Positions 1 to 47,379 of a stretch of DNA of 47,379 bases are shown piece after piece; position 1 is the first letter of the stretch; the number at the start of each line of letters is the position of its first letter. Under the pieces are notes generated by a model that saw only the letters and a list, made by a program, of their open reading frames with translations, had not been told where the DNA came from and did no database searches. Made by a program: the position numbers and the translations under genes. This stretch comes from a virus (lineage: Duplodnaviria; Caudoviricetes): the IMG/VR virus record IMGVR_UViG_3300048579_000158, positions 1-47,379 of that record; one strand, written 5' to 3'.

Positions 1-289
1 TCACGGCCGGATCGGCGTCCCTGCCCTTCTCCGGGGCCGGGAGAGCCGCAACCGCGCTGGCCACAGCCTCGTCCACCATCGCGCGCACCGCCTCCGGCGC
101 AACGCTCTCGCCGTCCTTCGGCACCGGCATCCTGCCGACCGCCTCGGCCACCATCCGCTCGATCACGGCCGGATCGGCGTCCCTGCCCTTCTCCGGGGCC
201 GGGAGAGCCGCAACCGCGCTGGCCACAGCCTCGTCCACCATCGCGCGCACCGCCTCCGGCGCAACGCTCTCGCCGTCCTTCGGCACCGG
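1..289. repeat. 162-bp coding tandem repeat
   Basis: 1-127 is identical to 163-289. Confidence 0.95.
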
Positions 290-484
290 GATGGATTTCA
301 GAACGGCGGCAAGGGCTGCCTCGTTGGCCTCCCGAAGCTGCGCCTTGAGGCTCGTCGTCTCTGCGCGCAATTCCGCGATCACGGCGCGCGCCTCGGCCGA
401 CATGCGCGCCGCTTCACGCTCCCACTGTCGCGTCAGCTCCGCGATGACACGACCGAGCGCCGTCGCCAGAGCATCAGGAATCAA
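1..484 (-). CDS. Phage structural-region protein following portal, with 54-aa tandem repeats (3' end outside window)
   Basis: Open frame (L)IPDALATALGRVIAE...PVPKDGESVAPEAVRAMVDEAV..., not in the ORF track because it runs off the window. TTG start at 484 with GGAG upstream; start uncertain. Confidence 0.7.
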   Translation of the reverse strand, partial: MIPDALATALGRVIAELTRQWEREAARMSAEARAVIAELRAETTSLKAQLREANEAALAAVLKSIPVPKDGESVAPEAVRAMVDEAVASAVAALPAPEKGRDADPAVIERMVAEAVGRMPVPKDGESVAPEAVRAMVDEAVASAVAALPAPEKGRDADPAV

Positions 485-1865
485 GTTGGAAGCTCCGCGC
501 GCTTCGCTGGAGGAGATCCGCAATCCCTGCGACCCGGTCTTCATAGCTTCTGCTGCCGTCGGCGTCTGCGTCATCGTCCCCATCCGCGTCAGGATCCTTG
601 GGCGCCCGCCCGCCGGATTGGCGCGCGAACGGATCTTCTCGCGCGTCTCGCTTGGCGAGCGCCGCGAGTGAATAGTTCTGCTGTTGCAGGTACGGCGTAT
701 CGCCACCCGGTGCGGGGGGTAGATCGATGCGGCGGCGACCCTCATTGGGTGCCAGGATGCCGGCCTTCACACCCTTGTCCGCCACCTCCATCTGCGTCAC
801 GGAATCCATGCGCAACAGGCCTTCAAGGTCCAGTTCCGTCCCTGTGCCCTCAGCAACTCCGAGACCTTCGTCGAGGCAGAGCTCGATATCCTCGATATGC
901 CGTTGAAGACACTGCGAGTAATACTCAATGTTGAGCGACTGCACGTTGTTGACGGTAGGTTGCGGACCGACCCCAATCTTGTAGAGCGGCACGTGATAGG
1001 TCGAGCAGACGACCTCGGCGGTCCATTTCAACTGCTCGATCATCTGGCCTTCCACGGCTGTGATCGCCATCTTCTCGTACTTGAGCCCATTGCCGACAAC
1101 GGCGACGCGCCCCACGTTGTCGCCACCAAAGTTCTGCTCAAACCAAATCTTGAGGCGCGCCACGTCCGCTTCGTTGACGCTTCCAGGTGCCGTGAGAATA
1201 CCGCTTGGCCGAGCATTGTTCTTGAACAGCCGGGCCGACAGCGTCTGCATGTTGAGTCCCTGCATGGCCGCGAGTCCATTCGCGTAGATTGGCGAAATGC
1301 CGACCAGCGGATGAAACATGCAGTTGAAGCGGTCGTGGATGACCTCTCGCGCCGGAACAATGACCTCGCTCGGGAGCCCGGATATGTTGTCCGTGCTCAG
1401 CCGATAGAATACCGCGCCATCTTCTGACACGAGCGGATGCACCCTGTTCGGGTCAAGCACGTACAGACCGACCACGACACTGCGGGCATCACGCTCCTTC
1501 AAGATGTAGGCATTGCCGGATTGCAGCTTTGATAGAACCCACGATTCAAGGAACTGAATGCGGTTCTGGAAATGATTGGGCTTTCTCAGCACGGGCGAAT
1601 AGGCCGGACTCGAGATCTCCTGCCAGACGCCGTTTGCATCTTTCTGGACGAGCTTCGGGCGAAGCTTGGCGATATCCGACGCGATCAACGTGCGGCACGC
1701 AAAATCTGCGTGGAACGAGAGCACAGTGTCGAACCGCGCTTCGACATTGCGCTGCCATGCACCGCCGAAACTCTCGCGGACAAGCGGGAACCAGCCGCCG
1801 CGATTCTCCGGCACCGAAGACAGCGCCTTGGTGCGCGTGATGGTAATCCCGAACGGCAACCTCAT
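474..1865 (-). CDS. Phage portal protein, HK97 family
   Basis: Motifs IASDIAKL, KPNHFQ, GNAY, GISPI, F-NNARPSGIL, APNEGRR; 463 aa. Confidence 0.95.
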   Translation of the reverse strand: MRLPFGITITRTKALSSVPENRGGWFPLVRESFGGAWQRNVEARFDTVLSFHADFACRTLIASDIAKLRPKLVQKDANGVWQEISSPAYSPVLRKPNHFQNRIQFLESWVLSKLQSGNAYILKERDARSVVVGLYVLDPNRVHPLVSEDGAVFYRLSTDNISGLPSEVIVPAREVIHDRFNCMFHPLVGISPIYANGLAAMQGLNMQTLSARLFKNNARPSGILTAPGSVNEADVARLKIWFEQNFGGDNVGRVAVVGNGLKYEKMAITAVEGQMIEQLKWTAEVVCSTYHVPLYKIGVGPQPTVNNVQSLNIEYYSQCLQRHIEDIELCLDEGLGVAEGTGTELDLEGLLRMDSVTQMEVADKGVKAGILAPNEGRRRIDLPPAPGGDTPYLQQQNYSLAALAKRDAREDPFARQSGGRAPKDPDADGDDDADADGSRSYEDRVAGIADLLQRSARSFQLDS

Positions 1866-2812
1866 TGGACGGTTTCCTCGGATGCGGCCGAGCGGCCGCA
1901 GAACACAATGTCGTCGAACCCATGCATCCGCGCGAGCTGCAGGGCATGATCATCCGTGCGGGCCACGGCAAGCACGCTACCAGGCCAGTGCTCCGCAGCC
2001 TCCGGCGATGCGATGACCGCACTGAAGCTGTCATATCGATCGAGCGCAGCAATCGCTTCAGCCCACACCGTCGGCGCATATCCGAGAACCAGGCATCGAC
2101 CGCCCACATCCCTGTGATAGTGCGAACGGATGAACGGATACGATTCCACGAGTTGCCAGGGCTTGGGATCACCAGGAAAAAACAGAAGGCGCCCGCCGGC
2201 GGCCGGATTCCACCGGCCCCACCAGAACACACCGTCGCGTTCTCCCCAGGTCGCTTCACCAGCGCCAAGCACGTGACTGATCCAGGCTTGATCCGAACCG
2301 ACGTAGCGCTCGCCGGCAGCGATGGCGCCATCTGGCGTGAAGCTCTCGTACACATGCGGCCGGGCGCCAGCCGTCATCATCAGCATCGAGCCGTTGTAGG
2401 GGCGCGGGTTCGGCCGGTCACCCGACGGGCTTGCATAGAGCACGATGTCCTCATCGCGCTGAAACAGGCTGTCGAGGTTGCCCGACACGACGCAGTCCAT
2501 ATCCATGGACACAAATCGCGACCCGAAAAGCCGAGCCGCATCGGGCCGGAACATCGAGATGCGGCGCAGGCACTGCGGCTTCTCCGGCCCCCAAGTCGGG
2601 ATCGTGACGTGCTCGAAATCGCGCGGCGGCGCGACGATGCGTATGCGCTCGTCGATGCCAGCGGGCATATCGGTGACGCACGCCAGACGATGCGGGATCG
2701 TAAGGTTCCGCCGCACCATATCGGCCCACACATTAACCTGGTGCGCGCCGTAGGTCGCACGACCGCCTGGCTGTGCCCAAAGCCAGGTCATCACCGTAAG
2801 CGGCTCACGCAT
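1862..2812 (-). CDS. GT-A fold glycosyltransferase-like protein
   Basis: LACVTD, FVSMDMDCVVSGNLD (DxD), YNGSM and GSDQAWIS motifs. ATGA coupling to portal. Confidence 0.75.
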   Translation of the reverse strand: MREPLTVMTWLWAQPGGRATYGAHQVNVWADMVRRNLTIPHRLACVTDMPAGIDERIRIVAPPRDFEHVTIPTWGPEKPQCLRRISMFRPDAARLFGSRFVSMDMDCVVSGNLDSLFQRDEDIVLYASPSGDRPNPRPYNGSMLMMTAGARPHVYESFTPDGAIAAGERYVGSDQAWISHVLGAGEATWGERDGVFWWGRWNPAAGGRLLFFPGDPKPWQLVESYPFIRSHYHRDVGGRCLVLGYAPTVWAEAIAALDRYDSFSAVIASPEAAEHWPGSVLAVARTDDHALQLARMHGFDDIVFCGRSAASEETVQ

Positions 2813-3095
2813 TCGGCAGTTTGGCCTTGAGGTCGATCATGCGGCGGTTCATCCGTTTGGCGAAGTCGAACCCGGCGCCCGCGAGCAGCGTGAGTTGTGA
2901 GCGTTGCGGCTCCGGGCAGGTTGCAGCAACGCGATAGATCTCGCGTAGCGTCTCGCAAATGGTGAGACGCCGCGTCTGATGATGAGGATTGATCTCGTAT
3001 TTCCGTTTGGGCCGCATCGCGCGCGTAGCCTCCTGGAATGTCATGCCGGGAGGGACCGGACCGAGATTTGTGATGCCGTCTTCGATCGACATCAC
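2805..3095 (-). CDS. Hypothetical protein
   Basis: Translationally coupled ORF within the head operon. Confidence 0.65.
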   Translation of the reverse strand: MMSIEDGITNLGPVPPGMTFQEATRAMRPKRKYEINPHHQTRRLTICETLREIYRVAATCPEPQRSQLTLLAGAGFDFAKRMNRRMIDLKAKLPNA

Positions 3096-3511
3096 GCGCG
3101 CGTCGCCTCCGCGATCTTGGACCGGAGCGTTTCCGCATCCCAGCCATAGAACGGCTTTTTTCCGAGGTGTGCCTCGTAGTCCTGACGGAGACGCTTCAGT
3201 TCGTCGGGGTCACCATCGGCAGTGGAAGATCCGCCCTTTCGGCCGTCGCCGTCGTGATCTAGGGGATCGCGCGGTGTCTGAGGCGGCTCGACCGGAGCGG
3301 CTAACGTCGATGGGGCGGCACCCAGAATTTTGTCCACCAGCTCCTGGGGCGGAGGCGGGAGCCGGCCGGGCACGCGCGTGTCGAGGTCCTTGGCCTTCTT
3401 GGCCGCGATCAGGACCTTCCGGTCGCGAGCGGTCCTGGCCTCGAACTCGTCCCCTGGCAACAGGCGCCTGGAACCGTAGGAAAACGGCTTGGTGGCGATC
3501 ATCGGGATCAT
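3092..3511 (-). CDS. Small head-associated protein after capsid (C-terminal HeH/LEM-like helix pair)
   Basis: GAGGAG RBS; C-terminus LRQDYEAHLGKKPFYGWDAETLRSKI; Asp-rich DPLDHDGDG. Confidence 0.75.
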   Translation of the reverse strand: MIPMIATKPFSYGSRRLLPGDEFEARTARDRKVLIAAKKAKDLDTRVPGRLPPPPQELVDKILGAAPSTLAAPVEPPQTPRDPLDHDGDGRKGGSSTADGDPDELKRLRQDYEAHLGKKPFYGWDAETLRSKIAEATRA

Positions 3512-3531
3512 CGCGCGCTCCTCTCATGACA

Positions 3532-3557
3532 GCGGGCGGCCACCGAGGGCCGCCCGT
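3532..3557. terminator. GC-rich hairpin downstream of capsid gene
   Basis: GCGGGCGGCC...GGCCGCCCGT; no U-tract on the coding strand. Confidence 0.45.
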
Positions 3558-3585
3558 CGTTTGGGTCTACGAATTGGCCGGGCGA

Positions 3586-5553
3586 TTAGCTCGCCGGGAC
3601 CGCGCCGCCCCACTGGACGCCGGTGAGGTAAGCGACGGCCGAGGCGCGACGCTTCTTCCAGTTGATGGTGCGCTGCGCCTTGAGGCCCACGAGATCACCC
3701 TGCCAGAGCGACACGAGCGACGCGCCAGTGCCGGCCGTCGAGTCCTGCGTAAGCGTCGCGCTCTTCATTTCGAGAGACGCTTCGCGGCTCATGTCCACCG
3801 ACACCTCGCCGTCATCGCCGACATAGATGTCGGAGGCGTTGACGAGAATGACGATGCTGCCGATGTGGTCGGAGATGATGGCCGGCAGACCCTCGAAGGT
3901 GCCACCGGTCATCGAGAGACCGGGGAATTCCTTCTGACCAAGGGCATTGGTCATCAGCGAGAGCGCCAGCGCCGTTTTCGACGACATCAGCCAGACGCCG
4001 GCGGACGGCGCGTTGTTCGCCTCAATGAACTTGTGGAACACCGCGCGTACGTCGACGCGGATCGCGTCGGCGTCCGTGCCGGTCGAAGCGATGGTGGCGG
4101 CACCGTTTGTGATCGACGCCGGCTTGACGTTGGTCGTGCCGTTGTTGGCCGGATCGACGAACGCCACGTCCTGACCAGCCACGATCGCGTCGCGCAGCGC
4201 ATCGCGAACGATGAGCTCCGACGACGGGTTCGAGCTGCGGACGTTCTCCTCCGTCAACACGGCGATGTTGCCGATCTTGAGCGGCTCCAGCGTCGTGCGG
4301 TTGAAATCGAAGGCGGTCAGCGGCGTCGGCTTGCCTTCTCCGACCCAGTAGGCGGCGCCGCCACCGGTCTGCGAGATCAGCGGCTCGCGGAACGGAACGT
4401 GACGCAGCGCGGGGATGGCACCGGCGCCAAACTTCCCGAGGATGGTCGCAGGGCGAAGATAGGCGGCAAAATCGGCGAACGCCGACGTCTCAGCACCCGT
4501 GAGCTTGGCAGCCCAATTGCCCGAGATGTTGGAGCCAGTCACGACCTCGTTCGCCTTGATGACGCCGACGACGTCGCTGTCAGGGCCATACATGCGCTCA
4601 GCGATTTTCAGCGCCGGCTCTCCGTCGAGGCGTGCGACAGCCTTGACCTTGGCGAGGCGCGCGAAAGCGACGCCAGGCTCGAGCTTCGGCTGGGCGCGAA
4701 CGACAACGTTGCCGCCGCGGGTAGCGCTGCCGTCGGCAACCGACCTCACTTCGACGACGGGACGTGCCGTCGAGGCCATGGCCTTCTCGACCTTGCGGAG
4801 GCGATCGAGGTCCTTGTCGATCGCTGCGACCTCGCGCTCGAGTCCGTCGAACTCCTCCTGCTCCGCCTCCTCGGTGGAGCGGCCTTCGTCGATGCTCTTC
4901 TGCATCACCGCCTGCATTTTGGCGACGTTTGCCGCCCTCTTCGCTTCGAAAGCGGCAATCTGTTCCGCGATCGTCTTCATGTCTTTGGCCTCCTTGGCCT
5001 CGGTTGACTTACGGGTTGCGTTGCCCGAAGCGCCGGGCGGGATAAGCCGCACGACCGGCGACAGCGATCGGCCTGACGCGGCCCGCTGTGCGAGATCGAA
5101 CGACTTGACGGATGTGATGGTGGCCTCGGCATTGGCCGGAATGGTCACCAGCGAAAGCTCGTAAACGTCAGTGGCGATGTAGCGCCAGCCGCCGCCATCC
5201 ATGACGGCGTATTCCAGCATGCGAAACCCGATCGAGACGGCCCGGATCAGACCAGCCTTGATCTCGCCCCACGCGGTGTCGACTCGATCCTTGAGCGGAC
5301 CAGCCTCAGTTATCTTCGGGAGAACGGCCTCGAAGTTCATTCCATTCTTGGTCGGCTTGTCGAACTTGACGGTGCCGACGGGCAGTCGGCGGTCGTGGTG
5401 ATGCAAGAGTGGCACCGGGTTGGCGAAGACGATGCCCAGGGGTTCGACCACATCTCCCATGCGGTCCGGAGTGGGTGTCGTTGCGACACCGCGGATCACA
5501 CGCTGGTCCTCGTCCACCGTTTTGACGGTGAACGTCGAATACATCCGGTCCAT
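3586..5553 (-). CDS. Fused prohead protease (HK97 S78 type) and major capsid protein
   Basis: Protease motifs DRMGDVV, LLHHHD, SIGF, ELSLVTIPAN, then a coiled-coil delta domain and HK97 capsid (AAYWVGEG). AGGAG RBS before ATG 5553. Confidence 0.93.
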   Translation of the reverse strand: MDRMYSTFTVKTVDEDQRVIRGVATTPTPDRMGDVVEPLGIVFANPVPLLHHHDRRLPVGTVKFDKPTKNGMNFEAVLPKITEAGPLKDRVDTAWGEIKAGLIRAVSIGFRMLEYAVMDGGGWRYIATDVYELSLVTIPANAEATITSVKSFDLAQRAASGRSLSPVVRLIPPGASGNATRKSTEAKEAKDMKTIAEQIAAFEAKRAANVAKMQAVMQKSIDEGRSTEEAEQEEFDGLEREVAAIDKDLDRLRKVEKAMASTARPVVEVRSVADGSATRGGNVVVRAQPKLEPGVAFARLAKVKAVARLDGEPALKIAERMYGPDSDVVGVIKANEVVTGSNISGNWAAKLTGAETSAFADFAAYLRPATILGKFGAGAIPALRHVPFREPLISQTGGGAAYWVGEGKPTPLTAFDFNRTTLEPLKIGNIAVLTEENVRSSNPSSELIVRDALRDAIVAGQDVAFVDPANNGTTNVKPASITNGAATIASTGTDADAIRVDVRAVFHKFIEANNAPSAGVWLMSSKTALALSLMTNALGQKEFPGLSMTGGTFEGLPAIISDHIGSIVILVNASDIYVGDDGEVSVDMSREASLEMKSATLTQDSTAGTGASLVSLWQGDLVGLKAQRTINWKKRRASAVAYLTGVQWGGAVPAS

Positions 5554-5579
5554 GTCGAAATCTCCTGGTTCGGCGCGTT

Positions 5580-7328
5580 CTAGCCGAGGGCGAACGCCTG
5601 ATACTTGGGCGCGGCTGTTGGGTTCATGCCCATCAGAACGATGGTGTTGAAGGTCGCGGCGAGCGGATCGATTTTGGCTGTGCCCGCCTGCTGCTTTGTG
5701 ATGACGATGGCGTTGCCCTTGGCTTCGACCTTCGCGTTGCCGACGGCAAAGTTCATGAGCTTGGTGCCGCCGTGGATCAGCGTATTGCCGGCGAGATTGC
5801 GTTCGGCCGTCTTGATGGCGCCGGTGAGCTTCCATCCCTGCGAGACGCCGACGATGCGTTTGTCGGCATCCTCGGGCTTGATCGCTCCACCCTCCCGGGT
5901 CAGCGCCTTGTTGATGTCGACGACCCCAAAGGAATCGCAGCCGACCGAGTTCTCCTGGGCCAGCAAACCAGAGGCCTCAATCCGCTCGACGATCTCGGCC
6001 GCGGCTTCGACGTCGTCACCGGGCTTGGCGACGAAGGTGAGCTCTCCTGCCTTCTCGATCTCCTCGAGCGCCGTCGCGATCTCTTTGCGACGATCCTTGA
6101 CGATATCGTGGGCCCAGGCGTGGTTCCACAGCAGCCAACGGGCGGTGTCCTTCTCACGCCCGAGGACGGCGATGCCGAGAAGGTCGTCGAGCCCGCCACC
6201 GTCAAGGCCGACGACGACAACCTCGGAGCGGCGGAGCAATTCGTCGAGATCACGCAACGACTCGTCGACGTTCGATTTGCCCGTCTTCGGATTGGCGAGC
6301 CAGAACTCGGCGCCGGCCCAGCTCGCGGAGCCGAGCGCCAGGCCGATCTCAACGTTCAGGTGCTTCGCGACATGCGAAATGAGCGCCGATTCACCTGTCC
6401 GCTCAGCCTCGCGGTACTTATCGACGAGCCAGTCGAGCGCAACTGACTTGTGGAGATTTGGGTTCGGAATGAACCAGTATTCCGGGCTTCGATAGTCCTT
6501 GTTCTCGACCATCGCGCGAGGAAACTCGAACAGCATGCCGAACGACTTCGGGTCGATGACCTTGCCGTCGCGCACGTCGCGAAAGTACTGCAGCTTCGCC
6601 AAGAACACGCCGGCGGGCGGCTTGTCCGACTGCGTTGAAAGGAAGATGACGAAACCTTCCGGGCGCGAAACCAGGCCGCCTGTTGCCTCACGAAGCATGG
6701 CATCTGCATTCGGCCTTTTCCCGAATATCCAGAGCTCGTCGATAAGCACGAACGACGCTTTCTTGCCGCCGACTGTGTCGGTGTCGGCCGCGATGACCTT
6801 GAGCACGGCCTTGGTCGTGAGGTGCGTGATCTGGCGGAAGTTCTCCTGAACATGCAGGAAGGCCTTCAGCCGGGGATCAGCCCTCACCATGTCGCGGGCT
6901 GGATGGAACGAGTTGTTGGCGACCTCGAGCGTAGGGGCCAGGATCAGTAGTTCGGCCGAGTGCCGCCAGTTTCGGATCAAAGCCGTGAGCATGATCCCGG
7001 CGGCGATAGTCGACTTGCCATTCTTCTTGGCGATGAGAAGAAAGAACTCGCGGATCAGCCGCTTGGCGGACGTCGCATCGTAAGCGCCGAAAATCGCGCG
7101 GACGAGGTCAAACACCCACTCTTCGCTCACCTCGCCGAAGGTCGGGTGACGAATGTCGCCTGTCGCGGGGTCGACGACCTGGGGAAGATCGACGACCTGG
7201 AGCGACTTGAAGACCTCGAGCGCCGCCTCCGCCTCTGACGGAAACAACGGTGCGAATGGCAGCAGTGACTCGCGCGCGACGATCCGGCGTTCCCAATCCG
7301 GGCACGCCGTCGACCAGTGGAGCGTCAT
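5580..7328 (-). CDS. terL: Terminase large subunit
   Basis: Walker A IAKKNGKST, Walker B VLIDELW, nuclease GLDGGGLDDL and KIDPL. Confidence 0.96.
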   Translation of the reverse strand: MTLHWSTACPDWERRIVARESLLPFAPLFPSEAEAALEVFKSLQVVDLPQVVDPATGDIRHPTFGEVSEEWVFDLVRAIFGAYDATSAKRLIREFFLLIAKKNGKSTIAAGIMLTALIRNWRHSAELLILAPTLEVANNSFHPARDMVRADPRLKAFLHVQENFRQITHLTTKAVLKVIAADTDTVGGKKASFVLIDELWIFGKRPNADAMLREATGGLVSRPEGFVIFLSTQSDKPPAGVFLAKLQYFRDVRDGKVIDPKSFGMLFEFPRAMVENKDYRSPEYWFIPNPNLHKSVALDWLVDKYREAERTGESALISHVAKHLNVEIGLALGSASWAGAEFWLANPKTGKSNVDESLRDLDELLRRSEVVVVGLDGGGLDDLLGIAVLGREKDTARWLLWNHAWAHDIVKDRRKEIATALEEIEKAGELTFVAKPGDDVEAAAEIVERIEASGLLAQENSVGCDSFGVVDINKALTREGGAIKPEDADKRIVGVSQGWKLTGAIKTAERNLAGNTLIHGGTKLMNFAVGNAKVEAKGNAIVITKQQAGTAKIDPLAATFNTIVLMGMNPTAAPKYQAFALG

Positions 7329-7789
7329 CCGTTATTGACGACCAGCTTGGGCGGGGCGGGCGGCGCGAAGATGCTTGAGCCGGATGCCACCGCCTCGGCG
7401 GCGGCCTGGCGCTCCTCTTTCTTCCCCAGCTTTGGAGGCTTCGGCGCACTATCCGGCACCACACTCTGCGCGCCGACCGAGCGGCCGATTTGGTCGAGCG
7501 TCTTTCGCGACGCAGCGTGTCCATCCTGGGCCGAGTCAAACAGCCAGTTGATCACCTGCTTGCGCCGCTGAGCGTAGCCGTCGGCGATCTCGTCGGGGCA
7601 GTGCTTACGGAGGGTGTCGACATCGACGCGCAGCGAACGCGCAATTACGGCATCGGACTCCCCACAATATTTCATGCGCTCGACAGTCTGCCGATCCTCG
7701 ATCGTCGGGCGCCACGCCGGCCGGCCGCGTTCCTTCGCGGCTTTGCGCGATTTTTTGGCAGTTTTCTTGCGCTCGATTTTTTCGGTCAT
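7325..7789 (-). CDS. Probable terminase small subunit
   Basis: Immediately upstream of and coupled to terL; GRP motif plus HTH (IARSLRVDVDTLRKH). Confidence 0.8.
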   Translation of the reverse strand: MTEKIERKKTAKKSRKAAKERGRPAWRPTIEDRQTVERMKYCGESDAVIARSLRVDVDTLRKHCPDEIADGYAQRRKQVINWLFDSAQDGHAASRKTLDQIGRSVGAQSVVPDSAPKPPKLGKKEERQAAAEAVASGSSIFAPPAPPKLVVNNG

Positions 7790-7884
7790 TTTGGTCTCCT
7801 CGCCAGAAATTCAGCCCAGCGAAAAAAATTGTGCGAATGACCCCCGAGCGGTCCAGGGGGTAGGTTCGCGTTGAGGATTCAACT

Positions 7885-7900
7885 CCCCCCCCCGGGGGGG
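7885..7900. other. Candidate cos region (C9G7 dyad)
   Basis: CCCCCCCCCGGGGGGG in the intergenic gap between the HNH cluster and terS, where HK97-like cos sites lie. Confidence 0.4.
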
Positions 7901-7920
7901 TGCTACATGCCTTCGGCATC

Positions 7921-8214
7921 CTAGGCGCACTTGCAGTCAGCGCCCTCGACGCCTGGTCCGTTGATGATCCATCCGCACTGAGGGCAGCGATCGACTATCA
8001 CGACCTTCACGGCGCCTCGGTGGACCACTGCCAGCCATGTGTCGCCCACGGAGAGAGGCCTACCATCAGGGCCGATCTCGAACCGCTGGAGCTCGCCCGC
8101 TTCCTCGTCAGCCCAGATCACCTGCGTCTGCTCAACGCCGTCTAGCCAGACGCGAACGCTGCGGCCTGCTGCGCGTAGCGCTGCATAGGCCTGATCCGCC
8201 ACGTCAACGCGCAT
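7921..8214 (-). CDS. Hypothetical protein with C-terminal CxxC
   Basis: ORF directly after HNH, starting MRVDVADQ. Confidence 0.55.
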   Translation of the reverse strand: MRVDVADQAYAALRAAGRSVRVWLDGVEQTQVIWADEEAGELQRFEIGPDGRPLSVGDTWLAVVHRGAVKVVIVDRCPQCGWIINGPGVEGADCKCA

Positions 8215-8216
8215 GC

Positions 8217-8516
8217 CTAGAACCGCATGGCGGTGCGGCGCGCCCGCTCCGCTGCCGTTTTCGCCGAATGGCATGAGCCGCACAGCAACATCACGTTGGC
8301 CTCATCCAGCGGCGCACCGCCGTCCCTGCGTTCTACGATGTGATCGCCGAAGATGCGGGTCGGTGTGCGCCGGCACTTCTCGCAGCGAGGGCCGCGCTTG
8401 GCGACGATGCTGGCGATCAGGTCGCGCCACTCCTTCGACTGATAGAAGGGGTCTGCCGTCTTCGGTGGCAGTGCGGCCGTGCGCATATCGACCTGACGCA
8501 GAGAGGGGCCTAGCAT
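8217..8516 (-). CDS. Terminase-associated HNH endonuclease (HK97 gp74-like)
   Basis: FYQSKEW, CEKC, DHIVE, N..LLCGSCHSAKT. Confidence 0.92.
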   Translation of the reverse strand: MLGPSLRQVDMRTAALPPKTADPFYQSKEWRDLIASIVAKRGPRCEKCRRTPTRIFGDHIVERRDGGAPLDEANVMLLCGSCHSAKTAAERARRTAMRF

Positions 8517-8518
8517 TC

Positions 8519-8773
8519 TCAACTCGGCACCTCTCCAGATGCGACCAGCTCACCGACCCAGACGCCACCTTCGTCCCCAACCTTGGAGTATGTGGCCGTG
8601 CCGTTCGCGAACGTGATGGTCAGGGTTTGATCGCCTTCTAGCCACCGAAGGAACGCCGTGTGCTCGTTCGCGAGATCGAACGAGACGCCGATCCTGCTCG
8701 GCCACTGACCTTCGAGGTAGACGTTCCCTTGGCGCTGGCTGCACACCACGGGATCATAGGGCCGGGCAGTCAT
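8519..8773 (-). CDS. Hypothetical protein
   Basis: ATGA-coupled ORF starting MTARPYD. Confidence 0.6.
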   Translation of the reverse strand: MTARPYDPVVCSQRQGNVYLEGQWPSRIGVSFDLANEHTAFLRWLEGDQTLTITFANGTATYSKVGDEGGVWVGELVASGEVPS

Positions 8774-8985
8774 CGGGCGCCCATCTCGGTCATCATGTCG
8801 GCCAACAGCGGACCGGCGAACAGCATGGGGCGGCCATGCATGCTCACTTTCACGGTACGGAGCGGATAGTGCGGCTCGGCTCTGCGCCGCGTCGTGAAGA
8901 CGAGCCACATCGCGATCATCATCAACATGACCGTTCTCCCCTCACCGATCTCGAATTGGTGCCCTTGCCCAAGGGGCTGGTCCAT
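8770..8985 (-). CDS. Hypothetical protein
   Basis: GGGGAG RBS; first ORF of the late operon; start uncertain. Confidence 0.45.
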   Translation of the reverse strand: MDQPLGQGHQFEIGEGRTVMLMMIAMWLVFTTRRRAEPHYPLRTVKVSMHGRPMLFAGPLLADMMTEMGAR

Positions 8986-9184
8986 CACTCCCCCGCGAGT
9001 GGCGCGCCCTGTTGGGTCAAACGCCAATCGCTCGGGGCCACACACCTAGGACTGAGGCAGGCCTGCGATCTGGGGCCGACGCACGCAAGACACAGCGCCG
9101 GCCCGCTCTCTGGTATTCTTTAAACGCCTCACATCGGGGCTCGTTTACATGACGGCCTCCTGCGCTCGGCGGCTCGCAGAAACG

Positions 9185-9215
9185 AAAAAACCCGGCGGGA
9201 TTGGCTCCGGCCGGG
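9185..9215 (-). terminator. Intrinsic terminator in late leader (tR'-like)
   Basis: CCCGGC stem followed by T6 on the - strand. Confidence 0.75.
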
Positions 9216-9244
9216 CTTCGGTCATTCGTCTCGCGACGTTGCTT

Positions 9245-9277
9245 GATTCGGTACTTGACTCGCGGACTTTGTGTCAA
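9245..9277 (-). promoter_or_regulatory. Candidate late promoter (pR'-like)
   Basis: Perfect -35 TTGACA at 9277-9272 upstream of the terminator and head genes; -10 weak. Confidence 0.5.
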
Positions 9278-9324
9278 CCCGCATCGTGAAGAAAAATCAC
9301 CAACCAAGTCGCGCAGGCGCACTG

Positions 9325-9564
9325 CTATCGCGTGTACTCATCGGCGGCGACCTTTGCGATGCCGTCACCGACGATACTGCTCGACCGCGCACCAGCGCCG
9401 GACTCGGCTTTGCGGGGACCGAAAGCCAACAGGAAGATGAAGGCCAACACCGGTGAGAACAGCACGGCCAGAATGAACCAGCCGAAGCCTGACCGGTCAT
9501 AACGCCGCGATGCGGCGATACCCACGGCGCCGCTGAGCGCCAGCCAGATGATCAGCAATTCCAT
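9325..9564 (-). CDS. Small two-TM membrane protein (moron)
   Basis: GGAGGG RBS; hydrophobic segments around RSGFGWF. Confidence 0.75.
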   Translation of the reverse strand: MELLIIWLALSGAVGIAASRRYDRSGFGWFILAVLFSPVLAFIFLLAFGPRKAESGAGARSSSIVGDGIAKVAADEYTR

Positions 9565-9661
9565 TACTTCCCTCCAATGCTGCGAGCGAGCTTCCGCAGG
9601 ACACAACTAGCGGGTGAGTCGCCCGCCCATCAAACCACGGAAGGCAGCATTCCACAGATCG

Positions 9662-9877
9662 CTAGCGATCGGCGTCACTGTCCGGCGGCAGGGCTTCGAG
9701 GACGGCCCTCATCTCCGGCCGGGCCTGGAGCAGTCGGACAACGGTCGCGACAGGACCTGGGACCGCGACAGTCGCCCAATACTGGCCAGTACGCGGCTTT
9801 GAACCCAGCAGCACGGCAAACCCCTCTTGTGTGTATCCAAGCGCCTTTATGGCCAACCGGTACTCCTCGGGTTTCAT
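9662..9877 (-). CDS. Small XRE-like HTH regulator
   Basis: MKPEEYRLAIKALGYTQEGFAVLLGSKPRTGQYW...VPGPVA. Confidence 0.82.
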   Translation of the reverse strand: MKPEEYRLAIKALGYTQEGFAVLLGSKPRTGQYWATVAVPGPVATVVRLLQARPEMRAVLEALPPDSDADR

Positions 9878-9952
9878 GCGTTTACGCCGCCTGTAATTCC
9901 GTTGCTGATACGCAACATTAGGCGCTGCAACCCGGAAAAACAAGCTAGCAAC

Positions 9953-10002
9953 ACGCAATCTTTGTGCTTTTCGCTTGCAGACACGCAAACCTTGCGTATA
10001 GT
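9953..10002 (+). promoter_or_regulatory. Sigma70-type promoter with overlapping palindromic operators
   Basis: -35 TTGCAG 9975-9980, -10 TATAGT 9997-10002. Perfect ACGCAA-N3-TTGCGT at 9983-9997, imperfect copy at 9953-9967, half-site at 9910. Confidence 0.75.
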
Positions 10003-10120
10003 GATTTCTAAGGCAACGGGGACAACCCATTGACCTTTCGACAAAGACGGCACGAACGACCAAAGCGCCAGGGTGGCGAACTAGCTGGGGTCGGGAGGTC
10101 TCGAAAGGACCCTGTGACCA

Positions 10121-10194
10121 GACGATGGTGAAACGGCAGGCCGCAAGGCCCACCGTCGCGGGGTCGCTCCCCGCCTGACGATCCATCGTCAGCG
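10121..10194 (+). ncRNA. Type II hammerhead ribozyme; predicted cleavage after C10157
   Basis: Stem II GACGATGG/CCATCGTC; GAAA 10130-33; stem III ACGG/CCGT capped by GGCC-GCAA-GGCC; GUC triplet; stem I GCGGGG/CCCCGC; CTGACGA core 10175-81; loop I CGCT can pair with 3' tail AGCG. Confidence 0.85.
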
Positions 10195-10222
10195 TGTTAA
10201 GCTCCCTACCATGGAGAAACGG

Positions 10223-10456
10223 ATGTCGATCGACACTCTGGGTTATGTCAAACGGCTCGAAGCAGCCGGGTTCGCACGAGCACAGGCCGAAGCGCAAGCC
10301 GAGGCATTACGGGACGAGCTGGTCCCACAGCTTGCGACCTCGGCAGACCTCGACCGGCTGAGTGACCGGATAGAGGCAACCCTCTGGAAACACACCGTCG
10401 CGATCATTCTCGCGGTGATGGCAGTCGGCGGGTTCCTCTTACGCTTCAACCAGTAA
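10223..10456 (+). CDS. DUF1640/CCDC90-like small coiled-coil membrane-anchored protein
   Basis: IDTLGYVKRLEAAGFARAQAEA...LATSADL with C-terminal TM; GGAG RBS. Confidence 0.8.
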   Translation: MSIDTLGYVKRLEAAGFARAQAEAQAEALRDELVPQLATSADLDRLSDRIEATLWKHTVAIILAVMAVGGFLLRFNQ

Positions 10457-10474
10457 GGCTTGACCACGCAGCGA

Positions 10475-10509
10475 GCCCCGGCGCCCACAAGGTGCCGGGG
10501 TTTTCCTTT
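10475..10509 (+). terminator. Intrinsic terminator
   Basis: CCCCGGCGCC-CACAA-GGTGCCGGGG-TTTTCCTTT. Confidence 0.7.
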
Positions 10510-10588
10510 GCGTAAACGAGTAGGCCCGCCAGGGCTTCGACCTCCTGGCGGGCCATTTTGCGAAGCTCCCTACCAAAGGACTCTTCAC

Positions 10589-10750
10589 ATGATCGACCTT
10601 AGCACGTCTCTCGACCTGACGACCACCGCCGCTTCCATCAGTCTCGGAATGGCCATCGGCCTCGCCGTCGTGGCCCTTGTGATTCACCACGAACGGCGCG
10701 GGCGGCGCCGGCGACGCCGGCAGCGGGCCGATTTCTTCGCGTTCGACTGA
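10589..10750 (+). CDS. Small single-TM protein with Arg-rich tail
   Basis: AAGGA RBS; TM followed by HHERRGRRRRRRQRA. Confidence 0.65.
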   Translation: MIDLSTSLDLTTTAASISLGMAIGLAVVALVIHHERRGRRRRRRQRADFFAFD

Positions 10751-10862
10751 CCCCCAGCGCACAAGCTCATCACTCGCGGCGGGCCTGCGTAGCGGCCCGC
10801 CATCGCACGGAAGGGCCAAGCATCATATGGCCCCACTCACAAAGCCAGAAGGACACGCCGCT

Positions 10863-11075
10863 ATGGCCAACCCAACCGAAGTTGCACATCTCGCGGAGTA
10901 CCTGCTCCACCAACACGACATGGGAGACCCCTGCATCACAAGCCATTCGCTCGCAAAGGTGCTCGCCGACGCTCAGGCGGCTTACCTTTCACCGAACCGT
11001 CCAAGGCTCGCCAACAGGCTGCGGGTTGCGATCGATGATCTGGAGGACCGTCTCGACACCATCGAAGGCCGCTGA
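10863..11075 (+). CDS. Hypothetical protein
   Basis: AAGGA RBS; MANPTEVAH...; stop coincides with the start of the 49-bp repeat. Confidence 0.7.
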   Translation: MANPTEVAHLAEYLLHQHDMGDPCITSHSLAKVLADAQAAYLSPNRPRLANRLRVAIDDLEDRLDTIEGR

Positions 11076-11121
11076 CGCAGCGTTAGGGGCTCTCGCCCAG
11101 GAGAGCCCAGCGCCCTGCGCC
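11073..11121 (+). repeat. 49-bp hairpin repeat, copy 1
   Basis: 48/49 identical to 11636-11684. Confidence 0.95.
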
Positions 11122-11122
11122 G

Positions 11123-11386
11123 ATGCAGGACAACCGAACAGAGGAACCTGACTATGGACATAAGCAACGCCCCAAGACCTACCGCCTGGGCTCGAGCCCC
11201 ATGCTCCACGCACCCGGCATGATCCGCTGGGCGATCAACGGCTACGCCTACAAGCGTGACCGCGACGTGATGACGAAAGTCGTCGTCGAAGGCTGGCGTG
11301 GCGTCCCTGAGGCCGCCGCAAGGGCGCTCCTGAGCAAATCCGTGCCCTTCGAGGTCGAAGGCGACGTCGTTGTGTTCACCGCCTAA
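11123..11386 (+). CDS. Hypothetical protein (true start uncertain; possible frameshift)
   Basis: Phage-like codon usage from KTYRLGSSP onward. The ATG with the best RBS (11154) is out of frame. Confidence 0.55.
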   Translation: MQDNRTEEPDYGHKQRPKTYRLGSSPMLHAPGMIRWAINGYAYKRDRDVMTKVVVEGWRGVPEAAARALLSKSVPFEVEGDVVVFTA

Positions 11387-11401
11387 CCGGGAGACAGAAG
11401 A

Positions 11402-11638
11402 ATGCAGGCCTTCGCTAAACGCAACGACGGGATGAAGTTCGACAACCAAGCGTACTGGCAGCACCGCAGCCACGCTGGTTTCGAGAACACTCTTTTCGTT
11501 CTTCGGACCGCCGCCGCTTGGCGGCTGGACGCCCTTTCCGGACGCCCAGGAACGCCCAAAGACGAACTGATCAAAAAAGCCCGTAGCTGTCTCGACGCTG
11601 CGCGCAGAAGGCCTTTCCACCGCACGCTCCCCGGTTGA
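11402..11638 (+). CDS. Hypothetical protein
   Basis: GGGAG RBS; stop begins repeat copy 2. Confidence 0.6.
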   Translation: MQAFAKRNDGMKFDNQAYWQHRSHAGFENTLFVLRTAAAWRLDALSGRPGTPKDELIKKARSCLDAARRRPFHRTLPG

Positions 11639-11684
11639 CGCAGCGTTCGGGGCTCTCGCCCAGGAGAGCCCAGCGCCCTGCGCC
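11636..11684 (+). repeat. 49-bp hairpin repeat, copy 2
   Basis: See copy 1. Confidence 0.95.
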
Positions 11685-11751
11685 ACCTGCAGGCCACGGT
11701 CGACACGACAATGTCGGCCGGTGGATCAACCCAGCAACGGAGTAACGACGA

Positions 11752-11949
11752 ATGCTGAATGCCGCCCAGATCGCCCACCGCACGGAGGCCGAAAGCCTCC
11801 TCGCAGTGGCACGGTTTGCGCTCTCGCGAGTGCAGGCCATGTGCCTGGAAGTCGAGCAGCGCCGCGATCTCCAGGTCGCCGACGAGCTGCTGGAGGGCGT
11901 CCTGACGCCCCTGACGGCCTCGCTCGACGCTGACAGACCGCCGTCGTGA
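11752..11949 (+). CDS. Hypothetical helical protein
   Basis: GGAG RBS. Confidence 0.65.
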   Translation: MLNAAQIAHRTEAESLLAVARFALSRVQAMCLEVEQRRDLQVADELLEGVLTPLTASLDADRPPS

Positions 11950-12029
11950 GTAGAGTTGGCCCGGGAGGCGCGACAACGCCATCCCGAGCCGGTGTCAATC
12001 ATCCAACCCAGCAAAGGACGGACATCAAC

Positions 12030-13268
12030 ATGACGACTAATACCACCTCTGTGGGATGGCAGGCAATCGCGGCCGTAGAAACGGCGCGCATCGGCTCTGC
12101 CAGCCTCTCTGCCTCGTACTACGCCATGCTCGGCCTCGCAGTGCCTGCGCTTCCTGTCGGCGGCGTGGCGATCCCTGCGGCCGCCATTGGGCTCGGCGCT
12201 CTCGCGGCATCCCTGGACTATATCAAGGGCTCGCTGCTCTCGGTCGGCCTCGGCGGTCGCGGCCACGGCGTCCTGCGGCGGATCACGGCCCTCGCGCTCG
12301 GCGCGGTGCTGTTTGTTGCATCGGGCGTGGCAATCGACGGCGTGATCCTCAAGTTGCGCGCGACCGGCTCTGCCGGGCCGGCCGACGTCATCAAGCGCCA
12401 CGACGATGCGGCCGGTGATCTCAAGGCGGCGAAAGACGAGCTTGAAACGCTGGCCAGCGTGCGCACGACGGACCAAGTGCGCGCGGATATGGATCGCACC
12501 AAGATCGGGCGCAACACGTGGCGCGACACGGCCGAGTGCACCAACTTCACGGGCGACTTGGCGGCCTACCGCAAGGGGTGTCAGCCCATGCTCGATCTGC
12601 GGGTCGAGATGGCCGACGCAATCCGCAAAGGGAACCTCGAGGCAAAGCGCGACGAGTTGCAGGATAAGCTTGACGGGCTCGGTCCCAGGCCGGTCGCGGC
12701 CGACCCTCAGGCGACTGCAATCGCCGCTGTAACGGGTGTCTCGGAGAATTTCGTGTTGCTGGTCCTCGCGGGCATCCTTGGCTTTGCAATCGAGCTCGTC
12801 TCCTGCTTTGGCCGCTATGCGATCGACCGCCCAGCGCCGAGCGCTCCGGACGTTCCGGCGGAACGTCCGGCCGTCGATTCCGCCGGACAATCCGACTATC
12901 CGGCCATGGCGGACCATCCGGCGCTGTTTTCGAACCATCCGAACGTTCCGCCGGAACGTCCGGATGGCGGGGTGAAGGTTCCGGCTGTGCCGAAACGTCC
13001 GGCGCCCAGCGCTCCGGAAGTTCCGGCGGATCATCCGGAGACGGAGACCGCGCGGCGGAAGGCGGATGTCCTGGCCTTCATCAGATCAGAGACCCGTATC
13101 TCCGGACTGATCGAGAGCCAGTCGTATCTGGCGCAGGCAACCGGCACGCCAGACGCGACGCTGTCGGATTGGCTCGCAGAATGGGAGCAGGCCGGGCTGA
13201 TCGTCCGCCGGATGGACGGTCGCCGGAAGGTGATCGCGGCGCCGGAATGTGAGATGGCAGTCGCCTAG
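12030..13268 (+). CDS. Multi-TM coiled-coil protein with Pro-rich linker and C-terminal winged HTH
   Basis: 3 N-terminal TM, coiled coil, one further TM, then SQSYLAQATGTPDATLSDWLAEWEQAGLIVR; AAGGA RBS. Confidence 0.8.
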   Translation: MTTNTTSVGWQAIAAVETARIGSASLSASYYAMLGLAVPALPVGGVAIPAAAIGLGALAASLDYIKGSLLSVGLGGRGHGVLRRITALALGAVLFVASGVAIDGVILKLRATGSAGPADVIKRHDDAAGDLKAAKDELETLASVRTTDQVRADMDRTKIGRNTWRDTAECTNFTGDLAAYRKGCQPMLDLRVEMADAIRKGNLEAKRDELQDKLDGLGPRPVAADPQATAIAAVTGVSENFVLLVLAGILGFAIELVSCFGRYAIDRPAPSAPDVPAERPAVDSAGQSDYPAMADHPALFSNHPNVPPERPDGGVKVPAVPKRPAPSAPEVPADHPETETARRKADVLAFIRSETRISGLIESQSYLAQATGTPDATLSDWLAEWEQAGLIVRRMDGRRKVIAAPECEMAVA

Positions 13269-13293
13269 GACACAGGACATCCCAGCGCGCGAG

Positions 13294-13329
13294 AACCCCG
13301 GAGGCTGAGGCTTCCGGGGTTTTTGTTTC
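13294..13329 (+). terminator. Intrinsic terminator ending the accessory operon
   Basis: AACCCCGGAGGC...GCTTCCGGGG followed by a T-rich tract. Confidence 0.8.
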
Positions 13330-13376
13330 TCTGGAAACGGCGCGGATAGAACACGCGACCGTACTGCCGGTACCGC

Positions 13377-13598
13377 TTACTCTTGCAACCCGTCGTCCTC
13401 GACGGCCGTAATAAATTCTTCGACGCGCGCCTGCAGAGCTTCCCACTTCTTGTGGTGCTCTTTCTCCTTGTCGACGTGGTCTGGGTATGGGCTCGTATAG
13501 CTGCCCTGGAGGGCGACAAGTGCTCGTAGCTCGCCTTTCGCGCGCTCCCATTGCTGAGCCTTCAACGCGTCAGCAATCAGAAACTCCGCCTTAGCCAT
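13377..13598 (-). CDS. Hypothetical helical protein
   Basis: AGGAG RBS. Confidence 0.65.
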   Translation of the reverse strand: MAKAEFLIADALKAQQWERAKGELRALVALQGSYTSPYPDHVDKEKEHHKKWEALQARVEEFITAVEDDGLQE

Positions 13599-13603
13599 TT
13601 CGG

Positions 13604-14218
13604 TCAGCTCCTATATGCATCGCGTTCGACATTCCCTCTATCACGATTTGCCTCGCGCCAAGCGTGGCACTTGACCTTGATCCACCCGCGATTACGCCCG
13701 CTCACGTAAGCTTGGTCGATTTTCTTTGAGACAATGCCCTCGAGCCCACGCTCGTCGAGCGCCGCCAGCAGCAGACCGGGATCGGGAAACGAGGCGGAGA
13801 TCCGCAGCAGCTCGTCGTTCGCCCGCTTGAGTAGCGCGCCGAGCCGCGCGCGACGCGTCACCAACGGCAGCGCGCGCAGATCCCGCCCGTCGATCTCCAT
13901 GAGATCGAAGCACCACGCCACGCGGCTGTGCTTCTGCCCGCCGACGAGCGCCCGGAAATCCGGCCGCCCCTCCGCGTCGAGCGCCACGCCCTCGGCATCG
14001 ATGATGCAGCTTTCACATGGCAGTGCCGCCACGCGCTTGGCGATATCTCGGAACCGCGCTGTAAAATCCTTGCCGTTCTTCGACCAGATCTCCGCGCGAC
14101 CACCGTCTTTGTGAAGCTGCAGGCGGTACCCGTCGAACTTGACCTCGTGCAGCCAGCCCTCGCCGGCGGGCGGCAGCTCCTGCTCCACGGGCTCGGACGG
14201 TTTGATGAATTTCAGCAT
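13604..14218 (-). CDS. ATP-dependent DNA ligase, adenylation domain only (LigD/LigC-like)
   Basis: WLHEVKFDGYR, IIDAE, FDLM, LEGIVSK, YVSGR, WIKVK. Confidence 0.9.
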   Translation of the reverse strand: MLKFIKPSEPVEQELPPAGEGWLHEVKFDGYRLQLHKDGGRAEIWSKNGKDFTARFRDIAKRVAALPCESCIIDAEGVALDAEGRPDFRALVGGQKHSRVAWCFDLMEIDGRDLRALPLVTRRARLGALLKRANDELLRISASFPDPGLLLAALDERGLEGIVSKKIDQAYVSGRNRGWIKVKCHAWREANRDRGNVERDAYRS

Positions 14219-14335
14219 GGGGGACCATTCAATTTAAGGCCCAGCGGAACTCTCAAGCGTCAGCGTGCGTTCCCTCTACGTCACGCGCCCCTTCCCCCCT
14301 CGGAGCGCACGACGATTTCCCCGATCCGACTGCCT

Positions 14336-14365
14336 CCCCCTGGTTCGGCCAGGGGGTCTCTTTTT
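14336..14365 (+). terminator. Hairpin with T-tract on the + strand
   Basis: CCCCCTGG-TTCGG-CCAGGGGG-TCTCTTTTT. Confidence 0.5.
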
Positions 14366-14376
14366 GGGCGCCCCGC

Positions 14377-15096
14377 TCACACGGCCGCGCCGAGCAGATC
14401 CCGCTTCTCGGCGCCGCTCTGCACGATGCGCATGCGCTCGGCATCATAGGTCCGCACCAGGCCGTAGGCGGCATCCGGGCTGCCGGTGAGCCACGTCTCC
14501 CACTCTGCGGGCTCGCTGAGCAGCACGGGCATGCGATCATGCATGATGGTCGCGGTCAGGCTGTTCGGGGCGGTCGTCATGAACGCGTACACGTCGACCT
14601 CGACATCGGGGCCGTCCTTCTTCATCGGCCCCCGGTAGCGCTTCCAGATGCCGGGAAACGCGAACAGCGGTCTCTCTTCCTCGGCCCTTCGGATGCCCAC
14701 TTGCGCATCCGGGCCAGCCGGCGCGGGTGCCGCGCCATTCAAAAGAGCGAACCAGTGCCAGCCCGCCGGGCTGTTGCTGTCCGGCTCGCAGTAGCTCGAC
14801 GCCGGCACGAGGCAGCGGCGCGCCTCGAACGAGGGTCGCCAGAACGGGCTGGTCAGCACCGTGTCATCCCGCACGTTGGTCACAGGTTTCGGAGCGTACC
14901 CCTTGCGGATCAGCGGATAGCCCCACGTGGCGGGCACCAACTCGCGCTCGCCGTCCGAGGCGAGGCGCACGATCGGAGCCACCGACCGCGGGAAGATCGC
15001 GGGCATGGGCTCGAATGCGTAGGCGCGGTTGTCGGAGACGCGGAACAGGTCGGCGATCGCCTGACGGCTGCGGGTGTTGCTGTAGAGGTTGCACAT
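14377..15096 (-). CDS. SOS response-associated peptidase (SRAP/HMCES/YedK family)
   Basis: MCNLY start (catalytic Cys2), WG, NVR, RRCLVPA..YCE, HDRMPVLL. Confidence 0.93.
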   Translation of the reverse strand: MCNLYSNTRSRQAIADLFRVSDNRAYAFEPMPAIFPRSVAPIVRLASDGERELVPATWGYPLIRKGYAPKPVTNVRDDTVLTSPFWRPSFEARRCLVPASSYCEPDSNSPAGWHWFALLNGAAPAPAGPDAQVGIRRAEEERPLFAFPGIWKRYRGPMKKDGPDVEVDVYAFMTTAPNSLTATIMHDRMPVLLSEPAEWETWLTGSPDAAYGLVRTYDAERMRIVQSGAEKRDLLGAAV

Positions 15097-15579
15097 GGCG
15101 TCGAAATTAATGGTCCCAAGAACGGGGTGGAAGTGTTGATCGAAATTAGCCCCGAAAACCCGGCCGTCCAGCTCGTTGCTGATCTCGCACGGCCACACCT
15201 CGCGCCCCGTCCACCGCGTCGGCTCGGAAATGCCGCTGAGGTTGGCGGGCCAGCCAGCATTGTTGAGCTGCGTCGTCGCTCCGAGATGCCCGCAGCGGGT
15301 GCAGCGCGCAGCCCTGCGCAGGCGCTCAAGCGTCGCGTCCGGCCCCCAGCGGACGATCAGCGGCGTGAGCGGGACCGCCGCGAAATGACCGCATCCTGGC
15401 CGCGCGCAGTTGACGTAGATCCAGAGGAAATCGTCGCGTGTTTTCGAGAGCGGACCGGGCCTCTCCGGCGGCGCGCGACGCGCAATGCGAATCCGCCGCT
15501 CGAACTCCTCCCGCCGCGCTTGGACCTCTGCCGGCGTGAGGGATTGGAGGTCCCGGCCGCTCGGAACGCGCTCCGGCAC
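15097..15579 (-). CDS. Zn-finger-like protein reading in frame into SRAP (no stop codon)
   Basis: CARPGCGH...CTRCG; continuous ORF 14377-15579. Confidence 0.65.
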
Positions 15580-15585
15580 GGCAGC

Positions 15586-15780
15586 TCACCCCTCGCACGC
15601 GCCGTTGACGCAGCGGGCGGGCGGCTGCCTCAGCCCCGGCAGCCGGTCTCCGTCGTAGGCGGCGACGAGATCGGTTGCGGCCAGCACGGCGCGCGTGAGG
15701 CGGCCGACGTCGGCATGCACGATACCTTGCCGCTCCAGCTCGTCGAACAATGCGGCGTGTGTACGGGCGAATTTCGTCAT
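15586..15780 (-). CDS. Small hypothetical protein, first gene of the SOS operon
   Basis: GGGAG RBS; MTKFARTH...CVNGACEG. Confidence 0.6.
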   Translation of the reverse strand: MTKFARTHAALFDELERQGIVHADVGRLTRAVLAATDLVAAYDGDRLPGLRQPPARCVNGACEG

Positions 15781-15827
15781 GGCGGGCTCCCATAGTTGAT
15801 GGTTGCCCGGCCTCGATAGCACATAAA

Positions 15828-15842
15828 GAACAAAAAGGGAAC
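15828..15842. promoter_or_regulatory. Alphaproteobacterial LexA box (GTTC-N7-GTTC on the - strand)
   Basis: GAAC AAAAAGG GAAC, with TTGACT -35 at 15860-15855 on the - strand. Confidence 0.85.
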
Positions 15843-16049
15843 ACTTGCTAGGCAAGTCAAAATATAGAGGGCGAGCGCCGCGAGGTGCCCGCCCTTATCA
15901 CCAGACAACGGGCAAGCTCGCATCAAATCCCCAGCGCCCGACGAATGGCCTGCTCGCGGCAGGTGTTCCAGATCAATTCGCAGAGTACTCCCGTCTCCGC
16001 CGTCCGGGCGCGCCGCCACCATTGTTTCGCGCGGAGATCGAAGACTAGC

Positions 16050-16889
16050 CTAATCACTCTCTGGCAGCGGGATGATATCCCGCACAGCGACTATCCTGTA
16101 CGCTACTGGTCGGCCCTGAAGCTTTTCCATGTACAAGTCCACGAAGAAGCCCTTTTTGTAGACGTTCTTTTCATCTTCCCTGATTTCGCCCTCGATCCGC
16201 TCCCGCGCCATATCGGTCTCAAACGTGATGGCAATTGGCTTGGGATGAATGCTTTCTATCAGGCCCTGAAGCTCCGTTTTTCGACCGGTCTCAGAGGCTT
16301 TTACCGTCGTTCGAACGAAGACCATCATTCTATTTTCAAACAGTTCGTGGGAGGGAAGGTCCAACGCTGCCTTCTGAATCTGCAGCGTTTCTTTTGCCTT
16401 CTTCGCTCCAGCCGTGTCGAACTCTATGTTGAAGCGCGTTGTGGTCTTAGTCTTGTGATACTCGACAGAGGAGATCTGGGACGTTCCGTTGGGGTCATTG
16501 GCGATGAGGGTTACAGCGCCCATCAAGTCCTTGATTTCTCCCTTCGATATGTCCTCCTTCTTATCACCTTGAGCGTAGCTGAGCAGAAGGCCGCCGAAGC
16601 GGCGAACAAAGCCGTCAACGATCAAGACCCGATCGATGTTCTCAATGAGGGGCAAGATCACCGGGATCAATTCTACGACGATTGACCCGTGCCGGATATC
16701 CTTGACGAACAGTCGCGCATCACCCTTCAGGTTTGGATGCTCGCGCCGGATATAGTGCTCAAATTGGCTCGCAACGGCGGAAAATGCCCCGACGAGATCA
16801 ACCAAATCGGCTGGCTTCTCTAGGTCAAGACGCAGTTCTACAAACGACGTTCCCTCGGTCATAAGCTCAGCATACGCACCCTGAGGCAT
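16050..16889 (-). CDS. Hypothetical lower-GC moron protein
   Basis: 279-aa ORF, visibly more AT-rich than its flanks. Confidence 0.8.
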   Translation of the reverse strand: MPQGAYAELMTEGTSFVELRLDLEKPADLVDLVGAFSAVASQFEHYIRREHPNLKGDARLFVKDIRHGSIVVELIPVILPLIENIDRVLIVDGFVRRFGGLLLSYAQGDKKEDISKGEIKDLMGAVTLIANDPNGTSQISSVEYHKTKTTTRFNIEFDTAGAKKAKETLQIQKAALDLPSHELFENRMMVFVRTTVKASETGRKTELQGLIESIHPKPIAITFETDMARERIEGEIREDEKNVYKKGFFVDLYMEKLQGRPVAYRIVAVRDIIPLPESD

Positions 16890-16969
16890 TTGTCACCTCA
16901 GGTCGTATGCTTGTTGCATCTGCACGCGTGCCCCGATTACCTCATCGCTCATGTCCAAGGGAGTTTTGC

Positions 16970-17149
16970 TCACAGCAGCCCCGCTCCACTGACGATCAGA
17001 TCCCAGCGGCCGAATCCTATTCCGCAGATCCACCGCTGGCCGCCGGTCACCGTCCGATATGTGGCGCACCGGCCGGGCTCTGGCCGCCACCAAATGCCGA
17101 TCACAAAGTCACCTATCCACACTCGCCATTTGGGTCCCGCTTGCCTCAC
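16970..17149 (-). CDS. Small Trp-rich hypothetical protein
   Basis: GTGA coupling at both ends. Confidence 0.5.
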   Translation of the reverse strand: MRQAGPKWRVWIGDFVIGIWWRPEPGRCATYRTVTGGQRWICGIGFGRWDLIVSGAGLL

Positions 17150-17388
17150 TGCACCCTCACCCCGATAGCCCTCTGCTGCTCGATCTCGTCCTCGAGCGTG
17201 CGCGGCAGGTTCTCGTCGTCGATCACGCGCTGCAGCTTGATCTCGATACCGGCAACGACGGACCAGCTCGGCCCGCGCTCCATGATCACGCCGAGGTCCT
17301 CGAACTCCTCGAACTCCTCGAACTCGACGGCCTGCACCGTCGTCCCGTCGCGCGTGCGATAGGTGATATTGGCAATCCAGCGCTTCAC
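17146..17388 (-). CDS. Hypothetical protein
   Basis: GGGAGG RBS with GTG start; 9-bp tandem repeat encoding EFEEFEEFE. Confidence 0.65.
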   Translation of the reverse strand: MKRWIANITYRTRDGTTVQAVEFEEFEEFEDLGVIMERGPSWSVVAGIEIKLQRVIDDENLPRTLEDEIEQQRAIGVRVQ

Positions 17389-17702
17389 AAGCGTTGCCTC
17401 CCTGGCCGCAACAAGTCCATGCATCGCTTGCACTTCGGATACGTGCCGACACCGAAAAGTGCGTTCTGCCCGTTCCAGATTTTGAGCGGAGCAGCGACAC
17501 CGCAAAGTGAGAGGTAACCGGTCGCTTTGCGAACGAAGAAGTGCCCGCGCTTAGAAGGTTTTAACGCCCCGCGCTGGTCAGCTAACGAGATCCCCCAGCC
17601 ATCGGAGAAACCGTGCGGCAGCTCGTCGCCCGAGCATCTGAAGCCTTCTTTGGGCCTCAGCGGAACAACATTCGACACAACCGCCCCCTTGCTCGAGATC
17701 AA
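17385..17702 (-). CDS. Small His/Cys Zn-binding-like protein
   Basis: GHF...SLCG...CKRC. Confidence 0.6.
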   Translation of the reverse strand: MISSKGAVVSNVVPLRPKEGFRCSGDELPHGFSDGWGISLADQRGALKPSKRGHFFVRKATGYLSLCGVAAPLKIWNGQNALFGVGTYPKCKRCMDLLRPGRQRL

Positions 17703-19036
17703 TCCTTGAACGGGTCAAACTCACCCTCGCCCGCCATGGCGACGCCGAACGGCCGAAGGCGATGCACGATGCGGGTGGAACCGAAATGATGCGGCAGCAC
17801 CTCGTCGAGCCGGCGATACGCCATCGGGCTCTCGTCGAGATCGGCCCCCGCCAGCGTTACGCCGCGCTCCCGCAACCAGGCATCCATCTCCTCCCGCGAG
17901 AACCGCCTCTTGGCCTCTTTCCGGCCGAACAGGCGCCCAGCGCCGTGCACCGTCGAATAGAGGCTACGGCGCGCCTCGTCGCCATCGACGCCTTCGACGA
18001 TCACCGCGTCGTCACCCATCGAGCCGCCAATAAAGCTGCGCTGACCGGGGAAACAGGGCGTCGCGCCTTTGCGCACGACCCAGAGATCGCGGTCGCCATG
18101 CCGCTCGCGCCACGCAAAATTGTGATGGTTGTGCACGGTGCCGAGCACCATCCCGCCGATAATCTGGCGCACGCGCTCGACCACCCATTCACGCCCTGCG
18201 TAGGCATAGCGCCCCGCGAGTTGCATGGCCGCTATGTAGCGCTGGCCGATCTCGCTCGCCTCATCGACCACCGCCGGCGGCACATTGATACCGTCCCGTC
18301 CCCCGGCGGCTTTGAGATAGCGCGTCGAGCTGGTGTGGCCGAGCCCGCGCGATCCGAAGTGCACGCCGATCCAGACGTGCCCCTCCTCATCGCGCATGAG
18401 GTCAACGTAGTGATTGCCGCTGCCGACGGTCCCGAGCTGGCTCTCCGCTTTCTTTCGGTAGGCGTCCATGTCGGACTCGCGCCACGCGTCCGCGTCATCG
18501 AACAGCGCATGCTCGACGCGCTCGGCGTTGCTGCGCCCGATGCCGAACGAGATCGTCCGCGCAACATCCTGCATGATCGGGCCGACGCGGTCCTTGATCG
18601 CCTCGTACGGCGTATCGAGGCGTACGGCCATGTTTCCGCACCCGATATCGAAACCCACGCCAGAGATCGAAATCTGGCCTTCGTAGGCGATCACACCGCC
18701 CACCGGCTGCGCATAACCGAGATGTCCATCGGCACAGATGACGCCGGCCACCACGTTGCCGACGCCCATGCAGGTGCGCATCTGGTCGATCGTGCTCTCG
18801 GCATGCGTCCCGAAAACGGAAAGCGGACTGTTCTGATAGGCTGCTGCCTGCGGCGGGCTCTGCGCCACGGCCTCGGCGGCCTCCCTGCGGAGGTGCTCCT
18901 CCCGCGCCGCATCCCGGAACGTGCACCAGGTCGGGATCGGGCGAAGACCAGGACGCTCGATCCTGTCATCGGGATTGAGCCCAGCCGCGATCGCCAGTTC
19001 ACGCGCCCGCTCCTGATATGGGTCTTTTCTGGTCAT
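17699..19036 (-). CDS. rtcB: RtcB family RNA ligase
   Basis: DGHLG, PVG, DIGCG, GSGNHY, HFGSRG, HHN, RKGA, GSMG, HGAGR, DESP.AY. Confidence 0.96.
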   Translation of the reverse strand: MTRKDPYQERARELAIAAGLNPDDRIERPGLRPIPTWCTFRDAAREEHLRREAAEAVAQSPPQAAAYQNSPLSVFGTHAESTIDQMRTCMGVGNVVAGVICADGHLGYAQPVGGVIAYEGQISISGVGFDIGCGNMAVRLDTPYEAIKDRVGPIMQDVARTISFGIGRSNAERVEHALFDDADAWRESDMDAYRKKAESQLGTVGSGNHYVDLMRDEEGHVWIGVHFGSRGLGHTSSTRYLKAAGGRDGINVPPAVVDEASEIGQRYIAAMQLAGRYAYAGREWVVERVRQIIGGMVLGTVHNHHNFAWRERHGDRDLWVVRKGATPCFPGQRSFIGGSMGDDAVIVEGVDGDEARRSLYSTVHGAGRLFGRKEAKRRFSREEMDAWLRERGVTLAGADLDESPMAYRRLDEVLPHHFGSTRIVHRLRPFGVAMAGEGEFDPFKD

Positions 19037-19683
19037 CGGCTTTCCCCTCTCGTCCGCTTCCCTCGTAGCTTCTCGTTCACGGCATGCTTGAGCTTGGCGA
19101 TCGCCAAAATCGCGGGCTTCACTTCAGGCTCAGCGCTGTCGTAGTCGATCCCGTATCGCCCGCCGAGATGCGGCAGCATCGCTCGCGGGATGGCTTGCCA
19201 GTTGGACGGATCGGTGTTGGTTCGGTCCCCATCGAGACATTTCAGGCACATGCCATCCGGCAACGGTCCATGCTTATGCTCCCAGAGATACTTGTGCTTC
19301 AGCACGTATCTCCGCTCGAACCCGGTATGCGGATTGACCGCATCGATACTGATCTCGACGTAGCCGTCCTTCGAGACACGCTCGTGCCCAAGGTACTTGG
19401 TGTTGTGCGGCAGGTTGCCCTTTTTGAACCGCGTCGCGGCGCTGTTCGGATGAAAGGGCATCTTCTTGCCCTTGTTGGCGGGCGGATTGCCAGGGGCAAA
19501 CCGACCGGTGCGCCCGGTCACCCAGCCGTTGCGCTTGCAGAGCGCGTTGAAGTTCTGCAGCGTGAGTGTGGCTCGGCCAAACCGAACAACGAAGGCGGCA
19601 TGGGCGGCCCTCCTATCCTCTCGGCAGTGCGCTTCGATCCACGCCAATTCCTCAGCGCTGTAGGTGATGCGGTGTCCCTTCAT
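19033..19683 (-). CDS. HNH endonuclease with N-terminal F-x-x-G-N repeats
   Basis: RFAPGN/RFKKGNLPHN, DGYVEI, HKYLWE..HGP, DGDRTNTDPSNW. Confidence 0.85.
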   Translation of the reverse strand: MKGHRITYSAEELAWIEAHCREDRRAAHAAFVVRFGRATLTLQNFNALCKRNGWVTGRTGRFAPGNPPANKGKKMPFHPNSAATRFKKGNLPHNTKYLGHERVSKDGYVEISIDAVNPHTGFERRYVLKHKYLWEHKHGPLPDGMCLKCLDGDRTNTDPSNWQAIPRAMLPHLGGRYGIDYDSAEPEVKPAILAIAKLKHAVNEKLRGKRTRGESR

Positions 19684-19922
19684 TCCGCAGACCGCCGCTC
19701 GATCATCGGCAGGTATCGGCCGATGTACTCCCCCTGCTCCGCAACCAGCTTGGCCGCCTTCAGCGCGAGGTCCGCGTTCTGCACAATCTGCTGGCTGACC
19801 GAGACGACGGCCTGTGTCCGCAGCACCTCCGCCTCAATTTGCTCCTTCGTCATCCCTTCTTCGCTCAACCGCTCGAGCTGCGCGAAAAGATGGTTGTTCA
19901 GGTCCGAAAGTTTGTTCTTCAC
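19680..19922 (-). CDS. Conserved phage protein that typically precedes this HNH
   Basis: KNKLSDLNNHLFAQLERL; GGAG RBS with GTG start. Confidence 0.8.
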   Translation of the reverse strand: MKNKLSDLNNHLFAQLERLSEEGMTKEQIEAEVLRTQAVVSVSQQIVQNADLALKAAKLVAEQGEYIGRYLPMIERRSAE

Positions 19923-19923
19923 G

Positions 19924-20271
19924 TCACTCTCCAGAATTCGATGCATATCGGCCCCAGCGCCGCCGGCTACGCACACCATTCGAACGGCTCGACCTGGCCG
20001 GGCATCCTCGACCCGTCGGGGAGATCGACCGCGTATCGCAGGTCCCACGTCCAAAAGGTTCTGTCCTGCCCGCCGATGCGGAACCGGCGGGACAGCCAGC
20101 CCGCACGACCTGTCGCTCTGCGACGCGCAGGTAAACGTGCTCGTGCGGCTCCTGCAGCGTGACGATCGGCCGGAAGCCGCGCGCCGCCACGGTCTCGAAG
20201 TGATCCAGCGGCAACCCCATCTCCAACAGGGTCAACGCGTCGATCGCCGCGCTCGAAAGGTCGTTCCGCAT
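19924..20271 (-). CDS. Hypothetical protein
   Basis: GAGGAGGGAG RBS. Confidence 0.45.
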   Translation of the reverse strand: MRNDLSSAAIDALTLLEMGLPLDHFETVAARGFRPIVTLQEPHEHVYLRVAERQVVRAGCPAGSASAGRTEPFGRGTCDTRSISPTGRGCPARSSRSNGVRSRRRWGRYASNSGE

Positions 20272-20287
20272 GACGTGCTCTCCCTCC

Positions 20288-20494
20288 TCAGAACAGCGCC
20301 AACTGCGTCGCGGCCTGCGCCGGACGGTCAACCGCCTCCGCCCGCCGGACGCTCACGCGCGCCCGTGGGTAGTATTCAATCCGCTCCTTCGTCCGGTGGC
20401 CTCCGACAGCGCACCAGCCGCCCTGGCTTAAGCCGTGACCGGCGCCATAGCCGTGCTTCGTCGCACAGTCCCGGCATGCCCACGCGCCGCTCAT
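20288..20494 (-). CDS. Small Cys/His hypothetical protein
   Basis: ATGA coupling; CRDC...WC. Confidence 0.5.
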   Translation of the reverse strand: MSGAWACRDCATKHGYGAGHGLSQGGWCAVGGHRTKERIEYYPRARVSVRRAEAVDRPAQAATQLALF

Positions 20495-21093
20495 TGCAGC
20501 GCCTCCGCCGCACCCTTCCGGACGACCTCCGTTGTCAGAACCGGAGTTTCCGGCTCGAGCACGAGCGTCCTGAACGGCCCGCGCACACCCGCGCTGAACG
20601 CTTCGGCCGCCTCGAGCGCTTTCGTTATCCTGACGGGTGGCGGCAATCCCCATGTCGAATGCAGCGACCCCAGCGCGATGCTGTCACCGCACCCGCAGGC
20701 AGCGTAGGAGACCATCTGCTCTGCGACCTGGTAGTCACCCTCGACGGTGAAAAGACGTCCAGCGTATCCGACCAGAAACGTGCCGCCTCGCTCTGCCTCC
20801 TTTTCTTTTTCGGCGAAGCCACCCTTCTTGAGGCAATCCCGAACGGCATCGACAAATGTCGTGACCATGAACTCGAACACGTCCTGCGTCGGCTCCCGCA
20901 GAGGCACATGAAGCGCGTGCATGAGGAGTTGCCCCATGCGGAATGACGCGGTGAAACCTATGATGAAGGGGCCGCGCAGAAACACCTTCGCATCGGCTCT
21001 CACGGTGAGTGCCAACCGATGGCTCTCGACACCGGCGCTATCCGCTCCGATGTAGACCCGGTCGCTCTCGACCAATCCCACAATGCAGGTCAT
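20491..21093 (-). CDS. Ntn-hydrolase (proteasome beta/HslV-like) protein
   Basis: MTCIVG..IGADS, KVF, ACGCG...ALGSL, ALEAA...VRGPF. Confidence 0.75.
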   Translation of the reverse strand: MTCIVGLVESDRVYIGADSAGVESHRLALTVRADAKVFLRGPFIIGFTASFRMGQLLMHALHVPLREPTQDVFEFMVTTFVDAVRDCLKKGGFAEKEKEAERGGTFLVGYAGRLFTVEGDYQVAEQMVSYAACGCGDSIALGSLHSTWGLPPPVRITKALEAAEAFSAGVRGPFRTLVLEPETPVLTTEVVRKGAAEALQ

Positions 21094-21098
21094 CGCGA

Positions 21099-21383
21099 TC
21101 ACTCCACCGCTTCGAGTTGCCGAGATGCGCCGAAGGCAGGGTCCTCACGGGGCGGCACTTCGCGCCTCTCATCCTCGATCGACCTGCCGCCGCGCCCGAG
21201 GCCGTCCCGATAGAGCAGCCGTTCCGGCACGCCAAGGCGGCCGGCGTAGACGAGAACCTCCGCAACCGTAATACCGTGGATCCGGCCGATGTCCGCAGGC
21301 GGCATGCCGTCCACGTAGAGCCAGCCTGGGCTCCGCTCCTCGTCCGGTGTTGCGGTAACTTTCTTGGATGCTTTCCTCTTCAC
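21099..21383 (-). CDS. Small HTH-like protein
   Basis: LYVDGMPPADIGRIHGITVAEV. Confidence 0.55.
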   Translation of the reverse strand: MKRKASKKVTATPDEERSPGWLYVDGMPPADIGRIHGITVAEVLVYAGRLGVPERLLYRDGLGRGGRSIEDERREVPPREDPAFGASRQLEAVE

Positions 21384-22720
21384 AGAAGCTCTCCCTGCTC
21401 TTCGCGCTTTTTCTTCACCACCTTCGAGATCTCGCGAACGAGATCCGGCTCACGCGCTACAAAATCGACCGCCGCCTGAATACGCCGGCGGGCAATGTCA
21501 AAATATTTCGGAGACTGCTCGCAGCCGACGAACGCAAACCCTTCGCGCACTGCTGCGATTCCGGTGGTGCCAGATCCCATGAACGGATCGAGCACCGTGC
21601 CGCCTGGCGGCGTGACGAGCCGGCAGAGCCACCGCATGAGGTCGATCGGCTTAACGGTCGGATGGATGTTGGCGCGCGCGGTCATGGCGCCAAGCGTTCC
21701 CGCGTGGCGGTCCGGCGTCGGCTCCTCGAGCCCGAACTCGCGTTCGTCCCGGCCGGCCTTTGCGGAATAGTAGAATCGGGTGGCGTCCCGCGCCGATGCC
21801 GGGAAAGCTTCGAGGACCTCGCGCGAGCCGTCGTGCATCACATTGGAAGGCCACCGGCCGGCGCCGGAGCTTTCATGCTCGATGGACTTGAGCCCGGAAA
21901 AATAGGGGTCGGCCTTTGACTTTTGCTTGCCGACTGCGCGGGTGCCGCCGTCAGTGCCGACGAGCGTGCCTCCCACGTTCACAGCACCCGTACTCCAGCG
22001 CATGACGTTGGCCGCCACGGTTGCCTCCGAGAGCGGCGCGCGCGCCAGGCACACGGGCTCATGGGCGGGCTTCAGCGCCGTGCCCCAGCCCTCCCAGCGC
22101 GTGCCGGCGTCGCCCTGTGTTGCCGCCCCGATGTTGTGGTTCTTCGGAAACCCGCTGCCGTAGATCCACTCCAGCATCCCGCCGAATCCACGCTCCTCCA
22201 TCAGGCGCAGGAACGTCTCGCGCTGGCTGGCATCGAGCGTCGCGAGAAATTCCTGCATGCGCGGAGCGTCCGCGAGAAAGTGGGCGAACTGGTCCCGAAC
22301 TTCGAACCCCGCGAGATCGATCGCCATGGCGATGCGGTGGTAGGTTCGGCTGCCGGCGAAGGCGATGAGGTGCGCACCCGGTTTGAGCGCAATGCGAACG
22401 CCGCCCCAGGTCTCCCAAGCCGCGGCCACGCCGCTCGAGTCCCAGTCCTTGCCCATGATGCCGAGCTCGTAAGGCGGGTCACAGCAGCAGGCGTCAAGGT
22501 CTCGCAGCAGCGGCGTGATTTTCGTGCAGTCGCCGAGGTACAGCGTGCAGCGGCCGACCTGGCGGACATCGTCGACGATCGGGCTCGCCCCGATTTCCTT
22601 GGCGTTGTCCGGTTCCGGGAGAATGCGCCCGCTCCGAACGCCCTCGAGGCGAATGGCAGCGAGGTTCAGATCCTCCCGCGTCTCGGCGCGCTTCCGCGGC
22701 GGCTTACGCTTCTTCTTCAC
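21380..22720 (-). CDS. DNA amino-methyltransferase (N6A/N4C, beta class)
   Basis: DPPY, HPTVKP, VLDPFMGSGTTG. Confidence 0.92.
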   Translation of the reverse strand: MKKKRKPPRKRAETREDLNLAAIRLEGVRSGRILPEPDNAKEIGASPIVDDVRQVGRCTLYLGDCTKITPLLRDLDACCCDPPYELGIMGKDWDSSGVAAAWETWGGVRIALKPGAHLIAFAGSRTYHRIAMAIDLAGFEVRDQFAHFLADAPRMQEFLATLDASQRETFLRLMEERGFGGMLEWIYGSGFPKNHNIGAATQGDAGTRWEGWGTALKPAHEPVCLARAPLSEATVAANVMRWSTGAVNVGGTLVGTDGGTRAVGKQKSKADPYFSGLKSIEHESSGAGRWPSNVMHDGSREVLEAFPASARDATRFYYSAKAGRDEREFGLEEPTPDRHAGTLGAMTARANIHPTVKPIDLMRWLCRLVTPPGGTVLDPFMGSGTTGIAAVREGFAFVGCEQSPKYFDIARRRIQAAVDFVAREPDLVREISKVVKKKREEQGELL

Positions 22721-23205
22721 AACAACACCTCCTGCCTTGGTCCCACTGGTGCGGCGGCTGCGGCAGGCTTAGGCAGCATCCATCGCGCGGGCGCCGCGGG
22801 ATTGCCGGCTTCGATTGCCTGCCATTTGAAAAAGCCCAGGGCGCCGGCGCATGGGATGAAGTTGCAAGGGCGCGGGTCACGCAGCACGAGCGCGCGCGGA
22901 CCAAAGAACCATGGACTCGGATACTGGCTGACGACGTCGACCACCTCGACGCTGCCGATGATACCGCCGCGCAGCAGGTCGCGCGCCGGCGGGCAAACGA
23001 CTCCGATGGTGTGCATGAAGCTGGCGGCCTGCAGGTACTCGTCCCTCGTCATTCCCTTGGAGGCATGAACGGCGACGCGCCCGCGAAATTTGAGGCCGGG
23101 GTTCGGCCGGCGCCAATCGCGGTTTTCCACCGGCTTGCCGGCATGGATGATGCCCCACGTCCACGGCTGGCGGACAGAGAGCGCGATGTCGGGGAAATCC
23201 TTCAT
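22717..23205 (-). CDS. ASCH domain protein
   Basis: ALSVRQPW...GKPVENR, GGIIGSV, G.LGFF. Confidence 0.88.
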   Translation of the reverse strand: MKDFPDIALSVRQPWTWGIIHAGKPVENRDWRRPNPGLKFRGRVAVHASKGMTRDEYLQAASFMHTIGVVCPPARDLLRGGIIGSVEVVDVVSQYPSPWFFGPRALVLRDPRPCNFIPCAGALGFFKWQAIEAGNPAAPARWMLPKPAAAAAPVGPRQEVLL

Positions 23206-23474
23206 GTCAGCACCGCGACCACGAGCGCCAGCAGGATGAGCCACGGCCAGGCCAGGAGCACGCCGGCGATGAGAGAGAGCGCCCAGAAGACCGTCACCGC
23301 GATCGCAAGGGCGCACCCCAACCCAAACCCGAGCCCGATCCAGCCTGTGAGACCGATGCCGCCCGCAGCGTCTGCACTGGAAACCCGCTTTTGGTGCTGC
23401 CGGTCTTGGCGCTCGGTTTCAGCGTGCGCGCTCCGGTTCGGCGGGATGATCTCTACGACGCGATGGCGGCTCAC
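23202..23474 (-). CDS. Small membrane protein
   Basis: Hydrophobic C-terminal half; coupled at both ends. Confidence 0.6.
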   Translation of the reverse strand: MSRHRVVEIIPPNRSAHAETERQDRQHQKRVSSADAAGGIGLTGWIGLGFGLGCALAIAVTVFWALSLIAGVLLAWPWLILLALVVAVLT

Positions 23475-23635
23475 TTCGTCCCCCTCTTCCACAGCGCTTC
23501 AATGCCGCGCCTGCATTTCGGATCTGGATTGCCGGCGCAGCGCTTTGCGGGCCGTTGATGCGGCGGGACCTTGTGGTTCCGTGGCGCGATGGCGGCACCT
23601 CGGCCGATCTGCCAATTGCGGTTCTGCTTGCTCAT
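23471..23635 (-). CDS. Small basic hypothetical protein
   Basis: Coupled at both ends. Confidence 0.45.
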   Translation of the reverse strand: MSKQNRNWQIGRGAAIAPRNHKVPPHQRPAKRCAGNPDPKCRRGIEALWKRGTK

Positions 23636-25317
23636 TTCAGCATCACCCAATCGGAGAGCCTGATCTCTCCACCCCGCTCGCGTGTTGCGATCTCTGGAGC
23701 CGTCAACTCCGAAATCAGGTTTCCAAAGTGGCCAGCGTCGGCGCGATAGCCGGTGGCCTCGCCCAGCGCGGCACGGGTCATGCCTTTCGGATACGCCTCG
23801 AACAGGACCTGCAAGAGCTTTCCCGCCGGTGCGCTCAGTTTCGGCATGATGCGCTCGAGCAGCCCTTTCGCAGTGAGGCGTATAGGAGGTGCGATTGCGT
23901 GGGCTCGCCCTTCGCCCGTCAGTGAGATGGTGCCCTTGCCGCGCTCGATCAGGCCCGCCGCCTCCATCTCTCCGAGGATGTTGCCAAAATGGCCAGCGTC
24001 CGCCCGATAGCGCGCGGCCCATCCGACCTGATGGCGGCCGGGGGTCTTCAGCCCGGCGGACTCGAGTAGAGCCAAGCCGTCGACGATGCGTTGAAACGGC
24101 TTACTCAGCGTCCCACGGCCCGTCGCGACGACATCATCCACTACGACTAGCTCCGCGCGGCTCCCACGGATCTCCCGAACGCGCGCGGCCCGCCCGGCCT
24201 CTTCTGACAAGGCGACCTCTGGCGGCTCTCCGTCCGCCGTCTCCCCGAGTTCTTCGAGCGCCTCATCGACGGCCTTGCGCGCTTCCTCAATCGCGAGCCG
24301 TCGCCCGTCGGCAACGCCCCGCGGGTATGCCAACGCCTCACAAGCGGCCCACCCGTCCCGGTACCCGGCTTTTCGCGCCGCATCGAGCGTAGCCGTATCG
24401 GCGACCGCAACCACGACATCGGTTGCCACGCGAGCCGTTTCGATTGCCGTGTGGCCTCTGTCGCTTGACGATTTGGCCTTTTCGCTTGTCACAGGGGCTG
24501 CCGCGAGCGCGGCCAGCCGGCCCAGCATGGCCTTCACCTTTGCCGGTGTTGCCGGCGCCGCGGCATCGCGGCGCCCCGGCTGCAGGTGCGTCGTGATCGG
24601 CGACGAGAACTTGTGCAGTCGCGGTTTCCCGCCGAACGCCGGGCCAACCACCCAGAATTCGTGCTTGAGCCCCATCATGCCCTTGGCTTCCGGGCTCGAG
24701 AGCGGGAAACCCAGCATGTCTGCCGCGGCGCGCCGGTCCAGGGATTGATCCACGCGGCCCATGATCCGGTTAGGGCACTGACCCAGGATGTCCTTCGAGA
24801 GCATCGAGAGCCTCTGCGTCGCAAAAAGGGCGCCGAACGGCCGTTTGCGGCCAGCCGTGGCCAGGTTGGTCAGCGGCTCGCTGCTCGCCACACTGCCGGC
24901 CTGGGGCGCATAGCGATGGGCCTCGTCCAGCGTCACGAGGACGGGATGCCAGAGAGCGCGCGGTGCGCTCATCAGGCCGGCCACGAACGCGGCGATGATG
25001 GCACGCTGGGCGGCAAGGCCCACATCGTTGAGCTGCACGATGGCTGAGACGCGCAGATCGAGCAGCCCGTGTGCCATGGCGGCCGCATTCTCGACCGTGA
25101 TCGGCGCATCGGCGTTCTCGCCCCCGATCAGGGCATAGTCGAATTTCTCGCGCAGGGTGTGCATCTCGTCTTCGACGTCGAGGACCAGGTGCTGCATCAG
25201 GCCGTGTGTCTCCTCCAGGATGCGGCGGAGCACGAACGTTTTCCCAGCGCCGCTTGCGCCTTGGATGATGGCACGCGACCCGATCAACTCGTCGGGGTGG
25301 GGAATATCCTTCGCCAT
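23632..25317 (-). CDS. HerA/FtsK-like (DUF87) ATPase with two C-terminal winged-helix repeats
   Basis: GASGAGKT, LDVEDE, LDEAH, ATQR; YRADAGHFGN present twice. Confidence 0.87.
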   Translation of the reverse strand: MAKDIPHPDELIGSRAIIQGASGAGKTFVLRRILEETHGLMQHLVLDVEDEMHTLREKFDYALIGGENADAPITVENAAAMAHGLLDLRVSAIVQLNDVGLAAQRAIIAAFVAGLMSAPRALWHPVLVTLDEAHRYAPQAGSVASSEPLTNLATAGRKRPFGALFATQRLSMLSKDILGQCPNRIMGRVDQSLDRRAAADMLGFPLSSPEAKGMMGLKHEFWVVGPAFGGKPRLHKFSSPITTHLQPGRRDAAAPATPAKVKAMLGRLAALAAAPVTSEKAKSSSDRGHTAIETARVATDVVVAVADTATLDAARKAGYRDGWAACEALAYPRGVADGRRLAIEEARKAVDEALEELGETADGEPPEVALSEEAGRAARVREIRGSRAELVVVDDVVATGRGTLSKPFQRIVDGLALLESAGLKTPGRHQVGWAARYRADAGHFGNILGEMEAAGLIERGKGTISLTGEGRAHAIAPPIRLTAKGLLERIMPKLSAPAGKLLQVLFEAYPKGMTRAALGEATGYRADAGHFGNLISELTAPEIATRERGGEIRLSDWVMLK

Positions 25318-25319
25318 GT

Positions 25320-25946
25320 CTAGACCCCCATCTCTGCGAGGCGCGCGCTCACGTCCCGCATGGCGACCTGCTCGACGAGGGCCGGATTGAGCTCCCACCC
25401 TTTCTCTGCACAGATCTCGCGCGTCCGGGTCATGACGCTGTCGAACCACTCCGCGAGGTCGTAGTCGTCCCAGACCACGAGACGCAGGCGCCGGCAGGTC
25501 TCCCGAAGGCCGCGCCCGAACTCGGCCAAGTTCCAGTTGCGGCCGAGGTCGACGAAGCCGTGATAGAGGGCGTCCGAACTCCCATTCCGTTCCGAGAGTG
25601 TAACCATGTGGTCGACGACAGCCTCTGCAGCCCTATCCCTCTGCTCCGTCGTCAGGAGCCAGATGCGGAATTTTGTGCTGATGCTGTGGACCGGAGACCG
25701 ATCCCAGGCTGTCGTCGCGTGGTCTCGCCAGGCTGCGCCCTTGACGGCACGGGCCGGCCAGACGGCTCTGTTGTGCCCGATCCGCTCTCTCACGTTGTGA
25801 TCCACGTCGTAGAGTGTCACCGATACCGGACCGTCGGTCGCGACGATCGACAGCGCCGCCGGCTCGATCACGTCAAACACGTACCGCCGGTCCGCGGTCC
25901 ACCGCAGAGGCTTCGGCTGAGGTGCTTCAAGTGTCTGGGCGTTCAC
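25320..25946 (-). CDS. Hypothetical protein
   Basis: G-rich RBS with GTG start. Confidence 0.65.
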   Translation of the reverse strand: MNAQTLEAPQPKPLRWTADRRYVFDVIEPAALSIVATDGPVSVTLYDVDHNVRERIGHNRAVWPARAVKGAAWRDHATTAWDRSPVHSISTKFRIWLLTTEQRDRAAEAVVDHMVTLSERNGSSDALYHGFVDLGRNWNLAEFGRGLRETCRRLRLVVWDDYDLAEWFDSVMTRTREICAEKGWELNPALVEQVAMRDVSARLAEMGV

Positions 25947-25993
25947 GATGCGCGTCCCCCCGTGGAAAGAATTCTGGTCACAGTCGTTGTCCC

Positions 25994-26920
25994 CTATCGT
26001 CTTGGTTTGCCGATCGCCGACGCGAAGGCGTAGGCGAGTGCGCGCGCGTAGCGCTCGTGCACGATCTGCCGCGACACGCGCTGCAATTTCGCGATTTGCC
26101 AGAAGGCCCACGGCGGATCCGCGGCGCGGAGGCTGAGCACCTGGACCAGCTTCCGGTCCGCGAAATCCAGCCAGCTCAGAGCCGTGTCCCAGTCCCTCAG
26201 ATCACGGTCCGCCGGCGTCCACCCCGAGCGCACTGCGTCGCTATCGCTGCCCTCGTCGGCCTCGCGCTCGAGCGCGGCGTATTTCAGTGCGGCCTTGACC
26301 ATCTCTCCCGGAATGTCTGAGCACAGGCTGCCTCCCGTGTGTCCGGCGGAAATTCCGCCGCCGCGCGAGGCCGATGTCCGGAACGCACGGAGGATCCGCG
26401 CCTCGCACTCCTTCACCGACGCCGGAGGTTCGCCGCAGCGGAGTTTGAGGCCCGGATAGGGCCAGCCGTCATCGCTCAAATGCGGGTCGAGCGGCTCTTC
26501 CTCCGGCCTCTCCGGTGCGACCGGCAGAACCGGCCCAAACCCGGAGCCGAGCGGCTCGGGCAGGGGATGCCGCCACGCGCGAGGGTCCAAGGGCCGCCAT
26601 GCGTTGGGCGAGTATTTCGTGGGCGGCGTGCGGCCGAACATTTCAAGCTCGACCACTTCCGTGCGGACGAAGCCGTAGGCGATGCCGCCCCACGCCCCGA
26701 GCTGGTACCACCAATAGGCGCGCGCCGGACCGGGGCGGCGCCGGATCTCCGCCAGGATCTCGAACCCGCCGCGCTGCTTGTCGTCCTTGATGCCGGGCGG
26801 CGGCAGCCGGCCCTGGCCACCGACGAGCGACACAACAACAGGCACGTTCGGCCAACGCATCGCCTCGATTGGATACCAAAGCCGCTCGGAGACATCGGAG
26901 CGTATCGCACGCACCTTCAT
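25994..26920 (-). CDS. Protein with C-terminal sigma-4-like HTH; possible late regulator (DUF6362-like)
   Basis: ALSWL...FWQIAKLQRVSRQIVHERYARAL; GGGAGG RBS. Confidence 0.65.
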   Translation of the reverse strand: MKVRAIRSDVSERLWYPIEAMRWPNVPVVVSLVGGQGRLPPPGIKDDKQRGGFEILAEIRRRPGPARAYWWYQLGAWGGIAYGFVRTEVVELEMFGRTPPTKYSPNAWRPLDPRAWRHPLPEPLGSGFGPVLPVAPERPEEEPLDPHLSDDGWPYPGLKLRCGEPPASVKECEARILRAFRTSASRGGGISAGHTGGSLCSDIPGEMVKAALKYAALEREADEGSDSDAVRSGWTPADRDLRDWDTALSWLDFADRKLVQVLSLRAADPPWAFWQIAKLQRVSRQIVHERYARALAYAFASAIGKPRR

Positions 26921-27225
26921 GTCCGCCTCCCAGGCTTCACGTCGATGCTGCCTATGCGCCTGACGCTGCAGCCGCCAAGCGATCGGGACATCGCCCTCGG
27001 GTCGACGGCCCGTTCCCGCCAGCGCTGAAGCACCTCGTTCGCCTCTGCGACGGCACCGTATTGCGCAAGCTCGATCGCCTCGGCGAGCTCGTCGTTGCAC
27101 TGCCGCGCCTCGTCCAGGATCGCTTGTGCCGTTGTTAAACGGCGCTGCGCGAACCACCAGCCGAGGCAATTCGTGGTGTACGCCGCCGCGAAGACGACGA
27201 CCCAGACCCATTCGATGGACGTCAC
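26917..27225 (-). CDS. Membrane-anchored hypothetical protein
   Basis: N-terminal TM; coupled. Confidence 0.6.
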   Translation of the reverse strand: MTSIEWVWVVVFAAAYTTNCLGWWFAQRRLTTAQAILDEARQCNDELAEAIELAQYGAVAEANEVLQRWRERAVDPRAMSRSLGGCSVRRIGSIDVKPGRRT

Positions 27226-27437
27226 GGCCCGCCTCCCGCGTCGTCACACACGAAGCGGATCCCGATCACATCCCCCGACTTCGGGTCGATGTACGAGATC
27301 GCTTCGCCCTCTACGATAACCGGTTCGCGCGTGCGCTTCGGGAGCGGGGACATATCCGGCGGCCCCTCGCGGAAAGGTGCCGCCAGTTCAGCTCGCGTCA
27401 GCGTGGTCGCGACGCTCTCTTGCGATGCGTAGGGCAT
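27222..27437 (-). CDS. Hypothetical protein
   Basis: TGATG coupling. Confidence 0.55.
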   Translation of the reverse strand: MPYASQESVATTLTRAELAAPFREGPPDMSPLPKRTREPVIVEGEAISYIDPKSGDVIGIRFVCDDAGGGP

Positions 27438-27562
27438 CACATCACCCCCAATAGGTCGTGCCAGATCCAAAGTGCCTGGGTATCCCCCATCGCGGCGAGC
27501 GCAATCAACCACGCCACCGAGGCTCCGGTCACGAGCACGAGCATCCAATCCAGCCGCTGCAT
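27437..27562 (-). CDS. Small TM peptide
   Basis: GAGG RBS; MQRLDWMLVLV... Confidence 0.5.
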   Translation of the reverse strand: MQRLDWMLVLVTGASVAWLIALAAMGDTQALWIWHDLLGVM

Positions 27563-27572
27563 GATGCCCGCC

Positions 27573-27914
27573 TCAGTGCCGGGCCGGTGCGGCGGGATGC
27601 TCGGCAGCCCCGTTCGCGGTTTGCCGCGCGGGCGGCGTGACAATGTTCGGCAGCCGCTCGACGTGCGGAAGAGCGTCCGGCTTCGGAGGCGCCGGCAGCA
27701 AGCCGACGCGCTGCGCCAGGATCGAGACGAGCCCGACGATCTCCTGGCCGCGCTCCTGCTGGGAAGCGATCACGGCGTTGAGCTCCTGGATGAGCCGCTC
27801 GTCGAACTGCCGCAGCTTGGCGCCGAGCGTGACGATCGCCGAGAACTCCTCGCCGTTGGCATCGGCATACTTGGTCGCCAGCTTGGCAAGCTCTCTGGAA
27901 AGCGTGGATGACAT
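27573..27914 (-). CDS. Coiled-coil hypothetical protein
   Basis: AAGGA RBS. Confidence 0.7.
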   Translation of the reverse strand: MSSTLSRELAKLATKYADANGEEFSAIVTLGAKLRQFDERLIQELNAVIASQQERGQEIVGLVSILAQRVGLLPAPPKPDALPHVERLPNIVTPPARQTANGAAEHPAAPARH

Positions 27915-27947
27915 GGTTTTCTGTCCTTTTGGTTTCAGGGTTTGGGG

Positions 27948-28334
27948 TCAGTTCATCCGGCCACGCCGGCGCTTCTCTTTCTTCTCGGTCTTGGTTTCAG
28001 GCTCGAGCTTGGCCTCCTCGTCGGCTTTCTTCATCGCGTCCTCCACCGTCGCCGGCAGGCCAGCCGCCTTCAGGTACGTGTTGCGGAGAGTCTCGAACGT
28101 GAGTTGGCGCGCGATGAACGCGAAGCCTTTGCGCTTCAGCTTCTCGACCTGCTTGAAGGCTTTCATGTCGTAGCCTTCCTGCTTTGCGGCCTCCTCGATC
28201 AGCTTCGCCTCGGCCTTGAACTTCTCGATCTTGTCGAGCGTGGCCTCGTACTGATCGAGACGGTTGTTGAGGTCCTGGCCGCGGTTGCCGCCCATGTCCT
28301 CGATGACGGGATGTTCCATGTCTTCATCAGCCAT
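27948..28334 (-). CDS. GapR/DUF2312-like DNA-binding protein
   Basis: GGN..DL...EAAKQEGYDMKAFKQVEKLKRK pattern. Confidence 0.65.
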   Translation of the reverse strand: MADEDMEHPVIEDMGGNRGQDLNNRLDQYEATLDKIEKFKAEAKLIEEAAKQEGYDMKAFKQVEKLKRKGFAFIARQLTFETLRNTYLKAAGLPATVEDAMKKADEEAKLEPETKTEKKEKRRRGRMN

Positions 28335-28342
28335 TGCAAACC

Positions 28343-28783
28343 TCAGCCGTTGAGCGGGTGAAGAGCTGTGTCGGACAGGCTTCCACCAGTCACGACATGC
28401 TGCGCGACCGCTGCGCGGATCTCATCCGCGTCGCCATCGTCGTCGTCGGTCGCCGAAATGGCGTCAGCTCTCTTCTTCAGGTCGGCATATGTCGGCGCGC
28501 ACTCCGCGCAGAGCACCGGCCCGTCGCTGCACCGGTGCACAGTATCGCCATCGATCAGCAGCTTGCTGCAGGTCTCGCAATGGAGCACCTCGACACCCTC
28601 GAGCCCATACCGCGCGAGGATCAGCGCGCGGCTAGTGTCCAGCGAGCGCAACAGATCGTCATAAGGCTGGCGCAGCGCGTACACTTTGTCCTCCATGTTC
28701 GCGATTTCCTCGATCTCGGCGTCGAGAGCAGCGCGCTGCTCGTCCGTCAGACTGGGGCGTGTTCCGTTCGATGTGTTCGTCAT
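28343..28783 (-). CDS. Zn-finger-containing hypothetical protein
   Basis: CETC...CAEC. Confidence 0.65.
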   Translation of the reverse strand: MTNTSNGTRPSLTDEQRAALDAEIEEIANMEDKVYALRQPYDDLLRSLDTSRALILARYGLEGVEVLHCETCSKLLIDGDTVHRCSDGPVLCAECAPTYADLKKRADAISATDDDDGDADEIRAAVAQHVVTGGSLSDTALHPLNG

Positions 28784-29610
28784 GCCGCTTCGGCCTCCTT
28801 GGTTTTCTTGATGCCACGTAGGATTCTGGTCAGACGGAGCTTGCTGACGCCCAGCGCCGCCATCATCTCGGACGCCGTCGCCTGCTGCTTGATCAGGGCG
28901 CGCGCCGCGATTTCTTCGTCTGGCGATGCCGGGTCCTCGAAAGTCCACGCCGCGAACCGGCGCCTGTCGTCCGCGCGCTCGAGCGCGCGACGGCGCCCCG
29001 GCGGAATCCAGACCGTGTCAGTGCGGCGGCCGACCTCCGCGATCTCCCAGACGAACCAGGAATAGGCGGTGGCCGTCGAGGCCTCCGGATCCCAGCAGCC
29101 CTTGACCATCGGCACGCGTTCAGCGAAATGCGCGATCGTGGTGGGTGGCCTGCTGCAGAAGAGCTGGGCATAGCGGTCTACACCCTCGGTCCAGGGCGTG
29201 CGCACCAGGAGCGCGACCCCGACGGAGGCCTCATCGAGCGCACGCAACGCGAACTCCAGCGCCGGCACGAACGGCGGGTTCATGAAGACCCAGTCGGGCC
29301 GGAAGGGGCACTGCGCCGGCGCCTGCGGAATATCCGCCCTCCCCGCGAAGCTGCCCAGCGCGTAGCCTTGCCCGTAGTCGTGGACATCGGAGGCATGCAC
29401 CGCGCTGAAATACTCGCGCAGGACCTCCGCCATGTGGCCCTCGCCGGCGCATCCGTCCCAGCACGAGCCACCCTGCAGGTGCAGCGGGACGACGTGCTCC
29501 AGCACCGAGCGCGTTCCCCAAGGGGGCGTCGGAAAAAAATCGAGGCTATCGACCGGATCCAGCCGCCGGTTCATCACCGCGCGACCGCCCTTTGGGTTTG
29601 CGGGCGTCAT
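28780..29610 (-). CDS. SAM-dependent DNA adenine methyltransferase-like protein with C-terminal HTH
   Basis: DFFPTPPW, CAGEGHM, SDVHDYG, MNPPF, YSWFVW. Confidence 0.85.
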   Translation of the reverse strand: MTPANPKGGRAVMNRRLDPVDSLDFFPTPPWGTRSVLEHVVPLHLQGGSCWDGCAGEGHMAEVLREYFSAVHASDVHDYGQGYALGSFAGRADIPQAPAQCPFRPDWVFMNPPFVPALEFALRALDEASVGVALLVRTPWTEGVDRYAQLFCSRPPTTIAHFAERVPMVKGCWDPEASTATAYSWFVWEIAEVGRRTDTVWIPPGRRRALERADDRRRFAAWTFEDPASPDEEIAARALIKQQATASEMMAALGVSKLRLTRILRGIKKTKEAEAA

Positions 29611-29846
29611 GCGGGCGGTCTCCGCAGACGTGCCGCCTCGCGCGCGAGGCTTGCCGCGTAGAGCGACAGCACAAACACCGCGAGCTTGATCCAGGAGAGT
29701 TCGATCGCGAGCGCCCCCGTGCCGGCCGCCGACGCAATACTCAGCGCCGAATACGCCACCGCCATCCACGCGAGCATCTCGTCGAAGGGTCTTGCACGCG
29801 CGTGCCAGTACGCCGCGATTGAAATCACGAGAAAGATCACAGTCAC
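29607..29846 (-). CDS. Small membrane protein
   Basis: Hydrophobic; coupled. Confidence 0.55.
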   Translation of the reverse strand: MTVIFLVISIAAYWHARARPFDEMLAWMAVAYSALSIASAAGTGALAIELSWIKLAVFVLSLYAASLAREAARLRRPPA

Positions 29847-30052
29847 ATCGGTTCTCCACGCTTGGCCACGGCCGCCCACACCTCGAGGTCCAGGGTTGCG
29901 GGAAAGCATTTGCCGGAGCGCGCGTGCCCCGCGGCGATGGCGTGCCGACCTGCCGCCTCGCAGATCTCCCGGTTCGGAAGAACCCAGGCCTCGCCAAGGC
30001 CGGCTCGGCTGGGGTCGGCGAGCGCGAGGATCAACATCCACGCTTCGATCAT
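29843..30052 (-). CDS. Small hypothetical protein
   Basis: AAGGA RBS; ICEAAG...C. Confidence 0.55.
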   Translation of the reverse strand: MIEAWMLILALADPSRAGLGEAWVLPNREICEAAGRHAIAAGHARSGKCFPATLDLEVWAAVAKRGEPM

Positions 30053-30774
30053 GGTGTTTCCTTTCTGGCAGGAGCGAATTCGGGATGGGCAGCGATGAAC
30101 GCAGCGCGAAACGCGGCGTCGTTCTCCGCGAACCATCTCGGTGAGAACGGCTCTGCGGTGACGCGCGGTCGCGTATTGAGTTTGGGAGTGAGCCGGCGCT
30201 TCCGTGCCGGTGCCGGGGCGGTAACCGGCTCCGGCTGTGGCGTCGCCTCTGAGGTCAGAGACGGCTCTTCGTGAGCGATACCCCCCCCGGTTGTGGCCGC
30301 ATCAGCCAGTCTCGTAACGATACCGGCGATCGTCTCACGCGTTTCTGGGTCACCGCATGCGAGCCGCTCGGACACGACACGGACGGCATGCAGGACGGTG
30401 GTGTGATCGCGATCGCCGCATCTCCGGCCGATCTCCGGGATGGATTGCGTCGTGGCGTGATAGGCGAACCACAAGGCACACTGACGCGGCTGGCACACAG
30501 CACGATAGGTCGAGCGGCCCAAGAAATGATCCTTCGAGTGTCCGGTCGTTCGAGCCGCCGCGAGCATGATGGCCGCCACCAGAGGCGCCCGATCGGGCGC
30601 GACGTAGCCGAACGGCTCGAGCACGCTCACGTCCCGCCGCCCGTAGACGCTCTCCCGTGTCTGCTGCTTCCGGCTCTTGGAATGGAACCGTGTTGCCGGT
30701 GAGGCTTTCTCGATCGACGTCACGACGGCCTCGCGCGACGCCTCGATGACTGCCCCAATATTAATTTCGCTCAT
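30049..30774 (-). CDS. DnaA C-terminal (domain IV) HTH protein
   Basis: PRQ...SIPEIGRRCGDRDHTTVLHA. Confidence 0.85.
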   Translation of the reverse strand: MSEINIGAVIEASREAVVTSIEKASPATRFHSKSRKQQTRESVYGRRDVSVLEPFGYVAPDRAPLVAAIMLAAARTTGHSKDHFLGRSTYRAVCQPRQCALWFAYHATTQSIPEIGRRCGDRDHTTVLHAVRVVSERLACGDPETRETIAGIVTRLADAATTGGGIAHEEPSLTSEATPQPEPVTAPAPARKRRLTPKLNTRPRVTAEPFSPRWFAENDAAFRAAFIAAHPEFAPARKETP

Positions 30775-31285
30775 GTTCCACCTCGATCACGGATGCCAAA
30801 TGCCAGCGGCCGTTCGCGCGCGGCACGGCCTCCGATAGGAGCCAGGGCACGAGCGTGTCCGACCAATCCTGGAGAGAGACCCACCCGCTCCCGTTCGACA
30901 TCGCGTTGATGTCGAAGATCCCGATATCGCCGGGCGCGCGCGTAACGGCGCCGACCCAATGCGTGTAGCGGTAGCGGGCGCGCATCGGGACGCCGGGCTG
31001 CGTCCACGGTCCTTCCCACTGGACGCGCACCAAGCCGCGTGAAGGCCACTGTTTGGCACCGCGCACCTGGCGCCATGTCACGCCCAGCCGGTTCAGGGTC
31101 TCGAACATCAGCGTCGGGTTCGTGTAGCCCTTGGCCTCGAAGTCCCCCAGGTGCGGGCGGAGCTCGTCGAGCGTCATGCCGAGCATGGCGGCAATCGCGC
31201 CAGGTCCGCAGTTCGCACCCCATGTTTCGCTCGCGCGCTCGGCATCGGCGGCGGTGAAGCGCGGTCGGGTGATGACGGTGCTCAT
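30761..31285 (-). CDS. Papain-fold (C39-like) protein
   Basis: NCGPGAIA...HWVG...IFD. Confidence 0.6.
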   Translation of the reverse strand: MSTVITRPRFTAADAERASETWGANCGPGAIAAMLGMTLDELRPHLGDFEAKGYTNPTLMFETLNRLGVTWRQVRGAKQWPSRGLVRVQWEGPWTQPGVPMRARYRYTHWVGAVTRAPGDIGIFDINAMSNGSGWVSLQDWSDTLVPWLLSEAVPRANGRWHLASVIEVEHERN

Positions 31286-31440
31286 CCTCGCGCCTCGCCG
31301 GTTTTAATCGCGTGAGCGAGACGCAAGGTGATGCCGAACAGCTCGGCCGCCCGCGCCGCCGAATAGCCCATGACTTTGAGGTACAGCGTCGCGCGCTGCG
31401 ACGGCGTCCAGGTGCTGTCAGGCGTGGCGAACGAGATCAT
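31282..31440 (-). CDS. Small HTH protein
   Basis: MGYSAARAAELFGITL; ATGA coupling. Confidence 0.55.
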   Translation of the reverse strand: MISFATPDSTWTPSQRATLYLKVMGYSAARAAELFGITLRLAHAIKTGEARG

Positions 31441-32564
31441 TTTCCACCCCCGTTCGGCATCTCGTTCCACTCGCGGCCATCGAGCAGGCGTCCGGCTACA
31501 GACTTCCCGGTCGGGGTCATGACCTCAGGGCGGCGGGCAGCCCAATCCCCGCTACGGCGCGCCTCGACCTCGCAAGCTTCGCGTGTCCAAATGCAGCTCG
31601 TCCCATCCTTAAAAACGACGTGGCGCGTGGCTGCACGTTTGCGGGACGGTGCCGAGCCGTGATGCCAATGGCCCCATTGCTTGAAGAAGAACGGCACGCC
31701 GGCGGCCTGGCACTGATCCCGGATTGATCGCGCCCAGTCCGGATGCATCGGCCGCGCGTCGGGGCCACTCTCGCCACCGACGATGACCCAGTCGATGCGC
31801 GTCCTTGCGCGCGGCGCAAAGTGGACGTGGAGCCCGGGCTTGTCGCAGAGTGAATTGAGTGCATCACCGTCGTCGTCCAGCCGCGTGAAGTCGATCGGAC
31901 CGAGCAGCGGCTCGGCGGAGACGAAGCGCACGGCCGCAGGTGTCGCCAGCAGATCGGGAATGCGCTCGTCGGCGCGTTTCTGGTCCTCGGCCGAGACACC
32001 GAGCCAGATATGGCTGTCCCATGCGGGATCGCACACCTGTCGGGCTTGGCGCGCGCCCGGACTATCGCGCATTTCCGGTGTGGGGCAGGCCTTGAATTTG
32101 TCGGCATACTCCTCCCGTTTGGCATATCGCCGCCGCATGTAGTCGCGCATGCGCTCGGAGCGCTTGGTGAGGATTTGAAACGTATGGCGACGGTGCGGAT
32201 GCCAGCGTTCTCCGTCCCAAGTGCTTCGGCGCAAAACACAGCCATCCATCACCTCGAACACACGATCGATCCACGCCTCCGGCACGCTCTCGTGGAACAG
32301 GTCAGACATGCTGTTGACGAACCACATCGTCGGCTTCTTGCGGCGGAGCGGCTTGAGCAGTGTCTCCTCCGGAGCCATGCGCATCTCGCCGGTCCACACG
32401 GCTTTGCCCTTCACGACCTTCGTCAGGAGCGCATGGCGCTCCATCCCCATGAGCTCGAGGCGGTGAGCCATCTTCATCGCGTAGCAGTGCGCGCATCCAG
32501 GCGACACGAGGCTGCAGCCGACGATCGGGTTCCACGTCTTTTCCGTCCACTCGATCTTGCTCAT
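31437..32564 (-). CDS. Phage Gp37/Gp68 (DUF5131) family protein
   Basis: SKIEWT..TWNP..GC..VSPGC.HCYA, SMSDLFH, ILTKR, EPLLG, WVIVGGESG, FFFKQWG. Confidence 0.93.
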   Translation of the reverse strand: MSKIEWTEKTWNPIVGCSLVSPGCAHCYAMKMAHRLELMGMERHALLTKVVKGKAVWTGEMRMAPEETLLKPLRRKKPTMWFVNSMSDLFHESVPEAWIDRVFEVMDGCVLRRSTWDGERWHPHRRHTFQILTKRSERMRDYMRRRYAKREEYADKFKACPTPEMRDSPGARQARQVCDPAWDSHIWLGVSAEDQKRADERIPDLLATPAAVRFVSAEPLLGPIDFTRLDDDGDALNSLCDKPGLHVHFAPRARTRIDWVIVGGESGPDARPMHPDWARSIRDQCQAAGVPFFFKQWGHWHHGSAPSRKRAATRHVVFKDGTSCIWTREACEVEARRSGDWAARRPEVMTPTGKSVAGRLLDGREWNEMPNGGGK

Positions 32565-32821
32565 GGCGCAGTCCTCCCCTTCCTGAGCACTTCCGCCGCA
32601 GAGACCATCGCCTGCCGCAGGGACACGAAGTGCGAGCCGAGCCCGGTCCCATTTGCGCGGGCCGAAATCACTCGTCCGGCGCGCGACACGGATGCCCGGC
32701 CGCACGTCGAGCGCCATTCGATGCGCTGGCCGGCGTCCGTGATCCAGCACTCGAAGCGCGTACCATCGATGGTGAACGGAGGCGCCGAACTGCCGCGCTC
32801 GGACAGCACGGATGCGCTCAT
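32561..32821 (-). CDS. Hypothetical protein
   Basis: ATGA coupling at both ends. Confidence 0.55.
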   Translation of the reverse strand: MSASVLSERGSSAPPFTIDGTRFECWITDAGQRIEWRSTCGRASVSRAGRVISARANGTGLGSHFVSLRQAMVSAAEVLRKGRTAP

Positions 32822-34068
32822 GGCGTCACCCCGAATTTTGCGAGATGGTCGCGGCGAACCTTCCCCTGGTTTGACAGGAATTGCGCTTCCATCGGATTGA
32901 CCTCGGCAAGCGATGCCAGCGCTCGGCGCCACGCGTCCGTGCCTTCGAACAGCCATGGGCTAGCGGCGATCTTGGCTGCATCGTCGGCAGCCTTCCGCGC
33001 TGCGAATACAGCCGCCTCGATGTCGGCAACTTTCGCAGTGGACACGCGTTCCTCGAAGAGCCGCTTGCTTGCCTCCTCGAGCACGCCATCGGTTTCCTTG
33101 GCCACAAGATCAGCGAACTGGCCGAGCGCGAACGCCGGATCTGGCGCATCGATGCGAAGTTTTCTCACCACCGGCTCGATCAGCAGCGCTATCGCTCTGG
33201 CGCGCTCCGGCGTCCTGATCTTCAAAATCAGATCATCGATCTCTCGCACTCGCCCCCTGCGGCGGCGCGAGCCGCCGTGGGGGGTGTGGGGGGAAGGGTC
33301 AGTGAAGGGGTCTATTAAGGGGTTGGCTCCACCTCCTGGAGGGGTGGCCTCCACCTCCTGGAGGGGTGACCTCCATCTCCTGGAGGGGTACTCCTCCACC
33401 TCCTGGAGGGGTGCCTCGGTCGCTACCCCTCCATCTCCTGGAGGGGTCTCCGCCGGATCTACCCCTCCATCTCCTGGAGGGGCGCAGAATTGCTCGATGC
33501 CGTCCTCATCCGGAACGGAGCGCGAGTCTGCTTTTTTCTTGCGCGCCCTCTTCGGCTTCGCCGGCGCCGCCTGGCGCGGGATAATCGCCCATACCTTGAG
33601 CTTGCGCGGAACGTCATCCTCGATAAGGCGTCCCTTGCTGTCGCGCGGCGGCTCGACGAGGCTTGCGACCACGGCGTCCGGGTGTTGGACGACACGCTGG
33701 CCCGGCATGACGACCAGGTCGACGAGCGCCATTACATGCGAGGATTTCTCCTTCGGCTTGCCCTTCTTGCGCTCGCCGGCAATGAGCGCCAGAAGATCGA
33801 TGTCGATCTCGCGCACAACCGTCGTCTTGCCTGCGGCGTTGCCGAACTTGTTTTCCTTTACGCTGAGCAACTGGCACTGCTCGAACGCTGCTAGGCTCGC
33901 GCGCACCGCGGATAGCGACAAAGACGTCTCGTCGCAAATCGTGGCGACGGACGGGAACACGTTGGTCCCGTTGGCATCTGCACAGTCGCACAGCTTTGTC
34001 ATCGTCCAACGCAGCGGCGCCGACGGAAAATCGATGAGAAAGCACTTGCCTACGAGCTCGTTGGCCAT
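32818..34068 (-). CDS. Replication initiator (N-terminal wHTH; lambda O-like layout)
   Basis: LCDCADANG..VFPSVATICDETSLS..AVR; internal iterons; TGATG coupling fixes the start at 34068. Confidence 0.85.
   Translation of the reverse strand: MANELVGKCFLIDFPSAPLRWTMTKLCDCADANGTNVFPSVATICDETSLSLSAVRASLAAFEQCQLLSVKENKFGNAAGKTTVVREIDIDLLALIAGERKKGKPKEKSSHVMALVDLVVMPGQRVVQHPDAVVASLVEPPRDSKGRLIEDDVPRKLKVWAIIPRQAAPAKPKRARKKKADSRSVPDEDGIEQFCAPPGDGGVDPAETPPGDGGVATEAPLQEVEEYPSRRWRSPLQEVEATPPGGGANPLIDPFTDPSPHTPHGGSRRRRGRVREIDDLILKIRTPERARAIALLIEPVVRKLRIDAPDPAFALGQFADLVAKETDGVLEEASKRLFEERVSTAKVADIEAAVFAARKAADDAAKIAASPWLFEGTDAWRRALASLAEVNPMEAQFLSNQGKVRRDHLAKFGVTP
33327..33482. repeat. Six 18-bp iterons CTCCAYCTCCTGGAGGGG (putative origin)
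   Basis: Copies start at 33327, 33349, 33371, 33394, 33429 and 33465. Confidence 0.92.
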
Positions 34069-34160
34069 CAGCGCACCCATATCGCGATGAGCAAGCCGGC
34101 GGCGGCCAGGTTGCAGGCCATGGTGAAGGCAAAGGTGAGGATGAAACGGCGTGACGGCAC
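34068..34160 (-). CDS. 30-aa hydrophobic peptide coupled to the replication gene
   Basis: VPSRRFILTFAFTMACNLAAAGLLIAIWVR*; AGGGG RBS; stop overlaps the rep ATG. Confidence 0.55.
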   Translation of the reverse strand: MPSRRFILTFAFTMACNLAAAGLLIAIWVR

Positions 34161-34304
34161 GGCTGCCCCTGATGGCGTAACTGTTAATTCCGATCAGGAC
34201 GCAGTTGAGCGACGGCGGAAATCGTGAGATGTTCCCCGTCGTCGAGCAGTCCTGATCTGCTCCAATCATCCGAGTGCTCTAGCAACGAGCAGCTCGGGCA
34301 TTTC

Positions 34305-34337
34305 GAAGCCCTCGCAGCGACCAACTGCGAGGGCTTC
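34305..34337. terminator. 13-bp perfect hairpin
   Basis: GAAGCCCTCGCAG-N7-CTGCGAGGGCTTC. Confidence 0.65.
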
Positions 34338-34342
34338 TGCGT

Positions 34343-34624
34343 TTAGGCCGCCGCGGACAGTCCCGCGGAGACGGCGCCGGCCGGAACGTCCGGCGGAACC
34401 AGAACCGAGACGCTCGGACACTCCGCCGGAGGGTCCGCGTAGACATCGAGCCCAAACTCCCGGAACGTTCCGGACGACAGCAGGGCGGTGTCCATCACCT
34501 CGTCGTAACTTTCGACGGCGCTCTCGAACGTTACACCCGCGTCGCGCTCATGCGCGGACAGCGTGAACATTTCGCCGGTGCTGTAGAGGCGGATCCGGAC
34601 GTTGGTCGGTGATGCGTGTTGCAT
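34343..34624 (-). CDS. Hypothetical acidic protein
   Basis: AGGGGGAG RBS. Confidence 0.65.
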   Translation of the reverse strand: MQHASPTNVRIRLYSTGEMFTLSAHERDAGVTFESAVESYDEVMDTALLSSGTFREFGLDVYADPPAECPSVSVLVPPDVPAGAVSAGLSAAA

Positions 34625-35148
34625 GTCTCCCCCTGTGTTGTGCCGCTCCCAGCGGCGATGAAGAAAGTTCGACGCGATAACACCCGTTCGCGCGCCTTCT
34701 GATACGCGGCGGATGCGAGCGATGGCGCGGAGTGCTGCGGCAAACGTGCGGTCGGCGGGCTCGTCGAAGGCAAAAGCTCGCGTGGCAGCTCGACCTCCAA
34801 TCCGAATGCAGGTTTGATCTCGTCGCGATAGAGATCCCAGGAGCAGTCGATGCGCTCGAACGGCTGCGCCTGCCTCCATTCGGGCATTCGGCCCAGCCGC
34901 AGCCGTTTGAACGCGCCTTTGCCTCTGCTGAGCCTGGTCACGAGAAACGGCCCTTCGGCGTCGGCCACGATGCGCGCAACCGGTCTGGCTCCGTCGTTGT
35001 CGACGAAAATGCGGACTTTCTCCGCGTCCAGAAGAGCCTTCAGCGCCTCGCCGTAGAGCGACACGAGGAGACCCACTCGATTGGAATACGTCGCCCGGAC
35101 GCCCGTTCCCTGCTGCGACTTCTCAGGGCGAATTTCGGAAAACGACAT
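34531..35148 (-). CDS. Hypothetical protein
   Basis: TAATG coupling; 3' end overlaps the next gene. Confidence 0.55.
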   Translation of the reverse strand: MSFSEIRPEKSQQGTGVRATYSNRVGLLVSLYGEALKALLDAEKVRIFVDNDGARPVARIVADAEGPFLVTRLSRGKGAFKRLRLGRMPEWRQAQPFERIDCSWDLYRDEIKPAFGLEVELPRELLPSTSPPTARLPQHSAPSLASAAYQKARERVLSRRTFFIAAGSGTTQGETCNTHHRPTSGSASTAPAKCSRCPRMSATRV

Positions 35149-35885
35149 TATGCAGCCCTCGACAACGGTTGCTCGGAGCGCGCCGCCGCAGACTGCCGGC
35201 GACTACCCGCAGCAGGTTTTCTCGCGAGCACGGGATCAGGCGTGACGATGTCCGCCACGGGCACCGTGCCGGGTAACGCGGGCTCGGCACGCGGCAGACC
35301 GATGGTGTAGTAGGTGACCCGTTCGGGCGCGCCGCTCGGCTTGCGCAAGATACGTCCCGTCGCCGGGTCCTTCTGCGGCTCACGTTTCCATTGCACCTGC
35401 CGGTGCCGCTTCATGAGGGTCTGCCACGTCTTCTCGGGAATCGGCTCGACGTAGTGGAACGCGCTCCAATCGAGATAGCGGCTGAACAGCACGTCGTGCG
35501 GCCGGCGCACCGCGCGCTGCCGGCCGTCCGGCGCCGTCAGTATCCACGCGAGAAACCGCGCAATGTGCTCTGAGGCCGGCATGTAGGCGTCGCTCGGCGG
35601 CTCGACACCGCGCGGTGACCGCGATCGGCCCGCGGCGGCCGGACCAGGGATTGCCCCGCTCTGACCTCGGACTCCCGTTGGTCGACCGGGACCGCGATCG
35701 GCATCGACCGCGGACTCCTGATCGCGGACTCCCGGCGGGGTCGCGGACTCCGCGCCGGCATCGCCCGGGTTGATCGCGGACTCATCGCGGACTCGATCGG
35801 ACAAAAAAAACAGCCGGGATGCGAGGCTCGCCAGCATCAGCGCGCCGCCCGCAATCCCTGCCGTGATTTCCGCTGCACCGAGCAT
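35148..35885 (-). CDS. N-terminally membrane-anchored protein with possible C-terminal wHTH
   Basis: TM, repeat-rich linker, LFSRYLDWS..HYVEPIPEKTWQTLM. Confidence 0.65.
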   Translation of the reverse strand: MLGAAEITAGIAGGALMLASLASRLFFLSDRVRDESAINPGDAGAESATPPGVRDQESAVDADRGPGRPTGVRGQSGAIPGPAAAGRSRSPRGVEPPSDAYMPASEHIARFLAWILTAPDGRQRAVRRPHDVLFSRYLDWSAFHYVEPIPEKTWQTLMKRHRQVQWKREPQKDPATGRILRKPSGAPERVTYYTIGLPRAEPALPGTVPVADIVTPDPVLARKPAAGSRRQSAAARSEQPLSRAA

Positions 35886-36058
35886 CGGCACCCCCACACA
35901 CAGAATTGAGCCCCTACCAACGCCGGCCTAGCAGCGCTGCCCTTGCGGGCTTGGCGACCCGTGCGCCGCGCTCTTTTGGAGCGCGTCCGGGAGGGGAAGG
36001 CCGCCGACCTATGAGGTAGTCGGCGTTCGGCACACGTCGTCGCCCTTGCGAGCAAAAC

Positions 36059-36133
36059 CGGTTGCAGAGATCGGATTCGAACCGATGACCTCGTGGTTAT
36101 GAGCCACGCGAGCTACCACTGCTCCACTCTGCG
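36059..36133 (-). tRNA. Phage tRNA-Met(CAT), initiator type; ends in CCG rather than CCA
   Basis: CGCAGAGTGGAGCAGTGGTAGCTCGCGTGGCTCATAACCACGAGGTCATCGGTTCGAATCCGATCTCTGCAACC folds as a cloverleaf; C1xA72, A11:U24. Confidence 0.93.
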
Positions 36134-36208
36134 TCACGGGGCGGCACACAGAACCAATCCGCCCGGAACTCACACGCAACTCACTCGGGGAGGAAACGCG
36201 CACCTCCG

Positions 36209-36240
36209 AAAAAGACCGGATGGCGACGGGGCTCATCCGG
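36209..36240 (-). terminator. tR1-like terminator
   Basis: CCGGATG...CATCCGG-TCTTTTT on the - strand. Confidence 0.65.
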
Positions 36241-36316
36241 CCAGGTTCGGGGGCTATCGCCGCGCCTGGCACTCACACCGGCCACGTTAGATGCGCGCCG
36301 GCACGAGACCCGGTCG

Positions 36317-36400
36317 CAGCGCAGGGGGGATGATGCACAGGCCACTTCCTTGCGGAAGCAGGAGTCCACCCTCACGAGCGGACACATCCCCCCAGCGCTG
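36317..36400 (-). ncRNA. Structured three-way-junction RNA element
   Basis: 15-bp closing stem plus two hairpins with GNRA loops (GTGA, GCAA). Confidence 0.55.
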
Positions 36401-36436
36401 AGGCCGAGCACGCAACGCAACTGACGCAAACGGGAC

Positions 36437-36712
36437 TCACTTGGCGGTAATCGCCTGTCCTACCTCGCGCGAAGCGGAGTGAGGCCTGCCCGCCGTGGTA
36501 GATTCGCGCTTCGCGAGCTCGGCCTGCATGAAGGCTTCCACGCGTCTGATCGTCGACGGCCGAAATTCGCGCTGTGTCGACCGCATATCCGGCACGAAGG
36601 ATTTGTCTCTGCAGGCCCGAATCCCGAACTGAGACGCCGGCATGCCGGTCTGTCTGAGAAAGGTCTCAACCCTGGCTTTGAACGCCGCTTGCGCTTGGTC
36701 TGCGTCGGACAT
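36437..36712 (-). CDS. Cro-like repressor
   Basis: VETFLRQTGMPASQFG..ACRDKSFV...TIRRVEAFM; divergent from CI. Confidence 0.85.
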   Translation of the reverse strand: MSDADQAQAAFKARVETFLRQTGMPASQFGIRACRDKSFVPDMRSTQREFRPSTIRRVEAFMQAELAKRESTTAGRPHSASREVGQAITAK

Positions 36713-36719
36713 GAAACCA

Positions 36720-36802
36720 TCAATCGTCGGATTCATCCGACTCGTCAAGCGACATAGTCGGAAAACAGATCGGAAGCTATCCGATTTTGAGGGGGCTAAC
36801 AT
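36720..36802. promoter_or_regulatory. OR/PR/PRM-like region
   Basis: GTCGGA-N4-TCCGAC 36726-36741; ATCGGA-N5-TCCGAT 36769-36785; -35 TTGACG (-) 36748-36743; TAACAT (+) 36797-36802. Confidence 0.8.
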
Positions 36803-36808
36803 TCCCAA

Positions 36809-37489
36809 ATGGACGATTCAGATGCGATCCGAGACTTGGTAGACCGCCGAATGGTCGAGCTTGGGCTCGATCGGACGGTCGTTTCCCGTCAGATCGGAAA
36901 AGGGAGGGGCTATCTGCATGACTACATCGTACGGCGGAGTCCCCGCCTACTACCGGACGAGGTCGTTCCTCTGCTTGCACCAATTCTTAAACTGCCCGTT
37001 GGCGCCTTAATCGGAGTGTCGGCGACCTCGGCACGGCCGCCAACCGGCATGGCGGAGGACGCTGAGCCGTACCACGTCCGGCCAGGATCGATCATCCCCC
37101 CACCCAATATCGAGCTGTTGAGATTGGTATCAAGAAAGCTGGACCAGCACCCGCTCGGGCTCGCGCCCGGGAAGGTGCTCGGCTTCAATAAAAACCTTGC
37201 CGATCCGGGACAAATCCCCGCTGGAGCAGTTGTGTTTGCGACCGCTTTCGATCTAGCCGGCAACGCCCTCGAGCGTGGCCCGATCGTGAGACAATTCCTG
37301 CCGCCCGGAAAACTCGTCACTAACAGTTCTCTCGGGGATGAGATCGTCCCGCTGCAATCCGCAAAGCGGGACTTTGTATTGAAGATCGGCGGGTCGATGA
37401 CGTTCGTCATCGACGAGGTTCCTGGAGGCCAGAACCGGATTTTCCCCTCCGAGATGATTGCGCCCGAAGATACGCAGCACCTTCCCTGA
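36809..37489 (+). CDS. CI-like repressor
   Basis: N-terminal HTH (VSRQIGKGRGYLHDYI..SPR.L); position in the switch. Confidence 0.85.
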   Translation: MDDSDAIRDLVDRRMVELGLDRTVVSRQIGKGRGYLHDYIVRRSPRLLPDEVVPLLAPILKLPVGALIGVSATSARPPTGMAEDAEPYHVRPGSIIPPPNIELLRLVSRKLDQHPLGLAPGKVLGFNKNLADPGQIPAGAVVFATAFDLAGNALERGPIVRQFLPPGKLVTNSSLGDEIVPLQSAKRDFVLKIGGSMTFVIDEVPGGQNRIFPSEMIAPEDTQHLP

Positions 37490-37664
37490 CGCTTCCGAAA
37501 CACTCGCTGTCGGATGTACATGCGACCGCGCAATAGCAGCGCGCGCGGCGTACCAGCATGACCTCACGCGGTTAATCCTGGCATTCTTCTGCCTTTTCAG
37601 CACGCGTGGTGGCTTTCCTCCCCAACGGGGCGCACACAATTTTCTCCACATATTGCGGCAAGCG

Positions 37665-37736
37665 AGTCGGATGCGTCGGAAACAACCTTGACTAACAGTC
37701 GGAAATCTCCGACCGTTGTTTCCGACTCATCCGACT
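37665..37736 (+). promoter_or_regulatory. OL/PL-like region
   Basis: -35 TTGACT 37688; operator GTCGGA-N4-TCCGAC 37698-37713; flanking 22-bp inverted repeat. Confidence 0.8.
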
Positions 37737-37746
37737 TGGAGACACC

Positions 37747-38088
37747 ATGACCGGTGTAACGCGAGACACCTCCGCAGACGACGCAGCCGCGCTGCACAGG
37801 CGCCCCCGGGAGGGCGAGAACGACGCCCCCGTCACTCTCTCCGGCGTGGACGCCGCGGCGATCCGCACAGTCCTTCACGATCAGTACGCGTTGCTCGCGC
37901 GGCTCGAGAAGCGGCTCAAGGTCTATCGAGACCTGCAAGAGCTCCGCACCGCGCGAACCTCCCTCGGCCGCGCCATCGCTCTCATCCCGCCGCCCCAGCC
38001 CCTCTCCGCGCCGGACAGCACAGCGCCCGGCACCAAGCAGTGGCCGCTGCCACCGCCGAACACGCCGTCGATCAAGACCGGCTGCTGA
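37747..38088 (+). CDS. Hypothetical coiled-coil protein
   Basis: GGAG RBS; first gene after PL. Confidence 0.65.
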   Translation: MTGVTRDTSADDAAALHRRPREGENDAPVTLSGVDAAAIRTVLHDQYALLARLEKRLKVYRDLQELRTARTSLGRAIALIPPPQPLSAPDSTAPGTKQWPLPPPNTPSIKTGC

Positions 38089-38098
38089 GGAGAGCGAG

Positions 38099-38362
38099 AT
38101 GGACCAGTTCGAGGACGACGAATTCTCAAGCCTCACCCCGGATCAGTTCCGCCGCTTGGTTGCATTGCTCTTGATCCTGCTGGTCATCGCCGCGGGGACC
38201 GTCTTCTTTGCGTTGCGCGCCGCGTACTACGGGATCCACCCCGAACGGCGCCCGCAGTCGGCTGTGTCGGCGGGCAGCTTCGAGACCTGCGATCACGACT
38301 GCGCACTGCGGCGCCTGCATGAGACCGAAGAGCGTTTGCGCACGCTGGAGGGGTCCCGATGA
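38099..38362 (+). CDS. Single-TM protein
   Basis: GAGGAG RBS. Confidence 0.7.
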   Translation: MDQFEDDEFSSLTPDQFRRLVALLLILLVIAAGTVFFALRAAYYGIHPERRPQSAVSAGSFETCDHDCALRRLHETEERLRTLEGSR

Positions 38363-38431
38363 CCGAGGAAACCGGGCCCGCTGAGTGGGACGCACTCGAA
38401 GCCGCCCGCAATCAGCAGGACGGAGGCGGGA

Positions 38432-38689
38432 ATGGCTAAGGCAGCCCGCAGCAAATACCGCCCGAAGCAGGATGATCCCCGCATGACAGAGCCGCGACCT
38501 TACAACCTCGACGACCCGGCCGAAGTCGACCGGCTGCACCATGAATTGCAGGGCTACATGCGCGTCAGCCTCACAGACGGCACAGACACCGAGGGTCGCG
38601 CGCACGCCTACGCCGCGCTCTGCGCGCTCAATCGCCGAAAGATCATCGCCAGCATCTCTCCCGGCGCATCGGAAGGGAGGGGAGAATGA
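38432..38689 (+). CDS. Hypothetical protein
   Basis: GGAGG RBS. Confidence 0.6.
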   Translation: MAKAARSKYRPKQDDPRMTEPRPYNLDDPAEVDRLHHELQGYMRVSLTDGTDTEGRAHAYAALCALNRRKIIASISPGASEGRGE

Positions 38690-39018
38690 ATTCATACACG
38701 CTCAATCCGTGGCGCCCGATAACGGACGTGCTTGATCAGGCGCACCTCGGCAAGCTCGGCGAGGAGCTGAACGAGTGCGGCTCGGCGGTTTCCCGCTGCA
38801 CCATTCAAGGTGTCGACGAGCCCGAGCCCGTCACCGGCAAGCTTAATCGCGAGTGGCTTCAGGACGAGATCGCCGACGTGCTCGCGAACATCGAACTCGT
38901 CACTCGGCGCTTCAATCTCGACCGGGAGGCGATGTCGGCTCGCGCCGTTAAGAAGATGGCGCATCTGCGGAGCTGGCACGCGCTGATTGCTCCCGGCGCA
39001 TCGGAAGGGAGCGCGTGA
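38686..39018 (+). CDS. MazG-like NTP pyrophosphohydrolase
   Basis: KLGEELNE...LQDEIADVL. Confidence 0.75.
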   Translation: MNSYTLNPWRPITDVLDQAHLGKLGEELNECGSAVSRCTIQGVDEPEPVTGKLNREWLQDEIADVLANIELVTRRFNLDREAMSARAVKKMAHLRSWHALIAPGASEGSA

Positions 39019-39020
39019 CC

Positions 39021-39314
39021 ATGGCCGAGACCTACGCGCCCTGCCGAAACGGCTTGCATGTCTGTGGTGCGAGCGCAGACCTGGAACGACCGATCACGAT
39101 AGCGAACGTTCCTTTCGTGAGTGCCGCCAGCTTCGATGTGCTCGAAGCCGCCTATGAGATTACAGACTTCGACGAGAGCGGCGATCTCGTCATCGATTTC
39201 CTAGTCGATGGCGACATCGTTAGCGACTTCTGGATACGTCGCCAGCAGCTAGAACCGCTGCTGAAAGACGCCCGCGCGAAGGCCGAGACCCGCCCCACTG
39301 AAGGGAGGCGGTAG
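39021..39314 (+). CDS. Hypothetical protein
   Basis: Operon context. Confidence 0.6.
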   Translation: MAETYAPCRNGLHVCGASADLERPITIANVPFVSAASFDVLEAAYEITDFDESGDLVIDFLVDGDIVSDFWIRRQQLEPLLKDARAKAETRPTEGRR

Positions 39315-39319
39315 AACCG

Positions 39320-39568
39320 ATGGCCGATACTGTCTACGACACGCCGAAAGGACCGATCACGGTCAAATCTAGGTTCTATCTCGCTTCCTGTGACGGCTGC
39401 GGCTGGATCGGTTCATCCGAGCAGTGCGGCGTTGATAGTGGCGGCGATGATAGCGACGTGTATTGCCCCGAGTGCTCAAAAAGCGGCGCAGATTTGGGGA
39501 AGGCCGCTGCTGAAATCGAAACCGCTCACGCGAACCGCCCCGTTCCCCAAGAGGCTGAACATGACTGA
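39320..39568 (+). CDS. Zn-ribbon protein
   Basis: CDGCGW...CPEC. Confidence 0.7.
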   Translation: MADTVYDTPKGPITVKSRFYLASCDGCGWIGSSEQCGVDSGGDDSDVYCPECSKSGADLGKAAAEIETAHANRPVPQEAEHD

Positions 39569-39815
39569 CGCTGAGCACATCGCGAAGGAGAAGCCCATGA
39601 TGCAACTCAAAAAGGAAGTAGAGGTCTCGCAAGACGAGCTCGACTGGTTGCTCGTTTTCGCTCGCAACATCGGCCGGAACCGAGAAGGCGAGCCCGTAAC
39701 GCTCTCCAGTGGAGATGTGCGCTACTTCAAGACAGAAAGCGCCGCCAATGCAGCCGCGAAAAAGATCAATCGAGGCGTAGCGCCCCTGACGGCCGCTGGC
39801 CACATCGCATTTTGA
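39561..39815 (+). CDS. Hypothetical protein
   Basis: GAGG RBS. Confidence 0.55.
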   Translation: MTDAEHIAKEKPMMQLKKEVEVSQDELDWLLVFARNIGRNREGEPVTLSSGDVRYFKTESAANAAAKKINRGVAPLTAAGHIAF

Positions 39816-39830
39816 GGAGGCCGAGTAACC

Positions 39831-40127
39831 ATGACCTCTACAGACACGCCCGAGCCGCGCAATCCCGAAGCGACTTCGAAAGTGCGCAGAGCCAGCGCGG
39901 AGTTCAGCGGTTGTCTGGTCGAAATGGAGGCGATGCTGCGAAACGCTATTAAGGCATTTGCAGAATATCACGCCGCCGATGCGCATAACACGCGCGAACA
40001 GTGGGCCGCATGGTTCGACGGGCCGGTTCCTTCTCAAGAGTACATCGACGGGTTCAACGCTGGCGTCGAGAGCGTCCTAGCCTCTGTCGAGACATTTCTG
40101 GACGATCACAACATCGGGGGCTTTTGA
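39831..40127 (+). CDS. Hypothetical protein
   Basis: GAGGAGG RBS. Confidence 0.7.
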   Translation: MTSTDTPEPRNPEATSKVRRASAEFSGCLVEMEAMLRNAIKAFAEYHAADAHNTREQWAAWFDGPVPSQEYIDGFNAGVESVLASVETFLDDHNIGGF

Positions 40128-41083
40128 TGACCTCTACAGACATCGTGGACGAGACGGCTGCGGTAGTGGCCGAGCTTCGCAACGAAGCCGCGCATATGCC
40201 GGACTTCGAGCACGTCTACTACGGCAAGATAATGATCAAGGCCGCCGACCTCATCGAGCGCCTATCCCGAGAGAGTGGCACAGGAGTGCCGGAGGGGTGG
40301 CCATCGCTTCCCAAGAGCACAGATGTTCAGGCCGCTGTTGACTCCATAATTGACTGCTATGCAGCCGAAATAATCACAGCAGGAGAGTTCAGGAAACTTG
40401 TTCTGGATGCGGTGGCTGAAGCCGTTTCATCAGACCGTATTCGGGCATCGGCCACGGTCGTCGCGCTTGAAAAGCTTCTTCGATACTTCGGCGGGCCGCA
40501 AGTGGTCTCGATGGCTGAGCTTGGGCATGATGCCTATGTCGCGTTGGAAATGAAGGTTCGGATCGGTGATTTGATCGATGCACGAGCGCTGCTCTCCGCA
40601 GCTCCGCAACCTCCCTCAGTCTCCGATCAAGCGGGAGAGACGGCATTCGGTGCGAAAGACGTGCTTGGTCGCCCGACCGCTCCCGAAGCATGGCTCAAAG
40701 CCGCACAAGAGGAAACGCGCAACTGGACCCTCCCCGGATTGGGCGAAGATGATGATCCGCATTGCGGTTATCCGCTGATTGACGCGCTCAGCAACCCAGG
40801 CAAGAACGCCACCGTCAAAGAGGGCATCGAGCGCGCGGCCGAACTCGCCGACGACGTTGTCTTGGCCGTCTGGAAAGTTGCCGAGCCCGAAATCGCCAGC
40901 CTCTCAGCAGAGCTTGTAGAGGCGAGGAAGGCGCTGGCTCCCTTTGCGGAAGCGTCCGAGACGTTCGTTCCGGGCGGACGAACGCTCGTGAACGTTGTCG
41001 TCAAGACAAAAGAACTGCAGCGAGCCCGCGCCGCCCTCTCTGCCACTCGCGCCACGGAGGCCGCCGATGGCAAACGGTCGTGA
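40127..41083 (+). CDS. Mosaic (Ea-region-like) hypothetical protein
   Basis: TGATG coupling; KAADLIERL, VPEGW, ALLSAAP and ALAPFA modules typical of lambdoid accessory genes. Confidence 0.7.
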   Translation: MTSTDIVDETAAVVAELRNEAAHMPDFEHVYYGKIMIKAADLIERLSRESGTGVPEGWPSLPKSTDVQAAVDSIIDCYAAEIITAGEFRKLVLDAVAEAVSSDRIRASATVVALEKLLRYFGGPQVVSMAELGHDAYVALEMKVRIGDLIDARALLSAAPQPPSVSDQAGETAFGAKDVLGRPTAPEAWLKAAQEETRNWTLPGLGEDDDPHCGYPLIDALSNPGKNATVKEGIERAAELADDVVLAVWKVAEPEIASLSAELVEARKALAPFAEASETFVPGGRTLVNVVVKTKELQRARAALSATRATEAADGKRS

Positions 41084-41396
41084 AGCGCTCGCCGCATTCG
41101 CGGCGCACATCATGCAATCCAATAGTATCACCGTCGCAGAGGCCTGGGACCCTGCGAACGGGTGGCGGTGCGCCATTCAGCTCTCGACGGGCCGCACGCT
41201 GCTCACGACGCCGCGTGAAATGCGCCGCCTCGCAGACGGCTTTTCCAAGGCAGGCGCCGAGAAGATCGCCGCTGCGGGCGTCGCAGACATGATCGCCGAC
41301 ATGTACGACGTCGCCCGCGCTGTGAAGCGCCGCATCGAGAACCATGAGATCCCGTCCGGCGTGGTTCGCGACCTGCCGGCCGAAGGCAGCGCGTGA
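41067..41396 (+). CDS. Hypothetical protein
   Basis: GGAGG RBS. Confidence 0.65.
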   Translation: MANGREALAAFAAHIMQSNSITVAEAWDPANGWRCAIQLSTGRTLLTTPREMRRLADGFSKAGAEKIAAAGVADMIADMYDVARAVKRRIENHEIPSGVVRDLPAEGSA

Positions 41397-41406
41397 GGTG
41401 CTGCCA

Positions 41407-41817
41407 GTGACCACCCCAGCGCCCGATCCGACCCGCGCCCGCTTTGCGCTCGCCGACCAGATCGAGGAGGCCAAGCGCGAACTCAGGTATCGCTACGGCG
41501 TCTACGCCAAGCGGGTGCAGGACGGGCGCATGACGCAGGAGCAGGCCGATCGCCAGATCGCGCTCATGCGCAACATCCGCGACACGCTCGAGACGCTGTC
41601 CCGGCACTACATTTCCGTGCGTGCCGCCATTGAAGAGGATCTCCGCCTGGCGCGCGAAATGGCGGAGCGGCAGCAGATCGAGCTGCACCCCGGCGTGGCC
41701 GCCGTGCTCGGCGCGTTTCCGGGCGCCGAGATCGGCCCGCTCGCGCCCGCCCCGCCCTCCACCGAACCCCACGACCCGATTTTCAACCCAGACCAAGAGG
41801 AGCTAGAGCCCGCATGA
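41407..41817 (+). CDS. Conserved phage hypothetical protein
   Basis: QIEEAKREL.YR..VY.KRV..G.MT...AD.QIA.M. Confidence 0.75.
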   Translation: MTTPAPDPTRARFALADQIEEAKRELRYRYGVYAKRVQDGRMTQEQADRQIALMRNIRDTLETLSRHYISVRAAIEEDLRLAREMAERQQIELHPGVAAVLGAFPGAEIGPLAPAPPSTEPHDPIFNPDQEELEPA

Positions 41818-42203
41818 GCCCCCGAAAATGCAGGGAAACTGATTGTCATATCGGCCGCCGCATCCGCTCCCGCCGGATCGCGGCGGGTCTGAGCCAGGAA
41901 CAACTCGGCGCCAAGCTGGGACTGACGTTCCAGCAGGTTCAGAAGTACGAGTCGGGCACCAACCGTGTCAGTGCCTCTCGCCTGTTCGATCTGTCTAACC
42001 TGTTTGGAGTTCCTCTCGACGACTTCTTTGCCGGCCTTGCGCCGACTGAAGCCGGCGGCGCGGACGCATCTCAAGATCCCACATCCCTGATCGCCACCCG
42101 CGACGATGCGGCTCTCATCCGTGAGATCAGCGCTGCGCCGGTCCACCATCGCCGTGCGCTTCTCGAAGTCGCACGTACGCTCGCATCAACCCGCCACGCC
42201 TAG
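41814..42203 (+). CDS. XRE-family HTH regulator
   Basis: GLSQEQLGAKLGLTFQQVQKYESGTNRVS. Confidence 0.93.
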   Translation: MSPRKCRETDCHIGRRIRSRRIAAGLSQEQLGAKLGLTFQQVQKYESGTNRVSASRLFDLSNLFGVPLDDFFAGLAPTEAGGADASQDPTSLIATRDDAALIREISAAPVHHRRALLEVARTLASTRHA

Positions 42204-42216
42204 GAGCTTCCCCCGC

Positions 42217-44106
42217 ATGTCCAATTCGACCCTGGAAACCACTCTCGTCCCCTACTCGAAGCTCGTCCCGAGCAAGCTCAATGCGCGCAAATCCGGAGGA
42301 GACGACGGCATCGACGAACTCGCCGCGCTCATCCGCGCGAAGGGCCTGATCCAGCCGCTCGTCGTCCGTCCCTCGAAGCGCAACGACAAGCTCGAGATCA
42401 TCGCGGGCGCGCGCCGTCACAAGGCCATCGGCCGATTGATAAAGATGGGCGACTGGCCGAAGGAGCAGGACATTCCCGTCATCGTCAGGCTGGAAACGGA
42501 TTCGGAGGCCAGGGAGACGTCTGCGATCGAGAACATCGGGCGCTCTCCAATGCATCCCGTGGATGAGTTCGAGCATTTTGCGCAGCTCGCCGCCGAGGGC
42601 CATTCCAACGCAGCTATTGCCCAGCGCTACGGTATCCAAGAACGGCGCGTTCGCCAGCGCCTGGCGCTTGGCACGCTAGCGCCAGAGATCCGCCAGGCAT
42701 GGCGCGAGGCGAAAATCGACGCCGCCGCCGCTCAAGCCTTTACGCTGACCACCGACACCAAGGAGCAAGGACGTCTGCTCGAGCGGCTCCAGGAGGGACT
42801 TGGTCGTGTCGATCAATACTCTGTGCGCCGGGAGCTGACCCAGGGCCGCATCAAAACCAACGACGGGAGGTTCCAATTGGTCGGCCGCGAGGCCTACGAG
42901 GCGGCCGGCGGCGAGATCACGGAAGACCTGTTCGCCGCGCACAGCTACATCAACCATCCACAGCTTCTCGATCAGCTCGTCGAGCGGCACCTGGCGGAGG
43001 CGTGCGAGCACCTGATCTCCGAAGGATGGGGCTGGGCAGAGGTCAGCGACAAGCTGCCTCGCGATTGGCAGGGCTGGAGCCGCCTGCGCGAACCTCAACC
43101 CGACCTGACAACCGCGGAGTCGAAACGCCTCGACGAGATCGAGGCCCGCATCAAGGCCATTGAAGATCCTGACCGGGAGGATCTGACCACAGCGGAAGAG
43201 GACGAGGAGGTCGAGCGGCTCCAGCAGGAGCTGCAGGAGATCGAGAACCGCGGGCTTGAGCGTGCCTACACGGTCAAGGACAAGAAGCGCGCCGGATGCG
43301 TCGTCTCTCTCGACTACGGCAACAAGCTGGAGATCACCTTCGGCGTAAAGCGCCCCGCGACCAAGGGGGACGACGAGGCCGACGAGCAGGTCGATCTCGA
43401 AGACAGCATCGCAAAAGCTGGAAAGCACGTGGAAGCGGAGCCCAAGGGCCCGTTCGATTTGTCGGCGCCTGTGCTGGAAGCCGTGTCCAGAGCACGGACA
43501 GCGGCGGCGGCCAAGGTGTTGGAGAATGAGCTCGACCTGGCATTGAGGTTCGTCGTCGCCGCGCTCGGTGCCCACAGTCCGAAGCCCGTCGACATTTCCG
43601 CGGGCGCTCAGGGCCACGGCCGGTCGCAGCTTTGCGACGGCGATTGGAAAAAGCGTCTCGCCCGCGCGACGAAGCTCGATCGAGAGACGCTTCTGGGCGA
43701 GCTGGCGCGGCTGGTGTCACTGTCGCTCGATCTCGTGGAGCAGCGCCGCCCAAGCTACATGGAGCAATCCGCCGGCGATGCCGGCGTGGTCGCGCTGCTC
43801 CCCGGCGCCGAATACCTCGAGGCCGCGCGCGCCGAATTTGCGGCCAGCGATTATTTCGCGCGCTGCTCCCGCCCGACCAGCGATGCCGCGCTGAAGGAGA
43901 TGCAGGACGCCGGCGTGCTGAACGACGGGGACCTCCCAGCGCCAGGCGCCCGCAAAGCCGATGCGGCGGCAGTCGCAGCCGAACAGGCCGCCGCCCACGG
44001 CTGGCTCCCTCCGGAGATGCGCCATCCCGACTACGCGATCGGCGCCGTGAAGCCCAAGGCCAAAGCCAAGCGTGGCGCCCGCGTGCACGAGGCCGAGCAT
44101 GCCTAG
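42217..44106 (+). CDS. ParB/Spo0J-family protein with long C-terminal region
   Basis: GLIQPLVV, IIAGARR, EN..R..MHPVDE, HTH. Confidence 0.9.
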   Translation: MSNSTLETTLVPYSKLVPSKLNARKSGGDDGIDELAALIRAKGLIQPLVVRPSKRNDKLEIIAGARRHKAIGRLIKMGDWPKEQDIPVIVRLETDSEARETSAIENIGRSPMHPVDEFEHFAQLAAEGHSNAAIAQRYGIQERRVRQRLALGTLAPEIRQAWREAKIDAAAAQAFTLTTDTKEQGRLLERLQEGLGRVDQYSVRRELTQGRIKTNDGRFQLVGREAYEAAGGEITEDLFAAHSYINHPQLLDQLVERHLAEACEHLISEGWGWAEVSDKLPRDWQGWSRLREPQPDLTTAESKRLDEIEARIKAIEDPDREDLTTAEEDEEVERLQQELQEIENRGLERAYTVKDKKRAGCVVSLDYGNKLEITFGVKRPATKGDDEADEQVDLEDSIAKAGKHVEAEPKGPFDLSAPVLEAVSRARTAAAAKVLENELDLALRFVVAALGAHSPKPVDISAGAQGHGRSQLCDGDWKKRLARATKLDRETLLGELARLVSLSLDLVEQRRPSYMEQSAGDAGVVALLPGAEYLEAARAEFAASDYFARCSRPTSDAALKEMQDAGVLNDGDLPAPGARKADAAAVAAEQAAAHGWLPPEMRHPDYAIGAVKPKAKAKRGARVHEAEHA

Positions 44107-44371
44107 CGCCGAACGAGCGGTTCCACTCGACAACCTGCCGCACGCCGCGAAGGAGACCTACGGCTGCGTCTGCCGGGCCTGCAACAAGCTCTGGGACTGT
44201 TTCCAAGTGCCGTGCCCGATCGAGGTCTCCATCCTCGCCATGAACGCGAACAGAACCTGCCCGTTTTGCAGCTCTCCAGACGTCGGTCTGATCATGCCGA
44301 GTCACTACGAGGAAATGAAAGCTGAGGCCCGTGCGCGTACCGAGACCGAGAGGAACCAAGACCGTGACTGA
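44099..44371 (+). CDS. Zn-ribbon protein
   Basis: CRAC...CPFC. Confidence 0.7.
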   Translation: MPSAERAVPLDNLPHAAKETYGCVCRACNKLWDCFQVPCPIEVSILAMNANRTCPFCSSPDVGLIMPSHYEEMKAEARARTETERNQDRD

Positions 44372-44735
44372 GGACCGCGCATTTGCGCTTGTGAAGGCCA
44401 TCAACAGTTTCGGCCTTGCGACGATCGGCATCGGGAAGCCGGACGTCGCAACGCTCCGCGAGGTATCGCTTTCCGAGATGATGGAGGCGGTCGCGTTCGT
44501 TCGTCTGGACGACGACACGCGCCCGCGAGAGGCGGACGGCACGCGCCGGAGCCACATCGTCCCCGACGACCGTCTCGTCTCCGCTGTGTACACATTGCTG
44601 CATTTCCACGCGCGCGACCCCCTAGACGACGATGACCTCGTCGTCGGGTTCGTGGACGAGATCGGCGCGCACATGCTGGTGGTCGGTGTCCGGGATCCCA
44701 GCGCCATCGCGGCGGAAGCCGAGGAGGCAGCGTGA
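44364..44735 (+). CDS. Hypothetical protein
   Basis: GAGGA RBS with GTG start. Confidence 0.65.
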   Translation: MTEDRAFALVKAINSFGLATIGIGKPDVATLREVSLSEMMEAVAFVRLDDDTRPREADGTRRSHIVPDDRLVSAVYTLLHFHARDPLDDDDLVVGFVDEIGAHMLVVGVRDPSAIAAEAEEAA

Positions 44736-45226
44736 TGATCTCAGCCGTCCAAGCACTGACCATTCTCACTGATTCAGCCGCCCAGGTTGATCGCGCGCGT
44801 CCGGCAGACGCGCGGAACGGACCCGCCTGGGACGGCCCGGGCGAGACGTGGTGGGAGACGTTCGCGGAAACCGTCGAAGCGCAGATCCAGGTCCAGGAAG
44901 AAGCTGCGACTCGTGCGCTGCCCGACATTGGCGGGCAGGTCGCAAACCGCTACCAGCTTTCGCAATCCAGCCTGCACTCCGGACACGATCCATCAGATCC
45001 TCGCGTCTCGATGATCGAAGAAATGGCCATCGATAGCTGCGCATCGTGCGCTGAGGGGCGGCTTCGCTGGCGCGACCGGCAAAGCGGCGAGTTCGTGCAC
45101 CCCGATGATTTCGGGTGCGAAGCGGACTCGTGCGAGGCCCACAACTTGCTGCGCATCGCAGTCGATCATGGCGTGCCGATCTATACCGGAGCGGACCTCG
45201 AGTTTCCGGAGGACGACGATGCCTGA
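44732..45226 (+). CDS. Hypothetical protein with Cys/His cluster
   Basis: CASC..H..C; coupled. Confidence 0.6.
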   Translation: MMISAVQALTILTDSAAQVDRARPADARNGPAWDGPGETWWETFAETVEAQIQVQEEAATRALPDIGGQVANRYQLSQSSLHSGHDPSDPRVSMIEEMAIDSCASCAEGRLRWRDRQSGEFVHPDDFGCEADSCEAHNLLRIAVDHGVPIYTGADLEFPEDDDA

Positions 45227-45890
45227 GGATCGCGAGGGCCAGGAATTCTATCTCGTAAGCCCGAAGCACACCCTTCGCGCGCACCCCTTCGTGACGCTCT
45301 GGCGCGCGGACAACAGCGGGTATTGCTGGCCGTTACCCTGGGCCGGCCGCTACACGGCGGCGCAGATCGCGGAAGCGCCGGGATACTACAACAATGGCGA
45401 CGACACCTTCCCTGTGCCGGTCGCTGCCGTGGAGGCGCTGGCCAAGCCGCCCGCGCCTGGCGTGATCTCCGGAGATGCCGGTCCGGCGGTTCCCAATTCG
45501 AAAGCCGCCTGGGCTGCTCTCCGGGCAGCACGATGCCGCATCGGGCTCTCCGAGCAGCGCCCCCAGCGCGTCACCCTCTCCCGCGCCAAGGGCTGGCGCA
45601 TGCCGCCGAACACGGTGCGCGTCGACCGCTCCTCAAATTTCGGCAATCCATTTCGCTCGGACCGCCCGACTGAGGCTGTCTTCAAGGCGGGCGCCCAGAC
45701 AGCGGCCGATGCCTTTCGCCTCTGGCTCGAGCAACATCCGGCCCTCGCGAACGAATTGCCTTCCCGTCGCGCGGTGATCCTTGCCAGCCTCAGCGAGCTT
45801 CGCGGCAAGAACCTCGCCTGCTGGTGCAAGCCCGGCGAGCCCTGCCACGCCGACGTGCTGCTCGATCTGGCCAACCGGGAGGAGGGCTAG
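45219..45890 (+). CDS. Two-domain protein with C-terminal DUF4326-like domain
   Basis: VDR.S.FGNPF...LRGKNLACWC....CHADVL. Confidence 0.8.
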   Translation: MPEDREGQEFYLVSPKHTLRAHPFVTLWRADNSGYCWPLPWAGRYTAAQIAEAPGYYNNGDDTFPVPVAAVEALAKPPAPGVISGDAGPAVPNSKAAWAALRAARCRIGLSEQRPQRVTLSRAKGWRMPPNTVRVDRSSNFGNPFRSDRPTEAVFKAGAQTAADAFRLWLEQHPALANELPSRRAVILASLSELRGKNLACWCKPGEPCHADVLLDLANREEG

Positions 45891-45892
45891 TT

Positions 45893-46267
45893 ATGGCAGA
45901 CACTGGCGACGAGCCAGACTATCCGCTGGCTGAGTTAGCCGTCCGGCATGGCTATACGCTGGCCATGTTACGCACAGAGCATCGCAAGGGCAGGTTGCAG
46001 GTGCTTCGCATCGCGGGCAAGCTGCGTGCCACAGACTCAGCAATCCGGGATATGCGCCGCAGATGCCAAGAGCAGCTAAGCCCCCACGGCTCCACCTCCG
46101 AACGCGCCCCGGTCGAGGCTCCTATTGGGTCATTCTCGACCGCGGACGCGAATTTGGCACGGGATGCAGCGTTGCAGACCGCGAGGGCGCTGAGCGGGCG
46201 TTCGCAGAGCACCTCACGGAAAAGTACGCGCCGCCGCGCACAGGTGGTGCAATTGCCGACACGCTAA
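45893..46267 (+). CDS. Excisionase-like protein
   Basis: Short HTH (LRTEHRKGRL...RIAGK) overlapping the integrase start. Confidence 0.7.
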   Translation: MADTGDEPDYPLAELAVRHGYTLAMLRTEHRKGRLQVLRIAGKLRATDSAIRDMRRRCQEQLSPHGSTSERAPVEAPIGSFSTADANLARDAALQTARALSGRSQSTSRKSTRRRAQVVQLPTR

Positions 46268-47238
46268 TCGCCGATGTGATGCGGCTCTACCTCACGGAGC
46301 AGGGTCCGCAGACTGCCGACAAGGGCGCGTGGGTCGGTTTCATGAGTACGCCGATCATCGAGTGGTGGAGCAGCGAGGACCGCAGGTCGCTCGCTGATGT
46401 CAATAAGTCCACCTGCCAGCAATACGTGACTTGGCGCACGTCGCAGCGGGTTTCTGACCAGACCGCCCGCCACGAGTTGAAGACGTTACGGGCCGCGATC
46501 AATCACTACCACGCGAGCAGCTACGGCCCTCTCAAGAGCGTGCCAGTCGTGACTTTGCCCCAAGCAAAGCCTGCCCGCCAAGACTATTGGCTCACGCGCA
46601 AAATGGTAGCCGACCGCATCCGCGCCGCGCGCCGTCTGAAACAAGCGAAGCACGTGATCCGTCTGATCTTGATAGGCGTCTATACTGGGACCCGCCCGGG
46701 CGCAGCAATGAACCTCGGTTGGCTGCCCTCGCCCACCGGCGGATGGTTTGATCTCGACTCGCAAACACTGCATCGGACGGGCACCACGTCGAGGCGCAGC
46801 AAGAAGCGCCAGCCGCCAGCACGCATCCACGCGCGGCTGCTCCCGTGGCTCCGGCGGTGGCGCAAAGCGGACCTTGAGAAGAAAATCACGCGGGTCATCC
46901 ACTACTACGGCAAGCCGATCAAAAAACTACGCCGATCGTGGGTGAGCGTTGCGATAGAGGCCGGCCACGCACGTTGGGTGCCAGAAGAGAAGATCTGGGT
47001 TGTTGAGGACGGCCCGCACATTTGCAGGCACACGGCGGCGACGTGGCTCATGCAGTCAGCCGTCGATCAGTTTGAGGCCGCCGGCTACCTCGGCATGAGC
47101 CCCGACACGCTATGGGAGACCTACGGTCACCACAGCCCGCACTTTCAAGACCACGCCTCGAAAGCGGTCGGAAAGCGGCTGGTCGCCTTGCCTATCCTGG
47201 ACGTAAACCTGGACAACAAGAGAACAGCGTCTAGCTAA
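46063..47238 (+). CDS. int: Tyrosine integrase
   Basis: YTGTR, HICRHT, LGM, YGHH; adjacent to tRNA. Confidence 0.95.
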   Translation: MPRAAKPPRLHLRTRPGRGSYWVILDRGREFGTGCSVADREGAERAFAEHLTEKYAPPRTGGAIADTLIADVMRLYLTEQGPQTADKGAWVGFMSTPIIEWWSSEDRRSLADVNKSTCQQYVTWRTSQRVSDQTARHELKTLRAAINHYHASSYGPLKSVPVVTLPQAKPARQDYWLTRKMVADRIRAARRLKQAKHVIRLILIGVYTGTRPGAAMNLGWLPSPTGGWFDLDSQTLHRTGTTSRRSKKRQPPARIHARLLPWLRRWRKADLEKKITRVIHYYGKPIKKLRRSWVSVAIEAGHARWVPEEKIWVVEDGPHICRHTAATWLMQSAVDQFEAAGYLGMSPDTLWETYGHHSPHFQDHASKAVGKRLVALPILDVNLDNKRTASS

Positions 47239-47252
47239 CATATTGAAGTAAC

Positions 47253-47329
47253 TGGTCGGGGCAGCGGGATTCGAACTCGCGACTTCTTGCTCCCAAAGCA
47301 AGCGCTCTACCAGGCTGAGCTATGCCCCG
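47253..47329 (-). tRNA. tRNA-Pro(TGG); prophage attachment site
   Basis: 77-nt cloverleaf CGGGGCA...TTTGGGA...TGCCCCGACCA; 3' end 14 bp from the integrase stop. Confidence 0.96.
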
Positions 47330-47379
47330 ACGAATTTTGTTGCCCGTTTCTACGGGCATTTGCGCGTTGCGGTCAACGC

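Follow-up and report, generated by a model that had tools for sequence, protein, structure and literature searches.

The window analysed here, a stretch of 47,379 nt, is the virus record IMGVR_UViG_3300048579_000158 (Duplodnaviria; Caudoviricetes). Terminase and head genes occupy its left side, and its right side carries an integrase with an adjacent tRNA (47256-47329); another tRNA, with a CAU anticodon, lies within the phage (36062-36133, minus strand). Between the HNH/terminase genes and a ligase/SRAP pair, and on the opposite strand to both, we found a stretch that contains a hammerhead motif and is followed downstream by a run of small genes. The leader and its first gene comprise the following elements:

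9662-9874, minus strand: divergent ORF of 70 aa, 42% identical to the ORF at the same place in the related phage contig L123
9975-10002, plus strand: promoter-like site (TTGCAG, 16 nt, TATAGT), read by eye and below the scan threshold
10049-10119, plus strand: three-way-junction RNA domain (P1, GAA, P2, GGA, P3, CU) recognized by its shared topology, part of the predicted 5' product
10201-10216, plus strand: GCUCCCUACCA motif and SD, with CUCC predicted to pair with the GGAG of the SD
10223-10456, plus strand: gene 1, a 77-aa CCDC90/DUF1640-like coiled-coil protein with a hydrophobic C-terminus (Pfam PF07798, E 2.7e-4, below the cut-off; phrog_17872)
10473-10509, plus strand: terminator-like hairpin with a U-rich tail, 3' of gene 1 (z -4.45)

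The 70-aa ORF, which had no match in Pfam or PHROGs and is replaced in a second related contig (L124) by an unrelated ORF of 66 aa, probably encodes a small DNA-binding repressor of the hammerhead leader. A promoter scan gave no site. A palindrome with 6-bp arms (9983-9997) overlaps the promoter-like site and is a possible operator, and transcription would start near 10008-10012. Three ACGCAA half-sites are present at 9905-9997, one of them part of a perfect palindrome that lies over this promoter-like sequence; run X3 contains a related contig with 11 listed changes with respect to the window at 9946-9995, and an additional hairpin of the 5' leader (10010-10037) is absent from L123 and L124.

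Gene 1 has 146 homologues. A chromosomal one belongs to a Hyphomicrobiaceae genome, a hint that the phage host may be an alphaproteobacterium, and the chromosomal homologue L136 has no hammerhead upstream. The hairpin after gene 1 was not listed by the terminator scan; both L123 and L124 have comparable hairpins downstream of their counterpart of the gene. Farther downstream, a 49-nt direct repeat (11073-11121 and 11636-11684, 98% identical, hairpin-forming) starts at the stop codons of two small genes and flanks two further ORFs in the manner of a cassette boundary. A membrane protein with a C-terminal helix-turn-helix-like part (12030-13268 in the window, 3402-4463 in L123) comes directly after gene 1 in L123 and L124, while in the window five small ORFs lie between the two; the likeness between the window and L123 proteins is confined to the C-terminal 115 residues.

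The initial annotation had described a type II hammerhead at 10121-10194, and all the core elements that it named are found there in the topology it gave. The parts of the motif and its 3' tail, all on the plus strand, are as follows:

10121-10128 with 10183-10190, plus strand: stem II, 8 bp (descriptor)
10121-10129, plus strand: 5' arm of stem II including U11.1; 2 of 9 pairs change on both sides among three sequences, with a further case in a contig of run X4
10130-10157, plus strand: G12 A13 A14, stem III and the GUC triplet (descriptor; stem III variable in relatives)
10158-10174, plus strand: stem I (6 bp, 10158-10163 with 10169-10174) and loop I UCGCU (10164-10168); pairs invariant in relatives
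10175-10182, plus strand: catalytic core CUGACGA (10175-10181) and U10.1; invariant in relatives except position 10.1
10183-10190, plus strand: 3' arm of stem II (descriptor and alignment of relatives)
10186-10192, plus strand: anti-core UCGUCAG, 7-bp complement of the core CUGACGA across a 4-nt loop (whole-leader fold; invariant in three sequences)
10191-10194, plus strand: AGCG, candidate pseudoknot partner of loop I, overlapping the anti-core by AG

The GAA at 10130-10132 is followed by A15.1 (10133), which pairs with U16.1 (10156), and C17 is at 10157. U11.1 at 10129 faces U10.1 at 10182, the atypical core-proximal U-U pair of stem II that had already been pointed out. Stem III has the GCAA tetraloop previously described, to which we can add that it consists of 4 bp, a 2x2 internal loop (CA/CA) and another 4 bp. 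The type II consensus (C3 U4 G5 A6 N7 G8 A9, G12 A13 A14, A15.1-U16.1 and H17) is complete, and three stems surround the core, stems I and III closed by loops and stem II open, as is characteristic of type II. A descriptor search found this as the single type II hammerhead of the window on either strand, and 200 dinucleotide shuffles scanned on both strands gave no match, even with loose stem lengths. The minimum-energy fold of the 74-mer is the hammerhead fold (z -3.45), but its reverse complement folds equally well (z -3.76), so that the strand is set by the core motifs and not by folding. In the Rfam search, a check that the initial annotation had proposed, the window copy gave no hammerhead match even at E<=10. 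Hammerhead_II (RF02276) scores for L124 and L123 are 31.7 and 24.1 bits with a cut-off of 37, which places them outside Rfam membership; in this model stem II has 2 bp, and stem I is longer than in the window copy.

L123 and L124 were the two related phage contigs among 61 candidates in a search with gene 1, and both have a hammerhead at the same distance from the gene 1 counterpart as the window. In the three sequences the core and stem I are invariant, stem III has been rebuilt, and 10.1-11.1 is G-C in both relatives, position 10.1 being a G. Two of the nine pairs of stem II are compensated; this is weak evidence alone, since it comes from just three sequences and 59 of 500 shuffles reach the same number. 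A further case is provided by a 218-nt contig of run X4 (depth 2.1), which matches 10153-10239 with a single change, A10185 to T, and bears the compensating A in its 5' stem II arm, together with a U at 10.1, a retained U-U pair and a fourth version of stem III. Errors could be present at this low depth, yet both changes fit each other. Stem III has thus been rebuilt four ways (window, L123, L124, X4) and is paired every time, and 10.1-11.1 occurs as a natural U-U variant in the window and X4 and as G-C in L123 and L124. The absence of stem covariation in related prophages had been named as grounds for abandoning the hammerhead; we found compensatory changes in stem II.

Other searches added few relatives. 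BLAST against named phages gave just weak matches of 45 nt, all outside the ribozyme, and pattern scans based on the U-U pair returned 2 viral and at least 120 genome loci, with no U-U type II hammerhead among the matches listed. A pattern for the close family found the two known contigs alone in viral data, 8 chance matches in genomes and a single contig in metagenomes that is identical to L124 across the region read; none of 401 genomes of the family of G003 matched. In two raw-read runs, sampled at about 1 in 100 reads, no read matched the L124 copy. We also considered a type III register through the SD region (AUGGA GAAA CGG, 10211-10222) with the same cut site, and rejected it because it is 14.7 kcal/mol worse than the anti-core fold and is not kept in relatives.

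Sequence and covariation in the relatives therefore support a type II hammerhead in a prophage leader with the cleavage site and product sizes initially annotated, and 10121-10194 is almost certainly a real motif of this already known kind, with a predicted cut after C10157. As had been noted, the ATG follows an SD and lies at 10223, 65 nt past G10158; the 5' RNA would measure about 150 nt if transcription starts at the putative promoter.

Published type II hammerheads (RF02276; Perreault et al. 2011, PMC3088659) share with the window copy the core, the strand order, the cleavage triplet and the site just upstream of a small phage gene, as well as the U10.1-U11.1 variant and a possible pseudoknot between loop I and the 3' tail. 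The type II form, the U-U pair, pseudoknots and prophage arrays are all in print there, and U10.1-U11.1 is described as a natural, tolerated variant, such mispairs having passed the filter of that study only when activity was measured (PMC3088659). The window hammerhead differs in its stem II of 8-9 bp (2 bp in the Rfam model), in being a single copy that heads a leader instead of part of an array, and in its 7-bp tail complement of the core, which goes without mention in the portions of the text of PMC3088659 compared here. The hammerhead alone is thus an ordinary new example, and the interest lies in the anti-core hairpin.

Formation of the anti-core hairpin excludes stem II and the active fold. 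In the whole-leader fold stem II is absent and the core CUGACGA is paired with UCGUCAG, five of the seven anti-core letters doubling as part of the outer stem II arm. The initial reading of the hammerhead is supported in part; it overlooked this competing hairpin, the prevailing structure predicted for the full window leader, so that efficient constitutive cutting cannot be assumed. L123 and L124 keep the 7-bp hairpin intact with a different loop; being invariant among these three close relatives, the anti-core has no covariation of its own there. The energy gap (active minus anti-core fold), obtained by constrained folding with energies that ignore pseudoknots and Mg2+, is 0.0 kcal/mol for the short RNA and +3.1 kcal/mol for the full leader in the window, -2.3 and +1.0 kcal/mol in L123, and -4.6 and -2.7 kcal/mol in L124. 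As the window transcript grows, stem II has a probability of about 0.5 at 8-10 nt past A9 and of <0.05 by 15 nt, in equilibrium folds that include neither kinetics nor tertiary contacts. An antisense-strand hammerhead was rejected as the source of the anti-core: there is none on the minus strand of the window, and a full reverse core occurs in 3 of 42 survey tails among the matches listed (see below).

A decaying or permanently misfolded ribozyme that has lost cutting in the window phage could produce the same picture, given the U-U at 10.1-11.1, the interrupted stem III, the missing Rfam score and the pairing probability of 0.95 for the anti-core fold in the full leader. We regard this as very improbable, considering that the core is intact, that stem changes are compensated, that stem III is paired in all four of its versions, and that the U-U pair is common to the window and the independent X4 contig.

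For the pairing of core and tail beyond this family, we surveyed viral data with two scans. The first, with stem I fixed and the tail free, gave 24 viral loci, mostly type II hammerheads, many of them in arrays preceding ribosome-binding sites. Anti-cores of at least 6 bp are present in 20 of 55 distinct candidates (shuffled tails: mean 1.65, maximum 7). After leaving out the window, L123, L124 and L163 (actually a type III), they are found in 17 of 51 type II candidates, on 5 of 15 loci; shuffled tails of this reduced set average 1.3 loci, and 0.45% of them reach 5. In the second scan UCAGC was required in the tail, and N7 and the base facing it could be any nucleotide. It gave about 180 loci, of which the 122 listed comprise 90 distinct matches, 42 with the full hammerhead structure and 48 non-hammerhead; the two scans have 5 hammerheads in common. 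The first five core pairs, bar N7, are no evidence, as they are fixed by the search pattern.

Among these listed matches, the base opposite N7 pairs in 41 of the 42 hammerheads (C:G 19, U:A 12, U:G 10, C:U 1, C:A 0) versus 13 of the 48 non-hammerhead sequences, and a pyrimidine stands opposite G8 in 37 of the 42. C7:A, never seen, would be expected about 5.3 times within GC strata, and three control positions showed nothing. The frequency of U:G together with the absence of C:A is the mark of pairing in the sense RNA, not of a DNA palindrome; for the matches listed, we rejected both a DNA palindrome and GC bias as the cause. Clustering of the listed matches to 35 or 25 groups, by locus id and sequence likeness, left median Fisher p values of 1e-4 and 2e-3. 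The effect persists in the 26 listed cases without a partner in loop I or the 5' arm (p 0.006) and is not significant in the 15 with a spacing of at least 7 (p 0.15). Core and anti-core are 4 to 13 nt apart, 35 of 42 have an SD with a start codon downstream, and the anti-core fold is favoured in 29 of 42 with a median of +1.3 kcal/mol, all among the matches listed. Pooling the sets with a UCAG tail, N7 pairs in 55 of 58 of the listed hammerheads, including A:U twice and G:C once. A core/anti-core pattern occurs at 13 viral loci, 11 of them without a hammerhead. An anti-core pattern occurs at 14 loci in genomes, none of which passes the descriptor, so that no cultured host was found. From these covariation patterns, the core/tail pairing of phage type II hammerheads appears to be a selected second fold, and a mutually exclusive second fold under selection would mean that selection on these ribozymes goes beyond the speed of cutting.

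Inhibitory folds are known from viroid hammerheads and from engineered switches. For a natural anti-core hairpin in phage hammerheads we found no published description in the literature searched, which covered a minority of the subscription papers and some of the key hammerhead surveys, with the text of PMC3088659; this second fold appears to be undescribed in print.

The tail admits another use. The initial annotation had proposed that loop I CGCU pairs with the tail AGCG in a pseudoknot, and the complementarity is indeed there: a 4-bp match directly 3' of stem II is expected by chance in about 1% of cases. Covariation does not back it, three of the pairs being invariant and the fourth broken in L123, with none compensated. 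The pseudoknot would also have to form after a stem II that is 9 bp long, compared with 2 bp in the Rfam model, and that sits next to a stem I of 6 bp; stem lengths are critical for such pseudoknots (Perreault et al., PMC3088659). A tertiary contact between stem I and stem II, in most type II hammerheads a pseudoknot, is frequent but not required. A loop I/AGCG pseudoknot is possible and unproven in the window. The motif might be an ordinary constitutive hammerhead with this pseudoknot, with the anti-core a by-product of the outer stem II sequence in the window lineage. The invariance of UCGC in loop I, the preference of L124 for the active fold and the efficient cutting of the tandem prophage hammerheads of Perreault et al. 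(PMC3088659) would all agree with such a ribozyme, but we consider it decidedly unlikely, because apart from the broken pair and the stem lengths, the AG that completes the anti-core is kept, and the covariation of the survey, among the matches listed, points to the second fold.

Upstream of the hammerhead, the three-way junction has the same topology and the same junction letters in the window, L123 and L124, with different stem sequences. Its folding z-scores are weak (-0.86, -1.95 and 0.02), it has no match in Rfam, C4-type models included, and a search for the domain found it in none beyond its three source sequences. Downstream, the 11-nt motif GCUCCC-NN-CCA has exactly two copies (10201-10211 and 10565-10575), located before the SDs of genes 1 and 2; both window copies have TA (UA in the RNA) as the middle letters, and L123 and L124 each have AT (AU) at the two sites. 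A similar action on downstream sites is known for the antisense RNAs C4 and CI (P1 and P4), which host RNases mature. The likeness to C4 (Rfam RF01695, PMC2864571) and to the P4 CI RNA lies in a small, structured leader RNA of a phage accessory operon and in a repeated motif at downstream ribosome-binding sites; the window domain differs in having no Rfam match and in the failure of its guide-target covariation.

The ribozyme might mainly serve to mature the junction RNA, which would then target the GCUCCC-NN-CCA hairpin at each of two ribosome-binding sites, that of gene 1 and that of gene 2. The conservation of the junction RNA in three phages, the motif present exactly twice and changing in concert, and an invariant junction GGGAG complementary to CUCCC all argue for it, as does the stronger binding of the L123 and L124 P2 apices to their own targets (-10.3 and -12.7) than to that of the window (-4.2 and -5.7). 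However, the window P2 apex binds the foreign target (-9.7) no less strongly than its own (-9.5), 39% of downstream 14-mers bind it as strongly, and the domain has no C4-type match and weak z-scores in three sequences only. An antisense role thus fits L123 and L124 and not the window, and we treat it as a minor and quite improbable alternative, one that can coexist with slow one-way processing.

That processing is the reading to which we give roughly even credence: the tail complementary to the core would make the hammerhead a slow, one-way leader-processing switch that cuts after C10157. A repressor-controlled promoter near 10000 would produce a short transcript with the upstream structured RNA, the ribozyme, gene 1 and the terminator. 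During transcription stem II is predicted to start closing 6-10 nt past A9, a few nucleotides before the anti-core is complete; afterwards the active fold and the core/anti-core hairpin would compete at near-equal energy, so that only part of the RNA would be cleavage-competent at a time, and the U-U pair is predicted to tilt the window copy further towards the off fold. By the known chemistry, the cut would leave a 2',3'-cyclic phosphate on the 5' RNA, about 150 nt long, and a 5'-OH on the mRNA. Core and anti-core would end up on the mRNA, because the 3' product of a type II hammerhead keeps the core. The predicted fold of this product is two adjoining hairpins from its first base, and once free it should adopt them as a stack, stem I forming the first and core/anti-core the second. 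These hairpins would strip stem II, release the 5' RNA and block religation, and the mRNA would gain a uniform, protected, hairpin-capped 5' end. A 5'-OH end without unpaired bases should resist 5'-end-dependent decay. Full-length hammerheads ligate far faster than minimal ones (PMC6155905), and the likely role of the anti-core in this model is partial inhibition before the cut followed by a lock against religation. When both products of L123 and of L124 are cofolded, stem II persists, and the prediction for these two phages thus contains no release by the anti-core; the stems II of the survey, mostly of 4 bp, would fall apart anyway, which means that release can be no more than part of the purpose. 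The predicted folds pair the SD of gene 1 in the uncut and in the cut RNA alike, and no effect on translation is predicted.

The same energies would also suit a regulated switch, the main rival, in which the RNA rests in the core/anti-core hairpin as its off state until the core is freed by a factor of the phage or host (a protein, antisense RNA, ribosome or ion), making the cut conditional. The folds are nearly equal in energy in three phages, the anti-core is preferred in most of the listed survey members (the 29 of 42 above), the weak U-U closing pair has been retained in two lineages, and the possibility of regulated cleavage was brought up by Perreault et al. for phage variants that cut slowly (PMC3088659). 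Yet we looked for a candidate factor or a conserved binding site and found none, and within one array the same hairpin stands before numerous unrelated genes, a distribution more in keeping with general processing than with a response to a specific signal; conditional cutting thus seems unlikely.

Slow processing with a lock has partial parallels. The engineered RiboJ insulator (PMC8942793) likewise places a hammerhead and a downstream hairpin in the 5' leader, removes the upstream sequence and gives a uniform mRNA 5' end; it is a synthetic device with the additional hairpin as an element of its own, whereas in the window the catalytic core is itself one strand of the hairpin, whose formation precludes the active fold. 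In the haloviruses HF1/HF2, HHphage is also a variant hammerhead that directly precedes the first gene of a phage transcript, with a mapped 5' end within 3 nt of the cut site (PMC3088659); it differs in being a core insertion variant of an archaeal virus, and the parts of that paper compared describe no anti-core. Why phages place hammerheads before small genes is an acknowledged open question (PMC6765202, PMC6155905). If the lock model is true, the hammerhead of the window would be a natural equivalent of RiboJ and could serve synthetic biology as a compact part. More tentatively, we propose a widespread subclass of phage type II hammerheads in which a built-in anti-core makes a two-state device that here would also free the conserved three-way-junction RNA, giving a ribozyme-matured small RNA and a self-capping mRNA.

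Some variants were observed along the way in other phage loci. In the L167 array, several copies (e.g., 708-790, 1187-1270 and 2494-2570) combine a C-A mismatch at 10.1-11.1 with an anti-core, and a second CUGACGA lies a few bases 3' of the latter. Type II hammerheads with an additional U after A9 are present in L146, L148, L152, L153 and L162, and that of L147 has an additional A before GAAA.
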